From a virus (lineage: Duplodnaviria; Heunggongvirae; Uroviricota; Caudoviricetes), in IMG/VR virus record IMGVR_UViG_3300001199_000003, positions 122,537 through 170,618 of that record: a stretch of 48,082 bases of DNA; one strand, given 5' to 3'. This document shows positions 1-48,082 of the stretch, one piece after another; positions within the stretch are counted from its first letter, which is position 1; every line of letters begins with the position of its first letter. The position numbers were made by a program, and so were the translations under genes. The notes beneath the pieces were generated by a model, which saw only the letters and a program-made list of their open reading frames with translations, was not told where the DNA came from and did no database searches.

Positions 1-226
1 CAAATGCTCCAGTCCAAAGAGCTTCTACTTTACAATCCTTTAGGATTGTAATTCTAGTTCCTAAAGTTGAATCGTTAGCAATACTGAAAACACCGTTTCC
101 AGAAAGTACCTGAGATCCACTGAACCAACAGATAGCCAAAGCAGATCCTGGTGAGGATGCGTCAAGGGTATTCAATCTAGCTGACTGAATCTGTACGTTA
201 CTATGTACGCCTAGAATCTTTGGCAT
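1..226 (-). CDS. 5'-intact ORF running off the left edge; probable virion fibre/structural protein (MPKILGVHSNVQIQSARLNTLDASSPGSALAICWFSG...)
   Basis: Hand-translated, not in ORF track. ATG at 226, 3 nt after the stop of 230..589, open to position 1. Last gene of the fibre operon; composition rich in S/G/T. Confidence 0.6.
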   Translation of the reverse strand, partial: MPKILGVHSNVQIQSARLNTLDASSPGSALAICWFSGSQVLSGNGVFSIANDSTLGTRITILKDCKVEALWTGAF

Positions 227-229
227 AAT

Positions 230-589
230 TTACTCCAAGCCCATTTCGGCTCTTGTTACTTCGAGGTTCATAACCAGTTTACGCTCTGTAGCTGACATCT
301 GATCCCAAGTTTTTGAGATAAGACCAGCTTTAGCTGCTTGCTTTGCTTGTTCAAGCTCTTCGGCTTGAGCTTTAAGATCTTCAATCGAAACATAGTCCGA
401 TCCATCCAAAAATTCCCAGTGGTCCAAAATTGCCTGTTTTTCTTGTTCAGAAGGTTCTTCTGAGAAAAAAAGTTCCAAAGCACTTGCTGCTTGATTACCT
501 TTATAATTTGGATATTCAGATCTTAAATGAGATTCTAAATTATCCAAGCTAATATTAAATTCTTTCCATTCTAATTTCATTGAGTACAT
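230..589 (-). CDS. Small acidic protein downstream of tail fibre; possible fibre assembly chaperone
   Basis: 119 aa, SD AGGAG upstream, directly follows the 1333-aa fibre gene, the usual position for a chaperone. Function inferred from position only. Confidence 0.45.
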   Translation of the reverse strand: MYSMKLEWKEFNISLDNLESHLRSEYPNYKGNQAASALELFFSEEPSEQEKQAILDHWEFLDGSDYVSIEDLKAQAEELEQAKQAAKAGLISKTWDQMSATERKLVMNLEVTRAEMGLE

Positions 590-602
590 ATATTTCTCCT
601 AA

Positions 603-3600
603 TTAATTCATTTCTTCTACAAGTAACGCTCTTAAGTTGCTGCTACTTGACATAGTACCTGCTGAAGTTCTCCAAAAAACATCCACTTTATGGAAACCTT
701 TAGATAAGTACATATTATGGTTAATAACAGCGCCCTGATCAAAGTTAGCTGATCCTGGTTGAATAAGAATTTCCGTTTCTGTTAAAGTAATACCATCTAT
801 AACTAAAACAAAACGACAAGAGTTACCAGCGACTGTATTCCTAACTGTACTAGTAAAAGAAATCTTAAATCTAGAGCCTTTAGAGTAAACAGTAGCAGAC
901 ATATCAGGACACGGAATAGATGTCGTAGATGTAGTTGACGGTGATGAAGTTACTGCTTGAGCTAAAACTACTGTAGATATTTTTTCATCTAAAATATCTC
1001 TATCGTTCCACTTTCTAAGGTCAGCAATACTATCAGAACCAACTGATAGTGTATTTTGGAATACAGCCGGAATATTAGATGATGGAGAGTATATTGGAGT
1101 AATAACATCTATAGCTTCAACATCCATAAAGTTAGCTGTTCCATTGGTTACTCTAATTTTATACTCACCTAAAGGGAGGCCAGAAACTCTAAATCCAGAA
1201 CCAATCGTATTAGATACTGCTTCGGATAAATTACCTGTAGCTGAGTTAAAACTAAATCCACCGTAAGAACTAGCCGTAATAGAAGGAAAGTTAGCAGTAG
1301 TAAGAGTCAATAAAGATCCACCGTTTAAATTTTGTAAAGCGACTGTATTTGTAGCCGAGAAAGTAGTATTCGCTCTCCCTCTCATTTCAAATCCTGTACC
1401 GAAAAACGTGTATTCAAAATATTGAGTAGAGCCGTTAGTTCTAGTAGTAAACCCATTAATATAAGCAGCTGGGTCGATAGTGTCCACTACCCAACCAGCA
1501 CCTACGTAGGTATATTCTCTCAAAGAAGCTTTTCTTAAAATACCAGTAGCGATTGTTTCTAATCCAGCAGTTGCGTTTGCTGCAAAATCAGCTAAGATAT
1601 TATATTGAGCAATTTCAATTGAGTCAGCTGGGATTGTAGGTTTTTTAGGCTGATAAATAATAAAAGAAGAAACTCCAAAACTACCTGTACCGGCATCGGC
1701 AACAAATTTGACGGTGTGTGTTCCGTAAGGAAGGCCTGAAACGATTTTACGAGTTTCAATTGGAGTAGATAAAGTTTTTGAAATAGCACCTATACTGGCA
1801 GCTCCATCTATAGAAACAGAAGAAAAACTTCTTGTTGCTGAATCAACACTAACCTGAATATCTAACCCAGTACCGATAAAAGTTAAGGTAATAGTACCAC
1901 TTGCGCCACATACTAACGCATCTATTCCACCAAATACCTGAAGAGATGTATTGGTTACAGTTAAAGTTGTAGTTCCATCGTCTAGAGTGAAAGCGCGAGT
2001 TACGTTTGTTCCTACCATAGTAGAAATATCGTCAGCCCTATTAGCACCAAATTCACGAGGATTATAAGATCTAATTAAATCTTCATTAGTATGATCTGCA
2101 GATGTAAAATTAGCCTGAGAAGAATTAGTTGGGGTTACAGCCTTACCAATAGTTCCATCTGGTTTAAGATAAACAACTGCGTTACCGCCACGAGTACCTA
2201 AAGTACCTGATTCAAAGCCAGAGCTAAAAGCAGGGGTAGCTAATACAGCTAAAGAATTAGAATATTTTCCTTTAATAGCAGTACCTGGAGCTACTGAAAT
2301 GGATGTTGACTGGTTAAGAATTTCAAAACCATAACAGTCAAAGGAAGAAGACGCAGCGTTGTTGTTTCTAATTTTAACAGTGTGAACACCAAGGCTTAGC
2401 CCTGTAACTACAGGAACAATTTGATTAGTAGCATAATTTCTAGTAGCTAAAATAGCACTATAAGATGCTGAAACAATATTAGCACCCTCTGACCCACCGT
2501 CAACTGAAACGCGCCAATCTTGAGTTGCTGCATATAAAATTGAAAGAATATTTAATCCAGTACCGTAAAATACAATTTCAATGTAATCGGTAGTATTGCC
2601 TGTAGTGTAAAGTTGATTTCCTTGAGCGTTAGGCGTAGCTTTCCATTGAGAACCTACAAATCTGATTTGATTAAATTTATCATTTACTGTCTTAAATACG
2701 GGTTGACCGCTAGGACCGAATTCATCCTGAAGTTGAGATATACTTTGTGTCGCTATTCTGTTAATACCAATACTAGTATTTAAATTAGCTGATAAATCAG
2801 GAATTGAAGCCCTGCCTGTAATGTCACTTCTGAATTGAGAACCTGTCGGAGAACCATTCACTGCTGTTAAAAAACTAGCTACAACTTGAGCATCTACAGA
2901 TTGATTTAAAATACTTTCAGCTTCAGAAAGACGAACAGTATTATTAGTATTCGAGTCAATGATAGTAGATTCAACGCGGAATTGAAAATCAATACCAGCA
3001 GATGAATAATCAGTATCCATTTCAATAATAGTATCTGAAATCTCAACAAAATAAGCCTGAGTAGGATCTGTTACGCCAGAAACAAAACGAGGAACACGTT
3101 GACCATTAGCATAAACTTGAAGAATTGCCCCAGAAGCTTGGCCTTCATTTGCTCCGCGAGGGTAAGCAAATGTAAATTGGAAACGAGATTTACCGCCAGA
3201 AACACCATGTGTTACATTTTGATAAATAGATGAAGTAGGGCGAGCAAAAGCTGAAAAAAGCTGAGCGCCTACAGTTTCACCAGTTTGCTTATGGAAGAAA
3301 GCTTTATAGGCCAAAAGATTGACGAAGCCTGAGCCCGAAGTCTTATTGGCAAAAAAACGAATTTTAAATTGAGTTGAAGCTGTCGGAGTTGAAGCCGCAG
3401 TTAAAAGATCAGAAAGTGAATCTGGTCGAATCTTAGCTTCAGACCAATCTGTACCGTCGGCAGAAACAGAGAATCCCATATCGGCTACTGAGCCAAAATC
3501 TGGGATGACATCGCTAGAAGCGTCAGAATCGGCATAAGCAACTAGAACATCGTCGATATTTCCAGTAAACTGAGAAGAAGCAGCAAGACCAAGGCCACCG

Positions 3601-4604
3601 TTAGTGAAAGCGTTAAGATCTACAGTGTGAACAGCTTGAGAAACTACACAAGCTGCAGCGGCAGGATCAACTGTCCATGCAGATTCTACAGTATAAGTAG
3701 TTTGAGTAGTTACAGCTGTGATTTTTTTAGGAGAATCAACGCCAGGAATATTGATTATATCACCGGCTTTAACTGTAAAAGTAGGAGCAGAAGACATTGT
3801 AACGGCAGTACCAGTAGCTGAAACTGTCTTAGAAGCATCGTAAGCTAGACGGAAAAGTTCGTTTGCAACATCGTGCAAAGTGGCGTCAGTAAAACCTGCA
3901 GAAATATCTACAGTAGTTGTGCCATCTGGAATATCAGCAAAAGAATCACGGATAGCAGCTTGATAAAGAAGATCTACAAGCTCGCCCCCGCCTGATCCAG
4001 AACCAGTTCCAGAAGCAGATCCACCGCCAGACGCTGCTGGACGATAAATTTTAGCATTCTCAATGATGTCAGTAGCGGAACCAGCAGTCTTATAGGCCGC
4101 TGGAGAAGCATTAGTTGCTTGAAGAGTTACGTAACCAATTGGAGATCCACCAGATACGAAAAGCGATCCAGGATTAACGGCAGCAGCAAGAGCAGCTTCA
4201 GAGGCAAATTCTCCTGAAAACAATACTTTGATTTTTCCAGATCCAATAAGAGTAAAAGCTGCGTAGCGAAACTGACCGAGAGTTGCTGTACCCCAAGTAA
4301 CATCAAAATCAGCAGCGTTTGAGACTGCTTGAGTTTGAAAATTGATTGTAGGATTAGTAAGGGCAGAGAAAATTTGCTTTTTAACAGGAGAAACAACTTT
4401 ATTTGCACCGTCAGCGGCTGCAAGTAAAGAAGAACTGAAATTCAAAACCGCATCTGGAATAGCAGATGCCGCAATGCGTAATGGGGCGTCAAATTCCACG
4501 TTGATTTTGTCAAGAATAGACTCAAGAGTAGCTCCGGCAGCTGCGCCAAGCTTCAGTAGTGCAATTCTTTTTTTAATTTGACGACTATCTAATTGTGTGG
4601 CCAT
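603..4604 (-). CDS. Large tail fibre / receptor-binding protein (1333 aa) with three repeated beta-sandwich modules
   Basis: S/T/A/G-rich. Three copies of [IF]xxxFxGTG[LF]...SGL[SP]xGxH/YxxK (IEIVFYGTGL, ITLTFIGTGL, FEYTFFGTGF), a Gly/Ser linker and a C-terminal jelly-roll-like domain. Lies in the fibre cluster. Confidence 0.75.
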   Translation of the reverse strand: MATQLDSRQIKKRIALLKLGAAAGATLESILDKINVEFDAPLRIAASAIPDAVLNFSSSLLAAADGANKVVSPVKKQIFSALTNPTINFQTQAVSNAADFDVTWGTATLGQFRYAAFTLIGSGKIKVLFSGEFASEAALAAAVNPGSLFVSGGSPIGYVTLQATNASPAAYKTAGSATDIIENAKIYRPAASGGGSASGTGSGSGGGELVDLLYQAAIRDSFADIPDGTTTVDISAGFTDATLHDVANELFRLAYDASKTVSATGTAVTMSSAPTFTVKAGDIINIPGVDSPKKITAVTTQTTYTVESAWTVDPAAAACVVSQAVHTVDLNAFTNGGLGLAASSQFTGNIDDVLVAYADSDASSDVIPDFGSVADMGFSVSADGTDWSEAKIRPDSLSDLLTAASTPTASTQFKIRFFANKTSGSGFVNLLAYKAFFHKQTGETVGAQLFSAFARPTSSIYQNVTHGVSGGKSRFQFTFAYPRGANEGQASGAILQVYANGQRVPRFVSGVTDPTQAYFVEISDTIIEMDTDYSSAGIDFQFRVESTIIDSNTNNTVRLSEAESILNQSVDAQVVASFLTAVNGSPTGSQFRSDITGRASIPDLSANLNTSIGINRIATQSISQLQDEFGPSGQPVFKTVNDKFNQIRFVGSQWKATPNAQGNQLYTTGNTTDYIEIVFYGTGLNILSILYAATQDWRVSVDGGSEGANIVSASYSAILATRNYATNQIVPVVTGLSLGVHTVKIRNNNAASSSFDCYGFEILNQSTSISVAPGTAIKGKYSNSLAVLATPAFSSGFESGTLGTRGGNAVVYLKPDGTIGKAVTPTNSSQANFTSADHTNEDLIRSYNPREFGANRADDISTMVGTNVTRAFTLDDGTTTLTVTNTSLQVFGGIDALVCGASGTITLTFIGTGLDIQVSVDSATRSFSSVSIDGAASIGAISKTLSTPIETRKIVSGLPYGTHTVKFVADAGTGSFGVSSFIIYQPKKPTIPADSIEIAQYNILADFAANATAGLETIATGILRKASLREYTYVGAGWVVDTIDPAAYINGFTTRTNGSTQYFEYTFFGTGFEMRGRANTTFSATNTVALQNLNGGSLLTLTTANFPSITASSYGGFSFNSATGNLSEAVSNTIGSGFRVSGLPLGEYKIRVTNGTANFMDVEAIDVITPIYSPSSNIPAVFQNTLSVGSDSIADLRKWNDRDILDEKISTVVLAQAVTSSPSTTSTTSIPCPDMSATVYSKGSRFKISFTSTVRNTVAGNSCRFVLVIDGITLTETEILIQPGSANFDQGAVINHNMYLSKGFHKVDVFWRTSAGTMSSSSNLRALLVEEMN

Positions 4605-4627
4605 ATGTATTCCTTATATCACAGCTT

Positions 4628-4960
4628 TTACGGAGATCGGTCAATACGGAAATCTAAACGATCTCCGGCTTCTAGTTGGTAAGTAAATTGAACTTGCGTT
4701 CTAGGAGCCACGCCAACATACGTGTAATCAAATACTGGCTCAAGACGATCACCATTAAGGTAAACTTGTAATTCTATCGCAGTATAGGTTTGACCATTTG
4801 GTAAACTAATGTTTGTTCCAGAAGTTATAGGACCATTAATTTGATTTGGTCCACTTGCACCAGAAGCTAAAACACTCAACGATTGATCGTAGATGGTCAA
4901 AGAGGAACTTTCTGGAAAGCTCCTCTGAACACCGTTAGATATACGAAGAAAGTTAGCCAC
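4628..4960 (-). CDS. Small virion protein; stand-alone Ig-like domain paralogous to an internal domain of the 899-aa protein
   Basis: IYDQSLSVLASG...NGPITSG...LQVYLNGDRL...LEAGDRLDFRI aligns by eye with SYDEPVDIVASG...NGPVTIG...LQVFLNGQYL...LEVGDSLEFRI. Confidence 0.65.
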   Translation of the reverse strand: MANFLRISNGVQRSFPESSSLTIYDQSLSVLASGASGPNQINGPITSGTNISLPNGQTYTAIELQVYLNGDRLEPVFDYTYVGVAPRTQVQFTYQLEAGDRLDFRIDRSP

Positions 4961-4973
4961 TATAAATACCTAA

Positions 4974-6983
4974 TTAATTAACGCCAATAACTTGAATTTG
5001 GACATCAATATTGTTTGCATCAATTACCATTCCTAATCTAACTACCGCCATATTAGCAGTAGATGGAGCTGTTTCTGTTACGGCACCAGATGCGTCTAAG
5101 AACAGAGGAGCACCTACCGTAAATCCATGCGTAGGAACATTGATAGTTCCATGCTTAACAACGGTTACTGGATCTCCAGCAGCCAAAAGAGAAGCAGGGC
5201 GAACAAGTCCGATTGCATAGAAATTATCCGCACTTGAAGCATCTATATCAGCTTTATACATACGTCCAGCAACGAAACCTGCGTCTGCTGCTTTAGCGTA
5301 TCGTACTGCAAAAAGCGTAGTTGCCGCGAAAGCTTCGCCTGCAATTTTTGCTTCTTGTATTTTCGGAGCATGTTGAACTGCAGCTGCTGATCCAGATCCA
5401 CCAGTAATGGTATTTTGATCATAAGCCGTAGATTTAACACGCAACGCGTTAGAAGAAATCTCAACCGAGGTATCATCTACCGCTACCGCAATTTTAGTAC
5501 CAGATCCACCTGTAACTGCCCCAGTGGCAGAAAAAGAAGTAGAAACAATTTTATTTTCATCAACGGAATCCGCTGCAAGTTTTGCAAGAGTGATTCCAAG
5601 ATCTTTAACACGTAAAGCGTTAGTGTTGATTTCGATGGTCGAATTGTCAACCTGAACAGCTAATCCAGATGCACCAGTAATAATTGCACCTGCAGCATCT
5701 AATTTAGCCGCAAGTTCATTTGAACCAGTGAATCGTAAAGTAGGATTGGATGCTTCGAGTTTAATTCGGAGCTGACCAGCTACGTTACCTGGGTTTGTAG
5801 ATTCTAATCCAGATGCAGTTGCTAAGTCAACCGAAAAAGTTGATCCAGCAAAAGTAATCATATCGCCGCCGATTAAGCCTGCGATTGGATTAAAATATGC
5901 AAAATTGATAGGATCAGTACCAATTGCAGTTACAACACCGTATTGAACAAATACTTGTCCTGCTTGGCCACCTTCACGAACTGCTACCCATGCGCCGTTG
6001 ACTTCGTCAATCGGAGTAAGAGAATCCATATCAGTAGAACGAGTCCAAGTAGTAGGATCTGTTGCGTCAACAGCAACATAAATACCATTTTCCTCAGGAG
6101 CTGTTTGATTTTTAAGTAATACTCTATCATTGTTAGCAAGAGTAACGCCATCAAACGGGCTAGGATCAGCCGCTACAGCAAGATCTACGTCAGCCAAAGA
6201 AGCAGCGCGAACCGGAGCTTTAGGAGTAAGACCGTTAAGACGAGCTTGCAAATAAGCCAAAGTAACTGCGTCTTGCGAACCTACTGGATCAGCAAGGTTT
6301 GTAAGATTGAAACCGCCCATTGATTGAGCAGCTGCGAATGGGTTAAAGCCAGAAGTAAGAATTGCCTGTTCATAACGAACTGAATCGCCAGAACCAGAAC
6401 CAGCTGCTAAACCAGTAAGCTTAAACCCGCCCATAGGCTGATTTGCGGTGAAAGCAACTGAGCCATCACGTTGGATAGCAGTGGCAATTTTGCCAAGATC
6501 CACGTCGGCATCTGGCATTGAAATAGTGCGAGTTGTAGCTGTTGAAAGAGCAGATAAGTCAAAAACCGATTTTGCAGTAGGATCACCATCTTGGTAAATT
6601 TCAAACAGCGCATCCGAAAAAGAAGTGCCTGCAGCGGCGGCCAACGCAGCGTCTACACCTTCAAAATGACCCTGAGCCGTAGAGGCGGTAGGGGTGTAAT
6701 TAGAAGGAGTTCCAGAAATACCAATTTTAGTACCGCCAGAAGTGGTCGGAGTAGTAGATTGAAGCTCAGTTTCAGTAAAATAGCGACCATCGTGAGTATG
6801 GTACGTCGCATCAACATCTGACCCGTTTTGGAGAGAAACCAAACGATCAAGAATGGCTTTAGTTAGTTCGGTAGGCGATACCGATCCAACTTTGAGTGAT
6901 CCTACAACCAAGGAATTAGTTGACAAATCTACTTGTCTTTCTAAGCCACCGATCAGTCTGGATAATTTTGAAATGTCTGCCAT
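4974..6983 (-). CDS. Virion fibre / decoration protein (669 aa)
   Basis: Tandem MGGFxLTxLA..D[SA]V repeats, the DGVTL.NNDRVLLKNQT..ENGIYV motif common in phage fibre/decoration proteins, VxVDxxx[IV]EIxxNALRVK shaft repeats, and a C-terminal DUF2190/cement-like domain. Confidence 0.7.
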   Translation of the reverse strand: MADISKLSRLIGGLERQVDLSTNSLVVGSLKVGSVSPTELTKAILDRLVSLQNGSDVDATYHTHDGRYFTETELQSTTPTTSGGTKIGISGTPSNYTPTASTAQGHFEGVDAALAAAAGTSFSDALFEIYQDGDPTAKSVFDLSALSTATTRTISMPDADVDLGKIATAIQRDGSVAFTANQPMGGFKLTGLAAGSGSGDSVRYEQAILTSGFNPFAAAQSMGGFNLTNLADPVGSQDAVTLAYLQARLNGLTPKAPVRAASLADVDLAVAADPSPFDGVTLANNDRVLLKNQTAPEENGIYVAVDATDPTTWTRSTDMDSLTPIDEVNGAWVAVREGGQAGQVFVQYGVVTAIGTDPINFAYFNPIAGLIGGDMITFAGSTFSVDLATASGLESTNPGNVAGQLRIKLEASNPTLRFTGSNELAAKLDAAGAIITGASGLAVQVDNSTIEINTNALRVKDLGITLAKLAADSVDENKIVSTSFSATGAVTGGSGTKIAVAVDDTSVEISSNALRVKSTAYDQNTITGGSGSAAAVQHAPKIQEAKIAGEAFAATTLFAVRYAKAADAGFVAGRMYKADIDASSADNFYAIGLVRPASLLAAGDPVTVVKHGTINVPTHGFTVGAPLFLDASGAVTETAPSTANMAVVRLGMVIDANNIDVQIQVIGVN

Positions 6984-7010
6984 ACGCTATTCCCTTTAAA
7001 TATTTAATCT

Positions 7011-7271
7011 CTATGTAAGATTAGCCTGCTTGGCTTTTCTTGGTCTTTTGGTTGAAGATTTAGGTTTCTTTTCTTTAGTTTCAGGTAAGCCATCGAAAGC
7101 AATAGCAATTTTAGCACTTGCCCCGTAAATTTTGAGGATGGCATTTACCTTACCAGCAGCCTCATCACAAATAGCTCTAACTTTCTCGCCAATCTGGGCA
7201 GAAAGAATATCTAACTGCTCGTTATCTAGCTTGGCAATGTCTACTTTTCTTTCTCTACTCTGCAGATCCAT
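7011..7271 (-). CDS. Hypothetical protein (86 aa) with basic C-terminal tail
   Basis: Start re-assigned to MDLQ (ATG 7271, SD GAGGGG). Lys-rich tail KEKKPKSSTKRPRKAK. Confidence 0.55.
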   Translation of the reverse strand: MDLQSRERKVDIAKLDNEQLDILSAQIGEKVRAICDEAAGKVNAILKIYGASAKIAIAFDGLPETKEKKPKSSTKRPRKAKQANLT

Positions 7272-7281
7272 AAGTCCCCTC

Positions 7282-7740
7282 TTATAGTTGCCCAATGACC
7301 GAAATCATTAGTTTAATATCTTTTAGCGATGGATTGAATTCATTTTGAACTACAACTCCAATAAAAATTATAAAGTCACCGGCAGCCCATCCAGCTAATC
7401 CGCCGTATTCTGGCTTTTCATTGGTTAAAAATCCATCTTTACCCAAATAAAGAGCTGTTCCAACAGTAAAAGAAGTAGATACATCTTCTAGTCGGCCATT
7501 ATCGACCACGGAACCAATCGCAGCGTTTGGGATTGACATTCCAGTCATACCAACAATTTTTTCAACCGTAACTTCACTGGTCACAGAAACTGGAACGAGC
7601 TGACTACTAGCGTTTACAGCGACAAGCGTTGCTTTGGCCAAAGTAGAGCCTGAGCCGTTCTGGAAGTTAGTGATTGTTCCACGGCTTCCAGAAACTGTAC
7701 CCGTCGCGCTCTTGTTAAAGAAAAACGGCGAGTAACTCAT
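7282..7740 (-). CDS. Virion protein with DUF2190/capsid-cement-like fold (152 aa)
   Basis: Start re-assigned to MSYS (TAATG overlap at 7740). Motif NGSGSTLAKATLVAV...IVGMT...GSVVDNG...GTALYLGKDG.LT..KP resembles the C-terminus of the 669-aa protein. Confidence 0.55.
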   Translation of the reverse strand: MSYSPFFFNKSATGTVSGSRGTITNFQNGSGSTLAKATLVAVNASSQLVPVSVTSEVTVEKIVGMTGMSIPNAAIGSVVDNGRLEDVSTSFTVGTALYLGKDGFLTNEKPEYGGLAGWAAGDFIIFIGVVVQNEFNPSLKDIKLMISVIGQL

Positions 7741-10439
7741 TAGATTGCCCACCACTGAGTTCCGTCAGAAACTACAGTAATCGCAACATATTGCGAGTTA
7801 ATAAGTACAGTATTTGATCCGTCGATAAGTTCAGTCAAGTTTCCTTTAACTGTAACTACGTTTCCTGAAGCATCAATTTTCTTAAAGAAGAAAACCGAAC
7901 CAGGAGAAGAAGCTGCAGGAGGAAGAGTGAAAATAATCGCTCCGCCAGTTGCGTCACCTAAAAGGACGTTATCTGAAGTCATCGCGGTATAGTTACCAGT
8001 TTTAATCGAAATCGCTACTGGGCCACCAATAGCATCTGCGCCAGCAGGACCAGCAGGACCTGGAGGACCTTGAGGGCCGACTCCGCCGCCTCCGCCGCCG
8101 CCTGAAGCGCCGCCAGCCGATATGCGGAATTCTAAAGAATCACCAACTTCAAGCTGCTGAAGAATTTGAATCTGAGAACTTGCGGTTCCGGCAGATCCTA
8201 CTTCAGCCCAATCAATTCCTAAACGTAAATACTGGCCATTCAAAAATACTTGAAGCGATCCTTTACCTACAGTGTAATACTGAGTAATAAACGCTAAGCG
8301 CGAGTTAGGAGGCAAATCAATAATTGAACCAATCGTAACTGGTCCATTAAGTGAAGTAGGTGGAGTTTCACCAGAAGCCACAATATCAACGGGCTCGTCG
8401 TAAGACGGACTATCTAAAGAAGCAAGTAGAGTACCAAAAGCTTGATCTAATTTTTTAATAGCTTTAGTTAAATTATCGCCATCATTTACGATGAAGTTAC
8501 CTTGACCAGTACCTTCTTGAATAATAGTAATAGCGAACGGAGCGTTCATGTTGAAATTTACAGCGTTGGTACAAGTACCAGCAGATGTATTAGTTACACG
8601 AACGGTATCGTCATTCGGATTAGGACGAACTACCGCTGAAAAATCAGGATAAAAGGTTCCAGCAAAAGCTGCTTGAGCTAGAGTCGCCACTTGCTGAGCA
8701 GTTTGGCCAGTAGTAACAGTAAGCTCTACACCAATTTTTCCAACTATCGGAGTAGGATCTACGCCAGTGCCGTCTTTATTGACCCACATGTAATATTCGC
8801 GAGCGTCGGCAGAACTTCCAAAGAAGAAGTAGTCATTCGATGTCATCGAAGCTGCGTCACCGAAAGTATAATCAGTTATTTCAGGCAATGCACCTGGATT
8901 AATAGCAGAAGAATAGTTAGGTCTAGAAGCTGATTCTGAAGGTGAACCGATATATTGGAGAAGCTGGCGAGGTACTCCATCGTCGATTTCTTCAGTTTCA
9001 CCCATTTCTAGTTCTGAGCCAATGAATCGAACATAAACGCGAGGCATTACTCCGCCATTATCGGCACGAAGCAAGAACCAAAATACGTCCTCACCTTGAG
9101 GAACAGAGGCGCGATCAGCAATATAAATATCGCGAGTGCTAGAAGGAGTTGGAGAAGTCGAATAAGATCCGAAAGTATATTTAGCTTTTGCTCCGCCTGC
9201 ACCAGTAGATGCTCCGGCGAAAGGAATAGTTAAAGTTACTTGGCTTAACGAATCAACTGTTTGAATCTGGTAATACCCAGAAACGGTTTCAGCACCAAGC
9301 TTAACCCAGTCACCAGCCTGTAAAGGCCCAGTCCATGCGATAGATCCTACTGAGGATACAATCGCAGAAGAATTTGTGAAAACTAAGTTTGGAGATACTT
9401 CAACGTCGCGAATTAAAGTTACATAAGCAACTTCGTTCTCAGATAAGGTAATATCAGTTGAAGGATCTGGGTTGGCTAAGAAACGATATTCAAGACGAGA
9501 TCCAACAACTTTAAGAACGATATCTTCGTCCCAGTTAATTAGACCTGCAGTGTCAGGACTATGGGAAATAACACCGGCACCGGTAGTGATCGTATTACCT
9601 AAATCGGTACGCAATGAATCAATAGAACCGGCAGAAGATGGAGAATACCAGTAAACAGTACCTTTGATTTCCTGGAGCGATGTCATGATCGCATTCATCC
9701 AGTCTTTCAAGGTCATGAGCATCTTATCGCCACCGTGGAACGGATTGATCGAGTTAGATGAAGAAGTTGAAGGGCTTTCTGTTCGGCCTTCAGGTTGTGC
9801 AGTCCACGGATAAACGTAGAACGGATTCGGAGAAGCTCCGCCAGTACCTAAACGGAACATCATCCAACGTGCGTCCGTGATGGACACTACGTTGTTACCA
9901 GAATCAGTGGTAATCGTAGCAATTGGCAATACGTTAGTTGCGAACGTGCTGGTAGTGATCTTAATGCGGTATCTAAGGATCTGGGCACGGGGAGCGTTTT
10001 TAGTAGTTTCGTTATTAGTAGTCGGGTTCCAGATATAAACTTGAGAGCTGGTAGTGTCATCAATAAAGCGTTCATATTCAAGGCCAACATAGTTGATAGC
10101 ACTTGGGGCGAAAGCTCCATCAATGATATTGTTTGTAGCCGAATTCAATTGCTGAGTTGGAGTACCGACCGGAACAAGGTAAAAGGTTCCAGACTGACTG
10201 GAGCTAACGTGAAATACAGCACCAGGATCAACAATCAATTGAAGACCGCTTGCGGCTCCACCGATGGCTCCTGCCATACTGATCTCAAAGCCCCTCATGA
10301 GGTAGCCTTGACTAGTTCCTGTTACGAATGATTTAATTAATTCATCAAAATCATTGGATACAGCAGATTCAAGGGAGCGCATGTCTGGGACATCTACCCT
10401 CTGCTGGCTGATCCAGTTAATTCTACGTTTCACGCCCAT
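7740..10439 (-). CDS. Baseplate-attached fibre protein (899 aa) with short collagen stub and C-terminal beta domain
   Basis: GPQGPPGPAGPAGAD (5 Gly-X-Y triplets) after a poly-Gly linker; C-terminal KTGNYT...TLP.A...KKID...IDG...SDGTQW domain typical of phage fibres. Shares domains with baseplate J and the 110-aa protein. Confidence 0.7.
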   Translation of the reverse strand: MGVKRRINWISQQRVDVPDMRSLESAVSNDFDELIKSFVTGTSQGYLMRGFEISMAGAIGGAASGLQLIVDPGAVFHVSSSQSGTFYLVPVGTPTQQLNSATNNIIDGAFAPSAINYVGLEYERFIDDTTSSQVYIWNPTTNNETTKNAPRAQILRYRIKITTSTFATNVLPIATITTDSGNNVVSITDARWMMFRLGTGGASPNPFYVYPWTAQPEGRTESPSTSSSNSINPFHGGDKMLMTLKDWMNAIMTSLQEIKGTVYWYSPSSAGSIDSLRTDLGNTITTGAGVISHSPDTAGLINWDEDIVLKVVGSRLEYRFLANPDPSTDITLSENEVAYVTLIRDVEVSPNLVFTNSSAIVSSVGSIAWTGPLQAGDWVKLGAETVSGYYQIQTVDSLSQVTLTIPFAGASTGAGGAKAKYTFGSYSTSPTPSSTRDIYIADRASVPQGEDVFWFLLRADNGGVMPRVYVRFIGSELEMGETEEIDDGVPRQLLQYIGSPSESASRPNYSSAINPGALPEITDYTFGDAASMTSNDYFFFGSSADAREYYMWVNKDGTGVDPTPIVGKIGVELTVTTGQTAQQVATLAQAAFAGTFYPDFSAVVRPNPNDDTVRVTNTSAGTCTNAVNFNMNAPFAITIIQEGTGQGNFIVNDGDNLTKAIKKLDQAFGTLLASLDSPSYDEPVDIVASGETPPTSLNGPVTIGSIIDLPPNSRLAFITQYYTVGKGSLQVFLNGQYLRLGIDWAEVGSAGTASSQIQILQQLEVGDSLEFRISAGGASGGGGGGGVGPQGPPGPAGPAGADAIGGPVAISIKTGNYTAMTSDNVLLGDATGGAIIFTLPPAASSPGSVFFFKKIDASGNVVTVKGNLTELIDGSNTVLINSQYVAITVVSDGTQWWAI

Positions 10440-10472
10440 TATGTTACCCTTTAGACCTTAGAGACTACCAAA

Positions 10473-10485
10473 TATAAGATTGTCA
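10473..10485 (-). promoter_or_regulatory. Candidate phage late-promoter motif TGACAATCTTATA (copy 1)
   Basis: Exact 13-nt match to 24166-24178. Both lie in divergent intergenic gaps pointing into structural operons; this copy is 33 nt upstream of ATG 10439. Confidence 0.55.
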
Positions 10486-10590
10486 TGTTGCTATGAGTCC
10501 CAAAATCCTGTTGCTTACCCTTTAGATATCATATAAGATAGGACTAAGATGTAGCTGAATCTTACGAGTAAGCCTTATATAGGAGTTACC

Positions 10591-11040
10591 TTGGGTAAAA
10601 ATACGCGTGGCAACAAAGAGTATTCTAAAGAACAAGAGCTTAAACATGAAAATAAGGAATTACGTAATAAAATCAGAGAATTAGAAGGCGAAATCAGACA
10701 ATTATCAAGGCAATATTCGCGAACGCGCAAGCAGTTTGCCCGTATGGATCTTGATAGACACGCCTATGTTCAGGAAATTATTCAAGAACACATTGATAAT
10801 GAAAAAGTTGAGCAAAATGCTCAAGATATGCTTCAAACTATGAAAGAAAAATGGCAGTGTCGCGAATGCGGAGAAGGCCAACTTGAGATATCAGTTTATA
10901 CCCGACTCGATGGAACATTCTACCATCGCGTTTGCAACTGCTGTCCTAATCGAACTAAGAGCCAAAAGTATGATCCAGAAACTGTTACGGGAATCATGCG
11001 AAAGCCTAAAGTTCAACCTAAAGATAAAAAGAAGTTCTAG
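10591..11040 (+). CDS. Hypothetical coiled-coil + Zn-ribbon protein
   Basis: TTG start with SD AGGAG; heptad-rich N-half; CRECG...CNCC. Confidence 0.7.
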   Translation: MGKNTRGNKEYSKEQELKHENKELRNKIRELEGEIRQLSRQYSRTRKQFARMDLDRHAYVQEIIQEHIDNEKVEQNAQDMLQTMKEKWQCRECGEGQLEISVYTRLDGTFYHRVCNCCPNRTKSQKYDPETVTGIMRKPKVQPKDKKKF

Positions 11041-11071
11041 TAAGTATCTAATTTCATTAAAAACAAACACC

Positions 11072-11118
11072 TTGCATATCTCCTGTCGTCTGGTATAATA
11101 AAGACTGACAGGAGGTAT
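11072..11118 (+). promoter_or_regulatory. Sigma70-type promoter (TTGCAT-16-TATAAT, extended TG) nested in a 16-bp inverted repeat that covers the SD of the lytic transglycosylase
   Basis: -35 at 11072-11077, -10 at 11094-11099. Arms 11076-11091 and 11102-11118 pair with one bulge and one G-U; loop GGTATAATAA; right arm contains GGAGG. Confidence 0.75.
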
Positions 11119-11120
11119 CT

Positions 11121-11561
11121 ATGTCAATAGCAGCGATTATTTTGGCAGCAGCGAAAAAGGCCGGAGTGTCTGGTTCATTGCTTCTAGCGATCTGCACTCA
11201 TGAAAGTGGATTAAAAAATGTTTTAGTTCCTCACGATGGCGGATCTCCGAGTTACGGTATTTGTCAAATAAAATACGAAACCGCAAAAATGATTGGTTTC
11301 CAAGGTGAAGCCAAAGATTTGATGGGCCCGCGCACAAATGCGAAATGGGCGGCTGCTTATCTTAAATTCCAAAAGTCTAGATATGACGGCGATTGGATGA
11401 AATCAACTGCAGCTTATAATTCTGGCACTTACAACGAATCAAGTAAAGTTCCAGGATGTCCAAGAAATCTAAAGTATATTCGTTTGGTGCAAAGTAAATT
11501 ATCAGAAAAGTTGCAAGACAGGCTTAATTGCGCTATAGTTACTAGAAACGAGGATCAATGA
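11121..11561 (+). CDS. Soluble lytic transglycosylase (SLT domain), candidate endolysin
   Basis: Catalytic ICTHESG, SYGICQI, N..WAA.YL and AAYNSG motifs of the SLT/goose-lysozyme family; SD GGAGG. Confidence 0.9.
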   Translation: MSIAAIILAAAKKAGVSGSLLLAICTHESGLKNVLVPHDGGSPSYGICQIKYETAKMIGFQGEAKDLMGPRTNAKWAAAYLKFQKSRYDGDWMKSTAAYNSGTYNESSKVPGCPRNLKYIRLVQSKLSEKLQDRLNCAIVTRNEDQ

Positions 11562-12124
11562 AAATCATGTCCTTAGACTGCGAATACAATCAACCTAGCG
11601 GTAAGACCATACAAATTGGTGCAGCTGTTTTCAATCCTAAAACCGGTATTGAGATAGACCGAATCTTATTATATATAAACCCGAACGAGCCTCTCAACCC
11701 AGAAATCATTGAATTAACAGGTATTAGTGAAAACGAAGCACAAAATGGAACCACAATACAGGAGGCCTATGAGGAACTTAGTAGGTTTCACGCTAAACAC
11801 AAATGCTTCAGAAACCCTCTTGTTTGGGGATCAGGAAACTGGAACGACAGTGATCATATCTACCGAGAATACCGAGCTTCACTGGGCACTGGGCCCAGAA
11901 ATAGTGATGGAGCTACCGAAAACTTCATGGGACTCAGAGTCTTAGACGTTAAAACTATATATCAATCAGTGCAAATTTTCAGAAATTCAAGATACCAAGG
12001 CGGCTTGAAAGAAAGCATGACAAAAATGAAACTAGATTTTGAGGGTCAAGAGCATAATGCGTTAGCAGATGCTAGAAATACATTCAAAATGTGGTTTCAT
12101 TTGGTTAAAATGTTTAAAGCCTAA
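11558..12124 (+). CDS. DEDDh 3'-5' exonuclease (DnaQ/RNase T-like)
   Basis: ExoI SLDCEYN, ExoII NDSD, ExoIII HNALADA; ATGA overlap with the SLT gene. Confidence 0.88.
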   Translation: MKIMSLDCEYNQPSGKTIQIGAAVFNPKTGIEIDRILLYINPNEPLNPEIIELTGISENEAQNGTTIQEAYEELSRFHAKHKCFRNPLVWGSGNWNDSDHIYREYRASLGTGPRNSDGATENFMGLRVLDVKTIYQSVQIFRNSRYQGGLKESMTKMKLDFEGQEHNALADARNTFKMWFHLVKMFKA

Positions 12125-12546
12125 GAGCGATCTAAAGCAAATAGCGGGACCTGGCCGACAAAATTAAAATTCATTTTGTAAGTAGCTTTAGTTGCCATTG
12201 TATGAGTTTCTTGGCTCACTTTGGCTTGTGGGATATATAGAATATCTTCACTAGTTGAACGATCCTGAATACGAATCGAGATGTACGGTGAAGCCAAAAG
12301 ATCAATGAATAATGGGCGCATATTCTGGGCTTGTAATCCACCGCTATTTTTAACACGAAGACCTTGAACAGATCCGCGAATACTCAATCGAGTGGGCGCG
12401 ATTTCCTGAGCATGGGCTGCATCAATTCCATAAATTTCTTGTTCTCCGTAATCAACAGTCAAAGTAATAGATTGAACAACCTTATAAACTTGGTTATTAA
12501 TATATAGTTTGATATGAGCACCGGTTAACGTAATTGGCTGAGCCAT
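12121..12546 (-). CDS. Tail-tube-fold protein (tube or baseplate tube-initiator paralogue)
   Basis: 141 aa; pattern TGAHIKLYIN..V..VQS.....YG...IYGI....AQE....R....GSV..LR resembles myovirus tail tube proteins. Last gene of the baseplate operon. Confidence 0.65.
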   Translation of the reverse strand: MAQPITLTGAHIKLYINNQVYKVVQSITLTVDYGEQEIYGIDAAHAQEIAPTRLSIRGSVQGLRVKNSGGLQAQNMRPLFIDLLASPYISIRIQDRSTSEDILYIPQAKVSQETHTMATKATYKMNFNFVGQVPLFALDRS

Positions 12547-14438
12547 TATTCACCCCAAATCGCAGGATTCTCAGTGTATTGAGTTCCCCACTTACCTAAG
12601 CCAATATCACTTGGATATAGGATTGTAAAAACAATATTAATACCCGACGCTGCAACTGAATTAATCAGATCTTGCGCGTAGATACGTCCAGAAACAACGT
12701 CTGTGATGTAAAACGGATAATCAAATCCATCACGAGATATATCTGGAGAAGATTTTTGAGAAACTAAGGCAACATCCGTGCCAATTGCGTGTGATTTTTT
12801 TACGTTATAAGCAGGGCTGATAAGTAAAGTTGTAGCTGAAGGACGTGCAATATAAGGAATGGGGCCTTCTTGAGACTGAGTTCCATACCCTAAGATTATG
12901 TTCCCTTGCTCATCTGGAAACTGAGATGAGTCAGCTACTGTGATTACGCGAGGCATAGTTCCATCTAAATCCTGGGCCAAAGTAGTACCGATTTGAGATA
13001 CCGTAAATGGCTGAGAAATATCGTACATATAAGGACCTGGCTGATTTGGAGCTAATGAAAGCATATCGCCCAAAGGACCAGAGGCACTGATTGCGGCAGA
13101 ACCAGAATAAGTTCCAGCCATTACCAACGCTGCGTCATTAATAAATACGTTCAAAACCTCTGCGTTAGCATAGGCTTTCAGATTAGGATAAAGAGAGTTA
13201 ATCGCAGCTGCCATATTCTGGACAGTTTCAGCGATAGTTGCACCGTTTACAAAGTTTGTAGTTTCCTGAATCAGCTGAGTAGAGGTCAACTGAAAAGTAT
13301 CATTCGTATCTGGTTGAGCCTGAAGACTAAACGAAACCATTGGAGGTTCATGTAAGTGGGCAGATCCCTCGCGACCACGGCGAATTACCTTCGTAGCGGC
13401 TGGCAAGAAGATCTGCAAAAGCCGTGCTGTTGGTTGGTAGACCGCTGCATAGCTCAATCGAGAAGCTATAGTTTTACGAACTGGATTATAGAAACGAATT
13501 GCGTCATCTGTACCTTGAACCACAATACCTGAAGTTCCTAAAGGGTTGACGATTTCAAAGTAAGATACGTTTACTGGGCCACCGACGGAATCTACAATCG
13601 TGTAAGATCCTTCGTTAGCAGAAGCAGAAAACCCACCTCCGAAAATGTTCACGTAGTTACCAGCAGAAAGCTTACCTAACTGAGGATTTGCTCCACCTGA
13701 CCAAGTGTAACGAATTACTCCACCTGGCTGTAAAGATAGAGTCCACTGAGTAGACATGTTACCGCCAGCAGCGACTGGAGCAGCAAAAACTAATTCGTTC
13801 TGAGCGCGACCGCCCAAGATAGTTACAGAAGATGCGGGACCGATTGTATCAGATAAAATTGAGACGTATGGGCCGTTGCCATCATCTTTTGCAATGGCAG
13901 TACCAGCATAACCTAAACGACGAAGTTCTTTAGTAATAGCATCTGCTACTTCCTGAGCTTTAGCGGCAGCAATATTAATGAAATCAGAAGTCTTAAACTG
14001 AATAGGAACAGTTACATGATCGTCGAAGTTGATAATTAGAGTATCGCCATTCTGAAGATTGTATGGCTCAAACTGGGTAGCATCATTTGACGCACGGACG
14101 TATTCGTCGCCGAAAATAGCGTTTAAAAGATTGTGGATAAGATCTCGAACCTGTTTACGGTTCTTAACTTCAATACCGATTTGACGAAAAACATCATCTG
14201 ATAGGCCAACAGAAGGAGGGCGAGTAATCCCGTGAGCGGCAAGAACTTCGTCAAGGTAACGACCGGAAGCTGTAGCAATATATAGCTGATCGTTTACTGC
14301 TCTGACGTTGTCGATCAAATAAGCAGCGTTACCCTTAGCCAAAGCTTCCAGTACGGCGTCAACCGATGGGCCCTTTAGATAAGGGTTAAGATATTGTCTT
14401 AACCGCTTTTTTTGCTCTTCTACTGTTGTAATAGCCAT
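12546..14438 (-). CDS. Baseplate wedge subunit (gp7/P2 I-like), 630 aa
   Basis: Follows baseplate J. N-terminal ATASGRYLD....HGI.RP..LSDD.FR wedge motif; C-terminal NSVAASGI..V closure; internal domains shared with baseplate J. Confidence 0.75.
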   Translation of the reverse strand: MAITTVEEQKKRLRQYLNPYLKGPSVDAVLEALAKGNAAYLIDNVRAVNDQLYIATASGRYLDEVLAAHGITRPPSVGLSDDVFRQIGIEVKNRKQVRDLIHNLLNAIFGDEYVRASNDATQFEPYNLQNGDTLIINFDDHVTVPIQFKTSDFINIAAAKAQEVADAITKELRRLGYAGTAIAKDDGNGPYVSILSDTIGPASSVTILGGRAQNELVFAAPVAAGGNMSTQWTLSLQPGGVIRYTWSGGANPQLGKLSAGNYVNIFGGGFSASANEGSYTIVDSVGGPVNVSYFEIVNPLGTSGIVVQGTDDAIRFYNPVRKTIASRLSYAAVYQPTARLLQIFLPAATKVIRRGREGSAHLHEPPMVSFSLQAQPDTNDTFQLTSTQLIQETTNFVNGATIAETVQNMAAAINSLYPNLKAYANAEVLNVFINDAALVMAGTYSGSAAISASGPLGDMLSLAPNQPGPYMYDISQPFTVSQIGTTLAQDLDGTMPRVITVADSSQFPDEQGNIILGYGTQSQEGPIPYIARPSATTLLISPAYNVKKSHAIGTDVALVSQKSSPDISRDGFDYPFYITDVVSGRIYAQDLINSVAASGINIVFTILYPSDIGLGKWGTQYTENPAIWGE

Positions 14439-14441
14439 TTA

Positions 14442-17400
14442 TTATGTCCCAATCTGCGATACTGAAATATCTAATACTGGATCAATGATACGTGCTTTTT
14501 CACTAGGTGCGATAAAGATTAGATCATGAGTAGAATCGTACTGAGGAGAAGAAATCGCCATAGCGCGAACACCTGGGATTGCGTTAACTACAGATACGAT
14601 TGCACTAATTGCAATTGGCTCACCAACATCATTTGAGTTAATCAATGAAGAAATACTTGTCCGAACCTGTTCAGCTGTTTGAGCGAAAGGTACGCCAGTA
14701 TTAATACGAACTTCAACTGAAACCTGGATACGACGAGTTAAAGGTTCGCGAGAGAAAATCTCTGCACCAGCAGCTCCAACACCAGGATAAGTTGTAGGAT
14801 CACGAGGGTCTCCGTAGATGATACGGTTAGCTTCAGCGATCAATCCAGTATTGTAACGATAAGAATCAAGACCTTTACGGATAGTTGTATCAAAATCTAC
14901 TTTATTTAAAGAGTTGATCTGAACACCAGCAGCTTCGTTAATCTTAGAATATTGAGCGTTAGTATCAAACACGATCAAGTTACGAGCTGGAGCGCCAGGC
15001 TGTTGAGTAGCAAAAGAAATATGTTTATAGCCAGAGTAGAAGACTCCCTCTTGGACATAAACAGAAGTCTCGCGACCATTTAAGCTAGAATTAGTAACTG
15101 GAGCCATTGTTCCAGTCACAACGATAGTATCGCGGTCAATAACTTCCGCAATAGTGTATTCACCAGCATTTTGAAGAGTCAAAGTATCACCTGTGGCCAC
15201 AAACAAGTCGCCAGCTACAGTTGCTTCATATTCAGAGAACTGGATTTGAGGTCTGTGAACCTGTAATACTCCACCGGTAACAAATACAGCTGATTCGTTT
15301 ACTGCCGAAGGATTGATTGCTTCTAAGAAAGTACGACGACCTTCTTGAACAATATTAACAGTGAAAGGAGCAGGTACGTTAAAGTTTGTAGAGTTAGTTG
15401 TTTCTTGTAACCCAGTAGTCGTAACGGTAGTGATACCATTAGCGGCAGTAGCATCTAGTCCAGTTGCAGCACCTACAACAGCAGCGACTTTTGCTGCAAC
15501 GGTAGCCGCAGTATCACCAGACAAAATTTGAACTTCTAGACCAACACGTCCACCGACTGCAGGGTCAGAGTTTGAAGTATTAACATTGAACCAAACATAG
15601 TAAAGGTTTACGTCACCAGCAGACTGAGTGAGGAAATACGTTCCAGCTCCACCGATAGTGAAGTTAGATCCTGCAGGCATAATAAAATCAGTAATCTCTG
15701 GAAGAGCTTCACCAGAACGAATGACCATAAAGTCACCCTGGTTAGCTGCAGCAAAATCCACACCAAGAGTAACGATGTCGCCCATGCGTGTAGATTGGAA
15801 ATTAGGCTGAGTACCTACTCCGTTCCAGTTAAGATAAATTGAATGATTTGTAGCATTTACGCGGAACGAAGTAGTTGCGTCAAAACCGATTGATACCGGA
15901 TTCAATGGAAGGTTTACTTCTTCTTCAACTACGTTTACGTTTTCATACCAAACTGAATTATTATAACGACGAATTACGCGAAATTTACCTTGATTAAGCA
16001 CCATAAACGGAGCTTGAAGGATCATAGTGTCACCTTCAGAAACCTCAGAAGAGGCTGAGAAGTCGCCAGCCGCGAAAAGATCCCCTACAAGGAACGCAGA
16101 TGAAACAGTTACGGTTCCAACACCAGCGTAAGAAATCGCAGTAGATTGAGCAGGAGAAGTAGCTGTAACAGTAACGATAGATCCGTTGGCCACAGAAGTG
16201 ACGCCTGGAAGAGTACCGATGACCGCAGAAAGGTTAGCGGCTGTATCTTGTTGAGTTGCACCGATTGCAAAATCAGTACCAGCAAGTAAAGTAGTCACAC
16301 CGATAGTGAAAGCGTCACCTGCAGTAGAGTTAGTGCCAAAAGTAAAAGTACCTGAAGAAAACTCGTTTTCAGCATTTGGATTCAATACACGAAGCTGTTG
16401 GCCATTCTCAGAAATACCAGTAATTGGGAAAGTCCCATTGTTACCTTCAAGAGGTAAATTTTGAACAGTGATCAAATCACCAATAGAAAGTTCATTAAAG
16501 TTTGCGTCTCCAGAAACTATAGTATATTGAGAATCACTAGTTCCAGTGACTTTTGATACGTTTACTCGTCCACCCGCAGCATCGTTTAAATTGATAGGGT
16601 TTTTAAGAAAAGTTGGATTTACGCCTTGACCATTCCAGCTTAAACAAGCGAGAGATCCCTGTTTTTCAACACGGAAAGTTCTTCCCATTGTACGGACATG
16701 GTTACGTTGTTTACCGAAATATCTCTGAGTAAGCACGCGACCGGCAAGTTTAATAGTAGACTGTCCAACAGACGGTACGTTCGACAGAACAGTAACCGAA
16801 GAATTAGAAGACAGCAACGCTTCTTTACGCTGAGCGTATGTAGCTTGTAATTTGAACCATTGATCGGAATGAATGCCCTGTGCAGCTACCTTATCAGTAG
16901 TTACGCTCATGATTGAATTATCAATACGAGTTGCAGAGTCCAATACTGGAACCGCATAATCGTTAGCTAATCCACCGATAATTTGGATAGATCCGTCAGA
17001 GCCTAGAGTGTTCGTAGCAAGCTCTAAGCGAGCACCTCGATCAACCACTCCGACAGTTCCTACTGTTGTGAAACCAGTTACAGCCAAAACAGAGATCAGA
17101 CGACGAACTTGGTCCATTGTAGTAGGGACTAAACGAACTTCTTCGCCGTTGTTGAATGCGTATCCAACGTCGGATGGGAGATTCAACGGTACTTTAAATG
17201 TAAAATTTGGAGTTCCACTTACGTTAGAAGCAGCAATCCAGTTGATACCATCTTGTAAGAATACTGATTCATAAGTAAATCCAGAATCCTCGTAAGTGCT
17301 TAAAAGGATAGTTCCAGATCCGTCGGCAGGAGGAGTCGGATCGTTAACTAAAGTTGCAGTGAAATAATCAGCAAGACTTGCGTCAACATAGGCTTTAATT

Positions 17401-20400
17401 TCTGCCGCAGTTGTTGCGGAAGCTGCAGCAAAAGTAATAGCGCCAGCAACTAGAGTAGCACGGTTAGCTTCAGCTACTCCAGCTCCAGTTGGACGCTGAA
17501 CAGTGAAAGATGTGGCAGTTGGCAAGAACCCAGTTTCTGTAGAAACACGGAAAATACCTGTATTTCTGGTGTCAAATTCTGTAGTTTTCTGTATATTGAC
17601 GTATTCGCCACCAGTTAACGACCCAAGAGCAGGAGCAGAACCGTTACCATTCCAAGTATAAGTCACTTGGTCGATACCGGCAGATGGAGTATTTGGAGTT
17701 ACCGAGATGTTCCATTCTGTAGATGCGTCAATTGACGTAGCCACAGAAGCACCAGATTTTAGGTTAATGCGAACATTTACGTTTTGATCAACAGTGATAA
17801 CGCTAGAAATAACCGCATTTGGAACAGAAGGATAGGAATATCCAACATTTACGAATTCACCTGAACGACCCCAACGAGCAGAACGGTAAAGAATTGCAGT
17901 GTTAGCTGGAGTTGGCTTCAATACTTTGCGAGCTTGCATCAATGCTTTAAATTCAGAGAAATCAAAGCTAGGGAAAGCTGCACTGAAATTAGTCGTAGGA
18001 CCAGAGTCAGTATCGTAAGCATTAAAGTTACTTGAGTTGTTTACTTGAGAAGTGTTAGTAATCGCACGACGATAGAATGGAATCTCAAAAGATTTAGACG
18101 ACGTATCGTTATCCACAACTACGACCGCTGTATCTTTAGCGCCGAAATCAAGCGGATTTGCAATGTAATAACGATCAACAGTTCTCAATCTACGGATCAA
18201 ATTCTGATTTTCAATACCGATCAAAGTACCAGCAATAGTTTGTTCTTGAACGTATTCGCCATAAGCTTGAGCATCACGAATTACACCATAAGGGTGTAAT
18301 AGAGCAATAAGTTCATTCGGATCACGTCCAGCAAGCGATGTGTCCGAGTTAAACTGAGTAATATAGCTGTCGATAGGATCAGCTGCAGAACCAGAGGCAA
18401 ATCCAGCATGGATGAATAATGGGAAAGACGCTTCATAGTTTGCGCTTTCATAGAAAGCAATCAATGAATCTTTAGAAACGTCAGATTCGTTAACCGGTAA
18501 GGTTAATAGTTTTCCGTTAGCGTCTGCGGTTACGATTAAGATAGACCCATCTTCGTCTTTAGTACGAGAACGAACGATAATGTACTGCTCTTCTTGAACA
18601 GAGAATATTAAGCTATTAGTTTGAGCCTGAAGCTCGGTGGCGATCTCGTCAAGAGTTTTATTTCCGAGAGTTACGCGGAACTTCTGAGGAGCCAAAGTAG
18701 AGCGGAGGATCACGAATCCTTCAGAGAAAAGAACACCAGCGGTTGGAACAACAGCAGCCCATTCAGTAGCAGTGATTAGGATATCTAAAGTAGAGTTAGT
18801 ACGAGCGTTTACTCGGCCTTCAATACGGTTTCCAGCAACTAGCTCGTCAGACCATACGATTACGTAGTCTCCGACAAGTACGTTTTGGAATGCAGTAGGT
18901 ACAGTAGAGATATAACGAATAATGTTTGTCGCAGGCTTAGTAACCTGCAAAATAGTATTACCAGCAACGCCGTTCTGGATGATTTCTCCAGGATTATCGG
19001 TCAAGATCCATACGTGACCATCTGCAGAGAAAGTAATACTTCCACCTGGGATTTGGTCAGATTGGATACGAGCTTCAGTTTCGCTAGAACCGGCAGTAAG
19101 TTCGTCACCTACAGCTAGAGCTTCAGCGAGTTTGAATTGAGCAGTATTGCGGTCAAGGATATAGTCAGACTGCTTACCTTCAGCTGATAAGCCAATAAGT
19201 GAACTGAACATTCCCTTAGTAACTAAAGTAGAAGTTGGGTCAATAATTAAAGCTGCGCGATTACTAGCACCAAGGTTAGAAACAACCTGAAGCTGAGTTC
19301 CAACAATATTAACAGTTACGCCGGTAAGTTTAGAGTTAAGAATTTGTTGCCAAGAATCTAGACTGTTAGTTGAAGCAACTTGAGTATAAAGACCAGTAGC
19401 AATGAAGTCACCGTCAGTTACCGTATAAGTAATGAAAGCTGTTCCATCGACAGAAAGAATAAGAGTATCACCAGTTACAATCGTTGCAGACCATAATTGC
19501 TGGTTTTGAGTGAAAATAGATGCGCTCTTACCATCTTTAGAAAGAGGAATTTTGTTCTTGTAAAGACGAAGAGTTTGGATTTCGTTAGACGGGAATCCAA
19601 GCTGAACCGCAGCGTTACGACCGTTTGTGGTCGGAGTTGCAGTCTTAATAAGATCGTTACCTTCGTTACGAGAACGAATAACGACGTACTGACCGCCTTC
19701 GGCAGTCGTAGCTTCAAAAAGTAAAGTCGTATTTGCGTTAATAGAAGCTGTAACCTCGAACGCAGTTGCTCCACCTGGAGAACGGAAATCAGTATTAGCG
19801 AAAACGTGCTCTTGAGTAACTTCACCTACGGTAACAGCTAAAGTATCTCCACCGATCAAATCATAAGGAGCAGCAGAAGTTGTTTGAAGGAAAGCTTTAG
19901 CTACAGGAGCCTGACGGCCACCAGTCGCTAACTGGAAATACTGTTCTCCACCTAAAGCAGAATCAACAATAGCTTCAAGGCCGACACCGGCAGTTTTAGC
20001 TTCATATCCTTTACCGTCATCGAGATAAAGAATAGAACCTTCAGAAGTTGAAATCATCGAAGATGAAACAATAGAAGATTGAGGTTCGTCAGATGCAGTT
20101 GCACCTTTAACAGCAGATTTAATAGCTGTAGGAGTACCAAGGCCAACAGAGGCGAGGGCTCTTTTAATACGAACACGAAGCTGATCGTCTGTTTCGGAAT
20201 CAGCACCGGTAGTGAAAGGAAGTTCGTTGGTTACAACGGCTCCCGCAAAAGGAGGAGTTGCAAATGTTTTGATTGCTCCACGAGGTACGTTACCAGAAGC
20301 TCCTGGTTGTTGAGCAGAAACCTGTACGTTAGAAACAGAAACTTCACCATCAAGGATAACCGCAGCAGTTACTACACTATATTGAATATCAGGAGAAGCA

Positions 20401-21005
20401 CCTGAAGCAGGAGAAAGAACGATTGTATTAGCTGGAATAGAACGGTTTCCACCCTGAGCAAGAATTACTGTCTCACCTACGTTATGGAATTTTGCAGTCG
20501 CAACAGTTAAGTTGAGAACGAAATATCCACCAATCGGCGTGATTGATGTGTAGGCTAAAGGACCTTCCACGTTTGGAGTGTTTCGGCCAATATAGACAGA
20601 ACCTGAGGCTGGGAACAAGGAAGCGTCAGATACTTTGATCTGAGTCGATCCAATATTTGGCGGATTGGCACCAGCATATACTTTGGTCGATTGTTTAGTA
20701 AAAGAAGAGTCTGTAACAGTTACAAGGCCCGTAGCGGGTTTAGCTGTAATCGGGGTAACACGGTTTTCAGTCGCAAGACGTTTTAATGCGTCTCCGGTAG
20801 CTCTATCTACCGAGAAATCTCTAAGAATTTGGAATACGTCACCAGAAGAACGGGCAGTTGCAAGGGCTACGACTTCAAAAAAGCTCGTAACAGCTGAACC
20901 TACGTTAAAATCGTTGATTCCTTGTTTTGCAGCATAGGCCGACAACATATCGCTAAGGATCTGTTCGTAGGATTGCGGGTTCGGAAGTCCGTTATTATCA
21001 GCCAT
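14442..21005 (-). CDS. Giant baseplate J / gp6-like wedge protein (2187 aa)
   Basis: N-terminal DFNVGS...ATGDAL..LA...AKPATG and GADSETDDQLRVRI...GT..AI motifs; C-terminal AEQVRTSISSLIN...GEPI..S.IV..VNAIPGV. About 1.8 kaa of inserted repeats lie between them. Confidence 0.85.
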   Translation of the reverse strand: MADNNGLPNPQSYEQILSDMLSAYAAKQGINDFNVGSAVTSFFEVVALATARSSGDVFQILRDFSVDRATGDALKRLATENRVTPITAKPATGLVTVTDSSFTKQSTKVYAGANPPNIGSTQIKVSDASLFPASGSVYIGRNTPNVEGPLAYTSITPIGGYFVLNLTVATAKFHNVGETVILAQGGNRSIPANTIVLSPASGASPDIQYSVVTAAVILDGEVSVSNVQVSAQQPGASGNVPRGAIKTFATPPFAGAVVTNELPFTTGADSETDDQLRVRIKRALASVGLGTPTAIKSAVKGATASDEPQSSIVSSSMISTSEGSILYLDDGKGYEAKTAGVGLEAIVDSALGGEQYFQLATGGRQAPVAKAFLQTTSAAPYDLIGGDTLAVTVGEVTQEHVFANTDFRSPGGATAFEVTASINANTTLLFEATTAEGGQYVVIRSRNEGNDLIKTATPTTNGRNAAVQLGFPSNEIQTLRLYKNKIPLSKDGKSASIFTQNQQLWSATIVTGDTLILSVDGTAFITYTVTDGDFIATGLYTQVASTNSLDSWQQILNSKLTGVTVNIVGTQLQVVSNLGASNRAALIIDPTSTLVTKGMFSSLIGLSAEGKQSDYILDRNTAQFKLAEALAVGDELTAGSSETEARIQSDQIPGGSITFSADGHVWILTDNPGEIIQNGVAGNTILQVTKPATNIIRYISTVPTAFQNVLVGDYVIVWSDELVAGNRIEGRVNARTNSTLDILITATEWAAVVPTAGVLFSEGFVILRSTLAPQKFRVTLGNKTLDEIATELQAQTNSLIFSVQEEQYIIVRSRTKDEDGSILIVTADANGKLLTLPVNESDVSKDSLIAFYESANYEASFPLFIHAGFASGSAADPIDSYITQFNSDTSLAGRDPNELIALLHPYGVIRDAQAYGEYVQEQTIAGTLIGIENQNLIRRLRTVDRYYIANPLDFGAKDTAVVVVDNDTSSKSFEIPFYRRAITNTSQVNNSSNFNAYDTDSGPTTNFSAAFPSFDFSEFKALMQARKVLKPTPANTAILYRSARWGRSGEFVNVGYSYPSVPNAVISSVITVDQNVNVRINLKSGASVATSIDASTEWNISVTPNTPSAGIDQVTYTWNGNGSAPALGSLTGGEYVNIQKTTEFDTRNTGIFRVSTETGFLPTATSFTVQRPTGAGVAEANRATLVAGAITFAAASATTAAEIKAYVDASLADYFTATLVNDPTPPADGSGTILLSTYEDSGFTYESVFLQDGINWIAASNVSGTPNFTFKVPLNLPSDVGYAFNNGEEVRLVPTTMDQVRRLISVLAVTGFTTVGTVGVVDRGARLELATNTLGSDGSIQIIGGLANDYAVPVLDSATRIDNSIMSVTTDKVAAQGIHSDQWFKLQATYAQRKEALLSSNSSVTVLSNVPSVGQSTIKLAGRVLTQRYFGKQRNHVRTMGRTFRVEKQGSLACLSWNGQGVNPTFLKNPINLNDAAGGRVNVSKVTGTSDSQYTIVSGDANFNELSIGDLITVQNLPLEGNNGTFPITGISENGQQLRVLNPNAENEFSSGTFTFGTNSTAGDAFTIGVTTLLAGTDFAIGATQQDTAANLSAVIGTLPGVTSVANGSIVTVTATSPAQSTAISYAGVGTVTVSSAFLVGDLFAAGDFSASSEVSEGDTMILQAPFMVLNQGKFRVIRRYNNSVWYENVNVVEEEVNLPLNPVSIGFDATTSFRVNATNHSIYLNWNGVGTQPNFQSTRMGDIVTLGVDFAAANQGDFMVIRSGEALPEITDFIMPAGSNFTIGGAGTYFLTQSAGDVNLYYVWFNVNTSNSDPAVGGRVGLEVQILSGDTAATVAAKVAAVVGAATGLDATAANGITTVTTTGLQETTNSTNFNVPAPFTVNIVQEGRRTFLEAINPSAVNESAVFVTGGVLQVHRPQIQFSEYEATVAGDLFVATGDTLTLQNAGEYTIAEVIDRDTIVVTGTMAPVTNSSLNGRETSVYVQEGVFYSGYKHISFATQQPGAPARNLIVFDTNAQYSKINEAAGVQINSLNKVDFDTTIRKGLDSYRYNTGLIAEANRIIYGDPRDPTTYPGVGAAGAEIFSREPLTRRIQVSVEVRINTGVPFAQTAEQVRTSISSLINSNDVGEPIAISAIVSVVNAIPGVRAMAISSPQYDSTHDLIFIAPSEKARIIDPVLDISVSQIGT

Positions 21006-21551
21006 TTATATCACCTTATTGCTCTTTATAAGATTATCTTGTGCCGGTAAATGCTGCAAGTTCCAGGGAACATGAAGACCGCACACGTTTTTGCCTCTAA
21101 GAGGCACTATATGATCAACGTGATATCCAGAAGGACAACTATCGTATATTTTCTTAATTTGATTATCAAAACCAGCAAAAGATGAAGTAATTTTCAAAGC
21201 TCTTCGTTTAGCAGAGTAGAAATTTATAAGAGATTTATTGTTTAATCTCCATGATTTTTTTATATCTCTGTTCAGTTCTTGATTACGGGATACCCATTTT
21301 GCTCTATTTTCTTTAATTTTCAATAGGTTAGTCTTTCTTTGGTTAGAAGATCTTTCTTTTTCTTTTTGGCGCAAAATATCAATGTTTTTCAATCTGTACC
21401 GTTTTTCAATGTCAGGATTCTTTAATTTGTTTGCAGTTACCCGTTTTTTATCGCAAGACTTACACGAATTACGACATCCGTCAGCACAGCCTTTCTGTTT
21501 ATAAAATTCAGATAAGCCCTTTGTTTCGTTGCAAATTTTACACGATTTCAT
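21006..21551 (-). CDS. Free-standing HNH homing endonuclease
   Basis: N-terminal CKIC...EFY...DG..N.CK.C; C-terminal YHVDHIVPLRGKNVCGLHVPWNLQ.L...DN..KSN. Visibly AT-rich and inserted between the gp25-like and baseplate J genes. Confidence 0.9.
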   Translation of the reverse strand: MKSCKICNETKGLSEFYKQKGCADGCRNSCKSCDKKRVTANKLKNPDIEKRYRLKNIDILRQKEKERSSNQRKTNLLKIKENRAKWVSRNQELNRDIKKSWRLNNKSLINFYSAKRRALKITSSFAGFDNQIKKIYDSCPSGYHVDHIVPLRGKNVCGLHVPWNLQHLPAQDNLIKSNKVI

Positions 21552-21568
21552 ATTTACTCTATATCATA
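21552..21568 (-). promoter_or_regulatory. Extended -10 leaderless promoter TATGATAT-N9-ATG for HNH gene
   Basis: Minus strand reads TATGATAT AGAGTAAAT ATG; no SD; weak -35 TTGATC further upstream. Confidence 0.55.
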
Positions 21569-24151
21569 TTAAGCTGGAAGATCAAAAGTAAGCGGAAAGA
21601 CCCCTTGCTGGCCAGCTAAAACTACTCCCATGGAGATTGATAGAACTGGCCCATTAAGACTGATCTGTAACGAATCAAGACCTTGAAATCTTGGGTCCTC
21701 TTCTATCAATCTATTGATATTATTGTAAATATCCTGCACGTTCAGGTCAGAAGCCATAATTCCAGCTCTAATCCCAAGCCCATAGTCAGGATGCGTGAGC
21801 AAACTTCCTTTTGGAGTTGCGATCTTAAGCTTCAAGGCCTGAACAATGTTCGTAATTCCTGCCGCGAAACGGAAATCACCGAAAGAATTGACCGCTAAAT
21901 CGCCTTGATCAGTTAAAAGCCAGTCAACTTTACTTAATCCGACCAAAGGATCTGCGGCAACTGAGGTCGGAACCAAGATATTAGGTTCTTGTGGAAGCTC
22001 TAAATCGCTTGGAATAAAGATTTTCTGTTGAGAATTGACAGTACCTGGCAAGTAAGCCTGAAGATACGCTTTGTCAACAACCGTAAAATTATCAAGATTT
22101 GGCTCACCATCCAAAGATAGAAGATAAGACGTATCAGAAAGACGGTCTATTCCAAGGATTCTTCGAGCAGATGGGCTTTGAGTAGCACTTTTCAGAACTA
22201 CGCGTTGGCCGATGTACATGTTTTGAACGCTATCAATCGTAATCTGACGACCAGATGCGTTTGAAAGCAACGGGCGCTGGAAACCATTCTCATCAATGTA
22301 CGGATCTTGAAGATTGTTTAACGTAACGATCTCAAGCCATCTTTGCGGATCACCTAAATAACGTGCTGCAATCTGTTCGATTGTTAAGCCAAAAGGGACA
22401 GGTGCAAGAATTTTACTATTTGGTAAATTAAACGCAATACCAGCATCTTCAGCTAAGCCTGCCACGTATTCCATGTTAGTTTGCTTCTGAGCATCGTCGA
22501 TTTCGGTAGTAGCGGTCAAAATATCGTATGACTGCATAACATCGTAAAGAGCTTTTAAAAGCTCATACTCATCAAGAGTCATTGGAGAAATTCTAGTTGC
22601 TGGAACTGGACGACCGTAAATCTGACTATAGAACGGATCGCCCGCTCCAAAATTGTTAGACAATTGAAGAGAAAGATCCTGAATTACATCTCGGAAAGTT
22701 CTTATATCGTCTACTGTAATAGTTCTAGAATCGTCAATAACTTGATCGACCTGAGCTTGCTGAGCGCTATTTAGACTCATAGAGAAAACTGGCACTTGAT
22801 CCATTAACTCAAAATTTCTTTCAGGCTGACGAAATACGTTATCCTGAGGATTAATTGATTGAGCTGTAGCTGCGGTACTACCTAATTGGCCTCCTGCAAC
22901 TGCCGACATACTTAGACCTTCAGTTGTAGCTGAAGATGCGGTTACTCCACTTAAAGCAGATCTAACGCTTGGATTACTTGATCTCTGAGAGATAGCACCA
23001 GAAAGAATTTTTAGAGAATCTTTAATTGAACTTGCATAATCTCTCTGAATTTGAAAAGGAAGATCACACGCAGTGACTACTACTCCAGCCAAATCTTTTA
23101 CGAACAAAGAAGACTGACGAAGAACATCAAGAGGGCGAGTAATATCTGAGCGAACCGCACCGATCAAATCAATAGCAGAACTTGTAAGTTTTCTAGCCTC
23201 ACTAATGGTAGCCAAAATACGTTGAAGTATTCCAGGAGTTAAAGACTGGATCTTAGGCTGAACAGCGCTAACTTTTTGAGTCAGCTCAATACGTCTCCAT
23301 GCTTTTAATTGCATTGAGTAGTTAATTTGAGTAGGTTTAGTAGCGTTCTGATTCCATTGAAACTGCATAGGAGTCACAACGAAAGACTGATTCTGCTTAG
23401 GAATATCGAAAACTAAACGCCACTGAGAATTCTCAGGTTTTTTCTTAGCTTCTGCATACTGTTCAAGAAATTGTTGAAGAGCAAGAGCGTGGTAATAACC
23501 AGTGCTAGTTGATCCCGCGTCAGTTGCAGCAGGCTTAATAGTTTTTGGCTTATTAGCTGGGTGGCCAGAAGCTGCGTTCAAGGTTCTTTGGAATTGGCTA
23601 ACCAAACCAGTTACGTTCTCCAAAGTTCCACCAAAAAGCGATTGAACCACAGAAGGACTGGCTGGAGGAGCAGTTACGGAACTACGATAAGGCCACACAC
23701 CCATAGTACCAGAAGCTTGGATCATTTTAAACTTAAGACCAGAATGCTCTTCCATGACACCGCGAAGAGTCGCAGAAGTATTGATCGCGAACTGATCCGT
23801 AATAGAAAGCTGTTCAGGAGTGATCGGAAGACGGAATACCCATTGACGACCCAAAGGCTCGAAATTAATGATAGTATTGCCTTCATTCGAGATCATTTTA
23901 ATCGTAGGATTACCAGATTGTCCACCAACGATTTGACCAGTCTTAGCGTCAACTACCACTAAACGGTAAGGAAAAAGTTGATCCCAGCGAGCTGGGTCAA
24001 TAGTCATCGGAGCCCAGAAACGACTCGTTGAATTATTCCATGGCACACTTGGAGAAGAACGAGAATTCTTACCAGTAATTAAACCAGTCTGCTGACCGAT
24101 AAAATTATCGGCAGAAGCCTTTAGTTGATTAGTTAGGTCAGATATTCCCAT
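21569..24151 (-). CDS. Baseplate fusion protein: tube-initiator-like + LysM + gp25/GpW-like
   Basis: N-terminal FRLPITPEQLSITD...ASGTMG...F.V.P..F (tube-initiator pattern); LysM GLTIEQIAARYLGDPQRWLEIVTLNNLQDP (about 22295-22400); C-terminal GD.....G..NI.QALKL.I.TPKGSL..HPDYG (gp25). Confidence 0.75.
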   Translation of the reverse strand: MGISDLTNQLKASADNFIGQQTGLITGKNSRSSPSVPWNNSTSRFWAPMTIDPARWDQLFPYRLVVVDAKTGQIVGGQSGNPTIKMISNEGNTIINFEPLGRQWVFRLPITPEQLSITDQFAINTSATLRGVMEEHSGLKFKMIQASGTMGVWPYRSSVTAPPASPSVVQSLFGGTLENVTGLVSQFQRTLNAASGHPANKPKTIKPAATDAGSTSTGYYHALALQQFLEQYAEAKKKPENSQWRLVFDIPKQNQSFVVTPMQFQWNQNATKPTQINYSMQLKAWRRIELTQKVSAVQPKIQSLTPGILQRILATISEARKLTSSAIDLIGAVRSDITRPLDVLRQSSLFVKDLAGVVVTACDLPFQIQRDYASSIKDSLKILSGAISQRSSNPSVRSALSGVTASSATTEGLSMSAVAGGQLGSTAATAQSINPQDNVFRQPERNFELMDQVPVFSMSLNSAQQAQVDQVIDDSRTITVDDIRTFRDVIQDLSLQLSNNFGAGDPFYSQIYGRPVPATRISPMTLDEYELLKALYDVMQSYDILTATTEIDDAQKQTNMEYVAGLAEDAGIAFNLPNSKILAPVPFGLTIEQIAARYLGDPQRWLEIVTLNNLQDPYIDENGFQRPLLSNASGRQITIDSVQNMYIGQRVVLKSATQSPSARRILGIDRLSDTSYLLSLDGEPNLDNFTVVDKAYLQAYLPGTVNSQQKIFIPSDLELPQEPNILVPTSVAADPLVGLSKVDWLLTDQGDLAVNSFGDFRFAAGITNIVQALKLKIATPKGSLLTHPDYGLGIRAGIMASDLNVQDIYNNINRLIEEDPRFQGLDSLQISLNGPVLSISMGVVLAGQQGVFPLTFDLPA

Positions 24152-24165
24152 AGTTTTCCCTCATC

Positions 24166-24178
24166 TATAAGATTGTCA
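24166..24178 (-). promoter_or_regulatory. Candidate phage late-promoter motif TGACAATCTTATA (copy 2)
   Basis: Identical to 10473-10485; 14 nt upstream of ATG 24151. Confidence 0.55.
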
Positions 24179-24182
24179 GGTG

Positions 24183-24215
24183 AGGAGATCTCCTTAACTA
24201 TGATATATCGTAAGA
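24183..24215 (+). promoter_or_regulatory. 12-bp palindrome AGGAGATCTCCT plus leaderless promoter TATGATAT-N9-ATG
   Basis: Perfect palindrome 24183-24194 in the 64-nt divergent gap; TATGATAT at 24199-24206, then 9 nt, then ATG 24216; no usable SD. Confidence 0.55.
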
Positions 24216-24791
24216 ATGAGAACCTATTTTATTTCAATTTTAGCTCTTCTATTCCTCATATCCTGCGCTAAGCCACCAATCAGGCGAACAAAGGTCTTTC
24301 CAGACCACTCTACTGAAATTTCAGATCCTCAAATCAAAGCCATAGTAGATGAGTTCATGGATCTAAGTAAGCGAAATAAGGTTAAATTTAATAGCAAAGT
24401 ATCAGTAGGATTCACTAAAATAAACGATGGAAATGTGATCGGAACGTGTAGCTACAGGATGACTTTTAGGGAAATTGATCTAGATATTGATTTTTGGAAG
24501 AATGCTACTTTCATTCAAAAAACATCTCTACTGTATCACGAGCTAGCTCACTGCTATTGTGATCGTGACCATGATTTTGGAGATGGTACTCTATATCCTG
24601 ACGATTCTTTTAAATATATTTTACAATCTTGGTTTCAGAAATCTACCTTCAATATCTATCGGCCGGAAGGATATTACGAAGATGGGTGTCCTACGAGCAT
24701 CATGTATCCTAAGTTAATTGAGGATTACTGCTTTAGAGTTCATTATAACGAATATGTCAATGAAATGTTTAACAGGTGTGAGCCCTACTAA
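24216..24791 (+). CDS. Lipoprotein zinc metalloprotease (metzincin/matrixin-like)
   Basis: Signal peptide II MRTYFISILALLFLIS-C; zinc motif HELAHCYCDRDH; Met-turn-like SIMYP. Confidence 0.8.
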   Translation: MRTYFISILALLFLISCAKPPIRRTKVFPDHSTEISDPQIKAIVDEFMDLSKRNKVKFNSKVSVGFTKINDGNVIGTCSYRMTFREIDLDIDFWKNATFIQKTSLLYHELAHCYCDRDHDFGDGTLYPDDSFKYILQSWFQKSTFNIYRPEGYYEDGCPTSIMYPKLIEDYCFRVHYNEYVNEMFNRCEPY

Positions 24792-26167
24792 GTAAGGTCT
24801 TTATATAGTCTAGCTTTTTCTGCTGGACGAAATTTGGCTGGAATCACGTCGTTCAAAACTACAGTATCGCCATTTACTGACTTAACCGCACGTTGCAATT
24901 CTTCTTGGCCTTCAGCCGTAATCCATACCGCATCACCTGCGCTTAAAAAGCTAGTATCGACCAAAGTGATCGAGGATGTTCCGTTACCTGGAGCCTTAAG
25001 AAGAGTCGTAGGCAATATGGACATGTAGGTATTTTTCGTATTAGTAATATTGGCTTTAATAGAATTCTGAGCATCTTTTCCACCCTGCATAGATTTTAGC
25101 TTAGAAAGCGATCCATCAAGAGCGTGTAGTCTTAGAAGCAAAAATCCATATCGCTTACCGTAAAGACCTGTACTTGTCGTAAGTTCTCCCGTAGTAAGAT
25201 CTTGAGCAAGAGTTCCTAAATATCCAGTAACCTGAGAAATTCTAGTCGAAATAAACGAAACACGGGAGTTCACAGCAGACTGAAGAGCCGCAAGTTGAAC
25301 TGAGTGAAGTTTAGTTGGAGCTAAAAGATTAGCGTTATAAGAGTTAAATCCAGCACAAGTAGTTTGACCGTGAGCTGTATTGAAATCGCTATAAGCTAAC
25401 CAAGTATTGATAGCTGGGATGATCACATTATTGATATTGTCGATAGCTGCCTGATTAGCTACTTGATTTACCGGATCATTGGTAGTAATAGTTGCAACTT
25501 CAGCTAAAAGAAAAGTTTTAAAATCATTAACAGCTGTAACTAAGTTTGTTTTAAGAGTTTGAACTGCTGGATAAGAAGTAATAGCGTCTGGTCCTGGAGT
25601 CCATATTCCACCGTTTAAAGTACAAGTAGATTGATCTAAGTAAATTGGATTAGAGCAAGTTCCACTAGCGTTACACCACTGTCCTGTAGTATTTTGGATA
25701 TCGGTAAACGAAGAAGCAGATGATATTAAAGCCAAAAGAGGAGCGGTGAGATCTCCTTCTTTCTGGGTAGTTCCATATCCTTCAGTGTAATTCTTACCGA
25801 TTGCGTAAGTTAAAGCAAAAGGCGGAATTCTAATCCATACGTTATGACTTGGAACTAAGCTTGGAACCGTAATACTAAGGTCGTTTGGGAAGAAATGGTT
25901 TTGAATAGTTTTGGACGCTGAGTCCTGGATATCTTGCTCTATAATTGTTGTACGTAAAATACCGTCAAGCTTACCAAGTTCAGTCTGGTACGAATTTACT
26001 AGTGCGTTAGGCGGATCGAATAGATTTTTATTACCAGCGTCAAGCTTGATAAGTTTATCAATCTCAGCTTGAGTCTGAGCCTGAGACATAGTAAATGCCT
26101 TGAGCTTATCGGCTGCAGTCACGATGTTCAGAGAAAATGCTAATCTATCGTCTTGTGATAATGGCAT
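24788..26167 (-). CDS. Virion/baseplate structural protein (459 aa), mostly helical with C-terminal small beta domain
   Basis: Start re-assigned to MPLSQ (TAATG overlap at 26167). In the baseplate operon. C-terminal GTSSITLVDTSFLSAGD...VKSVNGDTVVL resembles modules in the wedge proteins. Confidence 0.55.
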   Translation of the reverse strand: MPLSQDDRLAFSLNIVTAADKLKAFTMSQAQTQAEIDKLIKLDAGNKNLFDPPNALVNSYQTELGKLDGILRTTIIEQDIQDSASKTIQNHFFPNDLSITVPSLVPSHNVWIRIPPFALTYAIGKNYTEGYGTTQKEGDLTAPLLALISSASSFTDIQNTTGQWCNASGTCSNPIYLDQSTCTLNGGIWTPGPDAITSYPAVQTLKTNLVTAVNDFKTFLLAEVATITTNDPVNQVANQAAIDNINNVIIPAINTWLAYSDFNTAHGQTTCAGFNSYNANLLAPTKLHSVQLAALQSAVNSRVSFISTRISQVTGYLGTLAQDLTTGELTTSTGLYGKRYGFLLLRLHALDGSLSKLKSMQGGKDAQNSIKANITNTKNTYMSILPTTLLKAPGNGTSSITLVDTSFLSAGDAVWITAEGQEELQRAVKSVNGDTVVLNDVIPAKFRPAEKARLYKDLT

Positions 26168-26436
26168 TAGTGAAACCTTAAAGGAATAATTCGGAAGTTC
26201 ATTAGACAAAACATAGCTTCGTCTTTATCTTCCTGAGATCCGGTTTTACGCATCTCGATTAATCCATCCATTATTTGTTGAAAGAAATGTTCGGCACGAT
26301 CCTGACTGAACGCAAGTTTACCTTGCTCGGATTCAAACATACCGTCGCCAATCTGAATATAATAGTTTCCAGTCTCAGCTTTCACTACTTCCTCAATCGA
26401 ATGTTCTCTATATGGGCTTTTCTTTGGCTGCGACAT
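26167..26436 (-). CDS. Hypothetical protein (89 aa)
   Basis: Start re-assigned to MSQPKK (SD GGGGTGAG); translationally coupled to both neighbours. Confidence 0.55.
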   Translation of the reverse strand: MSQPKKSPYREHSIEEVVKAETGNYYIQIGDGMFESEQGKLAFSQDRAEHFFQQIMDGLIEMRKTGSQEDKDEAMFCLMNFRIIPLRFH

Positions 26437-26438
26437 TC

Positions 26439-26978
26439 TCACCCCAAAAAAATCTGCAATGTTAAAACAGTCACTAAATCGTACAGAGAATGACAAATCA
26501 TCACTGTACCAAATCCTACTTCCTGACCTTTTTTAAAAGTGTACGGGACGTAAAGGCTTAAAAGCGCTGCAGCAATATATCCCTGATACGTATGGCCTAA
26601 TCCAAAAGAAATCATGACCATAATAACTGCTGCCCAAATTAAGAATTTCTTCCAAGCACTGTCGTTCCCTAAAGCCAAAGCAAAGACGGCTAGCGGGAGC
26701 CCATGACACATATCTTCCCAGAAAACAGTTAAAGTGGCTTGCCATGGAATGGTCATAGCTCCAGAAGTAAGACTCTGTAAAGCTTCACTTCCAGCAAAAA
26801 CTTTAAACATAACAATACGATAAACAGTCACAAGGCTTAAAAATACGCACCACTTCATGACTGGCTTCCATTCTACTCTCAGTAGGTTACGGTATTTAGA
26901 GCTATAAGCTGCAAACATCATAGACAGACCAAAGATCCAGAGTGGATACATCCTTAGAGCCATTTCCGCAAAAGTCAT
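26439..26978 (-). CDS. CPBP/Abi-family intramembrane glutamic endopeptidase (CAAX protease-like)
   Basis: Multiple TM segments. Motif 1 variant WEDMCH (canonical EExxxR), motif 2 SFGLGH, motif 4 CHSLYD. Confidence 0.75.
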   Translation of the reverse strand: MTFAEMALRMYPLWIFGLSMMFAAYSSKYRNLLRVEWKPVMKWCVFLSLVTVYRIVMFKVFAGSEALQSLTSGAMTIPWQATLTVFWEDMCHGLPLAVFALALGNDSAWKKFLIWAAVIMVMISFGLGHTYQGYIAAALLSLYVPYTFKKGQEVGFGTVMICHSLYDLVTVLTLQIFLG

Positions 26979-26985
26979 AACATCC

Positions 26986-28044
26986 CTATTGAGCGCTTAC
27001 CTTGAATGCGCCTGTGATTGCTTGGCTGATAACTGGAGCACCCAAGTTACCGATACCAAGGATTATACTTGTCATAATTAATACTGGTTGACCACCTTCG
27101 CCGCCAAGACTTACGAGGCCATCTAAGGTGATCTGCGTAGCTTTTATTTTAGCTAAAGCCTCTGCTTCAACCATAATCTGACTACCTTTAATAGATATAT
27201 CAGATTGAGACTTAACAGCTAGCTTCTGACATTCAAGTGTAGCAGATCCTGAGGCTTTTACAATCAAATCTACCATTTCTGCCGAAAAATTCTTAGTAGC
27301 CTTCATGGCAATGTTTTCTGTGGCAGTTACGTTGAAGTTTTTCTTGGTAGTGTTGGAAATATCATCATCTGCAGTAAGCGAAGCCTTGCCATCTTTGGCA
27401 AGTCTTTGAGTGATTGTTTTGTGTTTTATCTGAAAAGAGCCATCTTTTTCGATCCCAACAACGGTATCGCCTTGATTTTTGTCTAAAACTTTACCTTCAG
27501 AGTCTGTTGCGCCGCGAAATGTTAAAGTGGCAGATCCGTCTTTTTCTACTTTAATGTTTAGACCATTATATTCGCCTTCCAGACGTGGATCGGCATCTTT
27601 TAAAGTGGTTTTACGGTCAGGATGCGTCAAAGCAGAAATAATAATGCCCTTATCTGACATTCCATCTAGGCACAATAGAAGCACAATAGCTCCATCTTGG
27701 CCTTTAAGGTTGACTGAATCACCTTTAGTGGTCTTTTTCTTCTTAGGGCGCAATGTTTTTTCAAAAAAATCAGCTATAGATCCAAGCCCTTCAGAGGACA
27801 TGCAGTTTCTATAGAGAAGAGTCGTGCTTCCCTTATCTTCGTGCTGCTCTACGACCAAAACGTCGTACTCGGTTGTGAGTTTTGAGCGATTTTTATCATC
27901 CGAAACAGGATAAGTCGCGACTACAACACCAATACGCAGCGCATTGTTTTTGTAGGTCTTATTGAAACCTGCCATCATCGCATTAGCATTAACGTCCAGC
28001 AGTCCCGTAGGAAGAACCGCGCCATTGTTCATGACGTTACTCAT
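26986..28044 (-). CDS. Baseplate central spike (gp5/gpV-like)
   Basis: N-terminal OB-fold pattern LRIGVVVATYP...EYDVLV; repetitive beta-helix-like C-half (IKxEKDGS, NVTATENI); follows the hub gene. Confidence 0.8.
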   Translation of the reverse strand: MSNVMNNGAVLPTGLLDVNANAMMAGFNKTYKNNALRIGVVVATYPVSDDKNRSKLTTEYDVLVVEQHEDKGSTTLLYRNCMSSEGLGSIADFFEKTLRPKKKKTTKGDSVNLKGQDGAIVLLLCLDGMSDKGIIISALTHPDRKTTLKDADPRLEGEYNGLNIKVEKDGSATLTFRGATDSEGKVLDKNQGDTVVGIEKDGSFQIKHKTITQRLAKDGKASLTADDDISNTTKKNFNVTATENIAMKATKNFSAEMVDLIVKASGSATLECQKLAVKSQSDISIKGSQIMVEAEALAKIKATQITLDGLVSLGGEGGQPVLIMTSIILGIGNLGAPVISQAITGAFKVSAQ

Positions 28045-29918
28045 TATTTTCTCCCTCTATCGTCTGGAACTTTAGTTTTCTTATCGCCTGAGTTTCTACC
28101 GTTTGGTTGAGCAAATCCATTATTTCCAGCTGGAGGCCCATCTAAAGAGTCTGGGCGGTAAACAGTATCCTGATTCTCAGAAATTCCTGGCAAGATAGCG
28201 TCATTGTTATAATCTTGTTGACGACGTTCGTACCCACCTGGACTGTCCATCTCAGCATAGCGAGTTCCTTTAGAACTGCTTGACGTGCTTACTCCAGATG
28301 AAAGACTGATAGATGTTCTAAACATCTTACGCCCATCTTGTACAGAAATACTAGCAGTATGAGAAACTTCTTCAATGTGATAAACAGTATTATCTAATTC
28401 CAAATTGTCACCTACCGCTATTGGATCTACGATCCCTGCGGTTACAATGTGACCATTCATTTTGAGATGCCCACCAATCAAAGCATCGCCTACAATCTGT
28501 GCCCAAGCTGGACTTCTATATTCTTTATTATTAGTGGTTGGCTCATCGAATTGAGTAGTTACAACGTATGGACGAAGACCACTTCTTTGAACGTCAGCTA
28601 CATCATAAGCATAGTTACCCTTAGCGATCTCCATAGCAATATCGGCACCATTTACAGATACCGTAGATTTACCAAAATATTGAACAAAGTTAATGCGAGC
28701 AGCTTCATCTCTACCAATATCCTGCTCTAAAACTAAAGCAGTATCAATATTCCAACGTGGAAGATTTAAGAATTTAGTTACCGGCATCTTACCGGTAAAA
28801 TCTTCACTAGTAAAAGGAATTTGACGGAAAACCACGGTAGGCATCACTTTGCCTTCCGGTGAAACTCTGAAACATGTGAACATTTCGTTTAACGGAGAAT
28901 TAGTGTACTGATTCATGATTGCCCAGGTTTTAATCTGGTTCCAGTATTCTGGCTTCAAGAACGTATCGCCGCCGCAAGGCTGTTGAGTATAATAAATACG
29001 ATTAAATTTTTGAGTAAGATTTCCACCATTTGGATTCATACCGGCAGCCAAAGTCTGAGCTGATCCGGTTAAATAATTTTGAATACCGAACAAATGAACG
29101 TAGATATCTTTAGCAGCCTTAGCTGCTTTTACACCAAGTAGACGGCCTACAAGCTCTGGAATAAAAAAATGTACGTTAGGACTTTTTAAAGTCCCATTCT
29201 TTTCTAGACGACCTTCGTCAGTAATACCAGCGCCAATAAATGATTGAACCAAAGTAGCTATGACATCTTGGACATTTGTGAGGCCTTTGGAGTTGATCAG
29301 GTTAGCCCAATCACGGCCAATATAAGACGCAAACAAAAGTTGATTCTTAGGATCTTGATTTGGATCAACCAAATATGGATTGAAATAAATAGTATTATTA
29401 TATTCTGTGAAAGCATATCCGTTAATCTTGAAAAGAACTACTTTTGTTCCACTATTAGGATCAACCGATACAATACGACGAACGCCTTGAACCTTAAAGA
29501 TACCTTTAAATCCATCGTTTACGCCATTAATAGCTCTTCCCGCACGAGCGTTATCTGCTACGCGACGAGCATCTTTTTCCCAATTCAGCATGTTAACCAT
29601 AACGAAATCACCAGGAGCGATAGACGCTACGTAGTTCTTATCAGTCATCACAAGCGTTGCATTCATCGAAGGAGTTAGAGTGCCTTTACTTACGCTAGTC
29701 GTAACTTGTAAGCAGTCATTTTCTACTACCTCTGGATCGCGTACCTGTAGAGAGCCAGTATTGGAATCATCTGTTCCTAAAGTACGAAAAGTATCACGGT
29801 TCTGCCAACGAACAAAAGTGAGAACCCAGGCAGGACTTGTTTGATGTACGGCAAAATCTTCAGATCTATCAGATCCTACAACATTGACATATTTAGTAAA
29901 AGCCCTTGTATCAGCCAT
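28044..29918 (-). CDS. Baseplate hub protein (gp27/GpD-like)
   Basis: Between tape measure and spike; VFRQIPF and C-terminal GDNL.L....YHIEEVSH...F.TSISL hub motifs. Confidence 0.75.
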   Translation of the reverse strand: MADTRAFTKYVNVVGSDRSEDFAVHQTSPAWVLTFVRWQNRDTFRTLGTDDSNTGSLQVRDPEVVENDCLQVTTSVSKGTLTPSMNATLVMTDKNYVASIAPGDFVMVNMLNWEKDARRVADNARAGRAINGVNDGFKGIFKVQGVRRIVSVDPNSGTKVVLFKINGYAFTEYNNTIYFNPYLVDPNQDPKNQLLFASYIGRDWANLINSKGLTNVQDVIATLVQSFIGAGITDEGRLEKNGTLKSPNVHFFIPELVGRLLGVKAAKAAKDIYVHLFGIQNYLTGSAQTLAAGMNPNGGNLTQKFNRIYYTQQPCGGDTFLKPEYWNQIKTWAIMNQYTNSPLNEMFTCFRVSPEGKVMPTVVFRQIPFTSEDFTGKMPVTKFLNLPRWNIDTALVLEQDIGRDEAARINFVQYFGKSTVSVNGADIAMEIAKGNYAYDVADVQRSGLRPYVVTTQFDEPTTNNKEYRSPAWAQIVGDALIGGHLKMNGHIVTAGIVDPIAVGDNLELDNTVYHIEEVSHTASISVQDGRKMFRTSISLSSGVSTSSSSKGTRYAEMDSPGGYERRQQDYNNDAILPGISENQDTVYRPDSLDGPPAGNNGFAQPNGRNSGDKKTKVPDDRGRK

Positions 29919-32353
29919 TATTGACTCGCCTTACCTGACTGTTGCTGATTACCTTGACCTGACATTCTTTTCATAACATCTTCTACAGCCTTAAGAGTAT
30001 CTGCGTTTTTATTAGCACGAGCAGCTTCAAGAACCTGCTGCATTGCAGCTGCATTCTCACGAACTTCACGGGTCCAAGCTGCAGTGCTTTCTGCGGCTTT
30101 TTTCATAGCTGGAGCCATTTCATTAAAATTATCTAATACAACTTTAGAATCAGCTGCCATTGCTTTAACTGTTGCATCTTCCATGCGTCCCGAATCTCCA
30201 GCTAATTTCCCACCGATGATGCTTTCACGGCCAGCTTGTTTGCCAGCACCTGCTTCCGAAGGATTTACTGTACCTAGAGCACGAGCCATAGTTGTGCGTT
30301 GATCTTGATTACCAAGCTCTGTAGTCTGAAAAGCAGCAAGTTTATTAAAATCTTTTCTCATCTCTTCAGGCAAACTTGCGATATCAGCTTCTGATAGCCG
30401 TTCTTTACCCATTTTTTTCATACCGCTACGAATACGATCACGAATAGTATCTGCTTCTTTGAATCGAGAAACAGCCCCTTGATTAACACCTTTCATTTTA
30501 TTAATAACGTCTTCTGCAGAAATACCGGCTTCTTCCGCCGCAGCTTGAACCACAGGATGATCTGAGTTTAGCTGCTCTTCTGGCAATTGCATTAACGCCT
30601 GTTTTGTCATAGTAGAAACCTTGTTTAGGTCTTTATCTGACATCATACCAGCGGCACGCATAACACCGCGAGGGCCAGTAGTTGATTGGGATATTTGTTG
30701 ATATTGTTCATAGGCACCTTTAGCCGCAGATAATCCTGCTCCAGTGTTTTCTCCTACGAATCTTCCGAAACCGCCTGAAACGCGCTCAAAATCACTTTCA
30801 GATTTTGCTCCTGATCTAGAAACTATCTCGGCGGTCATTTGAGCAAATTTGCGGTTTTCTTCTGCAAACTTGGAATCATCTAAGCCTAATTTCATACCTT
30901 CGGCTAAAATCTTAATCGTGGCTTGCTTAGTAGACTCAGAAGATCCTAAGCCTCCAGATAACGTGCCAAGAATTCCGCCTGCGTTAGTCATATCAAGACC
31001 GCGAGACATTTGATTACCAAATGCTGAATCGCGAGACATGCGAGTGGAACCGCCTGCCCCTAAAATAGAACCAGACATTTCAAGACCCATCTCGCCAGTA
31101 AAACCTGCTGATATATTATTATTCAAGAAACCATTCTTACCATAGAAACCTTCGTTTCCTAAACCCATTTGACGTTGAGCATTTAAGTTTCGTTGCCAAT
31201 TCTGTTCGTATTCGCCAACTGCAGCGGTCTTAAATGGATTCTGTTTCTTTTGGCCCTCATAGGAAGTAGAATAATCGCTTACCATATCTTCAGCTAACAT
31301 AGAATTATATCTATTGCTTGCAGTTTTAGAAAAAGGACTTAAAGCAAGAGAACGCTGACGCTCATCGCCAAAAATATTCATCAAGCCTTTTCCAAGACCC
31401 ATTCCTCCACCGATTATAGCTCCTGGAACTGCTCCAACTCCGCCAAATAACGCACCAGCACCAGCTCCTCCAGCCATACCTAAGCCGGTAGTTTTAAGTA
31501 AACCCATACCCATAGACATTTTGTCTGCGTTTTGGTTAGCATTAAGAGTTTCTAAAGATTGGCGAGCAGCCCTTTCTCTTTCTGGAGCAAACATTTGCTC
31601 AAAAGCCGATCTGCGACCGTAAATATCTCCTACTTGACGACCAGTAGTACCTGAAACAGCTGAGCCCATAGCTCCTTCTGTTCTTACAGCACCCTTATTG
31701 AAGTCACGATAAGCCTCTGATCCAGCTTGGCCAATCATTCCGACAGTTCCTAAGATACCGCCTATTCCACCAAGACCGCCCATAGCGTTAAAAGCGTCGC
31801 GACCAGCCTGTCGATACATTCCTTGTTTCGCAAATCTTGCTGCACGACCAAAACCTTCTGGGTTCCTGCCTTTAATTTCCTGAGCTTGCTGCTCACGCAT
31901 AGCCTCTTTCGCGTCTAAAGACTGGTTTAGTTGCGCGTCGCGTTGTCGATAAGCTTCTTTTAATTGTTGTTGATTTTGCTCTGTACGCATGATCTTTTCA
32001 CGGATCTCAAGCTCTTCTTTTGATCCTAAAACGAGCTTTTTCTGCTCAGTGATCATTTGTTTAATAGATTCAGTACGTTGAGCGATGAATTTACCTAATT
32101 CTTTCTGCTGTTTAGCTTGCTCAGAAATCATTAAATCCAGCTCTTTACGAGCAGATTGGGTAGCTTTTTGATAAGCTTCCATAGATTGAGGCGACATTCC
32201 CCCAATACCATTCTGCTGAAGGCGCTGGGCAGTATTTTGCTGCAATCCCGTAATTGGCTGCGATACATCTTTGAGCTTTTTGACCATAGCCTCAATGGAC
32301 TTGTCAAAATCTGCAGTATTTAGCTTAGCTGAAAGCTCGAACTCTTTTTTCAT
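29918..32353 (-). CDS. Tail tape measure protein (811 aa)
   Basis: N-terminal ELSAKLNTADFDKSIE; long helical Q/A/K/M-rich body with Gly-rich hydrophobic segments; immediately upstream of hub and spike. Confidence 0.8.
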   Translation of the reverse strand: MKKEFELSAKLNTADFDKSIEAMVKKLKDVSQPITGLQQNTAQRLQQNGIGGMSPQSMEAYQKATQSARKELDLMISEQAKQQKELGKFIAQRTESIKQMITEQKKLVLGSKEELEIREKIMRTEQNQQQLKEAYRQRDAQLNQSLDAKEAMREQQAQEIKGRNPEGFGRAARFAKQGMYRQAGRDAFNAMGGLGGIGGILGTVGMIGQAGSEAYRDFNKGAVRTEGAMGSAVSGTTGRQVGDIYGRRSAFEQMFAPERERAARQSLETLNANQNADKMSMGMGLLKTTGLGMAGGAGAGALFGGVGAVPGAIIGGGMGLGKGLMNIFGDERQRSLALSPFSKTASNRYNSMLAEDMVSDYSTSYEGQKKQNPFKTAAVGEYEQNWQRNLNAQRQMGLGNEGFYGKNGFLNNNISAGFTGEMGLEMSGSILGAGGSTRMSRDSAFGNQMSRGLDMTNAGGILGTLSGGLGSSESTKQATIKILAEGMKLGLDDSKFAEENRKFAQMTAEIVSRSGAKSESDFERVSGGFGRFVGENTGAGLSAAKGAYEQYQQISQSTTGPRGVMRAAGMMSDKDLNKVSTMTKQALMQLPEEQLNSDHPVVQAAAEEAGISAEDVINKMKGVNQGAVSRFKEADTIRDRIRSGMKKMGKERLSEADIASLPEEMRKDFNKLAAFQTTELGNQDQRTTMARALGTVNPSEAGAGKQAGRESIIGGKLAGDSGRMEDATVKAMAADSKVVLDNFNEMAPAMKKAAESTAAWTREVRENAAAMQQVLEAARANKNADTLKAVEDVMKRMSGQGNQQQSGKASQ

Positions 32354-32380
32354 TAAAAAACACCTCTATATGCCCTAGAG

Positions 32381-32393
32381 TAAAGATTGCAGG
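32381..32393 (-). promoter_or_regulatory. Degenerate copy of candidate late-promoter motif (CCTGCAATCTTTA)
   Basis: Shares CAATCTT.. with copies 1 and 2; 27 nt upstream of the tape-measure ATG in a divergent gap. Confidence 0.4.
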
Positions 32394-32530
32394 TTAGCTC
32401 CACCCCAGTCATATCCTTTATATCAGATAAGTAAAATCCTTACTATTTTAGTCAACTATAAATATTGCTTGTTTTTTTGGCCAAAAAAGATTAGACTAAA
32501 TAAGCCAATTAGGGTGATCTTGGGGTAAAA

Positions 32531-32794
32531 TTGAATCCACAATACGTATTGCTATTTTTACACATATCTTTCCTAGTATTCATAGTGTGTTTAGCCATTT
32601 ACAAAATTGAAACTAAATTTCATCCATTTGGAAAAATGAAATGCAAACTTGGCTTGCACAAGAGAGTTCGCAAAGAATCCGACAAGAAAGTAAGAACCTA
32701 TCATTGTCAATTCTGCAGTAAGACCAAAAACCATCCTCAGCTTAAAATTGTCAACGGTGGCAAAAAAGATTCTAATTCTAAATTCAAATGGTGA
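32531..32794 (+). CDS. Small membrane-anchored protein with C-x3-H...CxxC (DUF1660-like) motif
   Basis: N-terminal TM helix; MKCKLGLHK...YHCQFC. Confidence 0.55.
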   Translation: MNPQYVLLFLHISFLVFIVCLAIYKIETKFHPFGKMKCKLGLHKRVRKESDKKVRTYHCQFCSKTKNHPQLKIVNGGKKDSNSKFKW

Positions 32795-32815
32795 TATAAT
32801 ACTAATGGAGGCACT

Positions 32816-33418
32816 ATGAACCCACAAGAATACGTTAAAAAAGTCCTAATTACTGAAAATCGAAGCTTAGCTACGCTTCAACCACGTTTTACTGCACTTA
32901 GAGCTATTCGTTTGCTACACGGAGGAATCGGTCTTTCTTCTGAATTGGAAGAAGCTCAAGAGATGGCAGAAAAACCTTTCATTGACGCGATCAACCTAAA
33001 AGAAGAAATGGGAGACCTTTACTGGTATTCCGGTGTCATCGTAGATGAGCTTCAGCTTAACCCAGACGAAGTCTTTAGAAACAATGAAACTGGGGCTCTT
33101 GTCACTTACACTGTCCAAGATCAACGTGCTGCGTTACAACATAATGTAAACGGAATGGTCAAATGTGTTGGTAAGATAAATGATTTCATTAAAAAAGGCA
33201 CTATTTACGGAAAAGAAATCGACGTAAATGGCGTTAAAGAAAAGCTTCAAGAACTTGATTACTACATTAACCAGGCTCTTCGTCACTATGGCCAAACAAG
33301 TCAAGGCGCTCGTGAACGTAATATTGAAAAACTTAAAGCACGCTACGGAGAAAAGTTTTCTGAAGCTGCTGCACTTGAACGTAATATCGCGGCTGAACGC
33401 GAAATTTTGGAGAAATAA
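32816..33418 (+). CDS. MazG-like NTP pyrophosphohydrolase with internal duplication
   Basis: SSELEEAQE and KEEMGDLYWY acidic motifs; NIEKLKARY..KFS..AA.ERN tail; extended -10 TGATATAAT and SD GGAGG upstream. Confidence 0.85.
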   Translation: MNPQEYVKKVLITENRSLATLQPRFTALRAIRLLHGGIGLSSELEEAQEMAEKPFIDAINLKEEMGDLYWYSGVIVDELQLNPDEVFRNNETGALVTYTVQDQRAALQHNVNGMVKCVGKINDFIKKGTIYGKEIDVNGVKEKLQELDYYINQALRHYGQTSQGARERNIEKLKARYGEKFSEAAALERNIAAEREILEK

Positions 33419-33419
33419 A

Positions 33420-33581
33420 ATGAAAATACTAATGATTATCCTGGCCCTGTTCGCTTTTACTGGATGCTCTTCTACGCCAAAAATTCTTATGAAGAATTGC
33501 GAGAAGCTTAAGAGTGGATTCTATGAATGTGAACATGTTGAAAAATATAGCCGAGAAAGAATTCACAGCGGAAGACTCTAA
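33420..33581 (+). CDS. Small lipoprotein (53 aa)
   Basis: Start re-assigned to MKILMIILALFAFTG-C (lipobox FTGC); two further Cys. Confidence 0.7.
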   Translation: MKILMIILALFAFTGCSSTPKILMKNCEKLKSGFYECEHVEKYSRERIHSGRL

Positions 33582-33583
33582 CT

Positions 33584-33610
33584 AAAAACCCGACGAAAGT
33601 CGGGTTTTTT
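33584..33610. terminator. Bidirectional intrinsic terminator
   Basis: AAAAACCCGAC-GAAA-GTCGGGTTTTTT between convergent genes. Confidence 0.9.
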
Positions 33611-33770
33611 ATTTGCGCTTATTTTTATATTTAGGCTTGGTTTTACCGTGCTTCCCACATCTCTTAGCGTTTTCGCCTCGATTTGGCTTACAGAACGAAC
33701 AGGAGAGCTGATTTCTACGCTCTCTGTTGTCTACTGTTGAATTGGTGTTTAGGTTTGTTTTTTTAGCCAT
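33609..33770 (-). CDS. Small basic Cys/His protein (53 aa): MAKKTNLNTNSTVDNRERRNQLSCSFCKPNRGENAKRCGKHGKTKPKYKNKRK
   Basis: Hand-translated, below the ORF-track cutoff. TAATG overlap with the Rrf2 gene; ends at the terminator. Confidence 0.7.
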   Translation of the reverse strand: MAKKTNLNTNSTVDNRERRNQLSCSFCKPNRGENAKRCGKHGKTKPKYKNKRK

Positions 33771-34108
33771 TATAGTTTGGTGTTACGGAACGCATCTAAA
33801 ATGTTTTTACGAAGAATAGCAGCTAAACTGGAATCTCCAAAATCACTATCTAGTTCTTGAAAACGTCCTACGGCTATAGCTACATTGTAGGCCGAAAGAT
33901 CTAATTCCTTATTTAAAGCATGTCCTCCGCCTGGACCACGCTTAACTATTACGATTCCACTAGAGCGCAAGTTTCTCATGATTTGCTCAAGGAAGCTGAC
34001 TGTAGTCCCAATCTCTGCGGCGATGTCGGCAGTGCGAACAAAACCTTCTCTTTTCTTTAATGCACTCACCGCATTAATACCAATTTCGAGTTTTTTATTA
34101 AGTTTCAT
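33770..34108 (-). CDS. Rrf2-family transcriptional regulator lacking Fe-S cysteines
   Basis: wHTH signature IAAEIGTTVSFLEQIMRNLRSSGIV..KRGPGGGH.L; no Cys in the protein; SD GGAGG. Confidence 0.88.
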   Translation of the reverse strand: MKLNKKLEIGINAVSALKKREGFVRTADIAAEIGTTVSFLEQIMRNLRSSGIVIVKRGPGGGHALNKELDLSAYNVAIAVGRFQELDSDFGDSSLAAILRKNILDAFRNTKL

Positions 34109-34157
34109 TTTCCTGTCCTCCTAAAGATATACTATACGTGTTCAGTCAACAATGCAA

Positions 34158-34982
34158 CTACTTTTTGAACTCTTCTACGTTTTCATCAATTAACAATTTG
34201 CGATACTGAATCCATCCACGGAAATTACCGGATCTAGATTCGTCTCCCATTGCAATAGCTTGATGCTCTGCAGGAGAAGCGTGAATAGGAGCTGATCCAA
34301 CTAAACGATCATAAAGTGCTTTGTCTTCTTCGAGTGTTGGCTTCTTACCTTCATGGTTCAAATACGACACACGAGCACAGCGAGCAACTGACATCTTAAT
34401 AAGATCCTGTTGAGGTAATTCTTGACGCTCTTCGTCGGAAACAAAAGGTAAGTGCATGTCTCCAATCTCCATTTGCTTTGGCGTGCTTGTACGAAACTCT
34501 TCGTACATAAGATCTGCTAAAGCCATGATCTCTGGTTGTGCCATTGGATGACATCTAAGAGCGAAAAAATTAGCGTAATCAGTGGCTGAGCAGACTACTG
34601 TAATATGGGAAAATGGCTCAAGAATTCTGTTAGCGTACTGCTTATGGACATCTAGGTCAGCAAGCATTTGAGCGTACTTAACCGCGTAACCCATAGCAGT
34701 TTCCCATGCGTATTGTGCGTTTTTTGAAGCTTGCTCATCTAGAGGATCTCCGCCTTGCATACCGGCTTTATTCCTGGTGAAGGCCAAAGGAATGACTGGG
34801 TTTTCGAGAACCATTTGAATTGATTTCTTCACAGGAATAGCACGCGACGAAGAAGCGTTACGTGAAAACATCCTGTGAGTCATAAACTCTGAATGAATGA
34901 ATCTAGGATAAGTAAGAACGAAAGTGGTTAAACGAGCCCCGCTAGGTGCAATGGAGTCTTCAACTATCTTTGCTTGAATCAT
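34158..34982 (-). CDS. thyX: FAD-dependent thymidylate synthase
   Basis: RFIHSEFMTHRMFSRNASSSRAIP (ThyX RHRxxxxxxxSxR-type motif); FFALR.H..AQPEI; H.SPAEH. Confidence 0.93.
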   Translation of the reverse strand: MIQAKIVEDSIAPSGARLTTFVLTYPRFIHSEFMTHRMFSRNASSSRAIPVKKSIQMVLENPVIPLAFTRNKAGMQGGDPLDEQASKNAQYAWETAMGYAVKYAQMLADLDVHKQYANRILEPFSHITVVCSATDYANFFALRCHPMAQPEIMALADLMYEEFRTSTPKQMEIGDMHLPFVSDEERQELPQQDLIKMSVARCARVSYLNHEGKKPTLEEDKALYDRLVGSAPIHASPAEHQAIAMGDESRSGNFRGWIQYRKLLIDENVEEFKK

Positions 34983-35139
34983 CTTTTTCCTCTTTCTTTG
35001 TGAAATTTTGATATGCTGTTTTACCGGCTAGGTAAACCGTGAGAGTTACAATTCCAAATGGAACTATCAACGCTGCGACCCACAGACCTCTAGGGAGAGT
35101 TTTAGCTTCATCGCGAGCGTCAGTAAGTATCTTTTTCAT
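34960..35139 (-). CDS. Small single-pass membrane protein (59 aa)
   Basis: Start re-assigned to MKKILT (TAATG overlap with def); TM LWVAALIVPFGIVTLTVYLAG. Confidence 0.55.
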   Translation of the reverse strand: MKKILTDARDEAKTLPRGLWVAALIVPFGIVTLTVYLAGKTAYQNFTKKEEKDDSSKDS

Positions 35140-35627
35140 TATTTGTTGAGTCCCCATTTTTTGGCAAGCATCTTTCTGTCTTTAGACGATAAAGTCGGAG
35201 ACATTAAATGTGTTTTACCATTCAAATGGTCGATTTCATGCTGAACACAAACTGAGTGGATTCCATTGAACATTTTAATATGTTCCGCACCTGTTTCATC
35301 TTGATAACGTACTTGAACCCATTCCGAACGCTCATCAAGCTGGAGATATTCTCCTGGTGCGCTTAAACATCCTTCTGTCTTTTCAGCTGGAACAAGGCCC
35401 CTAGCTATAATTGTAGGATTGATGAAGTAAATCTTCTCACCAACTACGCCTGTCATAACGAACATACGTAACATGACTCCTACTTGATTTGCAGCTAAAC
35501 CCATTCCCTCGTGAGCTACCATAGTTTCCCACATCTCATCAAGAATGCTTTTAACATTATCGTCAATAATTAGCACCGGATGGCAGACACTTAGAAGTCT
35601 AATATCTGGATACTTAAGGATTTTCAT
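35139..35627 (-). CDS. def: Peptide deformylase
   Basis: All three PDF motifs: GMGLAANQVG, EGCLS, QHEIDHLNG. Confidence 0.95.
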   Translation of the reverse strand: MKILKYPDIRLLSVCHPVLIIDDNVKSILDEMWETMVAHEGMGLAANQVGVMLRMFVMTGVVGEKIYFINPTIIARGLVPAEKTEGCLSAPGEYLQLDERSEWVQVRYQDETGAEHIKMFNGIHSVCVQHEIDHLNGKTHLMSPTLSSKDRKMLAKKWGLNK

Positions 35628-35766
35628 TGGACTCCTGTATTTTCTTAAGACTAGAGCTTACCGATAAAGGATTAGAAATATCGGTAATGCTTCTATAAAC
35701 ATTATAGCCTATTCCTATTAAAATTGAAAACCAAATAATAGCTACGAATGCGATTGATCTAGTCAA
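35614..35766 (-). CDS. Small membrane protein (about 50 aa)
   Basis: Probable TTG start at 35766 with GGAG SD; one TM helix. Confidence 0.45.
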   Translation of the reverse strand: MTRSIAFVAIIWFSILIGIGYNVYRSITDISNPLSVSSSLKKIQESNENP

Positions 35767-36103
35767 ACTTCCACTCCATTTTAATAGATGATTTTTCTTG
35801 TCCAACTTCCACTCTGATCTTATCAGCAAGCCCCATTGTAGGGACGCTGGCTCCGATAGATTTGTCTGAAATAGCTTTGGCCAAAAATAAGCCTCCGCCT
35901 ATTACGTCTACTGGAGTTTTTCCCATAAGTTCTGTAGCTTCTGCTTTAGTTTCTTTTTCTAATTTTTTTTGAGCAGACATAGCCTGTTTTTCAAGGCCAG
36001 ATTGTTTACCTGCGGCTTCGATAGCCTTCTGACAAGCTTCTTTTCCTGGGCTAGACATGCCTACGCACGCACTAACAATTAAGCTTGACAAAACACTAGC
36101 CAT
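35759..36103 (-). CDS. Hypothetical protein (114 aa)
   Basis: Start re-assigned to MASVL (SD AGAGG); overlaps neighbours by a few nt. Confidence 0.6.
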   Translation of the reverse strand: MASVLSSLIVSACVGMSSPGKEACQKAIEAAGKQSGLEKQAMSAQKKLEKETKAEATELMGKTPVDVIGGGLFLAKAISDKSIGASVPTMGLADKIRVEVGQEKSSIKMEWKFD

Positions 36104-36305
36104 CTGAATCCTCTCTATGAGTTGAGTTCCAAAAAGCCTTATCGGCTTCTTCGTTGACTTCTGGTAATGCAAATTCTTTTGATAAAATTTTCTCGGAAAG
36201 ATCCATTAAATGCTTTTGAGTCTTAAGGTTCATAGCTTCAGAAATAGCTTTAAAAGCTTCCTGGCTACTCATTCCGTCTTCCCATTTTTTACAAATATCG
36301 CACAT
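36096..36305 (-). CDS. Hypothetical protein with N-terminal CxxC (69 aa)
   Basis: MCDICKKW; tight operon packing. Confidence 0.6.
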   Translation of the reverse strand: MCDICKKWEDGMSSQEAFKAISEAMNLKTQKHLMDLSEKILSKEFALPEVNEEADKAFWNSTHREDSDG

Positions 36306-36308
36306 TAC

Positions 36309-36605
36309 CTATCCTCTACCATTAAGATCTTTATCAAGTTCCAAAATAGCTTCCATAAAATAATTACTAAGAGCCTTTTCAATTTCCTTTACCAGATCAG
36401 CGTTAACCTGGGCGGCGTGTTCTTTAGCTTCACCCATATACTCCTGACCTTCAGAAAACTTAAGCGCTTTATTTGCTTTCTTAAGATGTTTACTAAGCTC
36501 AAAAGCTGCTGCAGCGCGTGATGCCCATTTCCATGCAGTATCGGTATGAATTTCCGACATAGATTTTCTACTTAATTCTAATTTCGCCATTTCAACGTCT
36601 AGCAT
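36309..36605 (-). CDS. Hypothetical helical protein (98 aa)
   Basis: SD AAGGAG; own sigma70 promoter upstream. Confidence 0.65.
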   Translation of the reverse strand: MLDVEMAKLELSRKSMSEIHTDTAWKWASRAAAAFELSKHLKKANKALKFSEGQEYMGEAKEHAAQVNADLVKEIEKALSNYFMEAILELDKDLNGRG

Positions 36606-36624
36606 TGTAAATCTCCTTGCTTCA

Positions 36625-36653
36625 ATAGTAAATTAATGGGGATATATTGTCAA
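36625..36653 (-). promoter_or_regulatory. Sigma70 promoter TTGACA-17-TACTAT
   Basis: Consensus -35, 17-nt spacer, near-consensus -10. Confidence 0.85.
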
Positions 36654-36656
36654 GAA

Positions 36657-37001
36657 CTAAAGGATCACTTCAAATATTGGTTTCTTGAAGCCTACCATTC
36701 TGGATTTCATGTTGGCGGAACCTTTAGATTTTCCGTCCCAGAATAATATTAACGCATCGCTGTACATAGCCATCTGAAGATTTCTCTTGGGCCCAGCTAG
36801 ACCTTTGAACTTATTCCAGTCAGCTTTAAATTCAGTAAACTTGATTCCATTAGCTTTAGCATATCTTTCGCCACACGAATCGGCACCGCGTGCTCCGCCG
36901 CCAACTATCTCAGTAACTTCAAATCCTGATTTTTCAATTGCTTGTTTTATTTGTTCATCGGTGACTTCGATATCTCTGCCACCTGCTATTACGACTATCA
37001 T
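36657..37001 (-). CDS. SLOG-superfamily (DUF2493/YspA-like) nucleotide-binding protein
   Basis: VVIAGGRD, GGGARGAD, ADW..F...AGPKRN.QM, FWDGKSKGS.NM. Confidence 0.85.
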   Translation of the reverse strand: MIVVIAGGRDIEVTDEQIKQAIEKSGFEVTEIVGGGARGADSCGERYAKANGIKFTEFKADWNKFKGLAGPKRNLQMAMYSDALILFWDGKSKGSANMKSRMVGFKKPIFEVIL

Positions 37002-37237
37002 TCAATTTCTCTTTCGTACTCTGCAAACCAAATAAGAAAGAAGGAGAGAACTGCCATACCGGTTCCGACAGCTACTGTAGCCATATCATCGCCAATAGCA
37101 GTGCGGAGTAGTCCTCCTGCGCTAGCACCTAAGACTACTCCGATAACGCGGGAGAGTGACCCCCAAAAAGATCTCTTAAAAGCTTTTTTATTGACCTTAA
37201 TCTTACTCTTGCTCTTTTGCTCTTCGTGCTCGCTCAT
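36998..37237 (-). CDS. Two-TM glycine-zipper membrane protein (79 aa)
   Basis: GVVLGASAGG and VAVGTGMAVLSFFLIW hydrophobic segments; start re-assigned to MSEHE. Confidence 0.5.
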   Translation of the reverse strand: MSEHEEQKSKSKIKVNKKAFKRSFWGSLSRVIGVVLGASAGGLLRTAIGDDMATVAVGTGMAVLSFFLIWFAEYEREIE

Positions 37238-37751
37238 TGAAATATTCCTCATCCACGTATGGCTCACAAAGAATGCGATTACATTTAGTACAGAGTAATC
37301 CGCCCATTTTCATAATCATGTCTTTGTAATTATTTACTTTACCGCAGCCTGTGCATTTTTTAGGTTCTGGTCTCGGAGTTGGCCATTTTACTAATTTGTA
37401 AATCCCACCTTCAGTCTCGAAAGTAGTAGAGTTTTCATCTTGAGCCGTAACTGCAACAATTGGGCTTGTGCGAAGAAAGCTAAAACCACGACCAGTGATG
37501 AAGGCTCCTAGTTGCTCTGGCATAGTTTCAGTAGCTTCATAAACGTGAAAACTAAAATCTCCAGTTTCAGATTGGCCAACACCAACTTGCGAAGATCGTT
37601 TAGAGCCAATCTTAGTCATCTTAAACTCTTGATTTTCAAGATTCTCGAAACGCTTAAGAGCAGAAAGATCTAGTTCAGACTCAACCTTGCTGGGCTCACT
37701 CTTCGTGCTCTCTCTCACCTTGAGCTTCAATTGATTCTTTTTCTTTGTCAC
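37203..37751 (-). CDS. Hypothetical protein with C-terminal Zn ribbon
   Basis: CTGCG...CTKCN; GTG start. Confidence 0.6.
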   Translation of the reverse strand: MTKKKNQLKLKVRESTKSEPSKVESELDLSALKRFENLENQEFKMTKIGSKRSSQVGVGQSETGDFSFHVYEATETMPEQLGAFITGRGFSFLRTSPIVAVTAQDENSTTFETEGGIYKLVKWPTPRPEPKKCTGCGKVNNYKDMIMKMGGLLCTKCNRILCEPYVDEEYFNERARRAKEQE

Positions 37752-38223
37752 GTTTTACCTCATCTTTGAAAAAATTAACAATTCGCTCCCAGCCTTCTCT
37801 GTTACTTGTCTGAGTATGCGTACCTGGATTGTACATGAAATGAACAAACTTTCCACCATTAGCTTCAAATTTATCTTTCCATTTTGTCTGATTGTCGTCA
37901 ATAAGATAATCCCCAATAAACTGGCCCTTATTCTGGGTCAGGTTTATTTTGCAGATAAGTTCTGGGAAATGCACACCAATCCATTGAACTTTTTCGGTAT
38001 AAGAGCAAGGAGAATCAGCTACTGGCTGAGATAAAATCTGAACATCATACCCTAATGCAATCAATTGACGCACAGCTACAAGAGATCCCTCGATAGGTTT
38101 TAGATTAAAGAAAAATCCTGGCTCGTACATGCGAATATAATCAAACGTACCATTGACAGTAGCAGCCTTTATAAAGTCTGCTATCGTATCGTCCATATCA
38201 ATGTAGATGATTTTTTGCCTCAT
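37696..38223 (-). CDS. 5'(3')-deoxyribonucleotidase (NT5C, HAD superfamily)
   Basis: IYIDMDDTIADF (DxD), EKVQWI..HFP, GDYLIDDN. Confidence 0.88.
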   Translation of the reverse strand: MRQKIIYIDMDDTIADFIKAATVNGTFDYIRMYEPGFFFNLKPIEGSLVAVRQLIALGYDVQILSQPVADSPCSYTEKVQWIGVHFPELICKINLTQNKGQFIGDYLIDDNQTKWKDKFEANGGKFVHFMYNPGTHTQTSNREGWERIVNFFKDEVKRDKEKESIEAQGEREHEE

Positions 38224-38259
38224 ACAGGTAAGATATCATAACCCTACCTGCAGTGTCAA
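38224..38259 (-). promoter_or_regulatory. Sigma70 promoter TTGACA-18-TATCTT (extended -10) producing a leaderless mRNA
   Basis: CTTGACACTGCAGGTAGGGTTATGATATCTTACCTGT-ATG; ATG begins 7 nt after the -10 hexamer; no SD. Confidence 0.7.
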
Positions 38260-38261
38260 GA

Positions 38262-39986
38262 TTAACCTTCGCAGGCTTTACAGGTATCGTCTTTATCGGC
38301 AGAAATGCCCGCTTGCGTCCTGACATAGTACAAGGACTTAAGCCTCGTCTGCTGAAAGGCGTGCTTATGGACCTCATGAATCCACGCTTCGTCTTCGTTT
38401 GCATCAAAGAATAGGTTCAGAGATTGACCTTGGTCGATCCACTGCTGACGCTGTTCGGCCAAATCAATGATTAGCTTTTGGTTTATCTCGTAGGCAGTCT
38501 TGAATACGTTTTTCTCGTGATCGCTGAGGATTTTACTGTCCAGATGCTGGACAGATCCCTTGTTATACGAGATAGATTCCATGATTTCTTCAGTATCGTA
38601 CCCACGCTCACGTAAAATTTTGAGAAGTTCTGGGTTAATACGCTCTACGGACCCAACTTTTGCCAGTTTTTGCTGGAAAATATTGGCTACCATGAACTGA
38701 ACACCTTCAGATTTGGCTCCAGCCATGAAAGCTGACGAAGTATTCGGCGCAATCGCAATCAAATGACTGTTTCTTTTGCCTGTTCCTACCATCCACTCAG
38801 GCTCACCTAGCCATTCAGCCAAAAAGCGAGATGCTCTGTTTGCTTCATCGTGGAGATGTTTGAAGATTTTAGCGTTTACCATACGTGCATCGAAGCTATC
38901 TGCGGCAATTGACTTCGATTGAAGGTAAGAATGGAACCCTAAGAGGCCTAGTCCGAGTGCGCGAGACTTCTTAGCTGAGCGAACTACGCGCTCAAGGCCT
39001 TTAAGCTTGCTTCCACGAACGATTAAATCCTCATTTACACAGTCAAGGAACACTGTAGACTCAAAAACAGCTTCAGTTTCAGAGAATTCATCGAAAAGAT
39101 AGCCATTCATTGAGCTTAAAACACAAGAAAGCGTATGTTCTGAGTCAGTATGTTGGAAAATCTCTGTACAGAGATTACTTTGCTTAGTAGAAAGGCCGAA
39201 TTTTTTGTAAACTTCTGGATCTTGACGACGAGCGTTGTCAATGAAGATAATATACGGCTTTCCTTTACGCGCTCTCCAAGTAAGGATGGTCAAGTAACGC
39301 TTCATAGCCTCTTCGTCACCGCGCTCAAGAGCTTCCTTAACTGAATCATCGCAGATAACACCTAAATGGAGCTTATCTAGCTTTTCCATCATCGGCAGAA
39401 TCTCTAAAAGATCTTTTTGCCAAAAATCTAGGTAGAGAGCTGTAGATCCGCGACGTAATCCGGCTTGAGAAACTTTATTTTGGGATTCCCAGTATTTAGT
39501 AATCCAATCGCTTGTAGGATTTGTATGGCCTCCGCCTTTGATTGGTTCGTATCCACCGCGAATATCTAAAAATGCAGCTGTACCGAAACCAGCTTTAGAT
39601 AGCATTTCCATTTCATGGCCAGTATATGAGATATCCCACATCGTGTCGCCAACATAAGAGGCAGAACATGACACGGCAAGGCCGCGCTCAGTCCCTAGGT
39701 TCCCCATTACAGGCGTTGAACCGGCTAAATATCCTCTCCAGAACAGTTGAAAGAATTTCTCTTCCCAAACGGCTGGATCTTTCATTGCGTCATACGGCTC
39801 ATTTGCCGGTAGAGCTGGAAGATACTGAGCAGCTGCTTTCGCAATCACCCGATAACGCTCACGAGGAGTTTTACCTTGAAGGTAATCCTCTCTGAGCATT
39901 GCGTAGCTCATCCAATTCATCCATTGCGGGGCTTCGTTACGAGATTTGAGTTCTTCCAATTCAGCTTTAACTATTTCTTTACTCAT
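38262..39986 (-). CDS. nrdA: Class I ribonucleotide reductase alpha subunit (short, no ATP cone)
   Basis: AVSCSAS, QSNLCTEI (N-x-C-x-E), LSCVLSS, IAPNTSS, SLYYVR, C-terminal CKACEG. Confidence 0.95.
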   Translation of the reverse strand: MSKEIVKAELEELKSRNEAPQWMNWMSYAMLREDYLQGKTPRERYRVIAKAAAQYLPALPANEPYDAMKDPAVWEEKFFQLFWRGYLAGSTPVMGNLGTERGLAVSCSASYVGDTMWDISYTGHEMEMLSKAGFGTAAFLDIRGGYEPIKGGGHTNPTSDWITKYWESQNKVSQAGLRRGSTALYLDFWQKDLLEILPMMEKLDKLHLGVICDDSVKEALERGDEEAMKRYLTILTWRARKGKPYIIFIDNARRQDPEVYKKFGLSTKQSNLCTEIFQHTDSEHTLSCVLSSMNGYLFDEFSETEAVFESTVFLDCVNEDLIVRGSKLKGLERVVRSAKKSRALGLGLLGFHSYLQSKSIAADSFDARMVNAKIFKHLHDEANRASRFLAEWLGEPEWMVGTGKRNSHLIAIAPNTSSAFMAGAKSEGVQFMVANIFQQKLAKVGSVERINPELLKILRERGYDTEEIMESISYNKGSVQHLDSKILSDHEKNVFKTAYEINQKLIIDLAEQRQQWIDQGQSLNLFFDANEDEAWIHEVHKHAFQQTRLKSLYYVRTQAGISADKDDTCKACEG

Positions 39987-39989
39987 GTC

Positions 39990-40961
39990 CTACCAGTTCT
40001 TAATTTTGTTGAAATTCCAGTTGTTATTATAGGCAGTTGGGTTTCTGTCAAAGAAGTCTGTGACTTCAATTTGATTGATCTTTTTATAAAACCATTTGCC
40101 TACCGGATTATATGTCACATCGTAGATCGGGTCGATCTTAATATCGCGAAGTTTCTTATTTACACGGGACTGAACAAAGTTCTTGAGTTGAGTATCTGTA
40201 ATACCTTCGATTTTACCTTTGGCGAAAATATTATCAATGATAACAGATTCAGATTCAAAACATTCTTGAGCAATCTTTATAATTTCTTTAGATAATTCTT
40301 CTCTGTCTAGCCCACATTCGTCTACAAACGTATTGAATAACCACGAGTCGGCATCGGCATGTAGAGCTTCGTCTCTCACTGAATAAGATAATCCAGTGAA
40401 GACGTTTTTAAGTAAATTTTTTGGTGGATTCTGAAAGCTCATAAGGAAAGCGAATGAGCTGTAAAGGACTACGCCTTCAATAAAAGAAAATGTGGCCAAA
40501 CTAATCGCAATATCTTTGGCGGATTCTTTTTTACCACGAGCGAGCTGCTTACCAATAAAATCCATACGTTTCTTCATGTCTGGCTCGTCCATAAATGAAA
40601 GGTAGAATTCTTTAGTAGAAAGGCCGAGCTTTTCATTTAACTTATCGTAGAACAGTGCGTGCTCTGTCTCCATAGCAGCAAAGACGGAAGCCATAGCTCT
40701 AATTTCATGTTTTGGAAAATGACGATAAACAACGTCGATCCAGTAATCACCAACTTTTGTTTCGTAAGCTGTGAATAATTTTAGAACAGTGTGAATTCCA
40801 TGCTTTTCTGATTCAGTAAACTGAGTGTTGTACTGCATTAGATCTGAGTCAACTTCTATCTGCGAGTGGGTCCAGTGGTGATCGCTTTGTGCTTTTGCAA
40901 ACTTAAAGGCTTTATCATATTCAAAAGGTCGGAAATTAATCCTAACGTCGCGTAAGCTCAT
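39990..40961 (-). CDS. nrdB: Class I ribonucleotide reductase beta subunit
   Basis: Ligands E67, E98, H101, E162, E198, H201; radical Tyr105 (ETEHALFY); C-terminal DFF...TAY. Confidence 0.95.
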   Translation of the reverse strand: MSLRDVRINFRPFEYDKAFKFAKAQSDHHWTHSQIEVDSDLMQYNTQFTESEKHGIHTVLKLFTAYETKVGDYWIDVVYRHFPKHEIRAMASVFAAMETEHALFYDKLNEKLGLSTKEFYLSFMDEPDMKKRMDFIGKQLARGKKESAKDIAISLATFSFIEGVVLYSSFAFLMSFQNPPKNLLKNVFTGLSYSVRDEALHADADSWLFNTFVDECGLDREELSKEIIKIAQECFESESVIIDNIFAKGKIEGITDTQLKNFVQSRVNKKLRDIKIDPIYDVTYNPVGKWFYKKINQIEVTDFFDRNPTAYNNNWNFNKIKNW

Positions 40962-40988
40962 GTCTCTCCTGCTGTACTTGTTACACTG

Positions 40989-40997
40989 ATTATATCA
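40989..40997 (-). promoter_or_regulatory. Extended -10 promoter TGATATAAT upstream of nrdB
   Basis: Perfect TGnTATAAT; SD CAGGAG downstream before ATG 40961. Confidence 0.65.
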
Positions 40998-41204
40998 TTC
41001 TTCGTCTTCAGGACCGTAATAAAAGATGGGATTTCCACCATCTAAATATTCTTCTTGAGCGTCAGGGCGATGTGTCATTAAGTGGCCGTAAATAACTGAT
41101 AAAAGATCGCCCCATTGGAAGCCGTGATCATCTATCAGTTCATCTAAGATTGTCTCTAGGTCGAGAAATATTTCTCCTGCAGGACGTATTTTTTTCTTAC
41201 GCAT
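40995..41204 (-). CDS. Hypothetical acidic protein (69 aa)
   Basis: SD GGAG; coupled to the phosphoesterase gene. Confidence 0.65.
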   Translation of the reverse strand: MRKKKIRPAGEIFLDLETILDELIDDHGFQWGDLLSVIYGHLMTHRPDAQEEYLDGGNPIFYYGPEDEE

Positions 41205-41814
41205 TTTCAGACTCCGCGACGATAAGCGTCACAATTTCATCTAAAGAAACTGGCTTAAAATCCCACACATCAACGCCCACATTAATCATGAGAGTTCCAT
41301 TTGGAGATCTGCGAGTTTTCCATTTTTCATGCACATGGCCACAGAGCAGAATTCTGCCATCATCTTTCATTCGCCATTTTTCGTACTTATCGTGGCTTTC
41401 ATAAAGCTCATAAGGTCCAGCATAAGGATGATGACATAAATTAAAAGTGCCTACTCCTGGAATATCTAATACAAATTGCTCAGGAAGAACTTCAAACCCA
41501 TATTCCTGATATTTTTCAATCCATTTTTCGTGGTTTTCTTTATTTCTACTTCTCTTGTGGTAAGAATGTAGAAAATCATGATTTCCAGGTATAAGTTTTT
41601 TAATTCCCATCAATCTTGGAGCATATAGTTCGACAGCTCTAAAGGCTAAAGAAAAATCGCCTAGCCGATACACAGTATCTTCCGGCGTTACGATCATATT
41701 ATGATTTATAATAATAGCTTCGTTCATTTCTTTAACGTCTTTGAATGGCCTGCCACAATACTTGATGACGTTTTCGTGCCAATAATGTTCGTCGCTTGTG
41801 AAATAAGTAGCCAT
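41197..41814 (-). CDS. Calcineurin-like metallophosphoesterase
   Basis: FTSDEHYWH, RLGDFS, PGNHD, CHHP, CGHVH; start re-assigned to MATY (TAATG). Confidence 0.9.
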   Translation of the reverse strand: MATYFTSDEHYWHENVIKYCGRPFKDVKEMNEAIIINHNMIVTPEDTVYRLGDFSLAFRAVELYAPRLMGIKKLIPGNHDFLHSYHKRSRNKENHEKWIEKYQEYGFEVLPEQFVLDIPGVGTFNLCHHPYAGPYELYESHDKYEKWRMKDDGRILLCGHVHEKWKTRRSPNGTLMINVGVDVWDFKPVSLDEIVTLIVAESENA

Positions 41815-42332
41815 TAGCACTGATCTCCTTCACCTAGAATTCTTAGAGCCCACAACATATCACCATATTGAAAACCGTGCATTGAAGAAGTGTTTACGAA
41901 ATTCTTCTTTTGAGTTTCTAACATATCTCTGTCATCATCTATAATAACATAATGCGTAACCTCTGGATGATTATCTAACCAATCTTGAATCTCCGCTCCA
42001 CGAACTTGTCCGTGAAATCTAGGAGTAGTATCTATGACCGCGTTGGACAAAGCTTTGGCTGGCGCTAATATCTTTTTTAGAGCTTCAACATCTTTTCCAT
42101 TTCTCCAACTAGAAGATATTACAACTTTTATATCTGGAACTCTGCGAACCAACTCTTCTACGTTAGACATAGCAATAGGGCAAAACTCAAGAGCAAGATA
42201 TTCGTAAAGAGTTCCTTTCCACTGATCGTAGAGTTCATTTTCCCATTTTTCTCTATCGCGTTTACTGCTCCAGAAAGCGTGGGATTGAGTAGAATTCAGC
42301 ACTCCATCAAAATCAAGAAATACGACCTTCAT
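41814..42332 (-). CDS. HAD phosphatase, Swiss-Army-Knife RNA-repair-like type (HAD_SAK_2)
   Basis: KVVFLDFDGVLNS, VVISSSWR, RG.EIQ.WL..H, YVIIDDD.DM; start re-assigned to MKVV. Confidence 0.82.
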   Translation of the reverse strand: MKVVFLDFDGVLNSTQSHAFWSSKRDREKWENELYDQWKGTLYEYLALEFCPIAMSNVEELVRRVPDIKVVISSSWRNGKDVEALKKILAPAKALSNAVIDTTPRFHGQVRGAEIQDWLDNHPEVTHYVIIDDDRDMLETQKKNFVNTSSMHGFQYGDMLWALRILGEGDQC

Positions 42333-42537
42333 AAAACCTCTTCTGAATAATAGCAAACATTAAGGACACCAGTAAAGATGGAAAAAATGAGTAAATAAAA
42401 AGAATAATATAAAAGAAACCAATTGCGACTGGAGTACCAGACGTAGTGAATTGTCCCCATTGGTTTCCTAAGCTTAGACTAATTAGAAACATAGTGAACT
42501 GGATCATTAGAAAGTTCAATAGAGTTTTTTTAAACAT
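42313..42537 (-). CDS. Small two-TM membrane protein (74 aa)
   Basis: Two hydrophobic segments; SD GGAGG inside the HNH 3' end. Confidence 0.6.
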   Translation of the reverse strand: MFKKTLLNFLMIQFTMFLISLSLGNQWGQFTTSGTPVAIGFFYIILFIYSFFPSLLVSLMFAIIQKRFYEGRIS

Positions 42538-43412
42538 AATTCCTCCTGAGATTGGTCCTTATCAGTATCTCCTACTGGATCAGTATCTCCTACTGGATCA
42601 GAATTGTCAACTTTAAAATTGAAGGTCCAACCTTTATGTTTCTTTCTTCCTTGCTTTGCGTTAAGAACGCGACTAATATTGGAACCCTGTAAATTCAATT
42701 TTTTAGCCGCATCTGCTATAGATTCAAAACTCAATTCTTCTTTAGTTACAATATTAATCGCAATTACTGGTACTGCAATTAATAGTTTAGATTTTTGACG
42801 TGCTGCAATACGAGCAGGAGTACTTACTCCTTTTCTTACTTTAGATAGAGCATCACAGTGATCTTTAGAAAATTTAACACCTTTTAACGGATGTCCTAAT
42901 TTTTCCCATCTTTCTTTGTTGTCTTTTTTGGTCTTTTCTTTATGACATAACTCGCAGAGCGCCTGGACGTTTTCTAAGCCAAGAGATTGACCTCCAAACA
43001 CTATCGGAATAACATGATCAACCTCTGGAGACCTACCGATATCGCAAAAATGTTTTAAGTTCTTCATTAGCCAAAAATATTTATCTTTCTTATAAGACCT
43101 ACTGCGCTTTCTTAGTTTACTATCTTCCACTTTCTTCAAAGCTGGAGCATAATCGTAAGAACAGTAGCCACATTTCCAATCCTGTCTCACAAGAAGACTG
43201 TAAAGACCATGTTCTTTTTGTGGCCTTGCCCAGACTAAAACAGAGAAGGTGCATTCAGATGAACACCATTTTTGGCGATTGCCTTTTAGGGCAGAAAGAC
43301 ACCAAACGCAAGTTCTTGAAATATTACGCTTAAGATCAAGCAAGCGATAATATCTTCCCCTAAAAGTCTTAGTTAATTCAAGTATTTGTGGATTTTTAGA
43401 CATATTAAACAT
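42516..43412 (-). CDS. HNH endonuclease with Zn ribbons and C-terminal NUMOD3/NUMOD1-like DNA-binding modules
   Basis: CVWC..CSSEC, CGYC, EVDHVIPI.FGG..LGLENVQALCELCH..KT; KFSKDH...LSK (NUMOD3-like); FESIADAAKKLNL..SNISRVLN (NUMOD1-like). Upstream TGATATAAT-5nt-ATG with no SD. Confidence 0.85.
   Translation of the reverse strand: MFNMSKNPQILELTKTFRGRYYRLLDLKRNISRTCVWCLSALKGNRQKWCSSECTFSVLVWARPQKEHGLYSLLVRQDWKCGYCSYDYAPALKKVEDSKLRKRSRSYKKDKYFWLMKNLKHFCDIGRSPEVDHVIPIVFGGQSLGLENVQALCELCHKEKTKKDNKERWEKLGHPLKGVKFSKDHCDALSKVRKGVSTPARIAARQKSKLLIAVPVIAINIVTKEELSFESIADAAKKLNLQGSNISRVLNAKQGRKKHKGWTFNFKVDNSDPVGDTDPVGDTDKDQSQEELCLKKLY
42561..42601. repeat. 18-bp tandem direct repeat (2.3 copies of ATCAGTATCTCCTACTGG) encoding DPVGDT-DPVGDT
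   Basis: Units at 42561-42578 and 42579-42596, partial unit at 42597-42601. Confidence 0.9.
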
Positions 43413-43445
43413 ACTACATTATATCACGGAGTTAATCTTATATCC

Positions 43446-43823
43446 ATGACATTACCACGCTCACAAGCCCAGACTGAAGCCCAAACCGCACTTGATGAAG
43501 TGACAGCCGCTGCTAACGCAAGATTTATTGCAGCTGCCGATATTCAAATCCAAGAGGCCATCGACAAGGGTATGTTTTGGATTAGCGCTACTACCACAGA
43601 TGACATAGATCCAGAGACCGTTTTCCGTCACTATGCGGATCTTGGATATGGCGTGTCATTCCCAGACTACCCCTCGAACCTTGCCTTGCAGCCCGCCGAA
43701 CTATTTGGAGCATATTGGATCAACTTTTGGTCAAACGGCGGTTTTATTCCACGTCTTTTAAGAAAGCCTTACAGGTTACTTATTTCCTGGCATACTCCAG
43801 TGCCTTTTTATCCGTTCCCATAA
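43446..43823 (+). CDS. Orphan plus-strand hypothetical protein (125 aa)
   Basis: Start re-assigned to MTLPR; only plus-strand gene in the right-hand region; stop abuts the convergent gene (TAATTA). Confidence 0.7.
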   Translation: MTLPRSQAQTEAQTALDEVTAAANARFIAAADIQIQEAIDKGMFWISATTTDDIDPETVFRHYADLGYGVSFPDYPSNLALQPAELFGAYWINFWSNGGFIPRLLRKPYRLLISWHTPVPFYPFP

Positions 43824-44084
43824 TTACGCTAAATCCAAATAAAAATCAAAGCTTACAGTTTTTTCTGGTTGACCATTGTGAACTCTGTAATTATCTATGT
43901 TAGAGCGAATAAATTCGTGTAATTTTTCTGGAATCATTTTTTTAACCATTTCTATCCCAGACTGCAATTCTCTACAATAGAGATCGCTTTCAGACCATTT
44001 CCTGTGGCTATTAATTTCTTTCCACATGTCCCACGTCAAATATCTTCTATGAAAAACAATTGTTTCGTAATTATCATCACACAT
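43824..44084 (-). CDS. Hypothetical protein (86 aa)
   Basis: SD GGAG; operon packing. Confidence 0.55.
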   Translation of the reverse strand: MCDDNYETIVFHRRYLTWDMWKEINSHRKWSESDLYCRELQSGIEMVKKMIPEKLHEFIRSNIDNYRVHNGQPEKTVSFDFYLDLA

Positions 44085-44098
44085 ATTATTTATCTCCC

Positions 44099-44290
44099 TT
44101 AATAGTGGCCAATAAGTTCAAAGTTAGCTAAAGAATGCTCTGGATGAACCCAGGCTTCGTACCACTCGTTGTACGCTACAGCGGTTTCTATCATCATGTC
44201 GTCTGGACAGTAGTCCCCAAGAAATTTCCAAATCTTACCATCATCGACGATACAGAAAATATCGAATTCGTCATTGTAGTAGATTCTCAT
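44099..44290 (-). CDS. Hypothetical acidic/aromatic protein (63 aa)
   Basis: ATGA/TAG overlap with the upstream gene. Confidence 0.55.
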   Translation of the reverse strand: MRIYYNDEFDIFCIVDDGKIWKFLGDYCPDDMMIETAVAYNEWYEAWVHPEHSLANFELIGHY

Positions 44291-44742
44291 GCTAACTCTT
44301 TTCGCACTGCGGTAATTAGAGCCTGGATCGTATCTACTTGTCTGATCCCGTATTTTTCACATACAATATCGACATTTCCTTTACGCCAGAAACCTTCTGG
44401 ACAGCAAACAATAATCGTACTCGTGCGAGCAAATAGGCCAAGCTCAAGAAGTGAGATTGGAGACATTGTGGCTGGATCAAAATACATCGCGATCACACGT
44501 GCGTGCTCCAGAGCAGCCAGTTCCCATTCCACTTGCTCGCGGAACTGAGAGTTTTCTTTCACCTGTTCCCAACTCGAATCCCAGTCATCGCGACGAGGAT
44601 TTAGAACCCAACACGGCAAATCAGATAAAGCATTGGTGACTTTGGTTTGCCAATCTACGGCTTTGCCCATTTCGATACTTCCAGCCAAAAAGACAGATGG
44701 ACCATTTGCTGGCAGCTTACCTGGCGCTTTTACGACGATCAT
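44287..44742 (-). CDS. Nucleoside 2-deoxyribosyltransferase-like protein
   Basis: SVFLAGSIEMG.A.DWQ, NPRRDDWD, QVEWEL, SPISLLELG, GFWRKGNVDIVC. Confidence 0.88.
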   Translation of the reverse strand: MIVVKAPGKLPANGPSVFLAGSIEMGKAVDWQTKVTNALSDLPCWVLNPRRDDWDSSWEQVKENSQFREQVEWELAALEHARVIAMYFDPATMSPISLLELGLFARTSTIIVCCPEGFWRKGNVDIVCEKYGIRQVDTIQALITAVRKELA

Positions 44743-44906
44743 TTTTTATCCTTGAAAATATCGTTAATTGATTCATATTTCAATGTCGCTGGAAAATTTC
44801 CAAAACCAGAATAAGTCACTTCAAAATTTAAGCCACATTCGACCAACTCTTTGACATGATCTACGATTTCTTGGTCCGTATTAATCAAAACCTTGTATTC
44901 ATTCAT
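44739..44906 (-). CDS. Hypothetical protein (55 aa): MNEYKVLINTDQEIVDHVKELVECGLNFEVTYSGFGNFPATLKYESINDIFKDKK
   Basis: Hand-translated; fills the gap exactly, with an ATGA overlap to the next gene. Confidence 0.6.
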   Translation of the reverse strand: MNEYKVLINTDQEIVDHVKELVECGLNFEVTYSGFGNFPATLKYESINDIFKDKK

Positions 44907-44908
44907 TT

Positions 44909-45139
44909 TCATTTCATCTTCCTTGTAGCCTTGCGGATTAACGCAATGAATTTTTCAAGATCTTCTTTATTGTCAAAACACATAGTAAGCTCTTCTCCAG
45001 ATGGCTGTCGATCTGGCTGACCTGGGTAGCTTTCTTCGTTATAGATGTTAACAAAATAAGTGCCCCACGATCTGTCTTTACGACAGCTTACTTGGAGTTT
45101 CTGTTTAAGGGGCGCATGTGCTCTAATTATTGTTTCCAT
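44909..45139 (-). CDS. Hypothetical protein (76 aa)
   Basis: SD GAGG; operon packing. Confidence 0.6.
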   Translation of the reverse strand: METIIRAHAPLKQKLQVSCRKDRSWGTYFVNIYNEESYPGQPDRQPSGEELTMCFDNKEDLEKFIALIRKATRKMK

Positions 45140-45584
45140 TTTTCCTCACTTCGTTAAAATATTTTTCGTGTTCTTCTTCATTTACGGCCATATCAATGAT
45201 TTCCATGCAGATGTCGTGATATCCAGCTTTTGCAGCATCTTCAGCAAGATCGTAATATGACGCAGTACCAATCTTTTCCATCAAAGCCGCGATCTTCATC
45301 GGTAAATTCCAGCCAAAGATGAAGCAGGCAAACCCGATACATTTACCGACAGTAATTCCGATAAGATCTTTTACCTTACTAGGTTTGGACCCTACCATTT
45401 CCATCATGACTTCTAAGGCGTAAACGTGCCTAAGCTCGTCCAGTTTGATTTTCTGGATCTGAGCTTTCACATCTAAATTGAACGGGAAATCTGGTAAAGA
45501 CTTCCAATGACCCTCATACGCATGAGCCGCAGCCAGTTCGGCAGCGTGGGCAAATTGGAGACTAGCGCTTAACTTGGTTTTCAT
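45123..45584 (-). CDS. Ferritin-like di-metal carboxylate protein (Coq7/rubrerythrin-like)
   Basis: Four-helix ligand pattern AAE...DELRH...ME...NEEEHE. Confidence 0.8.
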   Translation of the reverse strand: MKTKLSASLQFAHAAELAAAHAYEGHWKSLPDFPFNLDVKAQIQKIKLDELRHVYALEVMMEMVGSKPSKVKDLIGITVGKCIGFACFIFGWNLPMKIAALMEKIGTASYYDLAEDAAKAGYHDICMEIIDMAVNEEEHEKYFNEVRKNGNNN

Positions 45585-45810
45585 CTTTAAAGCACACCAC
45601 AGCAGTATTCTCAGGAACTAACTTCTTGGTCACAAGACGAAGGCGGATCTTTTCGGCTTCCTCTTCAGCAAGCTCCATGAAAGTGGCTTTAACGGTCATG
45701 TTTGCATACGCTCCATGAGAACCGATAATAGCACATTTAAAAATTGAGTCAGGTCGTTTAGGGCTGATAGCGCACGATGTCAATAAAAGAAGCGGTAGTA
45801 GAAATTTCAT
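45562..45810 (-). CDS. Small lipoprotein (82 aa)
   Basis: Start re-assigned to MKFLLPLLLLTS-C (lipobox LTSC); SD GGAGG. Confidence 0.7.
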   Translation of the reverse strand: MKFLLPLLLLTSCAISPKRPDSIFKCAIIGSHGAYANMTVKATFMELAEEEAEKIRLRLVTKKLVPENTAVVCFKDENQVKR

Positions 45811-45829
45811 AAAATCCTCCATTAGGTCA

Positions 45830-45858
45830 AGTATAAGGCAGGAGATAAAATCTGTCAA
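45830..45858 (-). promoter_or_regulatory. Strong sigma70 promoter TTGACA-17-TATACT
   Basis: Consensus -35, 17-nt spacer, -10 with one mismatch. Confidence 0.88.
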
Positions 45859-45876
45859 CGTGTTTATGGCTTCCGA

Positions 45877-45904
45877 GCGAAGCGAGTTGTTGCGCGAAGC
45901 GCAA
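45877..45904 (+). other. Two GCGAAGC mini-hairpin heptamers, the second extended to TTGCGC-GAA-GCGCAA
   Basis: GCGAAGC at 45877-45883 and 45894-45900 in a non-coding gap. Confidence 0.7.
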
Positions 45905-45906
45905 AG

Positions 45907-45932
45907 AACCCGCCCAATTTTTTGGACGGGTT
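45907..45932 (-). terminator. Probable intrinsic terminator after the 377-aa gene
   Basis: Minus strand AACCCGUCCAA-AAAA-UUGGGCGGGUU (11 bp including one G-U) followed by CUUUG. Confidence 0.6.
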
Positions 45933-45966
45933 TTAGAGCTGTAAGTGATTGATATGACGTAGCGCG

Positions 45967-47100
45967 TTATTTAGAGAACTTTGCGTGAACACGAACCTTG
46001 CGATCATCTTCCGAAGTAAAAGATTCAACCGAAACAGTGGTATTTTTTAGATCTTCATTTTGACGTGCAGCAGCTTCATTTACGATTTCACGATTCTGCA
46101 GATAATTCTGAACATACGCTTTACGGCTTGCTTCAGACATTCCCATCTCGATAGAAACTTCTTCGATTTGGTAATTACGGCCGTTCGACAAATGTTGACC
46201 TAATCCGCCTTCAAGATTTTCCGACCTAATTCCAAGTTCGCGTAGTGGCAACTTTGGCATCTTGACCAAACTGTCTAGACCTAGCTCTTTTAGGAGCTTA
46301 TGTTGATCTACAAAAAGGAAACAGAAAAGAGCCTTAGTATGGACGCCCGAACCTACCGTATCGGCAAGGTACAGGGTTGACGGTAACACGATGTGACCTA
46401 GAATAAGGCCTTTATCGGATAGGATCTGGAGATCTTGACGCATAGCTTTAATTGCCAGTTCTTCATCTGGAGCTTCATAAGTGTAGGACAGATATGACGC
46501 AGGGCTTACTCGTCTTTGGATGTACTTTGACGGAATGTACCGTTTTAGTCGAGGAAACCGACTCGCAAAGTGGGCTAGTTTTTGGAAGAATCCAGGACCA
46601 TTTGGAATGTCATAATATTGCATGAGCTGGCAATTCATCTTACGTTTTTCTAAGTCAGCCCTGATTTGGGGCGTCAAAACCTTGGCCGAAACATCGCCAA
46701 CTAGACCGTCCGAGATCTTGAGGGAGTCGGCTAACTCGACTTCTGCAGAGGGCTCGAATTCCAGGATATGATCTTTAACCATCGTGAAAGGGTCAAAACC
46801 AGGCACGCCTAAAATACTTTGAAGAGCACTAACTCGGTAATGAATGATCTTACCATCACCTAGATTTCGCGCATAGCGTAAACTGAGATCGGTCACGGCT
46901 AAAGGTCGCAACACGATCTTAGGCCTAGCGGCAGCACGACACATATCGTCAAGTTCTTTATCGGGGTCGTAGCCTTCCATCGGGTTCAGTTTCTTTTGTT
47001 CCATTTGGTTTCCTTTATTAGAGTTTAAATGTTTAGACTGGTTTTCCACATCTCTACGGCGTTGGTTAAAATAGACCGAGGTCTTGAGGTCCATCGCCAT
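45967..47100 (-). CDS. Hypothetical protein (377 aa; second in-frame start at 47004 gives 345 aa)
   Basis: Long ORF with no recognised motif; both ATG 47100 and ATG 47004 have AAGGA SD sequences. Confidence 0.7.
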   Translation of the reverse strand: MAMDLKTSVYFNQRRRDVENQSKHLNSNKGNQMEQKKLNPMEGYDPDKELDDMCRAAARPKIVLRPLAVTDLSLRYARNLGDGKIIHYRVSALQSILGVPGFDPFTMVKDHILEFEPSAEVELADSLKISDGLVGDVSAKVLTPQIRADLEKRKMNCQLMQYYDIPNGPGFFQKLAHFASRFPRLKRYIPSKYIQRRVSPASYLSYTYEAPDEELAIKAMRQDLQILSDKGLILGHIVLPSTLYLADTVGSGVHTKALFCFLFVDQHKLLKELGLDSLVKMPKLPLRELGIRSENLEGGLGQHLSNGRNYQIEEVSIEMGMSEASRKAYVQNYLQNREIVNEAAARQNEDLKNTTVSVESFTSEDDRKVRVHAKFSK

Positions 47101-47243
47101 TATAGGTCCTTTCTCAGCTTACACTTACAACGCTCACATTGGCCTTGCTTTGGACTCGATAAGCGTAGGTTCCCAAGCTCATCGCGGTAGATGTCCAGGA
47201 TGAACCTATGGTAGCCAAATAAGCAGAGGATTCGAGACAGCAT
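47100..47243 (-). CDS. Small DUF1660-like protein (47 aa): MLSRILCLFGYHRFILDIYRDELGNLRLSSPKQGQCERCKCKLRKDL
   Basis: Hand-translated; ILCLFGYH...CERC pattern; TAATG overlap with the next gene. Confidence 0.65.
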   Translation of the reverse strand: MLSRILCLFGYHRFILDIYRDELGNLRLSSPKQGQCERCKCKLRKDL

Positions 47244-47271
47244 GGTTGGTCCTAGGGTTGGGCATTATGAA

Positions 47272-47343
47272 GGCGGGACCGCTCAGACGCTACCCTGAGT
47301 CCATCGCCTTATCGGGGGCGAGGTGCGCTTACACTACAGTCCC
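47272..47343 (-). ncRNA. Cryptic tRNA-like cloverleaf with non-canonical loops (degenerate anticodon loop CCCGAUAA)
   Basis: GGGACTG-TA-GTGT-AAGC-GCAC-C-TCGCC-CCCGATAA-GGCGA-TGGA-CTCAG-GGTAGCGT-CTGAG-CGGTCCC-G-CC: 7/4/5/5-bp stems in tRNA order; 4 nt downstream of tRNA-Ala. Confidence 0.75.
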
Positions 47344-47347
47344 ATTA

Positions 47348-47423
47348 TGGTGGAGCCTGTCGGGATCGAACCGACGACCTTTAGCTTGCAAAGCTAACGC
47401 TCTCCCAATTGAGCTAAGGCCCC
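47348..47423 (-). tRNA. tRNA-Ala(UGC), CCA encoded
   Basis: GGGGCCTTAGCTCAATTGGGAGAGCGTTAGCTTTGCAAGCTAAAGGTCGTCGGTTCGATCCCGACAGGCTCCACCA; G3:U70 Ala identity pair; TTCGA T-loop; TGATATATCT promoter-like box at 47431-47440. Confidence 0.97.
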
Positions 47424-47445
47424 ATGTGAAAGATATATCACAGTC

Positions 47446-47742
47446 CTATTTGAAACTCTTATTGAAACCATAATAGGCCGATACCGTGCCCGTCACTAGG
47501 CCAAAGAGGGTGCCGGTTAAGAACATGTTCATTAGACCAGTAAGCTCACCACAGTAGCTGTACGGCCCGAGACCAGCCCCACAGAAACCGAACGCGAGGT
47601 AAGTCCCGACTACAGTTCCTGTAACGCACCCCATAACGGCGTAACTCATGGCACGCAGCGTTGGGCTCTTTTCACGGTTAGCTCTCCGGCTTAGGAAGAG
47701 TGAGGTCACGATGGCAAATAGTACGAGGGTGATTGGCTCCAT
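47446..47742 (-). CDS. Glycine-zipper membrane protein (98 aa, about 3 TM)
   Basis: SD AAGGAG; GCVTGTVVGT and GTLFGLVTG motifs. Confidence 0.65.
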   Translation of the reverse strand: MEPITLVLFAIVTSLFLSRRANREKSPTLRAMSYAVMGCVTGTVVGTYLAFGFCGAGLGPYSYCGELTGLMNMFLTGTLFGLVTGTVSAYYGFNKSFK

Positions 47743-47763
47743 ATTGGGCTCCTTTGATACTCT

Positions 47764-47792
47764 ACTATATCACGCGGGGATTAGGGCCGCAA
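47764..47792 (-). promoter_or_regulatory. Sigma70 promoter TTGCGG-17-TATAGT (extended TG)
   Basis: 17-nt spacer; TGA before the -10, as in other promoters of this genome. Confidence 0.7.
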
Positions 47793-48082
47793 GACACATA
47801 TCGTCATGGGTGTGGATTTGTCCTGGATAGACCGACTGGGTGTAGAAAGCTCCTAAGAGGATGGTCCCTCTAGGGGCAAAACCTAGTCGGGACACGGCGT
47901 CACAAGTGAATTCAATAACTTAGGGGCGTTACAGTCCAGGAATTTTTTTAGAAAAAAAATTTAGAAAATATTTTCATCATTACACTATTTCTATATATCC
48001 CAGCGTTTAGTCTGCAAGCCTAATGCCAACCCCGATAACCCAAAAACGCTAGGGATTACGGGGGTTTAACTGACCTCGCTTG

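Follow-up and report, generated by a model that had tools for sequence, protein, structure and literature searches.

Introduction

In bacteriophage T4, the genes e (encoding lysozyme), soc, 49 and I-TevI have their start sites sequestered in hairpins that contain a nested late promoter (Uzan and Miller, 2010; PMC3014915). The outer promoters of these genes are early, and the nested promoter is late (PMC3014915). A second system is IS10/Tn10, which is protected from external promoters (Davis, Simons and Kleckner, 1985, Cell 43:379; cited in PMC13181058); there, transcripts entering from outside include a sequence that pairs with the translation start and lies upstream of the element's host-type promoter, and only the transcript from that promoter is translated. 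A third is the translational activation of mom in phage Mu, where a small zinc-binding protein, Com, is encoded directly upstream and the target start is held in a stem-loop (PMC6483171).

The locus described here lies in what we call the window, that is, the whole stretch of 48,082 nucleotides that was analysed, which is the final 48 kb of a 170,618-bp IMG/VR virus record rated complete by CheckV. Its central feature is a hairpin over the start of a gene for an SLT lytic transglycosylase. We suggest, at a probability of roughly 65%, that this hairpin is a cis-acting RNA mask which would make translation of SLT depend on the promoter from which the message was made.

What the locus has in common with the T4 genes is that longer transcripts, initiated upstream, have the Shine-Dalgarno sequence (SD) or AUG closed off in a helix, here by prediction, and that, as for T4 e, the controlled gene encodes a muralytic enzyme. 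The differences are that the inner promoter is TTGCAT-16-TGgTATAAT, a host sigma-70 extended -10 promoter, and not the T4 late TATAAATA; that the outer promoter is the phage-specific AATCTT found at tail genes and not an early host-type promoter; and that the phage shows no relation to T4 and the mask is here predicted from sequence. With IS10 the locus shares a predicted inner promoter of the host type that has the 5′ pairing partner upstream, but IS10 and IS50 protect transposase genes of mobile elements against accidental outside transcripts, whereas here the gene is that of a phage SLT protein in a conserved phage module, with a conserved phage promoter and gene upstream. With Mu com-mom it shares a small gene for a zinc-binding protein directly upstream of a start held in a stem-loop; unlike in Mu, there is no detectable homology to Com, and the promoter lies inside the mask, a feature that Mu mom lacks.

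The promoter-in-hairpin rule of translating only one's own transcript is textbook knowledge for T4 e, soc and 49 and for IS10, and IS50 works similarly to IS10. To our knowledge, the rule has rarely been documented outside the T4 and IS systems. What is new here is the predicted presence of this known device in another phage lineage, that of an uncultured phage of about 170 kb, with an inner promoter of the host type.

Results

Genomic setting of the SLT gene

The phage is uncultured and myovirus-like and has 41% G+C, and the window holds its tail and baseplate region. Nearly all genes of this region are carried on the - strand, the exception being an island of three genes on the + strand, in which a gene for a Zn-ribbon protein is followed by the SLT gene and then by a DEDDh exonuclease gene (Table 1). 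Among the 50,697 cultured-phage records of INPHARED there was no DNA or protein match for the SLT region, including the homologues of SLT and of the Zn-ribbon protein, and T4 Gp23 gave no match for the phage; on these two results the phage is not recognisable as a relative of T4. Rfam had no match in 10300-12300.

Table 1. Positions of the genes, promoter elements and hairpin arms of the + strand island, numbered from the first letter of the window.
Feature	Position	Strand	Remarks
AATCTT, candidate phage-specific promoter P1	10558..10563	+	33 nt before the TTG start of the Zn-ribbon gene
Zn-ribbon gene, 149 aa	10591..11040	+	TTG start; presumed source of read-through transcripts
-35-like hexamer TTGCAT of P2	11072..11077	+	from sequence; same in L018
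Hairpin 5′ arm (anti-SD)	11076..11091	+	in the -35/spacer of nested promoter P2; from folding
Extended -10 element TGGTATAAT of P2	11091..11099	+	in/at the hairpin loop; ends 21 nt before ATG
Hairpin 3′ arm	11102..11118	+	contains SD AGGAGG (11110-11115) and the predicted P2 start point; from folding
SLT lytic transglycosylase gene, 146 aa	11121..11561	+	PF01464, E 1.1e-16
DEDDh 3′-5′ exonuclease gene	11558..12124	+	PF00929, E 2.6e-15

The SLT protein matches PF01464 with 60.9 bits, against a curated cut-off of 21.3, and the two residues of its catalytic ES motif, E28 and S29, are invariant among three homologues. The protein is a bare SLT domain without a signal peptide, and its gene is the sole match of the SLT profile in the genome. 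Phage_lysozyme and Amidase_2 had no match in the genome; neither had Peptidase_M15_4, whose control matched in one genome only, nor GH19 and GH108, whose controls matched in no genome, so that these last two results are uninformative. It is reasonable to regard SLT as a putative endolysin. We also note a 223-aa protein (L066:357-1028, - strand; genome 50856-51527) with AATCTT upstream, which shows a weak match to the PHROG 'endolysin' family phrog_894 (E 3.9e-6, residues 153-211 only) and matches no Pfam family; it is possibly a second muralytic or wall-binding protein.

The exonuclease gene had been credited with a coupled start of its own in a sequence-only reading of the locus, and this is what we found: its start codon and the SLT stop share bases (ATGA), and a separate GAGG SD precedes it. 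Its 3′ end carries a 19-nt inverted repeat (12024-12042 and 12084-12102) that is 89% complementary across a 41-nt gap. The exonuclease gene and the convergent - strand gene 12121-12546 share 4 nt, and no terminator separates them, so that late transcripts of the - strand may continue in antisense into the SLT island. At 11159-11175 (+), about 40 nt within the SLT coding region, there is a terminator-like hairpin followed by a T-rich stretch, which may be due to chance.

A predicted hairpin over the SLT start site

The same reading had described a pairing of two arms with one bulge and one G-U pair, a buried SD and a -10 box in the loop, all of which matches the sequence base for base. The stem has 16 bp, with T11106 bulged and a single G-U pair (T11079-G11115), the loop at 11092-11101 is GGTATAATAA, and the stem ends 3 nt upstream of the AUG. 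RNAfold across the region returns this hairpin in both contexts used, with -22.3 kcal/mol in 56 nt (z -5.5; none of 200 dinucleotide shuffles is as stable) and -28.6 kcal/mol in 111 nt (z -3.4; again no dinucleotide shuffle is as stable), and in each of them it is both the minimum-energy and the centroid structure.

We ranked start sites in silico by an opening cost, defined as the free energy needed to keep positions -15..+3 unpaired in a read-through context of -70..+20, for 254 crudely called genes. The SLT start costs 18.3 kcal/mol to open in read-through RNA, which is rank 1 of the 254 (median 5.3, 99th percentile 13.3), and the hairpin's opening cost was matched by none of 300 dinucleotide shuffles of the upstream half. 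On a transcript beginning at the predicted P2 start the cost is 6.4 kcal/mol, near the genomic median. The bare stability of the hairpin falls in the 0.1-1 percentile of the 56-nt windows of the genome, in which about 25-40 sites are equally stable. It is thus the placement over the start site, and not bare stability, that distinguishes this hairpin. On transcripts initiated upstream, the SD is in this way predicted to be sequestered, as in the masks of the T4 type.

The predicted nested promoter

P2 consists of TTGCAT, a 16-nt spacer and TATAAT (11094-11099), with TG at 11091-11092. The TGn extension gives it the sequence of an extended -10 promoter, a form of the sigma-70 type that had been proposed before, although its -35 hexamer begins with TTG and is weak, agreeing with TTGACA at 3 of 6 positions; this is why a consensus promoter scanner does not list P2. 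In the window the extended -10 pattern occurs 6 times, where 2.3 occurrences are expected. P2 does not belong to the phage late class, represented in T4 by the gp55-dependent TATAAATA, and AATCTT, the candidate late motif of this phage, is absent from 11041-11120. From the usual spacing of 6-8 nt after the -10 element, transcription would start at about 11105-11108, and the predicted transcript would omit the 5′ strand of the helix. The architecture at the core of the sequence-only reading, in which an arm lying 5′ of a nested start sequesters the SD, is borne out by these predictions and strengthened by the conservation and covariation seen in relatives.

We rejected a short antisense ORF (- strand) that would take its SD from the left arm, since the -35 hexamer supplies its ATG and relatives do not preserve this codon.

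Conservation and covariation in relatives

In viral and metagenome contigs we identified 38 distinct SLT loci including the window, with 27-78% protein identity to the SLT of the window. In all eight relatives with at least 67% SLT identity (L018, L019, L020, L021, L022, L023, L036 and L037) the promoter is kept, and its -35/spacer includes an anti-SD. When the nine closest leaders, the window included, are aligned, mean column identity is 68%, and of the non-coding features the promoter is the best conserved: none of the leaders departs from the TG, the A at -11, the T at -7, GGAGG or the ATG, and the rest has diverged, with TGnTAnnnT invariantly present 22-28 nt before the ATG. In more distant relatives the -35 is often a canonical TTGACA, which argues that SLT has its own host-type promoter across the group, and the promoter elements are retained in relatives without the hairpin.

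The hairpin has a narrower distribution. Eight of the nine close leaders (window included) beat their dinucleotide shuffles (p <= 0.025). The same layout with unrelated arms occurs in a few distant loci (L032 and L048, and more weakly L039 and L041), and many more distant relatives, among them L026, L029, L040 and L051, have the same gene order with the hairpin absent or weak, and the hairpin is thus not essential to the module.

Relative to the -10 element, the left arm shifts by up to about 6 bases, and its sequence varies between relatives. RNAalifold on a MAFFT alignment of the nine leaders returned no consensus pairs because the left arm is out of register, and a covariance model built from the window and L018 recovered the leaders of L021 (E 0.012), L022, L020, L036 and L048 only weakly, amid noise. 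In an alignment-free swap test, we fused each start site to the upstream half of every locus; own pairs had an opening cost of 13.6 kcal/mol vs 9.4 kcal/mol for the chimeras (permutation p = 1e-4). In a register test, we lined up the right arms by their GGAGG and read the partners from each sequence's own fold. The position just 3′ of GGAGG pairs as A-U, U-A, G-C, C-G or G-U among the phages, and three to five pair types are seen at the flanking positions. Compared with the window, L018 has T-A in place of A-T at the pair 11078-11116, one pair that has become G-U, and a G-to-A change for which a shift of the bulge makes up.

These patterns bear on the rival explanation that the repeat is a DNA operator, that is, two half-sites bracketing the -10 on which a dimeric regulator represses the nested promoter, RNA pairing being incidental. 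Candidate regulators would be the adjacent Zn-ribbon/coiled-coil protein, which is possibly nucleic-acid-binding and whose linkage is conserved, or a putative Rrf2-like protein at 33770-34108, and the geometry would suit such binding, as the repeat straddles the -10 with half-site centres about 31 bp apart, or three helical turns. A repressor on the inverted repeat had indeed been offered in the sequence-only reading as a way to set the timing, but we obtained no support for it: the half-site is unique in the window beyond chance occurrence, and many relatives have the Zn-ribbon gene without the repeat. The left arm differs in sequence between relatives and shifts against the -10, always complementing the SD region of its own leader. 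G-U pairs are frequent, with 29 in 196 pairs against a single A-C 1x1 mismatch, a count biased by the folding program, which scores G-U as a pair. The + strand also folds better than the - strand in nine of nine close leaders, which is modestly above the genomic background of 66% of start sites. The complementarity to the own SD, the drift of the arms, the common G-U pairs and the strand bias together favour an RNA structure over a DNA operator, which we consider improbable.

The upstream gene and possible read-through

If the hairpin acts on RNA, it would act on transcripts that arrive from upstream. By k-mer enrichment in intergenic sequence we obtained two motifs, TGTGATATA(A/T), which is of the extended -10 type without a -35, and CAATCTTATA, which is found, among other places, 15-36 nt ahead of the genes for baseplate (860 aa) and fibre (899 aa) proteins. 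In 13 of 14 relatives, AATCTT, the core of the second motif, stands 25-55 nt upstream of the Zn-ribbon gene, in surroundings that have diverged. This shared and conserved motif suggests that the Zn-ribbon gene is driven by a phage-specific promoter class common to the tail operons. In the divergent gap at 10440-10590, CAATCTTATA at 10473-10482 (-), CTATCTTATA at 10532-10541 (-) and the AATCTT of P1 (+) point outward, and the AAGATTG ... AATCTT arrangement of this gap is kept in relatives.

No terminator-like site was predicted between 11040 and the hairpin. The stop codon of the Zn-ribbon gene lies 35 nt upstream of the left arm, at which distance ribosomes terminating on this gene would be too far away to open the stem. 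Some relatives have extra hairpins upstream, such as L022, in which a terminator-like AU-rich hairpin (1432-1455) stands just before the nested promoter; this suggests selection to insulate SLT from upstream transcription.

The same terminator-like hairpins would also suit an explanation in which the stem serves to end or insulate upstream transcripts, as an RNase III-type processing site or as a 3′ stabiliser at the end of the Zn-ribbon mRNA, and a stable 16-bp stem directly after a gene is what such a function would call for. The stem is not followed by a U-tract, however, and what is conserved in every relative is complementarity to the SD, for which neither a stabiliser nor a processing site has any need. 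A bulged stem of 16 bp is moreover shorter than typical RNase III substrates. We regard this explanation as having about as little chance as the operator.

The protein encoded by the upstream gene offers a further explanation. It is predicted to consist of a long helix and a C-terminal CxxC...CxxC zinc ribbon (AF2 pLDDT 80.6), and a homologue stands upstream of SLT in 26 of 38 loci, window included. As Com does for mom (PMC6483171), the Zn-ribbon protein might bind the long mRNA and free the SD, and SLT would then be made from read-through RNA only after the protein has accumulated. The Com precedent and the conserved position of the gene directly upstream of a masked start speak for this. No Pfam or PHROG family and nothing significant in the Atlas was found for the protein, though, nor did a profile search of the PDB give anything below E 0.09, and Foldseek gave no significant PDB fold match but generic zinc-ribbon rows only (E > 0.5). 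There is thus no similarity in sequence or fold to Com, to an RNA-binding zinc finger or to any RNA-binding family. The Zn-ribbon gene is also present in many relatives that have no mask, and the nested promoter would already provide a route to translation, so we judge opening by this protein to be slightly less probable still. Finally, complementarity by chance and without function, which the 25-40 or so equally stable sites in 56-nt windows of the genome might seem to allow, is very improbable for a hairpin that ranks first of 254 as a start-site mask, is reached by none of 300 shuffles and is kept with compensating changes in eight relatives that are not near-identical copies (68% leader identity).

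Other candidate masked start sites in the genome

Across the genome, having a promoter motif does not go with stronger masking of a gene (Mann-Whitney p = 0.19), and the other candidate promoter-in-hairpin sites have weak z-scores of -1.2 to -2.0; on these grounds we claim no general rule. Elsewhere in the genome there is a weaker hairpin of the T4 kind that occludes an SD, with an opening cost of 11.1 kcal/mol (rank 9). T4-family homing endonucleases are known to carry such masks. In the window, a gene for a 298-aa HNH/I-HmuI-like homing endonuclease (Pfam; 42516-43480, -) has TGATATAAT ending 6 nt before its start codon, and this start lies under a hairpin that costs 11.8-13.3 kcal/mol to open (rank 4-8 of 254; fold z -1.4). 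At 24152-24215 (-) of the window, the 860-aa baseplate gene has its UGAGG SD paired with CCUCA in a short stem whose loop holds CAATCTTATA; opening this start takes 11.5 kcal/mol (rank 9) and the fold is not significant (z -1.15). At L069:1256-1330 (-; genome 27255-27329), a 10-bp stem of AACCAUACCU with GGGUAUGGUU has CAATCTTATA between its arms and extends over the start region of a 318-aa gene that lacks annotation. This start costs 13.3-13.4 kcal/mol to open (rank 3-4; z -1.96), and we regard the stem as a second candidate promoter-in-hairpin site, with a phage-specific motif.

Discussion

The sequence-only reading had correctly invoked T4 e, soc and 49 as precedents (PMC3014915). Structure, genome rank, conservation and covariation, all obtained in silico, lead us to favor an RNA mask at the SLT start. 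We infer the following course of events, including both start points, the read-through, the effect on translation and any timing. Long transcripts from the AATCTT-type promoter would cross the 80-nt gap into SLT, and such RNA would fold into the 16-bp hairpin once the right arm is made, with the SD locked in the stem. Ribosomes translating the upstream gene would stop 35 nt short of the left arm and could not melt the stem. Transcripts from P2 would begin at about 11105-11108, inside the right arm, and would therefore be without the left arm and have an open SD. SLT would in this way be made only upon firing of the nested promoter.

The earlier description of the locus as a timing switch like that of T4 lysozyme is an assumption that gained no support. 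The nested promoter is of the host type, and the upstream gene has the AATCTT class of the baseplate and fibre operons. With a host-type promoter inside and a promoter of the virion class outside, the T4 polarity of early outside and late inside is not reproduced, and the conservative statement is promoter-selective translation.

A tentative extension, which we hold to be rather doubtful, is that the polarity is reversed, that is, that the mask would keep SLT from being translated on RNA that reads through late, so that the enzyme is made in the pre-late phase alone. The thought arises since the host-type nested promoter needs no phage factor and the incoming RNA would be from the phage-specific AATCTT class. 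If it were true, SLT would have an early or strictly dosed role, for instance in wall remodelling or superinfection control, and would not be a classic late endolysin. We dropped the simpler equation of extended -10 with early, as the TGTGATATA class heads genes of several kinds alike: it precedes those for a GroEL-like chaperonin (L077, genome 54300-56072), the portal (L078, 59446-61191) and a ClpP-like protease (L079, 68040-69011), and in the window it precedes the gene for the RNR small subunit (39990-40961). Sigma70_r2 had no match in the genome, and a phage sigma-factor candidate (genome 64473-65513) was rejected, having no Pfam or PHROG match.

As a compact natural part, the element would use about 50 nt to make the expression of a gene depend on the promoter used. 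For a phage group without a cultured member, it also provides a testable handle on the transcription programme, namely on which promoter class is early and which is late. The maintenance of the device in a family of uncultured phages of about 170 kb that show no detectable relation to T4 suggests that it arises repeatedly and that it may be recognised from sequence alone.

Follow-up and report, generated by a model that had tools for sequence, protein, structure and literature searches.

A cryptic tRNA-shaped element with rewritten loops behind a tRNA-Ala gene of an uncultured groundwater phage

In plant mitochondria, non-canonical cloverleaves known as t-elements direct cleavage by RNase P and RNase Z at mRNA ends (Forner et al. 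2007, PMC1920247). They adjoin mRNA in a longer transcript and are thought or have been shown to be cut by these two enzymes, a step that defines RNA ends and frees the elements as small, non-aminoacylated RNAs. They keep the T-loop motif GGTTCRANYCC, which was the basis of their discovery (PMC1920247). In Escherichia coli, RNase P alone separates the two tRNAs of valV-valW, which lie 4 nt apart, and its cut at the 5' terminus of the second unit, itself a true tRNA whose elbow is intact, also frees the first (Mohanty and Kushner 2007, PMC2190699). Phages also carry small structured RNAs in or beside their tRNA transcription units, such as RNA C and RNA D of T4, which are conserved in T4-like phages and were seen by Northern blot. 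Both are longer than, and unlike, simple 72-nt cloverleaves. The function of RNA C and RNA D is still unknown (PMC9697503). Finally, phages can respond to defences that cleave tRNA by supplying tRNAs of their own, including those that allow escape from PARIS and retrons (van den Berg et al. 2023, PMC10264068; PMC11464382; PMC11555353); such anti-nuclease tRNAs are functional and canonical, with altered anticodon loops that carry a few substitutions.

The element described here sits among these known kinds, that of tRNA-like elements and that of the additional RNAs found in tRNA clusters of phages. It lies in a stretch of 48,082 nt (the window), which is the final 48 kb of a 170,618-bp IMG/VR virus record. 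On the minus strand, positions 47275-47343 form a cloverleaf with tRNA geometry in which 21/21 pairs are intact, and the element as a whole comprises 72 nt (47272-47343). Its acceptor stem, GGGACUG/CGGUCCC, has 7 bp including one U-G pair; the 5' strand (47337-47343) shows pair probabilities of 0.97-1.0, and the 3' strand is followed by a discriminator G and by CC (47272-47281), after which comes a U, so that CCA is not encoded. The D arm, GUGU-AAGC-GCAC (47323-47334), combines a 4-bp stem, also with one U-G pair, and a 4-nt loop without G18/G19; it is the weakest helix (pair probability ~0.3) and has a rival, shifted 3-bp register. The anticodon-type arm, UCGCC-CCCGAUAA-GGCGA (47304-47321; pair probabilities 0.92-1.0), carries an 8-nt loop with C at the position of U33. 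The T-type arm, CUCAG-GGUAGCGU-CUGAG (47282-47299), has no UUC and retains the G53-C61 pair, and its loop measures 8 nt, or 6 nt given an extra G-U pair. The connectors are canonical (2 nt, U8-A9, between acceptor and D stems; 1 nt between D and anticodon stems; 0 nt between T and acceptor stems), and the variable region has 4 nt. These stems and loops and the discriminator followed by CCU had all been listed in an earlier note made from the letters alone, and all were confirmed in the sequence.

The gene directly upstream encodes tRNA-Ala(UGC) (47348-47423, minus strand), which is canonical, has an encoded CCA, is the first cistron of the unit, and was called by ARAGORN and by Rfam (RF00005, 71 bits). 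Between its CCA and G1 of the cloverleaf (47343) lies the spacer UAAU (47344-47347), at the length of 4 nt that the same note had stated; in the other tRNA array of the phage, too, spacers are short (4-10 nt) and AT-rich. On the downstream side, an A/U-rich spacer and 5' untranslated region, UUCAUAAUGCCC...AGGA (47244-47271, minus strand), leads into a small ORF for which AGGA is the Shine-Dalgarno sequence. The element is bracketed by two copies of the direct repeat CATAATG (7 nt; window 47341-47349 and 47263-47269, minus strand): copy 1 consists of the CA of the tRNA-Ala CCA, the spacer and G1, and copy 2 lies 5 nt past the discriminator. This repeat might be a trace of recombination, or might have arisen by chance, the spacers being AT-rich.

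We then compared the element with canonical tRNAs. It shares with them the stem lengths of 7/4/5/5 bp and the 2/1/0-nt connectors (in order, 7/2/4/.../1/5/.../5/0/7), U8, G53-C61 and a GC content like that of tRNAs (65.3%; the genome has 41.2% and its true tRNAs have 51-64%), and it occupies the slot of a second tRNA in the operon, behind a 4-nt spacer. However, the loops differ throughout. The D loop has 4 nt. In place of an anticodon loop of 7 nt that has U33 and purine 37 stands CCCGAUAA, with 8 nt and C instead of U33. The elbow nucleotides G18-G19 and T54-Psi55-C56...A58 and the 7-nt T loop are absent, only U8 and G53-C61 being retained, and the 3' end reads G-CCU, whereas all 5 tRNAs of the genome and an RNA in the Asp-Gly spacer of its tRNA array encode CCA. 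In agreement with the prediction that standard scanners would miss it, the element was not called by ARAGORN at default settings and appeared only at -ps70, among 637 calls, with a 4-nt anticodon, cgat. The Rfam tRNA covariance model RF00005 (gathering threshold 29 bits) gave no score to the element, even at E<=10 on 86 nt, and other Rfam families produced only noise on it (e.g., MIR2907, 15.9 bits). Global alignment of the element with the genome's five tRNAs gave z <=2, a similarity no greater than shuffled copies would show and below tRNA-to-tRNA scores, with no special likeness to tRNA-Ala. By every sequence criterion, then, the element is not a canonical tRNA. It does not look like a pseudo-tRNA either, as no sequence homology to a tRNA is recognisable and no stem is disrupted. 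Other identities were also considered. An att-site remnant was set aside since sequence identity to tRNAs is lacking, a terminator since there is no U tract, a MITE or other repeat since the element is single copy in the genome, and a gene on the plus strand since the G-U pairs turn into A-C mismatches there.

The Asp-Gly spacer RNA is a second tRNA look-alike embedded in a tRNA array of this genome, within a spacer of 93 nt (G000:C1:27958-28050, minus strand, equivalent to L013:459-551). It has a 7-bp acceptor-type stem, GAGAAGU/GCUUCUC, a discriminator A and an encoded CCA, and its interior forms two non-tRNA hairpins. A search of this spacer RNA against Rfam gave no family match.

To estimate how often such a shape arises by chance, the 170,618-bp genome was scanned on both strands for perfect 7/4/5/5 helices, with G-U allowed, in tRNA order and with tRNA connectors, irrespective of the loops. 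This loop-agnostic scan returned 4 matches genome-wide, namely tRNA-Ala, tRNA-Asp, tRNA-Pro and the element. In 100 simulated first-order Markov genomes with the same dinucleotide statistics, the mean was 0.01 perfect cloverleaves, rising to 0.2 per simulated genome when 384 loop geometries were allowed; by arithmetic from the latter run, a perfect cloverleaf within 10 nt downstream of any of the 5 tRNAs is expected ~3e-5 times. When one mismatch was allowed, the other two true tRNAs were recovered together with two chance matches, compared to 5.4 expected. Folding energies were less striking. The isolated element had an RNAfold z-score of -1.24, and unimpressive fold-energy z-scores are common among tRNAs; pair probabilities were 0.7-1.0 in the acceptor, anticodon and T stems, comparable to tRNA-Ala. 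In a 201-nt context, the minimum-energy fold swaps the acceptor and T arms for pairing with downstream sequence (z -0.48, not significant). In that fold (47244-47303, minus strand), sequence around the Shine-Dalgarno site of the small ORF pairs with the variable region and with the T arm's 5' strand, a structure that excludes the cloverleaf. The two low z-scores are what could be said for a chance fold of intergenic sequence; against it stand the 0.01-0.2 perfect cloverleaves expected per genome and the ~3e-5 expected directly behind a tRNA, the 65% GC of the element, and a tRNA-sized indel relative to related phages, described below. The shape statistics effectively refute a chance fold. Thus, the element is a genuine, non-random tRNA-shaped module. 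The loop-blind scan itself was highly specific, given that 3 of its 4 perfect matches in a 170-kb genome are true tRNAs, and it would lend itself to surveys of phage genomes for such cryptic modules.

The surroundings of the element were examined for signals of transcription. A promoter-like extended -10, TG-A-TATATC (47424-47445, minus strand), ends ~8 nt before G1 of tRNA-Ala and would serve as a promoter; it is conserved at the same place as TG-A-TATAAG in three related contigs, L002, L004 and L006 (L002:2720-2749; L006:1690-1719). A two-hexamer promoter scan did not list this extended -10 upstream of tRNA-Ala, and in the scanned region 45800-48082 its sole strong minus-strand match was located downstream, at 45858-45830. 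No minus-strand terminator-like site was found in the same region, which includes everything from tRNA-Ala through a gene for 377 aa, making co-transcription of the element with tRNA-Ala likely. These signals support the claim that both stand under the same promoter, and place the two in one apparent transcription unit. The position of the extended -10 would make tRNA-Ala the near-leaderless first cistron of an mRNA operon, an arrangement that is conserved in relatives.

Two protein-coding ORFs follow the element on the minus strand. The first has 47 codons (47100-47243), the Shine-Dalgarno sequence AGGA and ~70% nucleotide identity with its counterparts in L002 and L006; a Q-G-Q-C-E-R-C motif is found near its C terminus, and the protein collection does not list it as a gene. 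The second encodes the 377-aa protein (45967-47100). Neither ORF had a match to a known family. Searches with the 377-aa, 98-aa and 47-aa proteins against Pfam, PHROGs and the Atlas returned nothing useful.

Seven homologues of the 377-aa protein were found among 5.8 billion proteins, and these gave access to related loci. Four contigs with homologues at 69-70% identity (L002, L003, L004 and L006) retain tRNA-Ala, the upstream extended -10, the 47-codon ORF and the large ORF; the cloverleaf is absent from all of them. The number of relatives counted as keeping the flanks without the element is three (L002, L004 and L006), or four with L003. After the CCA of tRNA-Ala, the relatives continue with T (or AT) and then CCTTATAA..., whereas the window has CCA, TAAT, the cloverleaf, G, and then the homologous CCTTCATAA.... 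Indeed, the window spacer 47244-47271 is homologous to the spacer directly after tRNA-Ala in the relatives (71-89% identity). From this alignment of the flanks, the difference is a clean 72-73-nt indel, the size of one tRNA gene. Since the relatives keep the operon without the element, neither expression nor processing of the operon requires it. L005, which is more distant (61% identity), has no tRNA-Ala either, and the contig of the closest one, L008 (73% identity), ends too soon to show presence or absence of the element. The tree of the 377-aa homologues is a polytomy, so that gain and loss of the element look alike. In L005 (2336-5683), a 207-aa ORF lies upstream in place of the tRNA-Ala unit, and a ResIII/Helicase_C gene and a homing-endonuclease-like gene come after the 377-aa homologue. 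The neighbourhood around the 377-aa gene is reshuffled from phage to phage.

No homologue of the element was found in any of the searches performed. An exact 21-mer of its 5' half had 0 matches in IMG/VR. A pattern with fixed loops and free stems matched 0 viral contigs, 0 genome contigs and 1 metagenome contig (L012), where no stems are present and the match is due to chance; the converse pattern, with fixed stems and free loops, had 0 matches in viral and genome contigs and thus revealed no canonical donor. BLAST of the element against GenBank phages at E<=10 returned only a 23-nt chance match, a single-sequence covariance model (R1) run on the phage's own genome found the element alone, and no internal copy exists within that genome. 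The surroundings gave similar results: a 26-mer specific to this tRNA-Ala allele had 0 matches in IMG/VR, a related-locus search with three neighbouring proteins returned nothing, a pattern for the conserved small ORF had 0 matches in the viral and metagenome collections, and a protein search with the 47-aa ORF yielded no candidates. Among sequencing runs, the stretch was present in one groundwater metagenome run only, probably its source, on a single contig of 171,229 nt at 27x; other runs contained a generic tRNA-Ala only, or ~110 nt of the small ORF, on short contigs that end before the element. None of the RNA runs contained the stretch, a result that carries no information on expression. 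The element is therefore a single-copy orphan of one genome, without a homologue in the viral, metagenome and genome collections searched.

The neighbouring tRNA-Ala was taken as an internal clock of divergence, next to the small ORF with its ~70% identity. Among the window (47348-47423), L002 (2750-2825) and L006 (1720-1795), tRNA-Ala is 78-83% identical. Nine of its 21 pairs were replaced on both sides, namely 5/5 in the anticodon stem and 4/5 in the T stem, with 100% of the pairing kept; the acceptor stem, D arm and anticodon loop are invariant in all three. Such stem turnover is unusually fast for one orthologous tRNA, or else reflects allele replacement. This divergence of the flanks, together with the 21/21 intact pairs and 65% GC in a 41% genome, indicates that the element is either recent or selected for its structure, and if it is recent, the donor already had perfect stems and non-tRNA loops. 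Three rewritten loops with zero breaks in the stems are unlike neutral decay. The argument that intact stems with altered loops speak against random decay is sound as reasoning, and the support that it gains from the composition of the element and from the pair turnover in tRNA-Ala is indirect. From composition and divergence, we infer that the shape was kept by selection, here or in a very recent donor, and a shape maintained without decoding is likely.

Taken as a whole, we tentatively favour the reading that the element is a non-decoding, t-element-like module that is co-transcribed with tRNA-Ala and excised by RNase P and 3' processing, to which we assign a probability of about 40%. Transcription and cleavage of the element, and any benefit to the phage, are what we infer from its sequence and position. 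In this model, the element would be transcribed as the second member of the tRNA-Ala operon, starting at the extended -10 promoter that relatives share, and would form the cloverleaf with acceptor and T stems stacked as a minihelix of ~12 bp. Host tRNA-processing enzymes might then handle it like a tRNA, with RNase P cutting between U(-1) and G(+1). Such a cut would leave tRNA-Ala with just a 4-nt 3' trailer, comparable to E. coli valV-valW. On the other side, RNase E and exonucleases, or RNase Z, may cut the A/U-rich spacer after G-CC. The element would thus act as tRNA-like punctuation, or a structure module, between a tRNA and a downstream mRNA, and would be released as a stable RNA of ~72 nt that is not aminoacylated; should cleavage on the 3' side be inefficient, the mRNA would instead bear a base-paired 5' cap.

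Several observations favour the t-element-like reading. Bacterial RNase P prefers U(-1), a G1-C72 pair, a 12-bp stack of acceptor and T stems (7+5 bp) and G73-C74-C75. All of these (U(-1), G1-C72, the 7+5-bp stack and G73-C74-C75) are present at the 5' junction of the element, which amounts to a predicted RNase P context. Similarly to t-elements, the element is a non-canonical cloverleaf that adjoins mRNA in what is probably a longer transcript: it lies between tRNA-Ala and a conserved small ORF, and no terminator was found between them. Similarly to valV-valW, 4 nt separate the upstream CCA from the next cloverleaf. Perfect shape, position 4 nt behind tRNA-Ala, membership in the same unit, cleavage context and precedent together favour the t-element-like reading, and we also counted in its favour the 65.3% GC, the divergence of tRNA-Ala and the second look-alike in the Asp-Gly spacer.

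Other observations weigh against it. The elbow formed by the T loop and D loop serves as a ruler for RNase P, RNase Z and the CCA-adding enzyme, according to one report (PMC4919913), and the element has no such elbow. It thereby differs from the downstream tRNA of valV-valW, and also from t-elements, whose T-loop motif it does not have. Moreover, t-elements are organellar and their cleavage was mapped experimentally, whereas the element is phage-encoded and its processing is predicted. The relatives do without the element, the predicted fold is a different one in the 201-nt context, CCA is unencoded unlike in every other tRNA-type gene of this genome, and searches found no homologue; each of these points weighs in the same direction. 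With RNA C and RNA D of T4, the element shares the character of a small structured RNA in a phage tRNA transcription unit. However, those RNAs are conserved across related phages, whereas the element is an orphan known from DNA alone and is absent from L002, L003, L004 and L006.

Other accounts of the element were weighed against the same observations. It might be a functionless relic, that is, a tRNA gene recently gained in, or left over in, the tRNA-Ala unit, which has lost decoding and is heading for deletion, a stage that the relatives would already have reached. Such a history would fit a feature of one genome for which the relatives lack a clean, tRNA-sized block, and which neither ARAGORN at default settings nor the Rfam tRNA model accepts. 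It would fit the enlarged anticodon and T loops and the loss of U33, GG, TPsiC and of the CCA that the other tRNA-type genes of this genome encode. The sequence GAUAA in the CCCGAUAA loop, which we take to be similar to the loop CUGAUAA of tRNA-Ile, points the same way. Of the likeness to tRNA-Ile proposed earlier, this pentamer is the part that stood; alignment and phage BLAST showed no sequence similarity to any tRNA. A relic is harder to reconcile with 21/21 intact pairs beside loops that are all non-canonical, with 65% GC in a 41% genome, or with the fact that it resembles neither the tRNAs encoded by the same genome (z <=2) nor any phage sequence at a detectable level. The stem-fixed, loop-free pattern searches show no canonical donor from which it could descend, and with flanks as diverged as these, neutral decay would have disrupted the stems. 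We consider a relic rather unlikely. A tRNA that still decodes with its expanded anticodon loop, as a quadruplet (+1 frameshift) reader of AUCG or as an aberrant Ile-type tRNA, is barely credible. Frameshift-suppressor tRNAs can have 8-nt anticodon loops, which is the loop length found here, and ARAGORN at -ps70 reads the 4-nt anticodon cgat. However, the element has no U33, no elbow between D and T loops and no synthetase identity set, as its G3-C70 pair is presumably not the Ala determinant and its G73 presumably unfit for Ile. The quadruplet reading, which the earlier note had raised, predicts sites at +1 ORF junctions, and there the result was negative: none of ATCG, TCGG, CGGG and TATC is enriched, each having 0-2 sites compared with a median of 1 (maximum 9), and the sole ATCG junction is an ordinary gene boundary between a complete metallophosphatase and an independent ORF.

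The element could also act as a decoy or sponge, a non-decoding mimic that titrates a host factor reading tRNA shape or the acceptor end, such as a tRNA-targeting defence effector or a tRNA-processing or -modifying enzyme. Shape retained without decoding features would suit this role, as would the use of tRNAs against tRNA-cleaving defences by other phages. However, the countermeasures known from phages are working, canonical tRNAs whose anticodon loops differ from the host target, not loop-less mimics, and the element, although likewise a tRNA-type gene with an altered anticodon loop, is non-canonical and cannot plausibly decode. What anticodon nucleases read is the anticodon loop, and that of the element is unrecognisable; nor is the element conserved even in the nearest relatives. 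The genome has no CCA-adding enzyme and no RtcB (PF01743 and PF01139 absent); the Rnl1 model PF09511 had 0 matches in it, but also 0 in 14 control genomes. Nothing in these results points to the decoy or inhibitor role that the earlier note had suggested, and we regard it as improbable. In a more specific version, the element would be a loop-blanked mimic that has a tRNA's helical body and acceptor end but is stripped of the parts read by the ribosome, synthetases and anticodon nucleases, and that acts as a decoy or competitive inhibitor. Its targets would be found among toxins that modify CCA ends, tRNases that read shape, RNase P or the CCA-adding enzyme; we hold this version to be quite improbable.

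The biological weight of the element is modest, as it is a single orphan from one uncultured groundwater phage whose relatives do without it. Should the loop-blanked decoy prove true, it would reveal a class of phage counter-defence RNA that is invisible to standard tRNA finders. Provided that its RNA is produced and processed, the element would join a growing number of genes in phage tRNA arrays that are overlooked by standard annotation. It would then represent, in a virus of bacteria, the equivalent of the organellar t-elements, with a tRNA body kept purely for its shape and embedded between a tRNA and an mRNA.
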